From the human T2T-CHM13v2.0 reference genome, Homo sapiens: a stretch of DNA of 64,000 nt. The notes under the pieces are model-generated. The model had not been told where the DNA came from. It searched no databases and saw only the letters and a list, made by a program, of their open reading frames with translations. The position numbers and the translations under genes are program-made. The stretch lies in the NCBI RefSeq assembly GCF_009914755.1, contig NC_060936.1. One strand, written 5' to 3'. This document shows, piece by piece, positions 1 to 64,000 of the stretch. How positions within the stretch are numbered: position 1 is the first letter of the stretch; each line of letters starts with the position of its first letter.

Positions 1-910
1 AGGGACTTCTTCACATCTGGTCACATCTGGGATACAGAACAAAATTCCTGACCGCTGTTTTTGAGCTTAATTCAAGAAGTCAGTCTGTTCCAGGACATTG
101 CCACAGAATAGTTGACAGGATCTTTCCCCTTCTTACATACTACAAAGACTTGATTGACTTTTACAGACAGCAAGTGGTTGTTTTTGGTGGGCTCTTTAAA
201 TTACTAAATACACACATTTGTTCAATGTTGTCAGCCTAATTTTTTTTCAGTTCTGATGGTTTTTAACTTTTACTGAATACTCACAGACTGTGCACATAGT
301 CACTAAATGAGGTTAAGTTTTCATTTTCCATCTCATATAAATAGCTACTCAAGTAGATGTGGACTGGGATAGGTGTCCCCCAAACCAAAGCTATTTGGCA
401 AAGATCTGACTTTTCTTTCACAAGCAGAATGAGAGGCTAACATCTTAATGTACCATATTCATTGCAAGAAAATTATATCGTGCTTTAAATATAAGTCATT
501 AATCTCTCATTGCTGTTAAAAGTAATACTGAAATTAGGCAAATCAATCTTTTTTTTTTTTGGTGCAATATCTTTTCCTTGCTGGGTTCTTATCAATATCC
601 AATGGAATACATTTTTTCTCTTTTGGAGGGACATTGCTTATATATATTTTTGATATATCTCAAAAGATTCAGCGAAAATAGGAATATCACTAGGGCATAT
701 TCATTTACTAAAGCAAGTTTATAATAATCTATCTAAGAGGAGTGAAAAACTCTTCTCTGTTTTCTTCCAATAACTATAAGACAGCTTCAGACTCCTGACT
801 GTGGAACTGCTTGCAAAAGATTAAGGGCAATATTTAAAAGTATTAAGTTTATTTGCTTGCATGGTTTTTCATTCCACCTCCCCAAGTCACATTAGCCATG
901 CCACACCCAA

Positions 911-1096
911 GACCTTAGTTTTGCAATCACTTAACTCCTGATGTAGCAATTAAGATTATAACAGCCTTGAAGAAGATTCCAGAGCCTTCTGAAACCTCAG
1001 TTTCAGACCCTAGTTTTGCAATCGCTTAACTCCTGATGTATCAGTTAAGATTATAAAAGCCTTGAAGAAGGTTCCAGTTCCTTCTGAAACCTCAGT
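911..1096. repeat. Tandem duplication, 2 copies, 95-bp period
   Basis: 911-1001 vs 1006-1096 (gacc(t/c)tagttttgcaatc...ttctgaaacctcagt), gap-free, 8 mismatches in 91 bp. Confidence 0.95.
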
Positions 1097-1829
1097 CACA
1101 CTTTAGTCACTGGAATAGAATTCACTATTAGAAAATAAGCAGAACTCTCTCTCTCTTAGCTCCTAGAACTTTTTAAAAAAATGTTCTATTGAACGCTCAT
1201 TTCTATCTTGCTGACCCCATATTTTCTTAACTTTCAACATGACTTCTCTCATCAGGCCAAATGACTTTGCTTGTTCTTCCTTATAACTCTTTTGGTAATT
1301 CTTACATTCGTGCTATAAACCCTCATGGAATTCCCTCTTCATGATTTTCCAGTAATCCTGATTCAAGAGAATGTTTAAACCCATACCTCATAGAAAATCC
1401 TAAATCTTCCTCACTTCTCTAATAAATTCAATGTTTTGCATGCCCACAGCACTTTATATGTACAGATTTCAACATATTATCTGATATTTATTCATCTTGT
1501 CCTTAATAATTGTTCTGTAGCTTAATGAAGGCATGTTTGGTTCAACCTCTTATATCCTCATTGTCACCATTAACTTGAGACAGATAGAATGTATTTTTCT
1601 TCTGCATAATGCCATTCAAATCACAATTATTGAACACTGATAATCTGTGAAAGAGGCAAAGAAAAATATAATTAAAATTATGAAGAATTTTAAAACTTAT
1701 AGTCTGAGGAAACAAGATATAGTCTTTATTTAAAAAATAAAATGTTTAAATATTTCCTAATAAATATAGAGAATATACACAATGTGGCCATACAAATCTT
1801 CTTAAAAATAAATACTTGGGGGACTCAAC

Positions 1830-2400
1830 ATAGGGAGAAATTACTTCTAGATGGAGATGAGGACATACCATATGAAGAAAGTAGAATTTGACTTGGGAGA
1901 AGTTTTAACTTATTCATTCAACACATGTTAAGTAGCTAGTATTCATCAGATACTATGATAAACTCTGGGCTGAACAGAATTTTGCTAGATGGAGAGAAAG
2001 GAATGAAAAGTTTATTAGCAGACATGTAGTTCATAAAGGTGCTTGAACAATGGTAATGGAGCCAGTCTAGTGTCCATTTATCCATTAAGATATTCAGCAG
2101 TTATACTATTTCTATATACTGGAAAAATTTAATCATAGGTTAAAGAGATTGTGGTTAGAGACTAGACTACAGAAGAACATGGGGGCCAGGTCAGGGAGGC
2201 CTCATGTGATATCATAGGGAATCTGAAGTTCAGGATACATCTAGTGGGGAATCTTTGGAGAATTTTAAATTGGTCTGAGATTTGATCAGAATGGCCGACT
2301 TCAATGGTCAACTTGATCCTTGAAGTAATGAAGATGAAGAATGAGACAGTTAGATAAAGTTAAAAGGTTAGCTTAAAAATAGAGTTAAAATGTAATGGAA
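1830..2400 (-). mobile_element. Degraded LINE-2 fragments
   Basis: attcattcaacacatgtt tail-like motif at ~1913 and L2-like gggccaggtcagggaggcctc stretch; boundaries approximate. Confidence 0.5.
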
Positions 2401-4747
2401 GCTACCATAAACATAAGACTAAGCAAGGGAGTCAACAACTTGCTGAATACATGATTCAGTAATTCTTTCCTGGTTTCTTGCCTTTGAGGGGAAAAGCATG
2501 AAACTTGAAAGATTATACTTTTGTGTCTTCATCCAAATTCCTCTGAAGAGGAGCAGTGACACAGGAGCCAGGAAAGGCTCCCAGCCATACCACATGGGCA
2601 CCTGCTGTCTGCAAAGCTGTGACCATAGCTTTGCCCAGATGGACAAAGGGGAAATTGGTTGGCCTAAAGTGATTATAAATTGGCCCTGGAACCCCTTAGT
2701 CAGAGTTAAGTAGTAATTCTCTTTTGGGAAATGTACCTGTTATTATAATTGAAACGTAGTCAAGTTCTACAAACAATGGTTCATAGATTCACAGTAAGAA
2801 GTTCTGTTCAACATTTAAGAAAGTTCTGCTTTACTTTTCCTGTGCTTCCATTATAGACAATGTTAAGAGATAATTGAAAGTTGTGAAATCTGCATTCTGA
2901 AATTCCCTCTTCCTAAGATTTACTGTGAAAATGCTGGCACCTCAAACTGTGTTCCCTTTTCTCCTCTGAAAGCTTCTATGTCACTTTTAAGTTTTAATGT
3001 CTAATAAGTCTCTTAATATAATACATCATAACCATTTAATTTGAGGAATTGAGTAACCCCAAATGTTTTAACGTGTCTTTTGTGTTATTGTCATTTTATC
3101 ACCTTGATTTCACTCAACCTAACTAGTCTTTTCAGTTAGACTCATAATTCTAGTCTTTGATTGTTTTCCTCTTGCTTTTGCCTTGTTTGATTTGTAATAC
3201 TGATTTCCCTTCACCACTGACAACCTCTTTTAATTACTTTTAGTATATACTGCATTGGGTCCCAAATCACTGTTTTTTCTTTTCCCTTAACTCCTAGTAA
3301 AATTTTATCCTGTTAAGTAGCTGTTTCCTAATTTTGTATAATCATGTAAAACTATCTACCAAAACATTCCACCTGAATTCATTCAATTTGACCCAGTTAG
3401 GCCAAATGTATTATGCAATTAAATATATAATCTAAGATACAAACACATACAAACATATCTGATATATTTGTAGTCAGTGGTCTTGTTTAATCCATCACAG
3501 TATTACCTGTTTAAGGAAAGTAATTATATCAATTTTAATTATCTTAAAGTAATGTAGCACTGATCTATAAATTTCTCATAGATGTGAACTAAATATGAGA
3601 TAAAGATGATATCATAACTTGGTACAAGACTTGTGTCTCTTTTTCAGTTACTGAGCTAGCTAAGCTTTTGTCTAATTTCTTCTGTAAACATGACTAGATA
3701 GGATTACATTTATGAAGGAGAAATATACAGCCAAATTAATAAACATATACAAAAAGTCTCTGATACTACAAATACCATTTTTTTCTGAAAAGAATAGCAT
3801 ATTTTTGAAGGAGTATCTGATGAATATACATTGAATGAGATGAAAACATTCAATTTAGTGTTTCAATGTAAATATTGTAGCACTAAAGAACTACATAAAG
3901 TTTTAATTATAACATCCATTTGAAGAAATGCCATTTTATTTTGTTGTACCTTGTAGATGTCCAAGGGGTTGATAAAAATGTGTCAACACGATAAGGGAGA
4001 CACTAAAATGTTATGCCAAAAATAGACTTTTCCCACTAACACTGGGTTAGTGAAACTCAACATGCCAACATCTATCTCCAACTACAGATTTGATCCATTT
4101 TATTTGTTTTTCTTTTTGTTTTTCTTTTTTGGAAGTTAAAGTTGTTATTGACCCTGGCATAAGTATACATTATTGGGGTTTGGTTCATTCCAAACAACAT
4201 ACACTAAGCTTTTCTAAGTAGAGGTTTAACTTGAAAATGATATAGAAATGCCACTTTGGTTATAGACATGTGAGAGAAAAAAGAAGATTCTGCCTTTCCT
4301 GTGACAGTGCCTTCCACATCAAGGGCAGTGGGTCAGAAAGGTTGCTGGTGTCTTTCCTTTTTTGTTTTGCACCTCAGAAGACTCCCTCTCACCCTCTCCT
4401 TTCATTTTCCTCCATAAATAAAGAGGGTCACAAAATCACAAATTTAAGATGTTTTAGTTTGAGTAATTGTAGGCTTAATCTGTGTGTGTGTGTAAATCCA
4501 GGAAGAGGTGTGGCATTTGGCGAGACACCCTACGTAGACCTGATTTCATGAGGATCATGATAGAGTCATCCATCCTGCTGAGATAGTAATCTGTGTTTTC
4601 TTCTTGTTCAATATCCGCTCCATTTGAAGAAGCTAGGCAAACACTTCATACTCAGGAGAAAGCCGTGTAGTGCATTCTGCTCCAAATTTCTCTTTCTGAC
4701 TTTCTTTTTGGAACCTAAGATATGTCAAAATAATATGGTGAGCATCA

Positions 4748-4777
4748 AAAAAAAAAAAAAAAAAGAAGAAGAAGAAG
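4748..4777. repeat. Poly(A) plus (GAA)n simple repeat
   Basis: A run followed by gaagaagaagaag. Confidence 0.9.
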
Positions 4778-5404
4778 CATCAGGACAGAGGGGAGATAAT
4801 TTTGCCTCAATCCAAAGTAGAAGCTAGATGCTCATTGGCTCTGTGAGCGGTGCAGACCAAGAGCCATGAAATACCCAGGGAAATAAACAGGAAACAGATC
4901 AAGGAAGACTCTACATTGGCGCTAGTATTCTCAGCCCTATCAAACGTCTCTTTGCTCAGGAAGCCATTGAAAAAACTTTTGGGCAGCAAGGAACCCCTGG
5001 ATCTTGGACAATTGATGTCTAAATGGTAACTCAGCATAGACAAAGGGCCCTTGGACCTTGAATAATCTGAGTGGGAAGAGAGAAATAAGCTAATAACTAA
5101 AACTTAATTTTTTGCCAGAGACAGAGAATCAATGTCAGACTTATTCTGATTTAAAGGGAAACATGACATATGATATTTCTTAACATCCAATTTATGGAGA
5201 AAGTATCACATCAGATACAATAATAGTATGTGTCTCTATGCTGAACCCATTGGTAAAATCATAATACTTATTTATAATTATTTGTAATTAACTCATTAGT
5301 TCAGGCTAATTATCCTGAATTTTTTTAAGAGGAACAAACACCATGATCTTCCAGTTTGTCCCATGTTAAGGTAGACAATGCCACTACAGTGTGCATTCCT
5401 TATG

Positions 5405-5539
5405 GTAGATACAACACATATCCTGCTTTGCCAGAGGCAGTCCTGGTTCATGCAAATTGTCCTGGAATAATTATTAATAGTATCCACTTTCACACTCAAG
5501 AGTGTCCTGCTTTGAATTATAAATGATTTGGTCATCCTA
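5405..5539. mobile_element. MER94-like hAT-Blackjack MITE
   Basis: gtcctggaataattattaatagtatccactttcacactcaagagtgtcc...tggtcatccta matches remembered MER94 consensus including the TGGTCACCCTA terminus. Confidence 0.7.
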
Positions 5540-5799
5540 CACATAAAATATTCTGGCTTTGGAACAGTTACTTTATTATTATTTTTTTGCTGGATATATG
5601 AAGTTGTTCCTACTTCTTCATAGTATGTCATTAGTATTTTCTAACTCTCCCTTAAGCAGGAAATGTGTACTAGTCTGTTATTAATACGTTTAGATATTTA
5701 TAAGAAACAAGAAAAAAAACAGCCAGAATAGAGAGGCGAAAATGTTGTTATAAATTTGTTAACCTACTTTTTAAGTTTAATAAGAATTAATTTTCTGAT

Positions 5800-6800
5800 C
5801 TGTAGGAGAACACAGAAAAATTAATGAGAAACTTCAGCCTGGTACATTTTCTGATTTTACATAAATCAAGTACAAAAATGAAAAAAAGCTTGAAATGTCA
5901 TTTGATACTATGCACAAATTAGTACAAGACATTGTACAAATTATTTGTATTTCTCAGATAACATAGAACTTTCAATTACTTAAACAAACAAAAGTAATGG
6001 GTGGCTTTTTAATGTCAGTGCCAAAAGGGTTAGATGCAATGATACCTTGTGCTCCCATTATTAGGAGTGAAAATTATGAAACATAAAATAATACTGTATA
6101 GAAGAGCTATTAACCAGAGGTATACACCAATTTAACCAGAATGATAATCATGCTTCATGAAAGCTCTTGGGGAAAATAAAGAAACATTTAATCATTGGTG
6201 GGGAAATTATTTTTAAAAAAAAGCATTATAAAACTGTTTTACAAAATAAAGCATTTAAAATAATAAAAAGCAACAGAATATTTTATCAAAGAGTGTTGAA
6301 AAAACAAATGAAAAAAAAACTACTACTCTCAGAATGTTTTCCACTATTAATTATAAAGTTAAAAAGAATACCAATCCAAATGTGTCATCACAGTCTAGAT
6401 TTATAGTGTCATTTGAACTATGGAATGAAAAAACATTTTGCAGCAAACTTTTGAAATGAGGAAATAAAATGTTGATTATCATTGGCAAAACTTCAACTGT
6501 TCCACATAATAATGCTTTAATAATTGATTTTAAATGAAAAATTCATGATTTGGAAGATAATTTAATAGTTTTGTTGAACTTGTGAGCTACAAGAAGCAAT
6601 ATCTGCAATAATATATCAGACTCAACTCATCATTAAATAAACAATGTTATCAGTGAAACATCACTATAGGAAAGCCTCATTATTGTCTGTAGAGGGAAAT
6701 ATGTAATACTCTGGAGAAAGTCTGGAGCTTTGTCAAATTTTTGAAAATAAATTATTGATGTTTTTATTTCTACCGACGATTATTGCATTCAATTATAGAA
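5800..6800 (+). mobile_element. Possible heavily decayed hAT (Tip100/Zaphod-like) transposase remnant
   Basis: 6304-6366 reads TNEKKTTTLRMFSTINYKVKK; 6643-6693 reads NVISETSL*ESLIIVCR, resembling the hAT DE(S/T)T...L.I.VR motif; edges uncertain. Confidence 0.35.
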
Positions 6801-7419
6801 TAATGTAATAAAATACATAAATCAAGTAACTCACTTTAGCTCCATTTTTATGAAAAAACTTGTATGTGTATTTGCTATTATACATCAGATAAACAGCAGA
6901 GATAATTAAATAATGTATCTGACAATATGGGAACTGAAATAATGAAAATTGAAAAAATATTAAAATCTGACACACAATGATCTCCTGCTCTCCTGAACTC
7001 TACAGATTGCCATTTATTTGCTACTAATCATTTATTACCTTGCATAATTCATAACACATAATATCTTGTTCATTTTATTTACCAATACCAGTAGAGTAAA
7101 GTACAATTTATAATAGAAATGTTATTCCAATAGTTCTTTGATATGGTATTATTATGTTTCATCAAAGGACCTACAAAATTAGTTTGCTGATACAAACGTA
7201 ACTTAGTAGAAGGTGGGTATCATCAAATATCCCGCAAAAAGTCATCTAGGAAATATGTAATTCATATAGGTAGTCTTGCACTTGACACAAATGGGGAGAA
7301 GCTCTTCAATTCAAAGGTATCCATGATTCCACTTACAACATTTAATAGATAGAAATTGGAAACAACACACATTTTCAATGACAGGGTTGAGTTAAGTAAA
7401 TTATGATAAATCCAGACAA

Positions 7420-7505
7420 TACAACAGCAAACCCCCTTGACACAAGTTTATGTATGTGAAAAACATGCACTTGAACCCCTGAACTTAAAAGTAAAAAAAA
7501 AAAAA
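7420..7505 (+). mobile_element. Short 3' end of an older L1PA (about PA13-16) with poly(A)
   Basis: caaacccccttgacacaagttta...cccctgaacttaaaagt followed by an A tract. Confidence 0.7.
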
Positions 7506-7517
7506 GATGGCTGATAA

Positions 7518-11138
<3,621 letters not shown>

Positions 11139-12585
11139 AAGAATATTTTATACAAGTTTTAATAACACAGGAATATGTTGTTACTCTATGATGTTAAATT
11201 GAGCAACCTAAGATACAAAGCCATGTATACAGTATAATGTTACTTTTATATATAAGTGGGCGTGGGGGCATGTTTGTAATTATACAAAAAGTTTTAAATA
11301 TTAAAGTGAATGTCCTATAGCTGGTAGTTATCAGTGACCATATTATTGTATTTTTCTGTTTGTTTTCTCTTTTATTTTCTACCTTTTCTACAATGAGTAT
11401 GTAAAATTCCTAATCAGAAATACACATTCATCGGTCATAGACTCTTTTACACACCTATTTGACAAAGCTGGAAAATGAGATGTTATGGTAGGCTGCCCAA
11501 GGAGAATCCAACCCACAGGCCAAGGTTATAATTAACAATATAGTTAAAACCTACTACCCACTGTTACCACCAATTATTATCTCATTGCCAACAAGAAAAA
11601 ATATTTGACCCAGCTCAAAATGTCCTCCTAGGTTTGAGAGCTTGACACTGTAGTCTCAAAATTTAATATGTATTTTCTCTGTTGCTATTTAGATACTTAT
11701 TGGTGATTGGAATCCTACCTTGCATATTTTTTTGAAAAGCTTAAATAAAAGAACATAGGAAACACACATAGCTAGTGGCTGCCTTATGATAGATGATAAA
11801 TAAGTGTTAGCTAATCATTGATTTTCTAAAATTTATGCTTAATTGCAGAAAGCTGTCTGATCTCTTAGGACTGAGACTTGGGCCTTCAATGGACCATTTG
11901 TTTAGTACCTTTTACATTTCCATTGATATGGCCTTGGAGTTCTAGTAGATGATATATATCAAGCCTGAACACTGATTAGTCAGTGTTAAGATTTTGTCAA
12001 TTCAGAGTACTCTAGCACAAAGCTACCAGATTGTACTACCTGAGAGTAGTGAGTAGAGGAAATTTCAAGTAACCTCCAAAAAGTAAGGTAAAATGTACCC
12101 AAAAGTTAAAGCAAAACTTCTAGTAAAATAACAATAGCAGACTGTATAGTTATGAACTGTGAAAATTAAATAGCCATAGCGTACTTTATCTCTTCATTTA
12201 ATCATTAATATTATTCATTTTATCATTGATTAAACAACTATTTACTAATTATTAAAAGTGAGGAACATTTGGGATATATTTCTGAACAAAATAGACATTG
12301 TTTCTGACTTTGTGGAGTTCACAGTCTAGGAGGTGAATTATCAATAATAAGGTACAATTTTGAGCATGCATAAGAACACTTAAGAACCATGAGTCCAACA
12401 AAAAATGATGACAAACTGAAATAGCGAAGAAGAACCTAATGTATTCAGAACAATGTATGCTTGTTTGGACATTGAACTTTTGAGCTGTACCCACAAATAA
12501 CAAACATTAAACATTCTTTATGCAAACATTTATTAAATCCTAACAATGTACCAGCTGTTATAAAAACAAAAAGATAGAGTTCCTC

Positions 12586-12945
12586 TGCATTAATCCATTC
12601 TTATGCTGCTATAAAGAACTACCTGAAACTGGGTAATTTATGAAGAAAAGAGGTCTAATTGACTCACAAGTTCTGCAGGCTTAACGGGAAGGATGGCTGG
12701 GAGGCCTCAGGAAACTTACAATTATGGTAGAAGGACAAAGAGGAAGCACACACCTTCACATGAGGCGGAAGAGAGAGAGGCAGGGGGAAGTGCCACACAC
12801 TTTTAAACCATCAGATCTCGTGAGAACTCACTATCTTGACAACAGAAAGGCGGAAATCCACCCCTTTGATTCAATCACCACTCAACAGGCCCTTCCTTCA
12901 ATTCGACATGAGATTTGGTCGAGGACACAAATCCAAACCATATCA
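12586..12945 (-). mobile_element. MSTA-like solo LTR (ERVL-MaLR)
   Basis: TG...CA ends (tgcattaatccattc...ccaaaccatatca), typical gggtaatttatgaagaaaagagg and catcagatctcgtgagaactcac; 5-bp TSD tcctc/ccctc. Confidence 0.9.
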
Positions 12946-13069
12946 CCCTCCAATATAGACATAATGGGCATATGGAATAATCATGATTGTTACTATTAGT
13001 TTTGAAGATCAAGAATAAAGGTGATGTAGAAAAGAAAAAGATATAGGGAGAAAAAAGGGAAACCACTTT

Positions 13070-13262
13070 TTATGCATTAAATACCTTGGGCCTGATACTA
13101 TGCTTAGCACTTTACATATTATTTCACTTAATACCTATAATGGCTAAGGAAGTTATATATAACTATTCCATATTCATGATGAGAAAACAGGATAAGAAGA
13201 CAGGTACCTTGCCAAAAGCTATCAGCTAATTAGTGTTAAAGCTAGAATTTGAAGCCCAGGCA
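13070..13262 (-). mobile_element. MIR SINE
   Basis: Core gatgagaaaacagg...cttgccaaaagctatcagctaattagtg...gaatttgaagcccaggcag. Confidence 0.7.
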
Positions 13263-13489
13263 GGATTATTTTTTCACTTACATTTTTTTTTTTTTTTGCT
13301 TTTTACATTTCTATTTTTATTTTACAATTAAAATAAGCAAAATAGAATGTTGTTTTGATTGCACTTCTTTGCTTATTAGAAAGTTGAAAATTTTTGAAAT
13401 ATGCTATCAGCCATTTCTACTTTTTCCAATGGAATTGTTTGTTAATATCCTTAGTCTCTCTTTTATTGGAGTTGTTAAGGGTTTGTTGT

Positions 13490-14400
13490 TTTTTTTTTTT
13501 TAATTTTACTTTAAGTTCTGGGATGCACGTGCAGAATGTGCAGGTTTGTGACATAGATTGTATGTGCCATGGTGGTTTGCTGCACTTCTCAACCCGTCAT
13601 CTAGGTTTTAAGCCCCACATGCATTAGGTGTTTGTCCTAATGCTCTCCCTCCCCTTTCTCCCCACCCTCCAACAGGCCCTGGTATGTGTTGTTCCCCTCC
13701 CTGTGTCCATGTGTTCTCATTGTTCAACTCCCACTATGATTGAGAAGATGCGGTGTTTGGTTTTCTGTTCCTGTGTTAGGTTGCTGAGGATGACGGCTTC
13801 CAGCTTCATTCATGTCTGTGCAGAGGACATGATCTCATTCTTTTTATGACTGCATAGTATTCCATGGTGTATATGTACCACATTTTCTTTATCCAGTCTA
13901 TCATTGATGGGCATTTGGGTTGGTTCCACGACTTTGTTATCGTAAATAGTGCTGTAATAAAAATACATGTGCATGTGTCTTTATAGTAGAATGATTTATA
14001 TTCCTTTTGATATATACCCAGTAATGGGATTGCTGGGTCAAATGGTATTTCTGGTTCTAGATCCTTGAGGAGTTGCCACACTGACTTCCACAATGGTTGA
14101 ACTAATTTACATTCCCACCAGCAGCGTAAAAGCATTCCTGTTTCTCCACAGCCTCCCCAGCATCTACTGTTTCCTGACATTTTAATGATCACCATTCTCA
14201 CTGGCATGAGATGGTATCTCACTGTGGGCTTGATTTGAATTTCTCTCATGATCACTAAGGATGAGCCTTTTTTCATATGTTTGTTGGCTGCATAAATGTC
14301 TTCTTTTGAGAAGTTTCTGTTCATATCCTTTGCCTGCTTTTTGATGGGGTTGTTTTATTTTCTTGTAAATTTGTTTAAGTTCCTTATAGATTCTGGATAT
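13490..14400 (-). mobile_element. LINE-1 3' fragment (about L1PA8-10)
   Basis: Poly(T), reverse 3'UTR (ttactttaagttctgggat), ORF 13806-14324 encodes the ORF2 C-terminus (WNQPKCPSMIDWIKKMW); no TSD found. Confidence 0.93.
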
Positions 14401-16677
14401 ACTTATATCTTAAACCATAGCAATTACATCATTTCCTTTGTGTCTTGAAAACATAAAAAATGTCTAGTGTAATGGAGTGAAAAATTACATACATTGTAAA
14501 TACTGTGGATAAAAATTGCCAATAGATATTCAATTTCAAAATAATATCTGAGAAACATAGGATCTGTTATAGTTCAGTGGACAAAATAATGAAAGAATAA
14601 ATGAATGAATGAATGAATGACCAAATACTGAAATTTAGGTAATTTTAAAATGTCTCCACAACTCCCAGCTTAGTTTTATATGGGTTGTCTGGTTTTCACA
14701 TAACTTTATACTATAGTAAGCCAATTAAAAATATATATTAATAGCACCATTTACACATCTTAGGGCAAATCAAGTATTATTTAATGACCAAGTTAAGAGT
14801 TACATTTTTAAATCTAAAAAAATATGTACACCTTTAGGTCATCATTTCCCTTGGAGGAAGAGAAATTAAGCTAACCCCTATATAAATGAAATGTTTTATA
14901 ATTATCCTATAATTTTCACTTATTATGTATTTTATATTTGAGGCTTTAAACTGGATAAACGAAAATATGTCAGTAGTTGAGGGTTTGAAGAAATCTAAAA
15001 TTTTAGAGCCTGTTAGTTTAGGCGTAGAGCTATGCAAAATACTTTTTGCTCCTGGCAAAAACAATGGGAAAAAAAGCATTAGTCTCTCCAGTGTGATTTT
15101 TTTGGTACATCCCACTCTAGGGAAGTCCAGAAACACAAAGTGAGATCAGAATTTTTTACTAATTTCTTGCCCTTCTGTTTCTCTCCAACCTGGCAATGAG
15201 CTGTGGAAAACATATTTGTGCAAGGCCAATGTGAACTTTTTCTGAACCTCTCAAGACATCCACTCTTACTCACAGAAAAACAGTACTTTATGGTTCTTTT
15301 TTAACATCAACTATTGAAGCCACGAATGAATGGTACAATGACTTCTCCCAGTCCCTGCCCAATCAAAATTCATTTTCTTTTCTTTACTTATCACACTTTA
15401 AATAATATTATGCCAATATCTAGATTTATAGGATGCTTAACAGAAGACATGAAATCAGTTTTGTTGTCAGAATGAAATGGCTGATACTCCTAAAAATGTC
15501 TCTTTTCTGTCTCCCAAGCTATTTATGCCAAAACTACATTGAAATAGAATGATGCTTAATTGACTGAATACAATGAATTCTTTTTTAAAAGGTCAATGTC
15601 TTTTATCGTGTTTTATCTTTCTTAAACTCCAAAGTTTTTTGATCATTTGAGAGTGGCAATGCAAAAGAGTTAGAGATTGTTTATTTTATTTTATGAATGG
15701 AAAAAAACTGAAATGAAGACAAGAGGCAGTATTTGTTTGCACTATGTTTACTAGAGTCCCAGGAGTTTTTCAAAGATTTAATGTTTTTTTTCTAATACAG
15801 TGCTCCCCAAAGACCAGTTTGGTTAATAAAAATGATAATCTGCACAATAGCTAATGCAAAATAATTTACTCACATATAAACTAAAAAGAAGGATCCTTCT
15901 AGGAAGAAAGTAATACACTGAAGGCAAACCAACAGTATCTCTGAAATTAAGGAAAGGGCAAAGAAAGCAAAGAGGAATTATTCTCCCATCCATCTCTCCA
16001 CAAATCCTCTGCTGCAGTGCTTGAAGGGATGCTGCATAGTTTTCAGGGATTATCTCTTGACGTTACGGATTTTCAACTAAGGGTATTATTATGCTCTGGA
16101 AAAGAGAGGCTTAGACATAGGAACTGTTATTTTTTCCACTCAATTATTTCACAGAAACCTTGGATTTTTAAATTTTATTTTTAGAAGTCATGGGCTGATA
16201 GCATTACAGTCAGCATAGTTATTTGTTTGGAATATTTTCAGAAATATCTTGAGATTTATATTATTCTTTGATTTTTTTTCTAAACAAAATGAGTTTAGAG
16301 CTTAACATTATAGCACGTAAAACATAAGCTACATGATTTGGGCACCACTGATCCAGACCATATGTTCTACTCAGCTTAAATGTGATATGGGCTGCTGTTT
16401 CCATTGTGCTGTGCCTTGAGAAACATCAGGTTTCCATTCCAATTTCCTTATATATTTTCCAGTGCTTACAAGTACAAAGAATAATTGCTTTGGAATTTTT
16501 TCTGAAGCTCTCCCGTTTGCTTTCCTATCTTCAAGATATCTCTAAATTCATCCCTTCCTGATACAGGAGCATATATCTTGTTTTATAGTGCATCAGAGAA
16601 GATTCCTTTACTTCCTAGAACATTACAAGGTTGAATATTTCTTTATGCAGTTCAATACAGCGTGGAATATCATAATG

Positions 16678-16916
16678 CAGGGATTAGTAAACTTTTTCTG
16701 TAAAAAAATATTTTAGGCTTTGTTACCTCATATAGTCTCTGGTGGGACTAGTCAACTATTTGAATGTCATGCAAGTTTCACATGTCATCAAACATTATTT
16801 TTTAATTTTTTATACCTCTAAGTGGTTAAATATATTACAATCATTCTTAGCTCATGGGTCATACAACAAAAGCCTAAGACTATATATTTTCTTGAGTCGT
16901 AGTTTGCCAACCTCTG
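16678..16916. mobile_element. MER58-like hAT-Charlie MITE
   Basis: Imperfect TIRs cagggattagtaaact ... agtttgccaacctctg. Confidence 0.7.
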
Positions 16917-17748
16917 ATCTGGTGCATTGGTTAGAAACCGAAAGACTGAAATTAGCCATTCTTGATTAGAACGAAAATTCCACCATTTATTGTACAGCCT
17001 TAGGCAAAAAGCAAAAAAAAAAAAAAAACAAACAAAAAAAAAACTCTTGAGCCTTAATGTATCCTTTTTTAAAGGCACGACAATGCCTATTTAATAATGT
17101 TAAGAGTTAAATAAATTTAAGTTCTTAACATGTACTCATTGAAGTCACTTTATTGTTGTGCTAAAATGTTTTCAGGTAGAGAAGTAAATCTGTGTCACCT
17201 TGTTTCTTTCTCTGTGTAAACAGACAATAGCCAATTCCTACCTTTGGTTAACAACTTTCAACAAAACTTGAAGCTTCTTCCTGTCATTCTCTTTTCTGCC
17301 TCAAACCATGCTGATTCTTCTAGCTTTCACTTAAAGAGATGTTTTTCTCCAACTCTTTAATAATAATCTGAGATTCTTTCAAACCCTCTGAAATGTTTCA
17401 TATTCCTCTGAAATTATGGTGCCAAGAACAGACTGAGTTTTATGACAAAGTCTGCAGCCATGTATTCAAAGTTTTTGCATAACCACATGAAACATTCCCA
17501 GAGTAAGCATCTCTGATTAATATTTTCTGAAAATATGAGTATCATACCTAACAATTTCTCTTTTCCGGGGGTAAGGTGCTTTGCATATTATTAAATATTC
17601 ATCTCGCTATTTATGATTGTAGTGGTATTTACTGTTTTATTTAATTCAAAGTCCTGTTGATGTTTTACAGGCTATACTGTTTGATTTCGTATTTCTTCAA
17701 TGACTTACCTCAGCCATAATCTTAAGAACTGCCCTTTAGATGGGGTGG

Positions 17749-17758
17749 CAAGATGGCC
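17749..17758 (+). promoter_or_regulatory. YY1 site of the L1 internal promoter
   Basis: CAAGATGGCC at the canonical position near the L1 5' end; activity unknown. Confidence 0.6.
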
Positions 17759-19068
17759 AAATAGGAACAGCTCAGGTCTGCAGCTACCAGCGAGATCAAC
17801 GCAGAAGGTGGGTGATTTCTGCATTTCCAATTGAGGTACTCAGCTTATCTCACTGGGACTGGTTAGACAGTGGGTGCAGCCCATGGAGGGTATGCCGAAG
17901 CAGGGTGGGGCATCACCTCACCCAGGAAGTGCAAGGGGTTGTGGAACTCCCTCCGCTAGCCAAGGGAAGCCGTGAGGGACCATGCCCTGAGGAATGGTGC
18001 ATTCCAGCCCAGATACTATGCTTTTGTTCTCAACCTGCAGCAGGAGATTCCCTCAGGTGCCTACACCACCCGGGCCCTGGGTTTCAAGTACAAAACTAGG
18101 CGGCCATTTGGGCAGACACCGAGCTAGCTGCAGGAGTTTTTTTTTCATACCCCAGTGGTGCCTGGAACTACAGCGAGACAGAACCCTTCACTCCTCTGGA
18201 AAGGGGGCTGAAGCCAGGGAGCCAAGTGTTCTAGCTCAGCGTATCACACCCCCATGGAGCCCAGCAAACTAAAATCCACTGGCTTGAAATTCTTGCTCCC
18301 AGGAGAGCAGTCTGAAGTCAACCTGGGATGCCAAGCTTGGTGACGGGAGGGGTGTGAGCCATTACTGAGGCTGGAGTAGACGGTTTTCCCCTCACAATGT
18401 AAACAAACCGGCTGCGAAGTTCAAATTGGGTGGAGCCCACCTCTGCAAAGCGGCTGTAGCCAGACTGCCTCTCTAGATTCCTCCTCTCTGGGCAGGGTAT
18501 CTCTGAAAGAAAGGCAGCAGCCCCAGTCAGGGACTTAGAGATAAAACTCCCATCTCCCTGGGACAGAGCACCTGGGGGAAGGGGCAACTGTGGGCGCAGC
18601 TTCAGCAGACTTAAATGTTCCTGTCTTCAGCCTCTGAAGAGAGCAGCAGATCTCCTAGCACAGTGCTCGAGCTCTGCTAAGGGACAGACTGCCTCCTCAA
18701 GTGGGTCCCTGACCCCTGTGCCTCCTGACTGGGAGACACCTCCAAGCAGAGGTCGACAGACACCTCATACAGGAGAGTTCCGGCTGGCATCTGGTGGGTG
18801 CCCCTCTGGGATGAAGCTTTCAGGGGAAGGAAGAGGCAGCAATCTTTGCTCTTCTGCAGCCTCTGCTGGTGATACTTGGACAAACAGGGTCTGAAGTGGA
18901 CCTTCAGTAAACTCCAGCAGACCTGCACCAGAGGGGCGGCCTGACTGTTAGGAGGAAAACTAACAAACAAAAAGGAATATCGTCAACATCAACAAAAAGG
19001 ATGTCCACACAAAAACCCCATCCGAAGATCACCAACATCAAAGACCAAAGGTAGATAAATCCACCAAG

Positions 19069-20088
19069 ATGATGAAAAACCAGTGCAAAAAGGCTGAAAA
19101 TTCCAAAAACCAGAACGCTTCTTCTCCAAAGGATCACAGCTCATCTCCAGTAAGAGAACCAAACTGGACAGAGAAAGAGTTTGATGAATTGACAGAAGTA
19201 GGCTTCAGAAGGTGGGTAATAACAAACTCCTCTGAGCTAAAGGAGCATGTTCTAACCCAATGCAAGGAAGCTAAGAGCCTTGAAAAAAGGTTAGAGGAAT
19301 TACTAACTAGAATATTCAGTTTAAAGAAAAACATAATGACTTGATGGAGCTGAAAAGCACAGCACAAGAACTTCAGGAGGCATACACAAGTGTCAATAGC
19401 CGAATCAATCACGGGGAAAAAAGGATATCACAGATTGAAGATCAACTTAATGAAATAAAGCAAGAAGAAAAGATTAGAGGAAAAATAATAAAAAGGGACA
19501 AACAAAGCCTTCAAGAAATATGGGACAATGTGGAAAGACCAAACCTATGTTTGATTGGTGTACCTGAAAGTGATGGGGTGAATGGAATCAAACTGGAAAA
19601 CACTCTCTTCAGGATATTATCCAGGAGATCTTCCCCAACCTAGCAAGACAGGCCAACGTTCACATTTGGGAAATACAGAGAACACCACTAAGATACTACC
19701 AGAGAAGAGCAACCCCAAGACACATAATCATCAGATGCACTAAGGTTGAAGTGAAGGAAAAAATGTTAAGGGCAGCCAGAGAGAAAGGTCGGGTTATCCA
19801 AAAAGGGAAGGCCATCAGACTAACAGCGGATCTCTCAGCAGAAACTCTACAAGCCAGAAGAGAGAGGGGGCCAATGTTCAATATTATTAAAAAAAAAATT
19901 TAATCCAGAATTTTATAACCAGCCAAACTAAGCTTCATAAGCAAAGGAGAAATACAAATTTTTACAGAAAAGCAAATGCTGAGAGGTTTTGTCACCACCA
20001 GACCTGCCTTACAAGAGCTCCTGAAGGAAGCACTAAATATGGAAAGGAAAAACCAGCACCAGCCACTGCAAAAACATACCAAATTGTA
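19069..20088 (+). pseudogene. Disrupted L1 ORF1
   Basis: MMKNQCKKAENSKNQ... and ...SLQEIWDNVERPNL... in separate frames. Confidence 0.93.
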
Positions 20089-21139
20089 AAGAACATTGAC
20101 ACTATGAAGAAACTGCAACAACCAACAGGCAAAATAACCAGCTAGCATCACGACAGGACCAAATTCACAAATAATGATATTAACCTTAAATGTAAATGGG
20201 CTAAATGCCCAAATTAAAAGACACAGACTGGCAAATTGGATGAAGAGTCAAGACTCATTGGTGTGCTGTATTCAGGAGACCCATATCACATGCAAAGGCA
20301 CACATAGGTTCAAAATAAAGGGATGGAGGAATATTTACCAAGCAAATGGAAAGCAAAAAAGTGCAGGGGTTGCAAAAAAAGAAATCAAAGACCTAAATAA
20401 ATGATGAGAGCTACTATGTTAATGAACTGTGATTCAAGATATGAACAATCTTCTAATTGATCTATATGTTTAATGCAATTTCCAGCAAGATTTGTATAGA
20501 CATAATCAAGCTTATTCTAAAGTTTATATGGAAACACACAGATTCAAGAATAGTTAAAACAATCTTGACAAAAAATACAATGGAAGGAATTACTCTACCT
20601 TGGAACCAACCCAAATGCCCATCAGTGTTAGACTGGATAAAGAAAATGTGGCACATATACACCATGGAATACTGTGCAGCCATAAAAAGGATGAGTTCAT
20701 GTCCTTTGCAGGGGCATGGATGAAGCTGGAAACTATCATTCTCAGCAAACTAACACAGGAACAGAAAACCAAACACCGCATATTCTCACTCATAAGTAGG
20801 AGCTGAACAATGAGAACACATGGACAAAGGGAGGGGAACATTACACACCGGGCCCTGTTGGGGTTTGGAGGGTAGGGGAGAGACAACATTAGGATAAATA
20901 CCTAATGTAGATGATGGGTTGATGGGTGTAGCAAACCACCATGGCACACGTATACCTATATAACAAATCTGCATGTTCTACACATGTATCTCAGAACTTA
21001 AAGTATAATTTTAAAAACATTTTGCAAATAAAAAACAACTGCCATTTTACTTGTTTCTTTTGATTTTTAATTATAAACATTTATAATTTATAAATTATCA
21101 CTTGTAAGGATACCTCTGATTGTACTTTTATAACAATAT

Positions 21140-24100
21140 CTACCTTCCTCTACCTGTCCCCCCATTCATAACACCTGGGCATCTACTAATCTGTTCTTTG
21201 TCTCTACCATTTTGTCAATTCAAGAATGTTATATCAATGAAATCATATATTTCAGCATTGGCTTTTTTTACAGAGCACAATTTCCTTGAGATTTATCTGA
21301 GTTGCTTTGTATCAATAATATAGTTTGTGTCTTTATTGCTGAGTAATGTTTCATGGTACGGTTGTATCAAGCTTGTTTATTCAACAGTTGAAGAACATTT
21401 GGATTGCTTCCAGTTTTTTTGCTATTATTAACAAAACTACTGTGAACATTCATATACATATTATTGTGAGCATTACTCTTCATTTCTCTAGAATATACAC
21501 CCAAGGATTCAATTGCTGGGTCACGAAGTAACTATATATATTTAGTTTTATAAGCAAATGCTAAACTGCTCCCCAGAATGGCTGTACCATCTCACATTCC
21601 CAGCAACAATGTATGAGTGAGCTAATTTGTATGTCTCCTGACCAGCATTTGGTGTTGTAACTATTTTTCATTTTATTCATTCTGATAGTCCTGTAGTAAT
21701 GTCTCATTGTGATTTTAATTTGAATGTCCTTAATACATAATAATTTTGAATATCTTTTCTTTTGCTTATTTGCTATCTGCATATCCTCATTGGTTGAAAT
21801 ATATTTGGCTATTGCCCATTTTCTAATTGAATTGTTTTCTTTTTAATGTTGAGTTTTGAAAGTTCATTATATATTCTAGATACTAGTCCTTTGTCAGATA
21901 GGTTTGCAAATGTTTTCTCCAAGTCTGTGGTTTGTCTTTTCATACTCATAAAGGTCACTGTCAAAGGAAAAGTTTTTCATTTTGATGAGGTTCAATTTAT
22001 CAATCATTTTGTTTTACATTTAAGTCTGTGATCCATCTTGAGTTCACTTTTAGAATAACATGTAATTTAAATCAAAGTTCATATTTTGCCTATGATATAC
22101 AGTTGCTCCAGCACTGTTTGTTGAGAAGGCTATCCTTCATCTAGCAAGTTGTTTTTGAACTTTATTGCAATCATGTCGGTATTCCTTTGGGTCTATTATT
22201 GGATTTTCTACTCTTTACTATCGATATTTGCTTGTATCCCTATGCCATAATATACCCTCTCATTTATTATAGCTAAATAGTAAGACTTAATATCAGGTAG
22301 AATAATTCCTTCTATTGTATTCTTTGTCAAGATTGTTTTAGCTATTCTTGAGTCTGTGTGTTACCATATAAACTTTAGAATAAGCTTGATTATGCCTATG
22401 TAAATCTTGTTGGAAATTGCATTAAACATATAGATCAATTAGAAGATTGTTCATATCTTGAATCACAGTTCATTAACAGAGTAACTCTCATCATTTATTT
22501 AGGTATTTTATTTATTTCAAACAATATATTGGGATATTCAGTGTAGAGATCCTGTATGCATTTTCTTAAGTTTATACATGAGTTTCATTTTATTTGGAGT
22601 GATTAAAAACGGTATTGTGTTTTTAATTTGTTTTCACATGCTATTTTTTAACATATAAGAATGAGTTTCTTTGTGTTGGTTTTGTATCTTTCAAACTACT
22701 GAACTAACTTAACAGTTCTACTTTTTAATTTTTATAGAGATATCTTGGAATTTTCTTCTAAGACAATCGTGTCATCTGCAGATAGGGACAATTTTATTTC
22801 TTACATTCCAATCTGTATAACTTTCATTTCTTTTTCTTCCCTCACTGGAGTGACCAGAACTTGTAGTACTATGTTAAATATAGGAGGTAAGAGTAGACAT
22901 CTTTAATATGTTCCTAATCTTAGGGGCAAAGCTTTCAGTATTTCACTATTACATATACTGTTAGCTATAAACTTTTTTTTTTTTTTACATTTTGCTATCA
23001 TGTTCAAGCAAATATTCTGTAATTATAACTTTCTGAGAGTTTTTGTAATTAATGGGTGTTGGAGTTTTTCAAATGCTTCTACTTCAATTAATTAATTAAT
23101 TATATATATATATGTTTCTTTTCGGCATTTTGATGTAGTCAATTACATTGATTTTTGAATTTTGAACCAGATTTTCATTACTTGAAATAAATCTCATTTA
23201 TTCACTGTGTATAATTGTTTTTATACATTTTTGGATTCAATTTGCTAAGGATTTTTGCATATATACTCATGAGGGATATTGATCTGTAATTTTTCTTTGT
23301 TATTTTGGTGTCAGAGAAATTCTGACCTCATAATATAAATTAAGAAGCTTTCTCTCCTTTTCTTTGTTCTGGAAAAGATTGTATAAAATTGGTATTCTTT
23401 AAATGTTTGTTAGAATTTTTCACTGGAACCATCTGGACATGTAATTGTTTTCTTCAGAAGACTTCTAATTATGAATTGAATTTCTTTCATAGTTAAAAAC
23501 TAATCAAATGATACATTTCTCTTTGGTTGGGATTTTACAGTTTGTGGCTTTCAGTGAATTGATCCATCAGTCTACTTTGAATTTATGAGTAGAAGCTGCT
23601 CATAGTACTGCATTTTAGTCTTTATATGGCTGATATTTTTGCCTTGTGTCCTCTCTTTTTAAATTTTGGCCAGTCCTGCCATAAGCTCATCAATTTTATT
23701 ATTTTTTCCAAAGAATCAATTTTTGTTTTGTTGATTCTTTTCTATTGTCTTCTGATTTCCAATTACATAGATTTCTACTCTTTTACTTATTATTTCACAC
23801 TTTACCTGCCTTGCATTTATTTACTCTTGGTTTTCTAGTTTCCTAAATTTTGCACAGAGGTAATTGATTTAAGACCTTCACACTTTTTTTTTCTTTTAGC
23901 TAACATAAGCATTTTGTGCTATAAATTTCCCTTTCATAACAGCTTTATCTACATCTCTACATCTCACATATTTTGATATGCTGCATTTTTTATTTTCATT
24001 CAGTTTTACGCATTTTTATTTCGTCTGATATCCCCTCTGAATCATGGATTATTTAGAAGTGTATTGTTTAATTTTCAAGGTGCAGAGATTTTCTTCTTAT

Positions 24101-24405
24101 TACTATTAGTTTTTAGTTTAATTATGTTATGATTAGAGAACATACTCTTTATAATTTCAAATTTTTTAAAGTTGTTGAGGTTTATTTTATAGCTAGGACT
24201 TGATGTATCTCAAGGAATGTTCCATGCATGCTTGAAAAAATGTATATTTAGCTGTTGTTCAGTGAAGTGTTCTATAGATGCCATATTTTTATAGTTGATA
24301 ATGTTGTTCAGGTCTTCTATATTTTTGTTGATTTGGTTTTTACCTAGCAGTTCTATCAAGGTTGATAGAAGGTTTTTGAACTTCCCAATTATCATTGTGG
24401 TTCTG
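21140..24405 (-). mobile_element. Old L1M element (3'UTR plus ORF2, decayed)
   Basis: Minus-strand ORF2-like peptides (IQIKITMRHYY...KCW; NKNIEDLNNIIN), T-rich plus strand. Confidence 0.85.
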
Positions 24406-26274
24406 TCATTTTATGAAGATCACCTAGATACTATTTTAATTACTTCACAATCAGAAAACTTAGTGGAATGTGATCATGAAAGTTTTTCTTTCACTGTTGA
24501 AAATATCCTTCTCAGAAAATAGAGTGAAAAAGTAAAAGAACGTTGATATATTCCACATAGTTAGTGACAAAGTCATTTGCAAAAATTTGGAGTTAATAGT
24601 AAATTTTGATGAGGGGAGAGCATTTGGAGGTTTCCTGGAGTCCAAGAAAATGCTGAAGAATTAAGTTCTGTGTAGTCCCTCTAGTCCTCTATAACATGCA
24701 AATATTATGTGAAAATTGCACCACATCCCTTAATAGACAAAGTTGGCTTGACTTTATGGGCTAAGTATTGAGTAATAGTAGTTTTACTATGGCATATAGT
24801 GAAGCAATCTAAATTATGAATGGAACCCAGTTTATCTAACTTTTACATTCTGTTTAATAGGTCCATTGGCCTTATATATATATATATATATCTACCATTA
24901 CTATTTAATTATATATATTTCTATTAAATTTAAAATGAAAAGGCTTTTTTTTTTTTTTTTTTTAGTTCAGGCCTGTGTGTTTTACAGCCACAAAAAAACA
25001 TTACTAAGGGATAACTTAGAGCACATTCTTCCTGATAGTGTTATTATCTAATGAATCACAGCTGATTTTTTCTTGGCTTAATAGTCTCAGAAGAAAGTTT
25101 TATAATGTGTCCCGAGTTCAATAATTGCTGAATCAGTTAATCTTTATATAATAGAAAAATAAGAAAACTCCACTGTAAGCATGTTGAACAAGGTTTTAAT
25201 TAAAAGCAGTTCTATGGTTGGCAGCAGCCTCTGTCCCAACTGTGTTTTTACAAAATCCTCCAAAATATTTTAAAGTAATCTCTATCTTTACTTATTATAA
25301 AGAGAGTTATATTCTTCTGACTAATATGAACAAGAATTGTTTTCAGCTCATATAATTAATAGGGTAACAGATTTCTCACATGCTAAGCTCAGCCAGCAAT
25401 GGGTGTGTGTGAAATAAAAAGTTCACCCCTCTCTCCCTAGTGTATGACCTCAGCTTTGGACAAGATAATAGAAATGGCTTATGTAAAAGATTAGTTCCTG
25501 ATGTTAATGGACCTAAAATCTACAGAATGTGCTGTTTGTTCAAAAACAGACATGGAATTTGCTCCTATATTCAGTGTGTTATTTACTTGTATACATTGTG
25601 CTATGTTTTTGAAAATGACCTTAAGCATAAACTTTATTAGTAGCATCCAACTTCCACTCCACTGTTGTCTCTGGCAACATTTTCTTTTCATCCTCTCTTA
25701 CCTATATTTATGGTAAATGACAAACTGGCTTTTTAAAGAAATGGCCAATCAAAAAAAGCCTGCAGCAATTTCAATTTCCAAAAAGAGAGCACTAAGTTTG
25801 AGGTTTTACGACCATGGTAAGTGTCTTCAGTTCTGGGGTGACTTTGATAAATTACTTTAAAGGAGTTTTGTTATAAAGAAACAAATCCCCAGGATATATA
25901 GTTCTCTCATTGCCTCATATCCTTATTTTTCACATGATTGTCCTGGGACTCTTTGAGAACATCTGGGAGAGCTCTGATTACAAAATGTGAGCTGTTTTGA
26001 GCACAGCGCAGTTTGTAATTTTGATTCTGTTTCATGCTGAATCTTGTTGTGCTCTCATCCCCTTTTTAATCCATTCAGATAGATAACATGTTCTAAGATC
26101 TCTTTTAAATGGGTTAAGTCAACTTCAGTTCCATGTAGAAAGGTTTTCTCATCACGTAAGGGAAAGTCTGATATAACAGTTTTTATTACAACACAGTTGA
26201 TACACAGGGCAAGGAAATTTAATATAAAGAAAGACAAGAGATACATTACAGGGATCTTGAGTTGCACAGGCTTT

Positions 26275-27065
26275 TTTTTTTACTTTATTAATTCTTTTAT
26301 TGTGGTAAGAACACTTACATGAGATCTACTCACTTAACAATTTTGAAATGCATAAGCTTTTACTGTTGATGTTGTATAGCTGATCTTTACAACTTATTCT
26401 TCATGAGTAACTGAAACTTTACCCACTGATTAGTAACTCCCCATTTTCCCTTCCCCTCAGTAATTCCACGACTATTTTAGATAACTCATGTAAGTAGAAT
26501 CATGCAGTATTTGTCTTTTTGTGGCTGGCCTATTTCACCTAGCATAACATCCTCAAGGATCATATATGTTGTTGCACATTACAGAATTTCCTTTTTTTTA
26601 AAGGCCGAATAGCATTCCATTGTATGCATATATCAGATTTCCTTTATTCATTTATCAGTCCATGGACATTTAGATCCACATTTTGGCTATTATAAATAAT
26701 ATTGCTATGAATATAGGCATGCTAATATCTCTTCGAGATCCTGATTTCATTTCTTTTGGATAAATACCCAGAAGTAGAATTGCTGGCACATACATTATTG
26801 CTATTGTTTTTTGAGAAACTTCCATACTGTTTTCCATAATGGTGTCACCACTTTGCATTCGCTATTACAAGGATTTCAGTTTCTCCACATCTTTGTCAAC
26901 ACTGTTGTCTTTTTCAGTTTACGTAATATGCATTCTAACAGGTATGTGGTGATATTTCACGTGGTTTGAATTTGCATTTTCCTGAGGATTAGTGACATTG
27001 TGCATTTTTTTCATAAACCTGTTGACCATTTGTCTGTCTTTTATGCAGAAATGTCTATTCAAGTC
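26275..27065 (-). mobile_element. L1MA (about MA8-10) 3' fragment
   Basis: ttgtggtaagaacacttacatgagatctact 3'UTR signature; ORF 26670-26858 has PAILLLGIYPKEMKS. Confidence 0.85.
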
Positions 27066-28250
27066 AAAGGCAATTATACCACGAGGTATAGTTCCTGTAG
27101 AAATTTGTTCATATACTTATTAGAATCTTTTACTCAAAATCTCAACTTGAAATTTATCAAAGTTAGAGCGTGGATCTATTTATTAATGTACGGATTTCCA
27201 GTGCTTGCCACAGATATTATTACACATTTCTCAATAAATTTTTCTTCAACTTATGATTGATAGATAAATAGGATATAGATTAATTCTTAGTAGGAGATAG
27301 ATAGTAGTAGGAGGTAGATATTTTTAGGTTGGAAGCTTCATTACCATTTCCAAGATATTAAGTAAAATTTAAACACCAAAAGTTAAATAGGCAGACATAA
27401 TTTTTAAGAATCTGTTTTTGGCAGTTATATATGATATTAAGGAAAAATTACTATTACCAGCTTGATATGTTGCATCCCAGTACTGACTGTTACAATAATA
27501 ATCATAACTCTCACTTATCTTTTTTCTGTGTGTCTAGAAGTTTACCACTAAGACAATGAGGCAGCAGCCAGCTCTGTGCATTCTCACTTGTGGATTATGT
27601 AGCAAATAAGCAACTTATAAAATAAGGCACTTTTAGTTGTATAGGAAATAAAGAAAGTAAAACAGATTTGGGGAAGTAAGAACCTAAGAATTCACCCCTG
27701 ATATTGCAAATAACAAGGTTTTGGTCCTAAAAAATTATAACTTGCCTAAGCTATATGATTATTTTATTGTCAGAGATGGGACTACATCCAAAAACCTTAG
27801 CATGTTTTTCTTTCTATAAAGCAATGTTGATTCCCTTCATGAAGATCTTAAAATTAAAAAGAAGGAATATAAGCCTACATGTTGGTGCACGAAAGCAAAA
27901 AAACACTGAAAAATATCTATCCAAAACCAACTCAGTTTATTTGTGCATTCATTCAGCCAGAAAAACATTCATTAACAATCTCAGTCTCAAGACTGCTTAC
28001 ACAAAACATCGTTTCTGGCAACAAGAGCTTCCTATTTAGTGAAGGATGCAGATAAGTAAATAGACTGTTACAAAAATGTTGTAGCAAATTCTCTGATAGA
28101 AGGAATCACAAGAACTACAAGATGGCACATCTTATCCAGATTGGGTGGTTAAAGCAACCTCCAATCTTTTTTTTAAAATGGCCTCTAAATTTTTAAAAAT
28201 AATGTACTACCACACGTCTTTTAATTTTCATATGTAAAATTGGCAACATG

Positions 28251-28587
28251 GAGTCTTCATTTCATATCAGTCAGTTCTGCATCCATGGATTCAACCAACT
28301 GATCTAAAATATTCAGAAAATAAAATCAATAGTTGTATCTGTATGGAATACATGCAGACTTTTCTCTTGTAATTATTTCATAAACAATATAGAATAAAAC
28401 TGTATATCATTTACATTGTATTAGGAACTAATAAGTAATGTAGAGGTGACTTAAAGCATACAGGAGGATGTGTGTAGGTTATACGCAAATACTATATTAT
28501 TTTATATCAGAGACTTGATCATCCTTGGATTTTTGTGTCCCTAGGGTGTCCTGGAACTAATCCTGCACAGCTATTGAGGGATGACTG
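28251..28587. mobile_element. MER2 (TcMar-Tigger MITE)
   Basis: gcatccatggattcaaccaac...acaggaggatgtgtgtaggttatacgcaaatac...gagggatgactg terminus. Confidence 0.85.
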
Positions 28588-29759
28588 TGTACAGATCCAT
28601 AAGATTTCATTTTTAGCATAATATAACTTTAAGAAAAAATAAAATTATTATATATCTCTTTTAAATATTTCCCCTGAAGTGTAAGCCTTAAAGCAATTCC
28701 ATATCACCATCATTTATTAAAATGTATGTAAACAAGCTCTTCTTTGGAAGGCAGAAATTGCCTATCATTTATTTTAATCCTTGAACTCATCTTTCCATTT
28801 CAATTATAATGCACTTTAGCCCTTGAAAATATTTTATTGATTGTCCTAACATCATTTCTGTGATAAAAATATGTATATAGATAATACAAATTTAAAGTGT
28901 AATGTAAACATATAATACATACATAGACTTTGATATATAATATGTAATATAATTGTTACTATAAAATTTATATTAATAATATAAATAAATTTAACTTACT
29001 TTTCCAATTTTCTGGAATCATATGGCTCCAGCTACTAAAATATTTTGTCTAGAGTTACCATTGTAATGTTTATTACTGCCAACTGATAAAACAAGAGAAA
29101 TATGTGACTAAATGAATGAAATATATGAGAATTGTTTTTATCTATTTTTAATGAATACTGTTATTTGAATAAAGCAGATTACAATATTAACTTTATTCCT
29201 CTTTTTAAAACTGTTTTCATGAGGTTAAAGCTTATAAATTATTTTACATAAACATATATGTGTGAATGAAAAGAATATTCTAGAACAAAAGTACCAATTT
29301 TTAAAACTTCTTTTAGCTTAATATGCCAAAAATTATGTAATAGTCTTCCATCAAATATTTTTAATGAATCAGCAGCTCAACTAGGCATTTCCTCAGTTTT
29401 GTTTAAGGCAAAAATTTAAAGCTATCAGACATAAAATGGATTTGTTACCAAGAGAAAATTTGTTACCAAAAGAAATTCTCTTTCTGAATTTCTGAAAACT
29501 ATACATATGAGGATAATTACTAATTTTGCTTACTATCCTTTCATTTAGAGGATTTATAAATTAGGCTTTATAAATTAGGAATTGGGCCCCTAGTGTCAAG
29601 TTTATAATGGTTTATTAATTGTATTAATAATTGTTTTTAATTGTATTAATGGTAGAATTTACAACATTCTATAAATAATTAATAGGAATGAATAATAAAC
29701 ATATATCTGATTGCAATGAATTTGGGGAGTATGGAAATTTCCCTAAATTTAAAAATGAA

Positions 29760-30795
29760 GATAGCAAGAATATGCTTACTTTTATAAGAAACCACAAAAC
29801 TTGTTTTCCAAGGGACTCTAGCAGCTTGCATCACCACCAGCAGTGCATAAGAGTTTTAATTATTCCAAGTCCTTGCCAATACTTGCTATCATTAGCTTTT
29901 TAAAATTAGTCCTATTAGCTTTTTAAAATTAGCCCTTCTAATAGATGTGTCATATTTTATATTGCATCTTAATTCATATTTTTATGATGACCTATAATGT
30001 TGAGCATATTTTATAATTTATTCATAATTTATTTTCCTCTCAGATGCTTTATTTGATCATGTATGTGTTGAATTATTTTGCCCTTTCTAAAAAATATCAG
30101 GCTGTCTTATTACTGAATTTCAAGAGTTCCTCATGTATTCTAAAGAGTTCTTTATCAGATGTATATTTTGCCATATCTCCCAGTTTGCAGTATGCCTTTT
30201 CATTTTCTTAAGAGTATCTTTTGAAGCACAAAAGATAGCTAGTTTTTATGAAGTCCAATTTATCAATTTTTTAGCAGTCCACACTTAAGTGCTTACCTAA
30301 GAGTTATGAAAAGACATTACAATGACTTGTACTTAAATGTTTATAGCATTTTATTTATAATAGACAAAAATTGGAAGCAACCCACGTGTCTACTAACTAG
30401 TAAATGGATAAACAAAATGTTGCATATTCATACAATGGAATAATACCTACCAATAACAATAAATGAACTATAGATATGTGCAGTAACAGATAAAGCACAC
30501 ATGTATTATGCTAAATAAAAAATGTCCACCAGAAAAGACTACATTCTGTATTATCTATTTATATGAAATCCTGCAAAAGACAAAACTATGTTATAGGAAG
30601 AAGGCAGATAATAGCTCCTAGGGGCCAGAGGTGGGGAAGGGAGATTGACTAATAAAGGGCACAAGGGAACTTTTTTGAGGAGATGCAAATATTCTACATC
30701 ATGACTGTGGAGGTCATTACATGAATGCATGTATCTGCCCAAACTCATTCATTGTATACTGAAAATTGGTGAATTTTATGTTTGTAAATTGAAAA
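29760..30795. mobile_element. Old L1M with inverted 5' part (29760-30271 minus; 30272-30795 plus)
   Basis: Minus half is the ORF2 3' region; plus half continues ttagcagtccacac...ggaagcaacccacgtgtc into an L1MB-ME type 3'UTR. Confidence 0.75.
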
Positions 30796-31690
30796 ACAGT
30801 TTTTTCTTAATTGGTTAAAAAATTAGTATAGATTTACTCATTTTTTATGAATTTTAATCAAAAACACGTATCTTACTTTCAGTATACGTTCCCTTTAATC
30901 AAAAAATAAAATTGGTGGAAGCAAATGTATACAGAACTAGAGCCAAGATCATTAAAAAGTCAATGTTTTCACTACCCCTAGTCTACCACATATTAATTTT
31001 TAAAAATTCATAGCCCCACTTTCCCCAGAAGAGAAATTTGAAATAAAAGACAAAAAAATTAAGCCATATATCAGGTATTAACCTTGACTAAGGAGGCTTC
31101 ACTAACACCAACTCTTGTAATAGGTTTTTTTGGTGTTCTAAAGAATCTTATGCCCTGGAGCAAGATGAGACGGATGAGTGACTGAAATTGTCAAAAGCTC
31201 TTTTACTAAAATTCCTTACTGGACATCAGATGTATAGAATATCATTGCCTCTGCAACATGATGGGGCACAAGAAGAAAGACTGTGTGTCCTGTTGAGGTG
31301 AAGTACCCTGACCTGAATGTCGATTTCTAACAGCTTTCATCTGAAATGACACATCAGCAAGAAGGAGCACAGAACCCTTCAGGACGTCAGCAGAGGCAGA
31401 GCTGAAACCACATAAAGCAGGTGTAGAGAAGAGGAATGACATCTTACAGTCTTTAAAAAACTAGCTGCTAAGATGTTTGAAAGAGCATGAGGATACACAA
31501 TATTGAGCAGAAGATGATACTTTATACTCATATCATTTAACTTAAAAACCATGTATATTCTTTCCTACAGTCATTAATCACTAAGGAAAAAGAGATAGCC
31601 CTCCAAATGATCATTAAGGGAGAAGGAGGAATTTCAGCTAAGAACATCACCTGTCCTATTTTCTCACAATTTCAGTGTCTCATCAATGAC

Positions 31691-32229
31691 AGCAGTGTCA
31701 AACTCCTATAAACCTTAATAGGGAAGGTACCAGGTTCAAGAGGCTGAAAAAGAGACCCAGAGCAGCAAACCATACATGGGGATTTATTAAGGATTTACAC
31801 ACAGGACACAGAGTCCAGTGATGACAGGTCAGATAGGAGAACTGCCTTACATACAGAAACGGTCCAGTGGCAGCAGGCTAGTCAAGACATCTGCCTTCCT
31901 ACAGTTCAGTGGCAGCAGGTTAGGCAGGAAAATTGCAACCGCTTTCAAACAGCAGACAGTTTATATAGCCTTTTTGCTTAGCACATTCCCCTTAATGATC
32001 TCCACCTGGCAACCTTTATTTAACCCAAAACTCAGGGCCTCAATCCCCTGTACAGCTCACATTCCGTGGGAAAAGCCAGGGGTTCAGTTATTCCTCATAG
32101 ACAAGGAACAAATCTCCGGGCTGGACATTCCCGGATTCCCTAGCTCAGAACACACATTCAGATGCGTCTACTATACAGGGTCATTCTAAGGGTATGCTTG
32201 TTATTGCTTTCAGATGTGTTTACCCTACA
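31691..32229 (-). mobile_element. Solo ERVL-class LTR (LTR32-like)
   Basis: Minus strand starts TGTAGGGTAAACACATCTG, has TATATAAA (~31960-31967) and AATAAA (~31783-31788); perfect 5-bp TSD atgac at 31686-31690 and 32230-32234. Confidence 0.8.
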
Positions 32230-33074
32230 ATGACCCACATAATGCTGCATTGCTTCCAACTTCATAAATAGAGCAGCCTTCTCTACCTATATCACGGCCA
32301 TCTTTGGGCCATTTTGAATTAGTTGCCTTAGGGATTTCTTTCTGTCTTTCAATTCCCTGAAATAAAGCAGTTTTTCTGACAGTCTATGCCTTCTGTTCTT
32401 TATGTCCTTTAATGTGATCCTTTCTCTTAAAATCCTGTCATGAGAAGCTTAGACAATCTTGCCTTCCCCAGATTCAATTTTTTCACAGTTATCACAGCAT
32501 ACATGTACTTTATATCTGAGGTCAGCTTGTACTATTCTTACCCCTTGTATCTGTTTTGTTGCATATTATCAGGAAGTAAGTAGATCCCTTTCCAAGTTGA
32601 ATCTTTATCAGTTGAACACCTGCAAGGATAACAATCATTTGCAATTAACCAATTTTGAAGCACTCTTTCCTCCGTGGGTTAGCCTGCTATGTGAACATAA
32701 GCTCAACCCAGTGGTTATGTCTTTCTACTCCTACCCAAGGTTTGAGTCTGTATCTTCTCCATATTTTCTCACTTATATGCTGTGATTACTTAAGTTAATT
32801 TTAATGATTTTTTTCTAATATTTTGGGGATTAAATGAACATTAACATTAATGAAGAATCTAATTTGCCAAAGATTTTGTAACCATCTAATATGTGTAGGA
32901 TCTGGGTTTACACACTGTCCAGGATATAAAGATAATCAAGATGGAATTCTAATCTTCAAGGGAATATCTAGTACAAATTGGAGAGGACATGTCAAAAATA
33001 ATTCTAACATGAAATAGGTGATGTATGTAGTAAAAGTATGAAATTCCATGTAAGCAACTAAGAAAAAAGACATC

Positions 33075-33230
33075 GTAGAGAGGGCTTGTTCAAACACAGA
33101 TTTCTTTGTCCCATCTCCAGAATTTCTGATTTAGTAAAGGTGGGATAAACCTTGAGAATTTGCGTTTCTAACAAGTACCCAAGTGATGCTGATGCTGCTA
33201 GCTGAAGGACCACATTATGAAAACCTCTGA
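33075..33230. mobile_element. MER5A hAT-Charlie MITE
   Basis: gaatttgcgtttctaacaagtacccaagtgatgctgatgctgct...gaccacattatgaaaacctctg. Confidence 0.8.
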
Positions 33231-33239
33231 TCTGGTTTA

Positions 33240-33350
33240 TGCCTTCTCATTATACAGATGAGAAAATTGAGTGAGAGAGAGTGAAAACCTGCCCAAATGT
33301 GCATAGCTTGTTATAGTGGAACTGGAATTAAGATCCAAGTCCCTTGGTTG
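33240..33350 (-). mobile_element. MIR/MIR3 core
   Basis: cattatacagatgagaaaattgag...cctgcccaaatgtgcatagcttgttatagtgg. Confidence 0.65.
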
Positions 33351-34582
33351 CAGTTGAGGTTTCCTTTTCTTACTATATGCTTTTTTGGAGCAATACCTGG
33401 AAGGAGGGAAAACATTTCCAAAGAGTAAAGTTAAGAAGGGCTTCCCATGCCTAATGAACATGGGCTTTCCTGCAGGTGTGTCAAGTGATTCAGTTTGTCT
33501 AATGTGTCAGCTGTGGGTAGAGGCAGACTGTGAGCTGTAACAGTATTGATCAGTTCAGCTGTTGTGTCTTGAGTGAACTTTGGGAAGAAGGCCAGCAGAC
33601 AGCTAGGATGTTGCTATAAAATCCAGTTCAGAGGTAAGAAAAGTCATAGCTAGTGTTAATGGAGTAACAGTGAAGTAACAACTTGTCTACTTGTGATTAG
33701 GAAGTAATCAATTCTTTACCTTTTTTAAGCTAGAAAATATCCTTCGTAATAAACTCAGAATAAGGAACTGAAATTCCTGACTGCAAAAGAACACAAGTGG
33801 AAAGGACAGAACAAAATACTTATTCAACCCTATTTTCATTATCAGGATTAACTCTTTAATGTTGCATTAGAAATACACTGTGAATATTCCAGCATCAAAA
33901 TGAGTTGGAATGATCAATAATTTGAAAAGAAACATTAATTCTCTAAGCAAAGTCTTAAACCTCTTTATTAATAACTCAAAACAGATAAAAATCATATTCA
34001 CATCTTCTGGCACCTGATATCCATCTTGATAAGTTACCTGAAAAGAAAAAAACATTAAGGAACACTGAGTTTAAAGATTTAAATATATTCTCATTAAGAG
34101 GTCAAAGATTTTTTAAAAATTGTCAGAGACAATTTTTAATGAATATATAAATTTTCATGTTTATACTTTGGCTAAAACTACACAAAGGATTTTGTCCGAG
34201 AGGAAATTAAAGGAGGATTTTGTTCAAGAATTTAATTTCCTAAATCTGACTTTTATTCTTTTTTTTTTTTTTTTTGCCCAGAAAAGGCCAGCAAAAGATT
34301 TCAGAATCAGACTCATCTGGCATTTTTTTCTGGGGAAAAACTAGAAACTAAAGGATCCATTGTGTAACTGAAAGCCTATTTACTTAAGGGGCTTGAATTC
34401 ATGCCTGCAGGATGGTATCTTGATATTCTATCCCATATTTTGAGAAAGATCAAGGAGTCAGAGGGAGTCATGAGATGGAAATAAGTATCTCTTATATTCC
34501 CTAAATTTAATTGTTTTCAACTTTTCTGCAAAACTCATATAATTTCCGCTTGCTCTATGGATGAGGAAGATTTTGGATTTGT

Positions 34583-34997
34583 CTTTTGGGTCAATTCAGA
34601 TCCTCCAGATAGAAGATGTCAAGACAGAAGTGCTAGAGATTTTTTGAGGGAAACACTTGTGAATGATAAAGGGTAGATGGAGCAGGAGTAGGCAGGTAGA
34701 ATAGGCCTGATACTTGGAAAAGGAGAGAGTAGAAAGAGCTTCAGATTATAGTATGAATCCGAGAAAGTCTCAGCCATGCTGATAGGAAATCCCAAAGCAA
34801 AGATTTTCCATTAGCAGAATCCCGCATGGGTTAGAAATGGCCCAGCATCTGACATTCTCTATTACTGACATAAGCCAGGTAAAGTATGACTTTGGTATGA
34901 TCCTTGTTACTGATCACAAAGGTTCAGCAGCTGAAACAACGAACGAACTAACTATACTTTTAGCAGGTTCGTCACCTACAGAGCTGCCCCAGTACCA
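34583..34997 (-). mobile_element. LTR16-like 3' LTR of an ERVL provirus
   Basis: LTR16-type sequence abutting the ERVL internal region; edges approximate. Confidence 0.55.
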
Positions 34998-37900
34998 CCT
35001 TCACTTGACACAAATCTTCTCCGCATGTATTTGGGAGTAGATCCTCCATGCTGTTCCTGTTTCTCTCAAACTACAACATCTGTTGCTGCAGTGGTCTCAG
35101 GGTTGTAACTTATATATATCATCATTTCCCCCCTCCACCCTCCATTCTAAATGTCCCTCTACCTCAGCTGTTGCCTGAGTATGTCTTAGTGAATTCCTGG
35201 CATTTTGACCTAAACCCTAATTCTTAAGGAGGCTGAGCCTCTGGTAATCTCAAACTAGTATTGCTGCAAGTGGACATACATAGTTACAATTAGACATGGG
35301 AACATAAAGGGGTATGCAAGTGAATCATCTGAGTTCCATACATATTCCTCTCCACCCTCACTATGTGAAAGCAGACTTAACTCCTCCTGCTAATCAATTA
35401 CCCTGGCCAAGATGGTAGCCCCTCTCTTCACCTACTGGACCCTGGACACAAGGAGTTCAAAGTGCACAGGGGGAAGCAATGGTTTATAATTCATTGGGGG
35501 CAGTGTTGTATGCCTTGGTAAAATATGCCACCTTAAAAGAAATCAACATATCAAAGGGATAGCTGCACTTGCTTGTTTATCGCAGCACTATTCACAGTAG
35601 CAAAGACGTGGAATAAACTAAATGCCTGTCAACAGATGAATGGATAAAGAAAATGTGGTACATATACACAATGGAATACTATTCAGCCATAAAAAATGAA
35701 ATCATGTCACTTGCAGCAACATGGGTGGGCCAGAAGGTCATTATCTTAAGTGAAATAACACACGCACAAAAAGACAAACATCACATGTTCTTATTCATAT
35801 GTGGAAGCTAAAAAATTTGACCACATGGAAGTTGATGGGAAAAATAGATAACAGGGACTGGCAGAGTTTAGTGGGAGGGAGAATGAAGAGAAGTGGGTTA
35901 AAGAGTACAAACATACAGTTAGGAAGAATACATTCAATGTTTGATAGCAGAATAGGATGGCTACACTTAAAAACATGTATTGTACTTGGGTGATGGATGC
36001 CCTAAATACCCTGACTTAATCACTACATATTATATAGATGTAAAAATTTTCTCATGTGCCCCATACATTTGCACAAATAAAAAATATTCCACCATTGGGA
36101 ACCAAGAATTATAACTACAGAGTCAAGAGTTGTGAAGTTGTGAAGACAGGGTACACAAAGTTCTCCAGTTGGTCACTGGGAAGAATATTAAGTGGGGGTC
36201 ACTCCTTTCTTTTATCCCTTGGTTCCTGGACATATATTTTTCCTAATGGAAACATAATATCACGCATGAGACTCTAGTGTGTATGCTGTATTTTAGAGAA
36301 TGGCACCCTGTCTTCACAGAGTATTTCCTTCAAGTTGGTGCTTCAGTTGTGTCTTTACTCATCAATTTCAATGCTCTGTCAGGCTAGCTGCTTCTACACA
36401 GTATAGGAGTGGTATGTGATTCAATGCACACTATGTGAATGCCACAGTTACTCCTGTATCTATTTTGCTATGAAGTGGGCCTGTTGGTCAAATGTCATTC
36501 AGTGTGAAATTCCCTGTTTGTAGATCTGGCTACATGAGCTTCTGGATAGTCATGCTGGTTGAGGCTCCCCTGGGAGATAATGCAAACTCATATCTAGAAA
36601 ATTATTTTATTCCTATAAAAATCACCACTGGCTTTTCTAGAATAAAGGGAGACCAAAGTAGATGACTAGCCACCAGTAGCAAGTTGGTCTCCTGAAAGAA
36701 TAGTGCCATACCAAAGTCTCAGCATTAAGTCTGGCTGGCAGTTTGGGTGATTAGGGTTATCTGTAGTCTTAATAAATGAGAGTCCATTGAGCTAGTGCAG
36801 TTTCTACCTTTGCCACAGTGCTATTCTTCTCTGTGCCCATTTGACCAGTTCCAGGTTAGCTGAAGACAAAGGTTGGCTGAACCATTTTTTCTATTCATTG
36901 CTCACTGCTTCCTCTAGCGTGGATCATTTTTGATAGATAGTAACATGATGACAAAAACCTTCACACTTCAGGCCGATCTCCAGTGTCCATTCACATGACC
37001 CCACTCCAGACATCTCTGGCCTCCCAGTTCTTGTCCTTTCAGTGTACTCATCATATAGCCCCATTTATTTTTGGCTTGTACCATAAACCATGATAACCTC
37101 TACATAAAACAAGCTTATGCTTTTTCCTCTTCTTTCATCTGGGTGTACCCTGACTCATATATGGTCATAGGTGAAATGTAAACTGAAAGAGGGTCACTGA
37201 TGCAACTCTGGCAGATACCACTGGGATCTGGGCTGCCTGTCCATGAAGGTTACTCAGGACTTCTGATTCTGCTCAAGCTCAATTCCATTTTCTTCAGAGA
37301 GTGATCAGCTACTGAGCCCTTCTGACAATCTACTTGGCAAGTCAAGCAGAACTCAGCTTATAATGAGGAGTTGCAGAGACACAGTCACTTGGTACCATGT
37401 AGTCAATTGTTCTATGTCTTCCTGGATGCAGTATTTTCCCAGGAGCTATTTTTCAAAATGAATGTAATTATCTGCTGATGACATGGCCATAATCCAGAAC
37501 CCCAGAGGCCTCTGTTATGCTTCTTCCACTGGGGCTTGCCATAAGGCCACACTGCATCTCTTCTGACAACTCTTCAAATTCAACTGTGCTGGATTACATG
37601 ACCCAAACGGCAGAGCTGTTTGCACCGCAAACCAAATTCAATTCAGAACCTTTACTTCTCTTGGCTCTACTGGGAGGTGGTGGCCTTTCATGTCATCTGG
37701 CACATAAGCCAGAGCAGTAAACCCTGGGGTCAAATCTGTTGCTTCTGGAACCTAATAGCCCTTCCAAGCATTGCTTCCTTCTCCGTGGTGAGGTATCAAA
37801 ATACAGAAAAATTATATTTTACTCTTTAGTTGTATCAGCCTGTCCCTGACCACTGGTCCCTTGAAAATGTTGCTGAATTTCTTGGAATCTTCATAGAGTT

Positions 37901-38800
37901 TATCTCATTCCCTCTGGAGTACTTGGGTCTTATCAAAGCCTCCAGAATCTTCATAAACTCTTGCTCATGCTGACTGAACAGCAAAATGTTATCAATATAA
38001 TAAATCAGTGTGATGTTCTGTGGAATACCAGATGGTCTGTATCTTTTTGGACTACATTATGACAGGTTGAGAGAATTAGCATAGTCCTGGGGCAAAATTG
38101 CAAATGAATATCATTATTTGTTTCACATGAATATGAACATTCTCTGTTGTTCTTTATTAATTCATATAGAAAAGAATGCATTTGCCAAATAAATGACCAT
38201 ATACCGTATACCTGGGGCTTTATTTACTGGCTTTTGCAAGGATTACATGTCTAGTATAGCAACTCTGATTGAGGCAACTGCTTTGTTGGACTTTTAGTAG
38301 ACTACAGTCATTCTTTAGGACTTGTTCAGATTTTTGCAGAGACAAGAATAGCATATTAAATGAATATATGAGGAGCAACATCACCACTGTACCATTTTAG
38401 ATCTTCAAGGATAGCATAATCTCCTTCTCATCCCCACCCTGGGACACAATCTATATATTTTTAATTGAATAACTTTGTGTGAAGGCAGGGAGAGGTTGTG
38501 GACTTTCACGTGGCCTTCCTTGCTATCATAGCTCTTATTTGAAAGGCCTGAAACCCAATGTGAGGTGACTCTAATTGTCAAGAATGGCAATCTCAATTAT
38601 CCATTAAGTAACCAGGAAAATAAACCCGGCTGTCCTACTGAAAGCTGTAGTTTATCAAGACTCCATCCTTTATTACCTGGTCCCTGTATGTCACCTCTAC
38701 AATGGGGGGCTGCAATGAGGTTCCAGATTTCCAGGTATCATATCCACTCAGGATATTTTTCTTAGACTGATATATAGACACCGAAGTAAATGACCATAGT
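34998..38800 (-). mobile_element. Decayed ERVL internal region (ERV3-16A3/HERV16-like): pol and dUTPase remnants
   Basis: Minus-strand translations RMTVVY*KSNKAV, LANAFFSI (38188-38165), LPQDYANS (from 38095), IPQNITLIYYIDNILL (~38025-37980) and dUTPase-like LLPPVHFELL...GATILARVID...GGEEYVWNSDD (~35480-35325). Confidence 0.88.
35533..36080 (+). mobile_element. L1MA/L1PB-type 3' fragment inserted in the ERVL
   Basis: gatgaatggataaagaaaatgtgg core, 3'UTR, AATAAA; TSD aaaatat(g/t)ccacc at 35520-35532 and 36081-36093. Confidence 0.88.
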
Positions 38801-40164
38801 TCCCTTTTCAGACAATAAGAAATGGAAAGCATACAAACAGAAGCATAATAACTATCCCGGTATAAATGGAATAATAACTCATGTTACTTACATTGCTTAC
38901 CTTAGAAATTCATTTATTCACGCAGAAAAAAACACTAAGAGTCTAATTTGGAATAGACTCTGTGATAGATACTTGAACTTATATGAAAACAATGGAAAAA
39001 AGTACAGACATGAGGCCTGGAGGTCCTGAAATTTGTCCAGTTTGTCATTAGAGCGTACAAGTTTAAGAAATAATTTTTTAAAATACTTTTTGGTAATTTA
39101 AAAGAATAAAAGCATATTCTATGCATAATATTGGTTTATATTCCCTTAATGTGTAGCAATTTCTCACTTATGTGAATACTTATTTTTTGTATAAAAAAGG
39201 ACTAATGCTAATGACTTTATAAAAATAAAGACAAAGATACTTAAATAAATGAATTAAAATAATATGGATATTTACTTGTGACTACTATACTTGGCTCTGC
39301 ACCACTTCATGAACCACCATTCACAGGAAAAGGACTACGATGCACTTAGTATTCCCTATGGTTTGCAGTGGCCTGCCTGCACAATTATAGGTAAGAGCCC
39401 TACAATTTTGTTGCCTGAAATCATGGTGTAGTCAGAGCCTATTATGCAGAAAATAGTGACAACATTTGCCTCATTCTCACATTTTAAAGTCTGAAGTTTA
39501 AAATTTTGATTAATCCAGATGAGGTAATATATACCAATTTTGTGATATACGAACTATAAAGCATGAATTTGTTAAATGAATATATTTAAAACTCATAAGG
39601 ATTTTTCAAAACATTACTATTGTGATCTTTAACAAACAGAACATAAACAAAACAGAACATAAACAAAATTAAACAAAGCAACAATAAACAAAAACAGAAA
39701 GGGTCCAGGCTTCAAAGCATGCCAGTGAGGTAGAGCAATTATTACTATTATTATTTCCATCTATCATTTTAAAAAGTCAATTACTTAAGACCATATGCTG
39801 AACCACAAAAGCAGCTTTTTTAATGTTAGCTGGAGGTCAAATTACGTCTCCATGGAGAGATAAAGAAAGAAAACAAAAGAATGTTCTATCCTGACAAGGA
39901 GGATGCCAGTGTATAGTTTCATCGGTACTTGTGATATAGAAAGACATGCAATTACCCCCTTTTTCATGAGATTCAGACTGGTGAAGGAAGATGTAGTAAT
40001 TAATTATAATTTTAATGTATTATGTACATAATATAACATGTATTATATACTTTGTACAGTATCATGATGATTGCATAAGCCTACATAAATCACATGTCCA
40101 TGAAACCAGCACTGCATGGGGGATTCTTCCCTGAAGATAAGCTAAGGATGAGTACCATTGAGCC

Positions 40165-40660
40165 TATGGTAGCAGGCATCTCATTGGTGCCCTAGCATTC
40201 ATCCTAGCCCATCTGCTTTGTATAGGATCCATTTTGGTTGACGTGGAACTGACCTCTTCTTCAGATCTAAATGGATCCTACTTGATATAAACTAATTCAT
40301 ATAATCTTATCTCCATCACCTCAGTGAGATATGCAATAACCCAAGTCTAAGCCAAACAGGGTGAAGCCCAGCTTCTAGATTAGACTGATTTATTCAAATT
40401 ATATTGACGCTCGGAGCTATTATTAATTTGGGAAAGAAAGCCTTTCTCTCGGTGGTATGGTATTTGGAGGTGAAGCTTGGAACTTCTGTATGCCATTTTT
40501 CTACCAAGAAAAATCTGAGGTGAACAGGCCCTGAAGAATGACCATGGTCTACTAAAAGCTCAACAAAGTAGTTGTCCTGATCAGAGTTGCTATGCTACAC
40601 ATGTAATCCTTGCAAAAGCCAGTAAATAAAGCCTCAGAGGCCAGTTTGGGGACATAGCTC
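40165..40660 (+). mobile_element. Old MaLR/ERVL LTR remnant (MLT1-like)
   Basis: acccaagtctaagccaa and gaagcttggaacttctgtatgccattttt motifs; family uncertain. Confidence 0.4.
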
Positions 40661-40692
40661 TCATATATCTGCATGGTTAACTCATTCAAGTC

Positions 40693-40981
40693 TTTTTTTT
40701 TTTTTTTTTTTTTTTCTGAGACAGAGTTTCGCTCTTGTTGCCCAGGGTCTCTGGCTCACCGCAACCTCCGCCTCCTGGGTTCAAGCAATTCTCCTGCTTC
40801 AGCCTCCCGAGCAGCTGGGATTACAGGCATGTGCCACCACACCTGGTTAATTTTGTATTTTTAGTAGAGACGGGGTTTCTCCATGTTGGTCAGGGTGGTC
40901 TTGAACTCCCAACCTCAGGTGATCTGCCCACCTTGGCTTCTCAAAGTTCTGGGATCACAGGCATGAGCCACCGCGCCCAGC
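40693..40981 (-). mobile_element. AluS (Sp/Sq-like) with small internal deletion
   Basis: gagtttcgctcttgttgccc and cctcaggtgatc diagnostics; ~17 bp missing near 40746; TSD tcaagtctttt. Confidence 0.93.
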
Positions 40982-41899
40982 TCAAGTCTTTTGTTTTAAG
41001 CCAATAAAAATCCACTATGGTGGCCAGGCATGAGGAAAGATGTGAAAGTGTAAATTGGACTACTAAGCATTTTAAAACAAGATTTCATAAAAAAAAGAAA
41101 TGAAAAGGCAGAGTATTGGATGATCAATGTAGATACAGGCCATGCGATGTAATAGAAGAAGGGGAAAAAATGCTCTAAGAACAAAACAGTAAGTGACAAC
41201 TGTTATTTGGCCATTCTCAGGCCTGAGTATTCCCATTTGTCCCCTATTAGGGATGTGTTGAATGTTAACTGTTGAAGAATTTTGAAGAAGAGGGCAAACA
41301 GGCAGTCCTAACATTTGGGTCAATGTGGAAAAGGACAGAGGAAAACAAAGAAAGAAAAAAAAATAAGAAAGAAAATGACAAGAGACCACTCAGTTATTTA
41401 AATATACTTCTATAAAACATAGCGATAAAAAATGACATAAAGATAGACAAATTTATAATGATTTTGAAAAGAACACTTTCTCTATTTATCATTGATAAGC
41501 TTTTTTAACATTCTTCCATTAGATATTCCAAATCTGTGCCACCTCCTTAAAGCCCCATTCAGTTCAGGAGTTGCCCATTTGAAGCAAATAGTTTCTTCTA
41601 ATGCAGAAATGTGAGACCACCGGAGATCAAAAGACTCAATATTCTACAATTCCAATTATAATAGTACCTCCCACAAGAATCTTGTGTCTCATCTCTTAAG
41701 TCTCTAAAGAGAACTTTCCCCACATCTTGAGGCTAAAACCCTCATCTGCTCTTTTCATCTCATGTCTAAATCTTGATTTATCCATTTTCCTTTCAAACTT
41801 TTATTTTGTACAGGATACTTTTCATCAACTTAGATATATGATTAATCTTCAATTTTAATAACTTTTCCCAATACACTATATTTTTCTAACCAGCATTTT

Positions 41900-43060
41900 G
41901 GGAAAAAAAAAGTCTTCACCTACTTCTTCCACTCACATAACATTACTGAAGCAACATTGGCAGGGATAATAAATGACCTGATGGCTAACTCTGAAGGACT
42001 TGGCCTATTATTACATTGTTTTAAATTATTTGTTCTATGCCCTTAGTTTCTATTTTTTTTGTTTTCTTCTTACATGTCTGATTAATTTGCTGAAAATATT
42101 TTGCCTATTTAAATTTCTGTTTCTGAATCCAGATCTCTTGAATTTCTAAAACCTATATGCTAATAATTTTCAACTTTGCTTCTCTACTTTAGACTTGTCT
42201 GCAAAGTGCCTGACCCATAAAACCTATTGTCTACTAGGTATTTGCAGTCTAATATTAGGTTGGTGCAAATGTAATTGTGGTTTTTGCCATTACTTTTAAT
42301 ATTTCATTGGAAGGTATGTTGTCTCCACTCATCACTGAGCTTCTGTCTCTCATTTTCTCTCTCAGTTAGGGACACTTAATCTCCCAAGCAAGAAATTTAG
42401 GAATCAAATAAGCATCTATTCCTCATTACCTATCTTCAGTTAGTTACTAAGCTTCTACCATTTCTTGCATGTTCTACTGCAATAGCTTCTTATTCAACTG
42501 GTCTTTTAGTTTCAGCCTTACCTTCCTCCATTCTTTCCTTCACAGGCTGCCAAGAGAAAGCTCTCTAACAAGTGTAAAATGTAAGTCTGATCATGTCATT
42601 TCTCATTCAGAATTCCCCAACAGCTTCCCATAAATGAAGGATTGAAACTACATTTTTGCTAAACATCTCTGGCAGGCATACAAGAACCTGCATGCCTTGG
42701 TTCCTACATACCTGTCCAGCCACATCTAACTTATTAAATAAACTGCTTAAAATTCTCCAAACACTTAAAGCTGCTTCAAGCACTTGAATGTCTGTGCATG
42801 CAATTCCTTCTGGAAAAAAACTGACCACCTTTTTATTTTCAACCTTAGAAAACTTCAATACATCTTTCAAAATCCAGCTAAACTCATCCAAATATGTGTG
42901 ATGCTTGTCCACTTTTCCCCCCAACTGTATTATCACTGGATCTTAAACCTACTTCTAGTACTTTTCAAATAATATTGCAATTTTTGTACACTATCTTTCT
43001 CCCCTGCTACTCCATGACCTTCTTGAAGGTAGGGACTGTGTCTTATCTAGTTTCTATTCC
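41900..43060 (+). mobile_element. Degraded LINE-2 3' region
   Basis: gtaagtctgatcatgtcatt, ccttcttgaaggtagggactgtgtctt, ends aataaatatatgttgaa. Confidence 0.65.
42253..42300. mobile_element. Half MADE1 (Hsmar1 mariner MITE)
   Basis: TA + ttaggttggtgcaaatgtaattgtggtttttgccattacttttaat: one TIR plus spacer. Confidence 0.85.
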
Positions 43061-43889
43061 CAGCACCTATAATAGTTTGATCCATATTTCATCTTAATAA
43101 ATATATGTTGAAATCAATTCAATTCAATGCATTCAAGATTTCTTTAGAAGAAGACAGGAAGGAAAAAAACTCCCCAGTAAAGGTTTATACAGGGACCTTG
43201 ATTATTGTGTCACATAATTGAACCAAAGACCATATATGTAGACCAGTGAATATTTTACGTAAGCTTCCAGGGAAGCTTTTATGTAAGCTTCAGATGATGG
43301 GAGATCATGGATTTGTTTTGCAGGCTATACAAAAGGATTAGGGTTTCTGCTATAAATAAATCAAGAATATAGGCCTCTGTTGCTCATTTTCAATAATGAA
43401 ACAGTGCATGAAGGCTAAGGAGTGTCCTGGTAAAAACATATCAGAATATATCAACAGCTACAGGAAAAGTAGCAGATGAATTGAGGGTTTGAGCTAGAGA
43501 CAAAGTATAGGAAAGAGATTTGTTATAAGGAGAAGATGATGCCTTTAACATAGATTCCAGTTATTGTTTTAGTCAACTGATAGTGAGCAATTTTGGTAGA
43601 AACTGGAACTAACTTATGAAACCCTACAAATATTGTAAAAGGAGTATACACAAAACAAATTAAGTGCAGGGACTTTTACCTTGTATTATAAAAGTGTTGT
43701 CTTTGGGAGTAAATTCTAACTGAATTTTGGTAGAATTTGATAGGATTGAAAATAACAAAATCACATATTATATAAGCAAATAGAAATTAAGGACTTTTCT
43801 CCCTTAAAGTTCAGAAATTGAGGATTTGGATAATTAAATATACATTTTCAAATATGGAATTTAAAAAGACACCTGCAATAATATTTATT

Positions 43890-44420
43890 TTGTATGCCCA
43901 TGCGCTAAAACCCCTTCCTATTTTTGGTCATTTCTTTGTCTGGTGGGTCTTGGTTGGGGCAGAGACTGACTTCCACAGAAGTGAAAATCTTTTTTTCCTG
44001 GCCTCCCTTGCAACTAGAACACTGGTTCTGTTAGGAAGATGCAACCCCACCAAGTTCTGACTCTTTGACTCAAAGGTATTGAATGCAAAGAAGCAATACT
44101 GGTCGGAAATCCATTCTTGCAGGCGTAGGGCAGTAAGTGAAGCTACATCAAATTCCAGAAGAGGCAATGGTGGTGATTCTGCTAGCCTGTGCAACTTCCA
44201 GCATCCATGGCTTGTGGGGTACAACAGCTGTGCCTGTGCCCAGTGGTGGCTGCATAGGGATTTGTATAGAATCAATTATCTGACATCATTTTAGAGATTG
44301 TTTCTGATGGTGTGGCCTCTAAACACAAGTTGTGTAAGTATTCTAGAATACAGTTCTTTCCTGCATAAATTAGCCTGGGTTGGTTCATGATGCTTAAAAT
44401 TAAGAACTTTGACTAGCCAT
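43890..44420 (+). mobile_element. LTR33-like ERVL LTR
   Basis: ttcctggcctcccttgcaactag motif; 3' end ctttcctgcataaattagcc...aagaactttgacta. Confidence 0.55.
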
Positions 44421-46369
44421 CTACCTTTCTAACAAATCCAAAACTTTAATCTACTGATATTCACTGAATGCAAGAAACTATGTTATGTGCTTGAGTGAAG
44501 GGATAGCGTCAGGGGTAAATACTGAAATGTAAGCCACAGGCCTGCTCTCCAGGGGCAAGCAGCATAAAACAACTGTAAACTGAGAAGGATGATTGTAGGG
44601 CTACATCAAAGCACAAGCCTTGCAGTACAGAAGAAGTAACAACCATTTTTCACTGATGGGGTATCACATAAGTCTTCATGAAAAAGGTATATTTTTTACT
44701 AAGTCTGGTAGGATGAATAGGATTTTTGGTAGGGCAATGCATGGAATGAAGGAAGTGAAGATTTCCACTGGGGGATGCTGGACTTAAGGGACAACATAAT
44801 CAAAAGCGAAGAAGAGGAAGTAAAAACTGAAAGGACAAAAATATAGACTACTGCATCACTCAACCCTAATGAAGTACCAACAATATGGTCCATTTTAAAA
44901 ACAATTAATGGTCCAATTATTTTTAGAATAGAGAGAGTTCACAGGCACACACATGGGGGGTCCTGAGTGTCTCCCACAAGCTTGAGTACTGAAAAAAATG
45001 TACAATGCCTCTGGGAAGTGAAAACACTTTGATTCTTTGCAGACCCCAAGCTCCTTGGGTAGTATCAGGTGTGCTAAGACTGCCTCAGCCTGGTCCTTGT
45101 CTCATGTTGTCCAGAGATACAAAAGTCCATGGGTCATATAACCATTTTCCACTTTTTCTGGAGTGGACATAATTTCTTCAAAATAAATAATATTAAGGAT
45201 TCCAGTACTTAAAACAGAACAAGAGAATCTTCTCTGGTGGAAGGGGAGGCAGGGACTCTCACAGCCTTCACCTCTGGGTTCCCTCTTCACCACACATAAA
45301 TTTAGACCGTTTATCTTGAAACTTCTAAGAATTTGGAGAACCAAAGTTCATAAAACACTGGGTTATAAAGAAAAAAAATGAAATAGCATAGCAAGAATGA
45401 GAGCTTGCCTTAGAAAGAGACATAATGGAGGAATCACACTGACATATGTTTGCTTTCTAAATGGGCTAGGTCGAGGACTCTTTGAGTCACTTCCTCTATA
45501 TTGTGATATAAAGGGGAGAGGGTGAGCAAATATCCTATATATATAAGGAGTTTATGGAGACTAAGTTTAAGAAGAAAATATAAAATATATGTTACAATTT
45601 GGGGGATAAAGATATTTTTAGACATAAACTATTCAGATTGAGGTAAGGACTGCTCTGAAGGTAATAAGAAAAAGTACGATGTTATTTAGTTTATTGTTAA
45701 AAACCAAGATAGAAATGTGGAAAGTTTGTTTTCACTGGTTATGGAAGAAGAATTAAAAATATAGGCATAAATATATTTTTCTTTCATAATAAAAATTATG
45801 GTAATTATAACAAACTACTTTTTAATGATAACAATGTAATAATATGAATTTCTTTGGGTTCAGGATACTATGAACATTATGAACAATACACTGAGCAATG
45901 ATTTTGATGATTCTAGTGCCAGACCACCCAGGAGCTATTTGGACTCAGCAAAGGGTGTGTACTCTTTGGATGGTATGTCTGCATTTTCTGGGAAAAAGAA
46001 GTTTTCAGAGTGTGGCATCCTAATCTATACACATTTTCCCTGAAGCGTGTAGAGTCCAAGCATGTTTATTTGCTCTTCTATGCCAAACCAGGGAGGGCAA
46101 GACATTTCTAAATCTCCTTTAAGGCAACAAATCAAAGGGCTTCCTTGGAAAGGGTCTTAGATTATCACCCAAGAACCACACACAAAAAAAACTAGCTGTG
46201 CATTTTCCCCTTCTGCATTAAGTCTAAGTTGTTCTTCTGCTCAATTCTAGAAGAAATTAGGGGACTAAAATATGATGGTATAGGAAAAAAGGGTGTCAAG
46301 ATGACAGGGATAAGAGATACTAGTTTTCTCATTGTATTAGAATTCTATTTTTTAAAAAAGTACATGTTT

Positions 46370-46525
46370 CATGTATTATGTAACAAACCTGCATGTTCTG
46401 CACATGTATCCCAGAACTTAAAGAATATTAAAAAAAAAAAGAAGAAAAAGAAATCTACTCTTTAAGGACCATTAAGCATCCCTTATTTTCCATGGCATTT
46501 TCATTAATTAAAAGAATTAAAAGGA
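46370..46525 (+). mobile_element. Tiny L1PA7-like 3' end with 3' transduction
   Basis: tatgtaacaaacctgcatgttctgcacatgtatcccagaacttaaag, A tract, ~53 bp non-L1 sequence, ATTAAA and a second A tract; perfect TSD aaaaaagtacatgttt at 46354-46369 and 46526-46541. Confidence 0.9.
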
Positions 46526-46749
46526 AAAAAAAGTACATGTTTATTTATTTAATCTTCTCACCATGTTGCCAACCAATGTTTCAGTCCCAGTCAAAATCCC
46601 TACCTTCTAGTAGGGTGAGAAAGCCAGTAAACAGAGAAAGAGCTAAGATAACCTTAGACTTCAATAACTGTTACAGACAAAATAAACTCAGTGATACAAT
46701 AGTAAGTAGGAGAGGGTTTTCTTGTTTTTAATGTTTTAGCTGATATAAT

Positions 46750-47530
46750 CTTACCTTCATTATAAAGAAGGTTGCCAGGGAATGCCTTTCCAGTGAGGTG
46801 CTATGGGAGTACAGTGCTGAATGAAGTTAAGTTTCACATCATGTGAAAGTTCTAGGAAAAGAATAGTTCAGTCAGACACTTGGCAAATATAGAGCTCTGA
46901 GCAGGAAACAGTTGGGCACATTTGAAAGCAGAGAAAGGAGTCCAAGGTAGTGGCGTTGCGGAATGTGGGCATAGAGAACTAGGCAGGGGTTAGACCATGC
47001 ATGACCTTTTGGGTGTTCGTAAAGGGGATGAGTTTAATTCTTAGATTATTTGGAAGACACTTAAGAATTGTAGTTGGGAAATGACTTAGCCTGATTGGCT
47101 TTGTAAAAGGACGCTTTGATTGCTGTGTAGAGAATGGAAAATGATAGCCAAATACATGGGAGCAAGGAGATTTAACTAGAGGGTACTGCTAGAAGCTCAG
47201 TGAGAGGTGATGGTGGTTTGGATTGGGAGTGGCAGTGGAAAATGAGGTTTATTCCAGAAGTATAATGCTTTGAAGATGAGCTTGAGGGACTTCCTGGAAG
47301 CTTATATGGGGCAAATGGGCTAAGTAAGGGCTCAACGGGGGAAGGGGAGAACTCTTAAATGACCATAAGAATTTTGTTTTAAACAAGTACGTGTACTTAG
47401 CTACCTTTACTTAAATGGGAAAAGGTATGGAGGAGAAAAATATTTGTAGAAGAAATCAAGAGTTCTGTGTTAAGCCTGAAGATGTTTCCAGAACATTTAC
47501 CTCAAGATGTCAAGCAAACAGACAGATATC
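46750..47530 (-). mobile_element. Degraded LINE-2
   Basis: tgattgctgtgtagagaatgg, gagaggtgatggtggtttgga, aaatcaagagttctgtgtt, gatgtcaagcaaacag. Confidence 0.7.
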
Positions 47531-47588
47531 TCGCTCATATACTCATGCAGCCAACTCATAACACAGAGACACCCAGCATCATCCTTCA

Positions 47589-47692
47589 GGCTCACACCTG
47601 TAACTAGAGGGTACTGCTAGAGGCTCAGTGAGAGGTGATGGTGGTTTGGATTGGGAGAGTGAAACTCCATCTCTAAATAAATAAATAAATAA
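47589..47692 (+). mobile_element. Gutted Alu: 5' and 3' stubs around a 57-bp locally templated insert
   Basis: ggctcacacctgtaa, then a copy of 47173-47229, then agagtgaaactccatctc and a (TAAA)n tail. Confidence 0.8.
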
Positions 47693-50600
47693 CACAAATA
47701 TTCAGGACATGCTAGAAGCAGTGCTGCCGTGATTTGGGTCCAAATTTTGCCTCAATACTCAAAAGTATTTTCCAAACCTAAACTCCACTGATAGTCTGTA
47801 GGACTTATCAACATTAGAATTTTTCCTCTTTTCATGCATCCTAATCTATAACATGTAGCATAGTTCCATTATGTCCAATTGGAGCTACTTTATTCCTTAC
47901 ACTTCACCTCAGGTGGCCTGCCTGCTGTTATTTTCAAAAGATTAATCCTGGGGGTTATATTGCATAAGACTGCTCTTTATTTGACCTGAAACATTCCTTC
48001 ACTCCTGACAGACAGACAGGATATGGCCTAATAGGAAAGGGTTCATGAAGCTCCAGCCCTAGTACAGCTGGCGTCCATCCTCCGCCTGTCGCTGCCAACA
48101 GGGCTGGGAGATGGCCACTCTCCTGAGCACACTGGACTCTGCAGCTGGGAAGGTGCAGTTCTCTGGGAACAGTCAGAGTTGAGCCCCCATGGTGGGTGGC
48201 ATGTTTATCTTTTCCCTTGAAAAACAAAAGGTCAATGAGGAACACATGTTTCTATGACAACAAGAAATTCAAAGGGGATGCTAAATCCAAGCAAATGTGA
48301 ATGCAAGGGAAGAGGAAGAGAAAAGTTGGCCCAGTTTGAAAGGAAGTGATTTGGTAGTACATTGAGTCTCTTTTTATTTCAACTTAATTCCCATCTGAAT
48401 TTACATGTGATGAAAGGCTGGTGAAGAAAATATGTGAAAATAGGAATAATCCTCTAAAATAATGTAGTCTGTACGCCACTGATGAGGGAGGTCTGAATTT
48501 GGTAAAACTAGTGGTCTCAGGTTGGTAAATGATACCCTCAGTTTTCAAAATAGGTATTTTATTTGTTAGCATTGGAAATGACTTAATCTAGTCTGCCTTC
48601 TGCCCTGTTGAAAAATCACATTTGCAAATACTATCTTTAGAAAAAGTGTATTTTGTCACCTGTGTTTTCAATGGTCCCATCCATTTTATCCTTGCCATGA
48701 TTTTGTCATGTTTCAGTGTAGGGCCACCAATATATGACATGGGGGAATACTTCACTGACATTGCATAGTGAGATGGGAGGAGGAGAAAAGAAAAAAAGAG
48801 TAAAAATGAAAAAATCAAATGGAAGGAACATCCTATTCATAATACTTAATATTTAAAAGAAACAGAGAGTGTGTTGTAAACATGAAGAAGAGTAACACCC
48901 GGACAGCATTTGGTGTCATTTCTTTCCATGCATAAAAATGGAAAGAAGTACTCCACAGAGTATTCAAAAATATTCTTCTCTAAACTGTCTTACGAGTAGC
49001 AAGAAAGGACATCAAATAGAATTTTGTTTTTTGTTTTAAACATCACAAATCCAATGTGTACTTATTGTGAATTATTAAAAGAATTCACAAAAATATGGAA
49101 AAGTGAAATTCCTTTCACTTTTGTGCCCTCATTACTGCTCTAGAGAGGTAATCTCTGTTCAAACTTTGTTGTGTCACACACGGTTATTCCAATTGCACTT
49201 TACGGGAACTTGGAGAGGAGGCATATGAGGTAGTGGAAAAGTACCAGGAAGGAAAGTTGCGTCTCAGGTCTGCCATTCTGTGGATTTTGGAAAATCTACT
49301 AACTTCCTTGGGACTCTGATTCCTGATGTGTAATATGAAGTGGCTCCCAGGAAAGATGGAGTAGAATTTACCACCATCTGAGCGATTGCTGGAAATCCGG
49401 AGGGATATTTTGACAACTTTGTTTGTCACTGTGACTATGAGAGCCTTCTGATGCCTGTTTCCCTCAGAATGGGAATGCTACACATCTCCAAAGCACAATG
49501 AAGAATTTTCCCACTTCAAGTGTCAGGAGTACCCCTACCACAAAGCAAAACAAACAAACAAACAAAAAACCTCGAACATTGTTATGGTCTCTTCCAGCTG
49601 ACAAGATCTCACAAAGTAAAGTTGTTGGTGATATTGACCAATACTAACATTTACAAAGCAAATTTTCTTTTTAAAAGAAAATTGTAAATCCCACAATTAT
49701 CTAGATTAAAATGATTTTTCTTTGTGCTCTAATTCAATAGAAAAGGTAGTTTTTAAGTCTATAAATCGCTTTATTATTTTGGTGATTTCTCAGCTTGCAT
49801 TTTGCTATAATTTGCATTATTAAAATATTCTGCTGTGGAACCAGTTTTGACGATTTCCCTTTCTTTTTTTCTTTTCATATTATGTACATCTTATTAGCTT
49901 CTGAATTTTTCATAGAAGTTTGCCTCTTTTATCACACAATACTAAAGAAAACACTATAATAATACATATAAAGGTACACTGTAGCCTAGAAGCTTCAAAG
50001 CTGATACTGCATCCAAGTGATTTTTAAATGATTATTTAATACTTAATTTTTTCTAAATTGCTTCACATGTTCCAGGGAGGCCCAATAGTCCAATCCTTTT
50101 CTATTAATTTTATTTCAAAAAAGCCAGGTTTGTACATTGGCCTTATGATAGTCATGATAATAATCAAAATATATAAAACTGTTTTACATTTGTACAGTAT
50201 AAATGGAAAGTTATAGCTTATTTCTTCACATGCTTTCACAAATATTATTTTTTATGATCCTCCCAACAAATCCGAGAGACTGCGTAGGCCAAATAGTATT
50301 ATTTTCAATTTGCAGATGAAGAAGAAAAGAACACTGCAGAGTTAACTTGGCTTCCAGAGAATCTTCTTATACCAAACTCATTTTCTTCAGGGGTTTAAAA
50401 AACACTCATGTAAACTTTATTTTTTTTTTCTTCAAATACACTTAATCTGGCAAGGTTCTTTCACACAGCAATAAATAGCATTTGCTATCTTTGAGAGAAT
50501 GCCAGCTGGTCTCCTTCCTAGTCCTGAGGTAAACAGAAGGCTGCCTGCTTGTCTTGAGTCTGCTCTTGCTAATTAGAGGATTTGTGTTCTGTTTCCCTTT

Positions 50601-52902
50601 AAAAGGCTTCTGGAAAATGGTAGTTCCCTTTTTTCTCAACCTTCCACGCAGTTCAGTGTTAGAATCTTCTCCTTGAGTGCCCTTCTTTCTTTCATGGGCA
50701 TGACAGTGAGAAAATCCCCAAGAGCTACTGAGCAAAAGCAAAAGAATATTTGGATAAGAAATTAATCCATATATGGAATGAGAGCCATGAGAAGTTTTCA
50801 TTTCTATTTCAAATCTAAACTAAAGCAAAGACCCAGCAAAATCTTTTTACTTTGGAGGCTTAATGTAAATATTTTTCTAACTGGTGTTTTTAGTTGGAAA
50901 TCCTGAAGATCAAATAAAGATTTTTCTTTCTCACTCACTTCTGCTGAACCCCTACTATAACTTATTTGGCCAGGGCTAAAATATTAAAGCTTGAGTTTTC
51001 ACAGCCCATCGTTTCCCCATTTCAGCTAAAGAAGGTTTGGTCTCACCAACAGATTTCTGGACAATTTTATGTAAATGGATGTCACAGCAGGTCAGGGGAT
51101 AGAATAATGGCAATGGGAAAAAAAATTTGTAAGATCATCATAACCAAAGGTCAAAAGAGAGTTTGGAGTAGTTTAGAAAGGAAGAGGAGAGACATTTGGG
51201 ATAGTCACTTATTTGTGGGAGATAGGTAAAACTAAAACATATAAGGAAAAGTTATGTATTAGAAGTTTTTCTATGTGTTAAGAATATATTCTTTATTTTA
51301 CCCTGTGGTAATTTCAAGAGAGGCTTCATTAAAGATGCAAATTACTTTTAATTCCTTGGGTAACAGGCTGTTGCTTGTTTGAAAGTGATATTGGCACTAA
51401 ACGCTAAGAAAGCTAGGTTTTATGTGTACTACATTTGAAGATTGACATTTTCTTTGTGGAAGAGTCATCGGTGTATTTATCATATCCGTAAAAACATTAA
51501 CTGCCTGATTTTCGAAGTTGGATTGTTCTTTTTTGCATGACTGCTATCAAGCAAGACTAAGAAGTAAAATATGTGACAATGAAAGACAAAGACAAACCAG
51601 AAAAATAGTTATTATTTTTTCTTTTTACCTTCTGAAACTTTTCTTGGTACTGGTAATCACATGTATTTAAAAATGGAAAACTTGGAAAATAAGAACTATT
51701 CATTTATTCGAGCTAATTCAACATTTGAATATTCATTCTGTTTCCAAAATGTAGATAATACAAAGGTAAGCTGAAGCATTCTCTGCCTTTAATAAAAGAA
51801 GTTGTATAAAAATTTATTCACACACATTGTATAAAATAAAATAAGGAAAATGCCTGTCACACACACAATAATATAAGTCTGCACAGGTAAGAGAGCTCAA
51901 ATAAGAAGCCCTTCTGAATTCATGTTGTTACCTTAATTTTTATTCACTGAGTACTGAAAGAGTTTGGGAAAACAAGACAAATGCCCATTTCCCTTTTACT
52001 CCATGAGAGTCATCTTTAGGTAATTAGGGTTTTTCCAAAACATAAATTATTTATTTCTTCCTACAGTCACATATGCAGACCAGAAGTCTCAAGTATCCCA
52101 GAAATGAAGTAGCTTTCAGTCATCATCATTTCTACTAAGAAAACTTCCTGGAATTTAGGAAAACTGGGTAGAAACTCTCCAAAGTCCTCTCAGCGTCATT
52201 TTTTGTCCTGTCCAGATGGATATTCTTGATGAGCATTTTTTACATCATTCCCTCAGGCAGTTTGATAAATTGTTGCTTTTATGCCTGCTATGGCCCCGTT
52301 CTGAAAAATGAAGTTAAAATGATATTTATAATTATTCCCATAATTGGAGCAAGGCCAGAGCTCTGTGTATTTCACATTTAGACTAGTTACAAAAACTTGG
52401 CATTGATTGTGTCTCCACCTCTAAATCTGAACAAATAAGATAAGTGATTAGCAGGTATGGTTTTAAAATTAAATCTTAAAGGCCAAATCACAAAAACACT
52501 TTTTGAAGCTGACAAATCACTGAGTATTTTGTAACTGATTAACTGTCAGTCATCCACAAAATCCCCTACCTTTAACTTTGACTCTGCATTTATTTTATTG
52601 CTTTAGTTGAATTGAGTCTCACCTCTGAGAACACTGCTTCCTCTGCAGCCTTCTCAAGTGGTAACTGTTTCTCCCACATCCCTCAAAACCCTAGACCAGG
52701 CTTTTTTCTCTCCCCCATCGCTCCAGCCAGTTGTCCTCTCTGCTCTTCTAGAAGCTGCTCATTTCAGGCTATATTCCCTTTCTCCTCCATGAAAATACCT
52801 TCCTTTGAATGTCATTTTATCAAAATATAAACATACAGTCAGATGTAAGGATTTCTGATATTCAATAGCACAGTAGGGTGACAAGAGTTAGCAACAACAT
52901 AT

Positions 52903-52951
52903 TGTGTGTGTGTGTGGGTGTGTGGGTGTGTGTGTGTGTGTGTGTGTGTGT
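52903..52951. repeat. (TG)n microsatellite, two interruptions
   Basis: Direct reading. Confidence 0.95.
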
Positions 52952-52962
52952 ATAAATACACA

Positions 52963-53257
52963 TTTTTTTTTTTTTTTGAGATGGAGTCTCGCTCTGTCGC
53001 CCAGGCTGGGGTGCAGTGGCGTGATCTCAGCTCGCTGCAAGCTCCTCCTCCCAGGTTCACGCCATTCTCCTGCCTCAGCCTCCTGAGTAGCTAGGACTAC
53101 AGGCGCCTGCCACCACGTCCGGCTATTTTTTTGTATTTTTAGTAGAGACAGGGTTTCACCGTGTTAGCCAGAATGGTCTCGATCTCCTGACCTCATGATC
53201 CACCCGCCTCGGCCTCCCAAAGTGCTGGGATTACAGGCGTGAGCCACAGCGCCCGGC
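52963..53257 (-). mobile_element. AluY
   Basis: gcaagctcc, ggttcacgccattctcc, gtgttagccag(a)atggtctcgatctcc diagnostics; poly(T) tail. Confidence 0.95.
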
Positions 53258-53439
53258 AACATATTGTATATTTCAACATAGTTGGAAGAAAGGATTTAAA
53301 GTGTTCCCAACACAAAGAAATGATAAACGCTTAAGGTGATGGATATCCTAAATACCCTGACTTGATCATTATACATTCTGTGCATGTATCAAAATATGAC
53401 ATATACCCTATAAATATGATTTCAATATCCACATCCATA

Positions 53440-53948
53440 CCCTTTCCAATTTTCTGACCTCTTTCTTCCCTGACATGCACTCCTCCATTCACGTTGCCCT
53501 TCACACTATCTCAGACCCTTATTATCATCATACTCACACTAGCTTCCTTGCAATTTCCCAAACACATTAAGCACAACCTCATCTCTGGGTCTTTGTACTT
53601 GCTCTGTTCTGCCCTTAGAAATGCTCTTCCTCCTCATATCTGATGGCCACAGTCTTACCACTTCAATTCTCATCTAACTCATTCAAGCTTTCCTCACATT
53701 CTTTTTCAAACAGCAACTCTTCCACCCACTTCTCCTGCCCTACTTAGTTACATTGTTTTTATACCATTCAAGACTCTCTGACATATGATTTATTTGCATA
53801 TTATTCATTTCTCCACCCATATTAGACTTGAACTGCAGAAAGGCAGAGATATTTGTCTGTTTTGTTCACTGCTGTATCCTTAGTAACTGAAATATACAAC
53901 ATATATATGCCACATAGTAGACATATAGTAGATATCTGATGAATAAAT
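53440..53948 (+). mobile_element. LINE-2 3' end
   Basis: aggcagagatatttgtctgttttgttcactgctgtatcc...cacatagtag...gatgaataaat. Confidence 0.75.
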
Positions 53949-54264
53949 TATTTCCCCTTTTTTGAAAAGTGTGGTATGATATATTTTCAAGGTTTAAATA
54001 ATTCCATATTTAAAAATTGGTCTAAAGGTGTGATAATTATAGAAATAATTCCAACCTAGACATGTGAGTGACTAAGATATTTTTTACTCAGATTCAATTG
54101 AACATGGTTTTTGCCCTTCACCATGTAAATCCTGATCTCAGATTTTAAGTAAAGTGGTACTTCAATTGTGTCAGATATATAAAATTATTTCAGCATTTTT
54201 GCCAATTTATCGTTTATAAAATAGCTAAAATTCTGTCAGTTTTTTTGTTTGTTTCCACAAACAA

Positions 54265-54348
54265 GTATTGTCTTCTTAAAGAAAGTAAGACTGATTATTC
54301 TTTTCCATATCATGTATTGTCTTCTTAAAGAAAATAAGACTGATTATT
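54265..54348. repeat. 35-bp direct repeat separated by a 14-bp spacer
   Basis: gtattgtcttcttaaagaaa(g/a)taagactgattatt at 54265-54299 and 54314-54348. Confidence 0.95.
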
Positions 54349-55539
54349 TCAGAAGAAAACCAAGCATATACCCCATTGTTCCTAAGACTATATTTCTTGT
54401 TGAAGTCCGTAAAATAGGATTTTGCTTTGAAGCTGTCTTCTCAAATAAACAAAAGCATGGATTCCTACATGAAGATACTCACTATAATCAAACCATCACT
54501 GTCCATGTAATCCACTGCCCCACTACATCTACATATTCTCAAAAGAGCACACAAGTACCTTTTCTCTCTTTCGGAGCACTCAGGATATGTGCATCACTAC
54601 AGGGCCTGTTAATCATTGCAAACTTTCAATAAATAACAAATCCTTGCTGTGACAACTGTTGGCCAAAATGTTTAAAAAGAAAACAGCAAAGTTAGCCAAA
54701 AAAAAAAAAAAAACTTTCATGTCAAATTTCTTAATTACTGCTTGTATACCTTGATTGTGAGTCAGATGTGGCTTAAAACTAATAAGAACTTGGTTAATAC
54801 TCTAGAATCCCCTTCATAGCTCAATAATAAATTTTTGGCAAAAGCAAAACATATTTCCCTCAATCACTCTAAGTATTATATAAAGATAACCACTACACCA
54901 ATAATAATATTTATTTTTAATTAGTTTACACTATGTACCAAAAACAATGTTATTTATATACTGCCATAATGCTAATCTTCATTGGAGTACTATGAAAAAA
55001 CACTTTCAGAAGAATGTAAGATCTAAGCTGAGATACATGGTTTAGTAGAAAACAGTTCAATCACTTGTTTGAACTTTGGGAAGGGAGGAAAGATCCAGGC
55101 AAAAGGAATAGCATTTTAAAAGCCTAGTAGTCAGAGATAATATAACAAATAATACAGATTATTTCCTATGCAATTAATGCATACAGTTTTCCAGGGCTCG
55201 AGTGTAGGCTATAGTGCAAGAATGTGTTGGAGTGGATGTGGACCAATGGCCAGACGAGAACTACAAACTTAGTCAAAGGGTAAATCATGTGTACCTCTTA
55301 GTCAAGAGGCAAATCATGTGTAATCATGGTAAAGCATGTTCATGCATGTGTAAGCTACGGATAATTAAAGACTTTGGATTTTATCTAGGAAATCTGGTAA
55401 TTGTTGACCTCTGTATTTGTTTTTATGTTTTCTTTTTCTACCCCGCCTTTTGTTTCTCTTCTTGTTCTCTCCTCTGCTTTTTGGCTCTTCCTTTTTTCCC
55501 CTTATGTCTTCTTCCCCTCACTCCTATATTTCATTTAAG

Positions 55540-56340
55540 CACAAGAAGTGTTATTAATAGATTCAAGAAATCATTATTGGACATCTACCTCATGTAAGCC
55601 ACTCTGCTAGATACTGAGGAAGTTTATTCAGCAAGACAGACCTGATTCCATCCCTCATAAAACTTACAGTCTGGTGGACAAGACTGGCATATTCAGAGAA
55701 CTGAAATAAACACAGTGTTACTTGGAGTTCAAAGTAGGGAAATGCCATGAGATGAGCCAGAGAAGAAAGAAGGAACAGGTCAGAGGGTGTGTTGCAAATT
55801 AGATAAGGAATTTTGGGTTTTATGCTAAGAGCAACGGGAGGACGTTAAAGTACTTTTCAAATTTCCTCTCCTCTTATTCATCCTCTTCATTATGGTTTCC
55901 ATTCGTCTATGTCACTGAAATCGTTTTTAATATGGTTTCAAAAACCTTAATAACACTCAAACTACTGGACATTTTCTACTCTTGACTATGCAGCATCATT
56001 AAATTGCCTCTTTCCAGAACACTCTATTCTGTTGACTTTCATGACACTAGATTCTCTTGCCACCTCTGTGGCCACATTTTCCTTGTCTTTTTTTGCCAAT
56101 TTGGCTTGCACTTTTCTGCTTAGACTTTAAATGTTGCAACTAGTCATGGTTGAATCCTAGGCCCTCTCCTCTTCTCACTCTATACAATATTCCCATGCTA
56201 TCTTATCCAGAATCATGCTTCTTTTACTTGTAGCTCCATTCCAGACAACTTTTCTGAATTTCAGTCTCAAATCTCACTGCATATGGTAGATCTCTATTAT
56301 AATTTTACACAAACACTTCAAACTCAACATGCCTATCCGT
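55540..56340. mobile_element. LINE-2 fragments in both orientations
   Basis: ccctcataaaacttacagtctggtgg (minus) and ctaggccctctcctcttctcactctatac, cacttcaaactcaacatg (plus). Confidence 0.6.
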
Positions 56341-56824
56341 AGAAAAGGAAGAGAAGAGGAGGATCAGGCTGGGGGTAGGTAGATATGTGTGATTGTGGGT
56401 GAATTGCCACTTTGAGCTAGATACAAGGTTTGATATCATATATTTTCTACTATTGATCCTTTTGAATTGAGAAAAGAAAAGAGATGTGGCTGACTGCATT
56501 TGAGTACTAAGAGAGAAAACAAAATAAATGAAAAGTAAACAAAAAGTTTTTAAATAAACAGACTATTTAAAACAAGACGTAGGGTAGCAAAATGATCAAG
56601 CTATCTAACTTAATATTTCACTAGTTCCATCCATTTAATGATCAATGGAGAAATTAATTTACAAACTTAAAAATGAGATTTTAAGTTTATACTACATTAA
56701 AAATAAATTTTAAGATTTGGAGAAAGTAGCTGATTTCCTAAAAATGTAATATACTATTTTTAATTCAGGTAGAAAAAAACTTGAATAAATCAATGACCAT
56801 AGAAGAGGCCAAAGAAGGAATTAA

Positions 56825-57198
<374 letters not shown>

Positions 57199-57219
57199 TA
57201 CATCTTATTTCTTAATAAC

Positions 57220-57592
57220 TATATTAGTCTGCTCAGGCTTCCATAGCACAGGACCACAAATTAGGTAGCTTAAACAACAGAAATTTATCTGTTAAAGATA
57301 AGACCAAGATCCTATCAAGTTTGGATTTTAGAGAAGCCTCCCTTCCTGGCTTGCACATGGCCACCTTCTCGCTGTGTCTTCAATGGCCTCTGCTCTATGC
57401 ATGTGTAGTGAAACATATCTGATGTATCTTCCTCTTCTTAGGAGGACACCAGTCCTATTGGATTAGGACCCCATCCTCATAACCTCATTTAATCTTAATT
57501 ATCTCACCAAAGAGCCTTTCTTCAAATACACTCACATTGGGGGTTATGAAATAAACACAAAAATTTGGGAGGAAATAAATCAATCTGTAACA
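57220..57592 (-). mobile_element. MLT1A-like solo LTR (ERVL-MaLR)
   Basis: gcttaaacaacagaaatttat, ggacaccagtcctattggattagg, cctcatttaatcttaatta, ends tgtaaca. Confidence 0.85.
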
Positions 57593-58242
57593 ATTGCCTT
57601 TATAAACTAGGTAATCCCTGTTACTTACACTACTATCAGCCACAAAAGAAAAAGGAAAAAGAGAAGGAACATCTCTATCAAATAACAGAAAAGAACGGTT
57701 CCCAACTTCTTTCATGAGGCCAGCATAAACTTAATAGCAAAACCTAACAGAGTCATTAAAGTAAAATGATAGTACAAACCAATCTTATGCATAACTGTCA
57801 AAGCAAAATTCCACTCCCACAAAAACAGCAAACTGCATTCAGCAATACATTAAAAACATATACTCAAAACACTGCAAGATTAGTTAACATTTAAAAATGT
57901 GTAATAATTCAATTCATTGAAAATAAAAAATTATCAACAGGTCAATAGATGGAATAAAAACATATGAAAAATTTCAGCATGGATTTATGATTTTAAAACT
58001 CAGCAAACTATAAATAGAAGGAAATTTCTTACTCTGATAGTGATTATGTTAGTTGATGGAGAAATGTTGAAAGCTTTTCCTTTGAAATTGGAACAAAAGG
58101 ACAATAATTATTTAACATTGTTTTGGAGATCTTGGCAAATGCAAAGGGCAAGTAAGTGAAACAAAAGGGATAGTCACCAGAAATAAAGAAATAAAATGTT
58201 AATTATTCGTGGAGAACTTGATTATGTTGTAGAAAATCCAAA

Positions 58243-58635
58243 ATAGTTTACTGAGAATGATGATTTCCAATTTCATCCATGTCCCTACAAAGGACATGAA
58301 CTCATCATTTTTATGGCTGCATAGTATTCCATGGTGTATATGTGCCACATTTTCTTAATACAGTCTATCATTGTTGGACATTTGGGTTGGTTCCAAGTCT
58401 TTGCTATTGTGAATAGTGCTGCAATAAACATACGTGTGCATGTGTCTTTATAGCAGCATGATTTACAGTCCTTTGGGTATATACCCAGTAATGGGATGGC
58501 TGGGTCAAATATTTCTAGTTCTAGATCCCTGAGGAATCACCACACTGACTTCCACAATGGTTGAACTAGTTTACAGTCCCACCAACATTGTGCACATGTA
58601 CCCTAAAACTTAAAGTATAATAATAATAAAAAAAA
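58243..58635. mobile_element. Twin-primed (5'-inverted) young L1 (L1PA2/3-like)
   Basis: 58243-58587 is reverse-complement L1; 58585-58635 is the sense terminus plus poly(A); perfect TSD agaaaatccaaaata at 58231-58245 and 58636-58650. Confidence 0.93.
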
Positions 58636-59300
58636 AGAAAATCCAAAATAATCTAAAGAAAAACTATCAGAATTACTAAAAAAATTTGGCAAGGTCACCA
58701 GATACATCAATATGTAAAAAAAATCCATTGTATTTTTTAGTCTAGCAACAAACAAATGGAAAAAAATTAATAAGATTTTCAATAGTATAAAAAAGAAATA
58801 AATCTTTAGAAAAGTGCAACATCTGTGAAAGAAACCAAAACATAGTACTGACAGAAATGAAAGAAGTCCTAATAACATAGAGGGATACAGAAGACTTAAT
58901 GTTGTTATAATGTCAGTCCCTGAAATTGATTCATAGATCCCATTCAATCCCAATAAAATTCTTAACCAGTTTTCTTTTCTAAGGTAGATAAGCAATTTTC
59001 ATGACTTTTATATGGAATATAAAGGGCCGAGACACCCAAAACAAGCTTGTAAAGAAGAACCAAGTTAGAGAACATGAACTATGTAGTAAGTCTTATTATA
59101 AAGCTACTCTAATTAAGAGTTGCAATATTAGAGCAAAAATAGACAAATCAACAGATGAAACAGAATGAAGAATACAGAAATAAACCTACACATTTATTAT
59201 TATTCGTTTAACAAATGTAGCACATATACACATATACAGATAGATACATAAATAAACATATATATCCATATATAGATACAGCTAGATATTTCTATGTGTC

Positions 59301-59304
59301 TATA

Positions 59305-59341
<37 letters not shown>

Positions 59342-59342
59342 G
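59301..59342. repeat. (TG)n(TA)n compound microsatellite
   Basis: Direct reading; lies within a broader TA-rich low-complexity tract 59220-59385. Confidence 0.9.
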
Positions 59343-59379
59343 TACATAGAGAGAGAATGCTATAAATATGTAGATATAG

Positions 59380-59431
59380 ATATATCTGTCTCCTATTGGT
59401 TCCATTTCACTAGAGAACACAGACTAATACA
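59380..59431 (+). mobile_element. MLT2 LTR 3' terminus
   Basis: tcctattggttccatttcactagagaacacagactaataca matches the MLT2 end, preceded by the typical TA-rich tract. Confidence 0.7.
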
Positions 59432-59821
59432 TTTATGATCCCATTTATATTAAATTTAATATTATAAAAATTCTTCCTACAGGGTTATAAGTCAGTTAAT
59501 TAAATGAGACGAGCCCAGCATATGTTCAGGTCATGTTTTTCTCACCTAGAATTAATTTTTGCATTGCTCTCTTTGTGATAATTAATCAAGATGTATACTT
59601 ATGATTCATGACTTAACCATATGCAGGTTTACTTCAACAAGAAATATTTTCAAATATATAACTCTTGGAAATAAATAATCAAAACTGATTTTATTTATGT
59701 ATTATGCTGTCTGGTGTATACAAAATCTAAAAAATCTATAGATAATATATACAAATAGTTTGTGGAGTTTGTTGGTTACAAGATCAATATATAAGAATTT
59801 TTTTTTCTAAAAATAAATATT

Positions 59822-60116
59822 TGCCTGGGCATGGTGGCTCAGGCCTGTAACCCCAGCACTTTGTGAGGCCAAGGAGGGTAGATCACTTCAGGTCAGGAAT
59901 TTGAGACCAGTCTGGCCAACATGGTGAAACCCCATGTCTACAAAAAATACAAAAAACTAGCCAGGTATGGTGGGGTGCACCCGTAATTCCAGGTCCTAGG
60001 GAGGCTGAGGTGGGAGAATTGCTTGAACCTGGGAGGCAAAGGTTTCAGTGAGCCTAGATTGTGCCACTGCACTCCAACCTGGGCAACAGGGTGAACCCTG
60101 TTTCAAAAAAAAAAAA
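59822..60116 (+). mobile_element. Alu (old S or J subfamily)
   Basis: Full dimer with A-rich linker and poly(A), heavily CpG-decayed. Confidence 0.93.
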
Positions 60117-61070
60117 TCAGTCATAATAACACAAAAATATCAAATATATCTAGGAAAATGCAACAAAGATGATCATGACTTCTTCACAGAAAAATATAGC
60201 ATTATTGAAATAAACTAAAGAAGACCAAAATAAATAGAGGGATAAATTATACTTATACATTGGAAAACTCAGTATTTTTAAGATTTCGATTTTTCTCAAA
60301 CCAATCTATAAAAGCAATGTTATTCAAATAAAAATGCCAATGAGTTTGTGTGTGTATGTGAATGTGTGTATATGTGTGATTTGAAAAGCCAGTTCTAACA
60401 TATATGTGGACGTGAAAAAGGGCAAGAATGGTCGTGCCACTCTTAAAGTGGAACAAGGTGTGAAAATTTACTCTGTTAGATCAAAAGTTTGTATTAAAGC
60501 CTCATAATAAAGACAATGTGATACTCTTGCAAGGATAGACCGACATGCTGACAAAACCAATGGAATAGAGAGTCCAGAAAACTAAATATTCTTCTATAGA
60601 TATTTGGTTTATAACGAGATGACACTGAGAAGTAGAAAAACAACTATCTTTTCTTTAAGGGGTAATTGTCAAATATGTATCCACTTGATCCCTAACAAAT
60701 ACCATACTACCAGTCCTAGATGGTTTGAAGATTTAAAAGTGAAAGTAAATTAATAAAGTTTCTCAAAGGTACTATAGGAGAAAATTCATCAGTTTAGAGT
60801 AAGAAAAGATACTTCCAAGAGAACACAAAACGTGTAGTAATTATTTTTTAAAAGAATTGATAAAATTGACTACATAAAATTAAGAATTAATTTTCATCAA
60901 GAGACAGAAAATAGAAAGGCAAGCCATGGGGTGGGAGAATGGATTTGAAAAATATGTAATCAATAAAAGAGTTCTTTTTATAATATACAAAGAATTTCTA
61001 GAAATCAGTAAGAAAACACAATTGAATGGACAAAAGTGCAAATGAACTTCAGCAGTCCCCTCAAAAAAGA

Positions 61071-61390
61071 AGTTCGTGTCCTTTGTAGGGACATGGATGA
61101 AATTGGAAATCATCATTCTCAGTAAACTATCGCAAGAACAAAAAACCAAACACCGCATATTCTCACTCATAGGTGGGAATTGAACAATGAGATCACATGG
61201 ACACAGGAAGGGGAACATCACACTCTGGGGACTGTTGTGGAGTGGGGGGAGGGGGGAGGGATAGCATTGGGAGATATACCTAATGCTAGATGACAAGTTA
61301 GTGGGTGCAGCACACCAGCATGGCACATGTATACGTATGTAACTAACCTGCACAATGTGCACATGTACCCTAAAACTTAAAGTATAATAA
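61071..61390 (+). mobile_element. 5'-truncated L1PA2-like 3' end
   Basis: gagatcacatgg, gcattgggag, gcacaatgtg diagnostics; lacks the Ta ACA; TSD aaaaaagaag at 61063-61072 and 61391-61400. Confidence 0.9.
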
Positions 61391-62374
61391 AAAAAAGAAG
61401 ATATCTAAATGGCAAAAAGGAAAAAAGAAAGAAAGAAAGAAACTCACCTAACATACAAACCAAATAGATATGAAAAGGTACTCAACCTCATCAGTAAACC
61501 AAAAAGTTCCCATTAAAACCTCAATTAGACTTGAGGAGTCTGGGAAGATGGTGAAGTAGGAAGCATGATAATTCAGCCTCCCCACCTAGACAACAATTAC
61601 ACTGGCAGAATCTGTCTGATATAATTATTTTGGAATTATAGAGTCTATTGAAGGCTTGCAACATCCAAGGGAAGGCTTGCTTGGTAAACTGCAATTAATT
61701 TTGCTTAATTTCCGAAGACATAAATAGGTTTAAAATGAAAGTATGGAAAAAAAAATTCTGTGCAAATAGTAACCAGAAGAGAGCAAGTGTGGCTAGACTA
61801 ACATCAGACAAAACAGACTTTAAATAAAATAGCTTATAAGAGATAAAAAGGACATTATAAATTAATAAGAGATTTAAGACAGCAAGAAGACAATTATAAA
61901 CATTAACACACTAATAACAGACTGTAAAATATATAAAGCAAAAATTGACGGAACTGAAAGAAGGAAATAGTTCTACAGTAATATTTGGAAACTTCAGTGC
62001 CTCACTCTCAATAATGGATAAAACGACCAGACAAAAAACAAGTAAGAAAATAGAGGACTTGTATAACACAATAAACCAACTAGATCTCACAGATATATAT
62101 AGAATATACTAATTAAGAACAACAGAATACACATTCTTCTCAATTGCACAGGGTAATTTTCCAGGATACAGCATATATTAGGTCACAAATTACATCTCAA
62201 TAGATTTAGAAAGATAGATATCATACAAAGTATGTTCTACAAATACAAGATAGTTAGAAATAAATAACACAAAGAAACTGGAAGATTAACAAATTCACAA
62301 AAATTGAAAAATGCACTCTTAAAATTAAATAACCAGTGTATCAAAGAAGAAATCAGAAAAGAAATTAAAAAGTA

Positions 62375-62580
62375 TGGTTAACAGTAGAATATTGTATCTT
62401 ACAAAATAGCTAGAAGAGAGGTTTTTGAATGCTGCTGCCACAAAGAAGTAACACATGCATGAGGTGATGGGTACATTACCCTGAATGGATCATTATACAA
62501 CATATATATGTATTGAAACATAAAATTGTACCCCAGTAGTAAATATAATTGCAAAGTGTCAACTGTTTAAAATTAATTTA
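62375..62580 (+). mobile_element. L1MA 3'UTR fragment nested in the older L1
   Basis: aaaatagctagaagagagg...gaggtgatgg...gatcattatacaacatatata...aaattgtacccc. Confidence 0.75.
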
Positions 62581-62696
62581 AAAAGAGATGCGTCTAATTT
62601 CATAAAATGACAAAAACTACCAAAATTTATGAGATATAGCAAAAGCAGTCCTAAAAAGCACATTTATAGCTATAAACATTTACATTAAAAAATAAA

Positions 62697-62940
62697 GAGG
62701 CAGGTGGATCACTTCAGCTCAGGAGTTTGAGACCAACATGGACAACATGGCAAAACTCTGTCTCTACCAAAAATACAAAAAAATTCGCCAGGCCTGGTGG
62801 TGTAATCATGCCTGTAGTCCCAGCTATTTCGGAGGCTGAGATAAAAAGGATTGCTTGAGCCTGGGAGGTGGAGGTTGCAGTGCGCTGAGATCACTCCACT
62901 ACACTCCAGCCTGGGTGACAAAACAGAAAACAAAAAAAAT
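62697..62940 (+). mobile_element. 5'-truncated AluJ-like element
   Basis: gaggcaggtggatcacttcagctcaggagtttgagacc...ggattgcttgagcctgggagg...A-rich tail. Confidence 0.88.
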
Positions 62941-63329
62941 AAGAAAGATCTCAAATGAACAAACTAAGTTGACAACTTAAGGTACTATAAAAAAAGGAGA
63001 AACTAAACCCAAAGCTAGCAGAAGGAGGGAAATAATAAAGATTATAGCAGAAATAAATAAAATGGAGAATAGAAAAACATTGGATAAAATGAATGAAGCC
63101 AAAAGTCAGCTCTTCAAAAGAGTTAACAAAAATTGGCTAAGCTTTAACTAGATTAACTAAGGAAAAAAATACGAATCTCAGAAATATAAGAGATTATAAG
63201 AGAGTACTATTAACAGTTATATGCCAACAAATTGGATAACCTAGATAAAATAAACAACTTCCTAGAAACACCCAGTCAACGTAATACACCATATCAGCAG
63301 AATGAAGGAAAATAAACCACATGATCATC

Positions 63330-63940
63330 TGATATATGATAATGTTTTGTGATCCCAAATTTCTCAAAATGGAGTCACTTATGATAAGTGACTCAGCCTA
63401 AAGTGAAATTACTGACCCCTCAAAGTGATGTGCACATGTATGGTAGACTGAGGTTCTAAGATAACATCTGCTGTGGACAGACACCCCCAAGGCTTGACAA
63501 GAAAGCAAGGCAACTGAGATCATGGCTATGGACATTCCTGCAGAGGGTCATAAAAGCTTCACATAAATTGACCACGGCCTAGATGCCTGCAGAAGCTCTT
63601 GGTGGGGGGAGAACTGTGAAGCCTCTTTTCTATGGGCAGTGGCTGCTGGAAGTTCTGCTGAGCACTTGCCTCCCTACATCTCCAAGCTACTCCCTGTGAT
63701 TGGTTCTCCCTCTCTCTTATTACTGCCTATGTGTGTTAAATAATGTATGTACACCTATATATTTGTATGTATGTTGTATACCAATAATGCCTATGTATAA
63801 TTTGCATGTTTGTTGGCTTCTGACAGCCTCAGAATAAACCATGAATTCAAAAGCATTTAATTGGCCATGGAGTCATTATAAAACCTCTGGCCCTGTGGTC
63901 AGAATTAGCACAGCTAGGCTGATTTGAACCTGACAAACTA
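63330..63940 (+). mobile_element. Solo LTR, probably ERVL class (MER76-like, tentative)
   Basis: Interrupts L1 ORF2 exactly (cacatgatcatc...tcatttgatgc); 5-bp TSD tcatc at 63325-63329 and 63941-63945; starts TG, has caaaatggagtcactt and AATAAA at ~63833. Confidence 0.75.
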
Positions 63941-64000
63941 TCATCTCATTTGATGCAAAAAAGAAAGAAAGCTGACAAAATTTAACACGCTCTCCTGATA

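What the first reader, a model, noticed from the sequence alone, without database searches (positions are those of the whole stretch)
20375..22517. L1 with ~3.4 kb of ORF2 replaced by an inverted copy of the neighbouring older L1
Seen: 20391-20600 is a gap-free reverse complement of 22295-22504 (12 mismatches in 210 bp, ~94%; extends to ~223 bp). It shares the private deletions of that decayed L1M copy, so it was copied from this locus, not from an active L1. It joins ORF2 codon ~75 (AGVA) to codon ~1208 (WNQPKCP) of a single L1PA7/8 that still has both TSDs. Junctions show microhomology (ttg(c/a)aa left, ct right). The patch is itself L1-sense, comes from a region homologous to the deleted interval, and both junctions keep the ORF2 frame, so it passes as ordinary collinear L1 and annotators would likely miss it. 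Inference: either post-insertion double template switching (MMBIR/FoSTeS, polymerase-theta-like, or homeologous conversion between inverted L1s), or ORF2p jumping from its own RNA to a local minus-strand template and back during TPRT, which would be much more novel. The ~6% patch/donor divergence looks low for the element's age and mildly favours the post-insertion model.
Basis: partly seen in the sequence, partly recalled or inferred. Interest (0 to 1): 0.8.

Follow-up and report, generated by a model that had tools for sequence, protein, structure and literature searches.

The report
Old L1 patched with neighbouring inverted DNA
A full-length ancient L1 retrotransposon lost 3.4 kb of its interior and the gap was filled with a 223-base inverted copy of DNA lying 1.7 kb away, which is a clean but ordinary scar of template-switching repair or replication.

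Summary
Window 20378-20600 is a gap-free reverse complement of 22295-22517, with 15 mismatches in 223 nt. Across the whole T2T genome the patch's only close match is that local stretch, at 93%; the next best is 75%.

The patch sits inside one TSD-flanked, 5'-complete L1PA (17742-21033). It joins ORF2 codon 75 to codon 1208. About 3.4 kb is missing relative to a full-length copy.

The donor lies in its native, collinear place in an antisense older L1. Patch and donor share an 11-nt deletion that 3 other copies lack.

The joins use 2 nt (CT) on the right. On the left there is an A-run overlap of 1-3 nt plus 0-2 orphan A.

Best reading (about 0.65): a post-insertional template switch primed by microhomology (MMBIR/FoSTeS or snap-back end joining). 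Homeologous conversion is not supported, because patch and L1PA share almost no DNA similarity. A template switch during TPRT stays possible (about 0.27), but it already has precedent in somatic L1 insertions. The molecular clock leans post-insertional: 15 differences seen against 18-26 expected (P 0.30-0.013).

Verdict: a new member of a known kind, of modest interest.

The parts
17724..17741 (+). Left target-site duplication (AAGAACTGCCCTTTAGAT)
   Evidence: It matches 21034-21051 at 13 of 18 positions, and 12 of 14 in the first 14. A 12/14 match anywhere between the two flanks was reached in 12 of 2000 shuffles. An equally good 12/14 match, 17716 versus 21005, lies inside the L1 3' end and was judged chance.
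17742..20375 (+). L1PA 5' part: 5' UTR, ORF1, inter-ORF spacer, ORF2 codons 1-75
   Evidence: Window 17747-20375 aligns to L025 96-2762 (84.3%), and L024 aligns from 17735. ORF2p residues 2-75 match at E 1e-35. In 35 of 39 non-self genomic matches to 20100-20377 the match ends at 20375, and none runs further.
20376..20377 (+). Two A that match neither L1PA (TC) nor the donor (TG): untemplated addition, slippage in the A-run, or later mutation
   Evidence: Junction alignments.
20378..20600 (+). Patch: inverted copy of 22295-22517, in the sense orientation of the older L1, ORF2p about 795-873, with stop codons
20601..21033 (+). L1PA 3' part: ORF2 codon 1208 to the end, 3' UTR, degenerate A-rich tail
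   Evidence: Window 20599-21009 aligns to L025 6140-6552 (88.9%). ORF2p 1204-1237 matches. The 39 non-self genomic matches are 91-92% identical and start at 20601-20603.
21034..21051 (+). Right target-site duplication (AACAACTGCCATTTTACT)
22295..22517 (-). Donor, in its native place inside the older antisense L1
   Evidence: The flanking minus-strand frames continue collinearly. 22211-22360 matches ORF2p 854-890. 21564-21842 matches 1064-1156. 22804-22902 matches 661-691.
21564..23380 (-). Verified collinear span of the older antisense L1 (L1M-like; subfamily name not tested); it probably reaches about 21100 to about 24400
   Evidence: Collinear weak DNA matches to the other L1PA in the window are 21815-21942, 22751-22901 and 23250-23380. 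PDB searches of 22498-22584, 23205-23327 and 24213-24410 gave no ORF2p match.

Best explanation
A full-length L1PA inserted by ordinary TPRT next to the 3' end of an older, oppositely oriented L1. Probably millions of years later, a break or a stalled fork inside its ORF2 was repaired by template switching. The minus-strand 3' end at ORF2 codon 1208 paired through 2 nt (AG/CT) with its own strand, or the sister's, 1.7 kb behind, at 22295. It copied 223 nt up to 22517. It then rejoined the other side at codon 75 through an A-run overlap with 0-2 extra A.

The net result is loss of codons 76-1207 (about 3.4 kb) and gain of an inverted copy of the neighbour. This is the class called MMBIR/FoSTeS or snap-back synthesis-dependent end joining.

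Shown: the copy, its unique local donor, the deletion, the junction sequences, and the lack of usable homology. Inferred: the order of events, which strand was extended, and which polymerase did it.
For: - The donor is unique and local: 93% against a next best of 75%.
- The donor is intact and collinear in the older L1, so this was a copy and not a move.
- Patch and donor share an 11-nt deletion and many substitutions absent from 3 other copies.
- The L1PA is collinear with a full-length copy except for about 3.38-3.40 kb.
- The joins show 2 nt, and 1-3 nt, of microhomology, plus 0-2 orphan bases.
- An inverted copy taken from the same strand within 2 kb is the geometry expected of an intrastrand or intra-fork switch. 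This is inference from the coordinates.
- Clock: patch and donor differ at 15 of 223 sites (K2P 0.071, no CpG in either). The same element's CpG-masked ML terminal branch is 0.064, which predicts 26 differences if the patch were as old as the insertion (P(<=15) = 0.013). The tree is star-like, so that branch is mostly post-insertion decay.
- 6.7% divergence rules out a recent assembly artefact.
Against: - The clock is weak. Using the median branch of the 28 related copies (0.042) gives 17.9 expected differences and P = 0.30. The strictly-unique count (3.17%) would predict about 14.
- 223 nt is long for polymerase-theta-type inserts (recalled).
- Private substitutions are not raised next to the left junction: 3 in the last 100 nt against about 6 per 100 overall.
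- Somatic L1 insertions with templated genomic patches under 250 bp from near the insertion site are documented, so an origin at insertion time is a live alternative.
- No orthologous sequence could be examined.
Confidence: 0.65

Rival explanations
1. The patch arose at insertion time. During TPRT the growing minus-strand cDNA left the L1 RNA at codon 1208. It folded back onto the exposed or resected target strand 1.26 kb from the insertion site and copied 223 nt of DNA, using ORF2p or a host polymerase. It then returned to the RNA at codon 75 and ran to the 5' end.
For: - The strand geometry is identical to that of the repair model, because the primer strand of TPRT is the strand that carries the donor (inference from coordinates).
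- ORF2p copies DNA templates, adds untemplated bases and jumps templates in vitro (PMC10830420, passages read).
- 22 'templated insertions' were found among 3,598 somatic L1 insertions, with templates mostly under 250 bp near the insertion site (bioRxiv 10.1101/2024.08.27.596794, passages).
- TSD, A-tail and a complete 5' end are canonical.
- With the median branch length the clock does not reject it (P = 0.30).
Against: - It needs RNA-to-DNA-to-RNA switching, a 3.4-kb skip along the RNA, and then 2.6 kb more synthesis to a complete 5' end.
- The element's own branch length predicts 26 differences against 15 seen (P = 0.013).
- The donor is 1.26-1.48 kb from the insertion site, whereas the preprint, as printed, gives 'within 15 bp'.
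Confidence: 0.27
2. Homeologous gene conversion or recombination took place between the L1PA ORF2 and the inverted older L1, with the patch replacing the homologous L1PA stretch.
For: The patch corresponds at protein level to ORF2p 822-874, which lies inside the deleted interval. The last 90 nt or so of the patch align to the homologous L1PA stretch at about 69%, with score 27 against a shuffle maximum of 18.
Against: - blastn with word size 7 finds no match at the homologous place; the best E-value is 0.19, at unrelated positions.
- Neither junction lies at the homologous L1PA position: codons 75 and 1208 against 795-873.
- Two flanking deletions would have to abut the tract exactly.
Confidence: 0.02
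3. The structure is an artefact or a coincidence: a misassembly, two independent L1PA insertions flanking an older fragment, or a twin-priming inversion of L1's own sequence.
For: None found. Long reads and other assemblies were not available.
Against: - The two arms differ by 6.7%, so this is not a recent chimeric join.
- The 5' piece has no 3' end or A-tail of its own, and both pieces are collinear with one full-length copy inside one TSD pair.
- The patch matches the older neighbour and not L1PA, unlike the real twin-primed L1 at 58243-58640, whose inverted part has at least 39 genomic matches at 97-98%.
Confidence: 0.02

Closest known systems
Complex deletion-insertion with a templated, inverted local insert (FoSTeS/MMBIR; 'Del+Ins' and 'inverted linked gain' classes of structural variants)
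   Same: It shows a deletion at the acceptor, an insert copied from nearby DNA in inverted orientation, a retained donor, and microhomology of a few bases at the joins. Such classes and the FoSTeS/MMBIR explanation are described for mouse strains in PMC3439969 (passages read).
   Different: Here the event is old and fixed. It lies wholly inside one transposon, and the template happens to be another L1 in the opposite orientation, so the insert reads as L1-sense.
Snap-back / synthesis-dependent microhomology-mediated end joining (polymerase theta type)
   Same: A 3' end folds back on its own strand, copies it, and then joins the other end by microhomology. The sources are PMC4912351, PMC5728401 and PMC2943611, of which only the search listing and the starts of the abstracts were seen.
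   Different: The insert is 223 nt and the template lies 1.7 kb away. Inserts of this pathway are usually much shorter and closer (recalled, not checked).
Somatic L1 'templated insertions' / chimeric L1s formed during integration
   Same: L1 sequence is joined to a copy under 250 bp of genomic DNA from near the insertion site, with TSD and A-tail (bioRxiv 10.1101/2024.08.27.596794; PMC11702581).
   Different: Those events are dated to the insertion by direct observation. Here the timing is unknown and leans later. Here also L1 resumes after the patch and reaches its full 5' end, and whether the published cases do so was not seen.
Twin priming (5'-inverted L1)
   Same: An inverted segment lies inside an L1 flanked by TSDs.
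   Different: In twin priming the inverted segment is the same L1 RNA. Here it is a copy of the older neighbour, and it lies in the same sense as the host L1.

Membership tests
Templated-insertion complex indel (MMBIR/FoSTeS/SD-MMEJ type) | The insert is a copy of nearby genomic DNA, and the donor is retained | tested here: met
   The local donor matches at 93% and the next best genomic match at 75%. The donor is collinear in its own element.
Templated-insertion complex indel (MMBIR/FoSTeS/SD-MMEJ type) | Joins show microhomology or a few untemplated bases, not long homology | tested here: met
   The right join uses CT (2 nt). The left join is an A-run of 1-3 nt plus 0-2 orphan A. There is no usable homology.
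Templated-insertion complex indel (MMBIR/FoSTeS/SD-MMEJ type) | Sequence is lost at the acceptor site | tested here: met
   L025 positions 2763-6139 (3377 nt) have no counterpart in the window. ORF2 codons 76-1207 are missing.
Templated-insertion complex indel (MMBIR/FoSTeS/SD-MMEJ type) | The event is later than, and independent of, the L1 insertion | tested here: inconclusive
   15 differences were seen against 17.9-26.2 expected under co-insertion (P 0.30-0.013). No orthologues were available.
L1 chimeric 'templated insertion' made during TPRT | Canonical TPRT hallmarks surround the whole structure | tested here: met
   There is a probable 18-nt TSD. The A-rich tail and complete 5' end are shown.
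L1 chimeric 'templated insertion' made during TPRT | A short template lies close to the insertion site | tested here: inconclusive
   At 223 nt the patch is under 250 bp, but the donor lies 1.26-1.48 kb from the insertion site. The preprint text reads 'within 15 bp'.
L1 chimeric 'templated insertion' made during TPRT | The patch is as old as the insertion and is present in all carriers | not testable with these tools
   The own genome has no relatives held (header). The clock leans against it without excluding it.
Twin-priming 5' inversion | The inverted segment derives from the same L1 RNA | tested here: not met
   The patch has no blastn match to L1PA and matches the neighbour at 93%.
Gene conversion / NAHR between inverted repeats | There is extended high-identity homology flanking or spanning the tract | tested here: not met
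   about 69% over about 90 nt at best. The junctions are not at homologous positions.

The most novel reading that the evidence does not exclude
The patch was written during the original retrotransposition. The L1 cDNA end would have folded back on the target's own resected strand, copied 223 nt of genomic DNA, then re-engaged the L1 RNA 3.4 kb further on and completed a 5'-full-length insertion. That would make this a fixed germline fossil, tens of millions of years old, of the 'templated insertion' chimeras so far seen in tumours and cell models. It would also show that reverse transcription can resume on the RNA after a DNA-templated detour.
Probability: 0.27. Interest if true: 0.5.

Novelty: new member of a known kind. 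Interest (0 to 1): 0.3.

Why it matters
It is a clean, base-resolved example of a kilobase deletion filled by an inverted copy of DNA 1.7 kb away. The copy is preserved long enough to be dated roughly against its own host element.

Because the insert is itself L1-like and L1-sense, repeat annotation by family could hide such scars, so old transposons may hold more of them than is recognised. One orthologue comparison would say whether it records ordinary repair or a detour of the L1 reverse transcriptase. Neither outcome would overturn current models.

Tried and rejected
- **Displaced segment.** I checked whether the missing 3.4 kb had been moved to the 3.6-kb repeat at 7534-11133. It had not. 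That repeat is a separate 5'-truncated L1PA that includes its own 3' end (L025 2972-6556, 89.8%).
- **Second local patch.** I checked the 96% inverted pair 10519-10871 / 58591-58243. It is not a local patch. That fragment has at least 39 genomic matches at 97-98% and belongs to an ordinary twin-primed young L1 with a TSD. It served as a negative control for the unique-donor test.
- **Homeologous conversion.** Rejected.
- **Error-prone synthesis.** The three clustered mismatches at 20381, 20386 and 20390 are not synthesis errors in the patch. The patch carries the state seen in the 3 other copies and the donor carries the change, towards an AAAT-like repeat. Private substitutions are not raised near the left junction.
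- **Polarising the 15 differences with 3 outgroups.** About 8 are donor-derived, 3 patch-derived and 4 unclear. This was read by eye and is not significant.
- **First dating attempt.** An attempt with 10 copies chosen on a 278-nt piece was replaced by 28 copies chosen on 1.4 kb.
- **PDB searches.** Searches of 22498-22584, 23205-23327 and 24213-24410 gave no ORF2p match.
- **Not attempted.** Subfamily naming, RepeatMasker behaviour and a genome-wide survey for similar patches were not attempted, because no tool was available for them.
Full report
**Observation.** The region 18000-25000 holds one strong inverted repeat, 20378-20600 against 22295-22517. It is 223 nt, gapless and 93% complementary, with 1694 nt between the arms. 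The other 13 inverted pairs are 21-28 nt at 71-77%. Identity collapses immediately outside both ends. Ten of the differences are transitions and five are transversions. Neither arm holds a CpG. The K2P distance is 0.071.

**The donor is local and unique.** I searched the window's own genome (3.1 Gb, T2T-CHM13) with the patch, and 40 of 270 first-look candidates were scored. Self scored 100%, the local arm 93% (335 bits), and the next best 75% (150 bits, chrX). All others were 67-86%, mostly over partial lengths. The tool scores only its best candidates, so counts are lower bounds, but a second copy near 93% would have ranked. In an alignment with three other copies of the same old L1 family (L003, L004, L006), patch and donor share an 11-nt deletion and many substitutions that the three lack. 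As a control, the inverted L1 fragment at 58243-58591 gives at least 39 genomic matches at 97-98%. The test therefore separates family-level similarity from a private copy.

**Anatomy of the host element.** Against solved ORF2p structures, 20138-20401 aligns to residues 2-75 and ends in AGVA. The stop-free frame 20457-20720 aligns in two pieces. The patch part aligns to 822-874 (…GITLP); this is 9hdo numbering minus 522, an offset fixed by the same call's 8uw3 row. The L1PA part aligns to 1204-1237, with W1208 at 20601.

A full-length L1PA copy (L025, chr2) matches 17747-20375 at its positions 96-2762 and matches 20599-21009 at 6140-6552. Its intervening 3377 nt have no counterpart here. By codon count the loss is 1132 codons, or 3396 nt. 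In 35 of 39 non-self genomic matches to 20100-20377 the match stops at 20375, and none runs further. The 39 non-self matches to 20601-20900 start at 20601-20603.

The element begins at 17742 with a complete 5' end. It is flanked by AAGAACTGCCCTTTAGAT (17724-17741) and AACAACTGCCATTTTACT (21034-21051), which agree at 12 of the first 14 positions. A match that good was reached in 12 of 2000 shuffles. A second 12/14 match (17716 against 21005) falls within the L1 3' end and I take it as chance. The 5' piece has no 3' end or A-tail of its own, so it cannot be a separate insertion. This is one L1PA with an internal deletion-insertion.

**The donor's context.** On the minus strand, 21564-21842 aligns to ORF2p 1064-1156. 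22211-22360 aligns to 854-890 and reads straight on past the patch's end. 22804-22902 aligns to 661-691. Weak DNA matches to the window's other L1PA are collinear out to 23380. The donor therefore sits in its native position in an older antisense L1, and the patch is the copy. Three further segments gave no ORF2p match.

**Junctions.** On the right, L1PA reads …AAAGACT|TGGAACC, the donor reads …TCTACCT|GATATT, and the window reads …TCTACCT|TGGAACC. CT is shared. On the left, L1PA reads …GGGGTTGCAA|TCCTAG and the window reads …GGGGTTGCAA AA AAAGAAATC…. The donor in register reads …TTTG AAATAAATA…. The overlap is only within the A-run, and the two A at 20376-77 match neither parent. At the three clustered mismatches (20381, 20386, 20390) the patch keeps the state of the other three copies and the donor has changed. 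These are therefore later donor mutations and not copying errors.

**No usable homology.** blastn with word size 7 finds nothing between the patch and the whole L1PA copy at the homologous place; the best E-value is 0.19, at unrelated positions. A sensitive local alignment finds about 69% identity over about 90 nt (score 27; shuffles had mean 11.4 and maximum 18). Neither junction lies at the homologous L1PA position. Homeologous conversion is therefore not supported. That the patch is 'homologous to the deleted interval' carries no weight either, since the deletion removes 89% of ORF2.

**Mechanism.** The patch's minus strand equals the donor's plus strand. A minus-strand 3' end at 20601 that pairs through AG/CT with the minus strand at 22295 and extends to 22517 gives exactly this product. 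This is an intrastrand or intra-fork template switch, followed by a second switch or microhomology join at codon 75. The same geometry holds for a resected break end, a stalled nascent strand and a TPRT cDNA, because the TPRT primer strand is the strand that carries the donor. Structure alone therefore cannot date the event.

**Timing.** I took the 28 best genomic copies of 18970-20375 that aligned over at least 1300 nt. They came from 29 loci, from 40 scored of 9818 candidates; the best non-self identity was 89%.
- This copy differs from the column majority at 85 of 1327 non-CpG sites (6.41%). Of these, 42 are strictly unique (3.17%). The others have a median of 4.58%.
- ML terminal branches over all sites are 0.085 for this copy and 0.042-0.078 for the others.
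- With the 242 of 1494 columns that hold a CpG in any copy masked, this copy's branch is 0.064. It is the longest; the minimum is 0.022 and the median 0.042.
- The tree is star-like, with this copy joining at the hub, so the branch is mostly post-insertion decay.

If the patch were as old as the insertion, 26.2 differences would be expected from this copy's own branch (P(<=15) = 0.013). From the median branch 17.9 would be expected (P = 0.30). The clock thus leans post-insertional, with the event at roughly 0.55 of the element's age, but it does not exclude co-insertion. Private substitutions are not raised beside the left junction.

**Literature.**
- ORF2p copies DNA templates, adds untemplated bases and jumps templates (PMC10830420, passages).
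- Long-read tumour data list 22 'templated insertions' among 3,598 somatic L1 insertions, with templates mostly under 250 bp near the insertion site (bioRxiv 10.1101/2024.08.27.596794, passages).
- Deletion-plus-insertion and inverted linked gains, explained by FoSTeS/MMBIR, are standard classes of structural variant (PMC3439969, passages).
- For snap-back end joining I saw only search listings and the starts of abstracts.

No paper describing this locus was sought or found. Of the five literature searches, none was aimed at it.

**Verdict.** The most likely origin is a post-insertional, microhomology-primed template switch (0.65). An origin during TPRT remains possible (0.27) and is no longer unprecedented. 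Either way this is a new member of a known kind. One orthologue comparison would settle the question.

Noticed in passing
window 7534-11133 (+): A separate 5'-truncated L1PA of 3.6 kb that includes its own 3' end (89.8% to L025 over 3610 nt). Its size is close to that of the missing 3.4 kb of the studied element, but it is not the displaced piece.
   Followed up: yes
window 58233-58651: A young L1 with classic twin-priming structure. An inverted ORF2 fragment (58243-58591) is joined to a short sense 3' end and A-tail, and GAAAATCCAAAATA flanks it on both sides. Its genome-wide matches are 97-98%.
   Followed up: yes
window 910-1096: Two adjacent copies of a 92-nt unit at 91% identity (910-1001 and 1005-1096).
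   Followed up: no
window 22505-22520 (donor, minus-strand reading): Since the copy was made, the donor has changed at three close sites, giving an AAAT-like repeat (AAATAAATAAAAT). The patch keeps the older state. This may be a local drift towards a microsatellite.
   Followed up: partly
window 17742-20375: This L1PA has the longest terminal branch of 29 related copies (0.064 against a median of 0.042 with CpG columns masked). The cause could be an older insertion, a faster local mutation rate or a decayed source copy, and was not resolved.
   Followed up: partly
window 13495-14400 (-), 35574-35829 (+), 61063-61402 (+): Further L1 3'-end fragments of various ages lie in the window.
   Followed up: no
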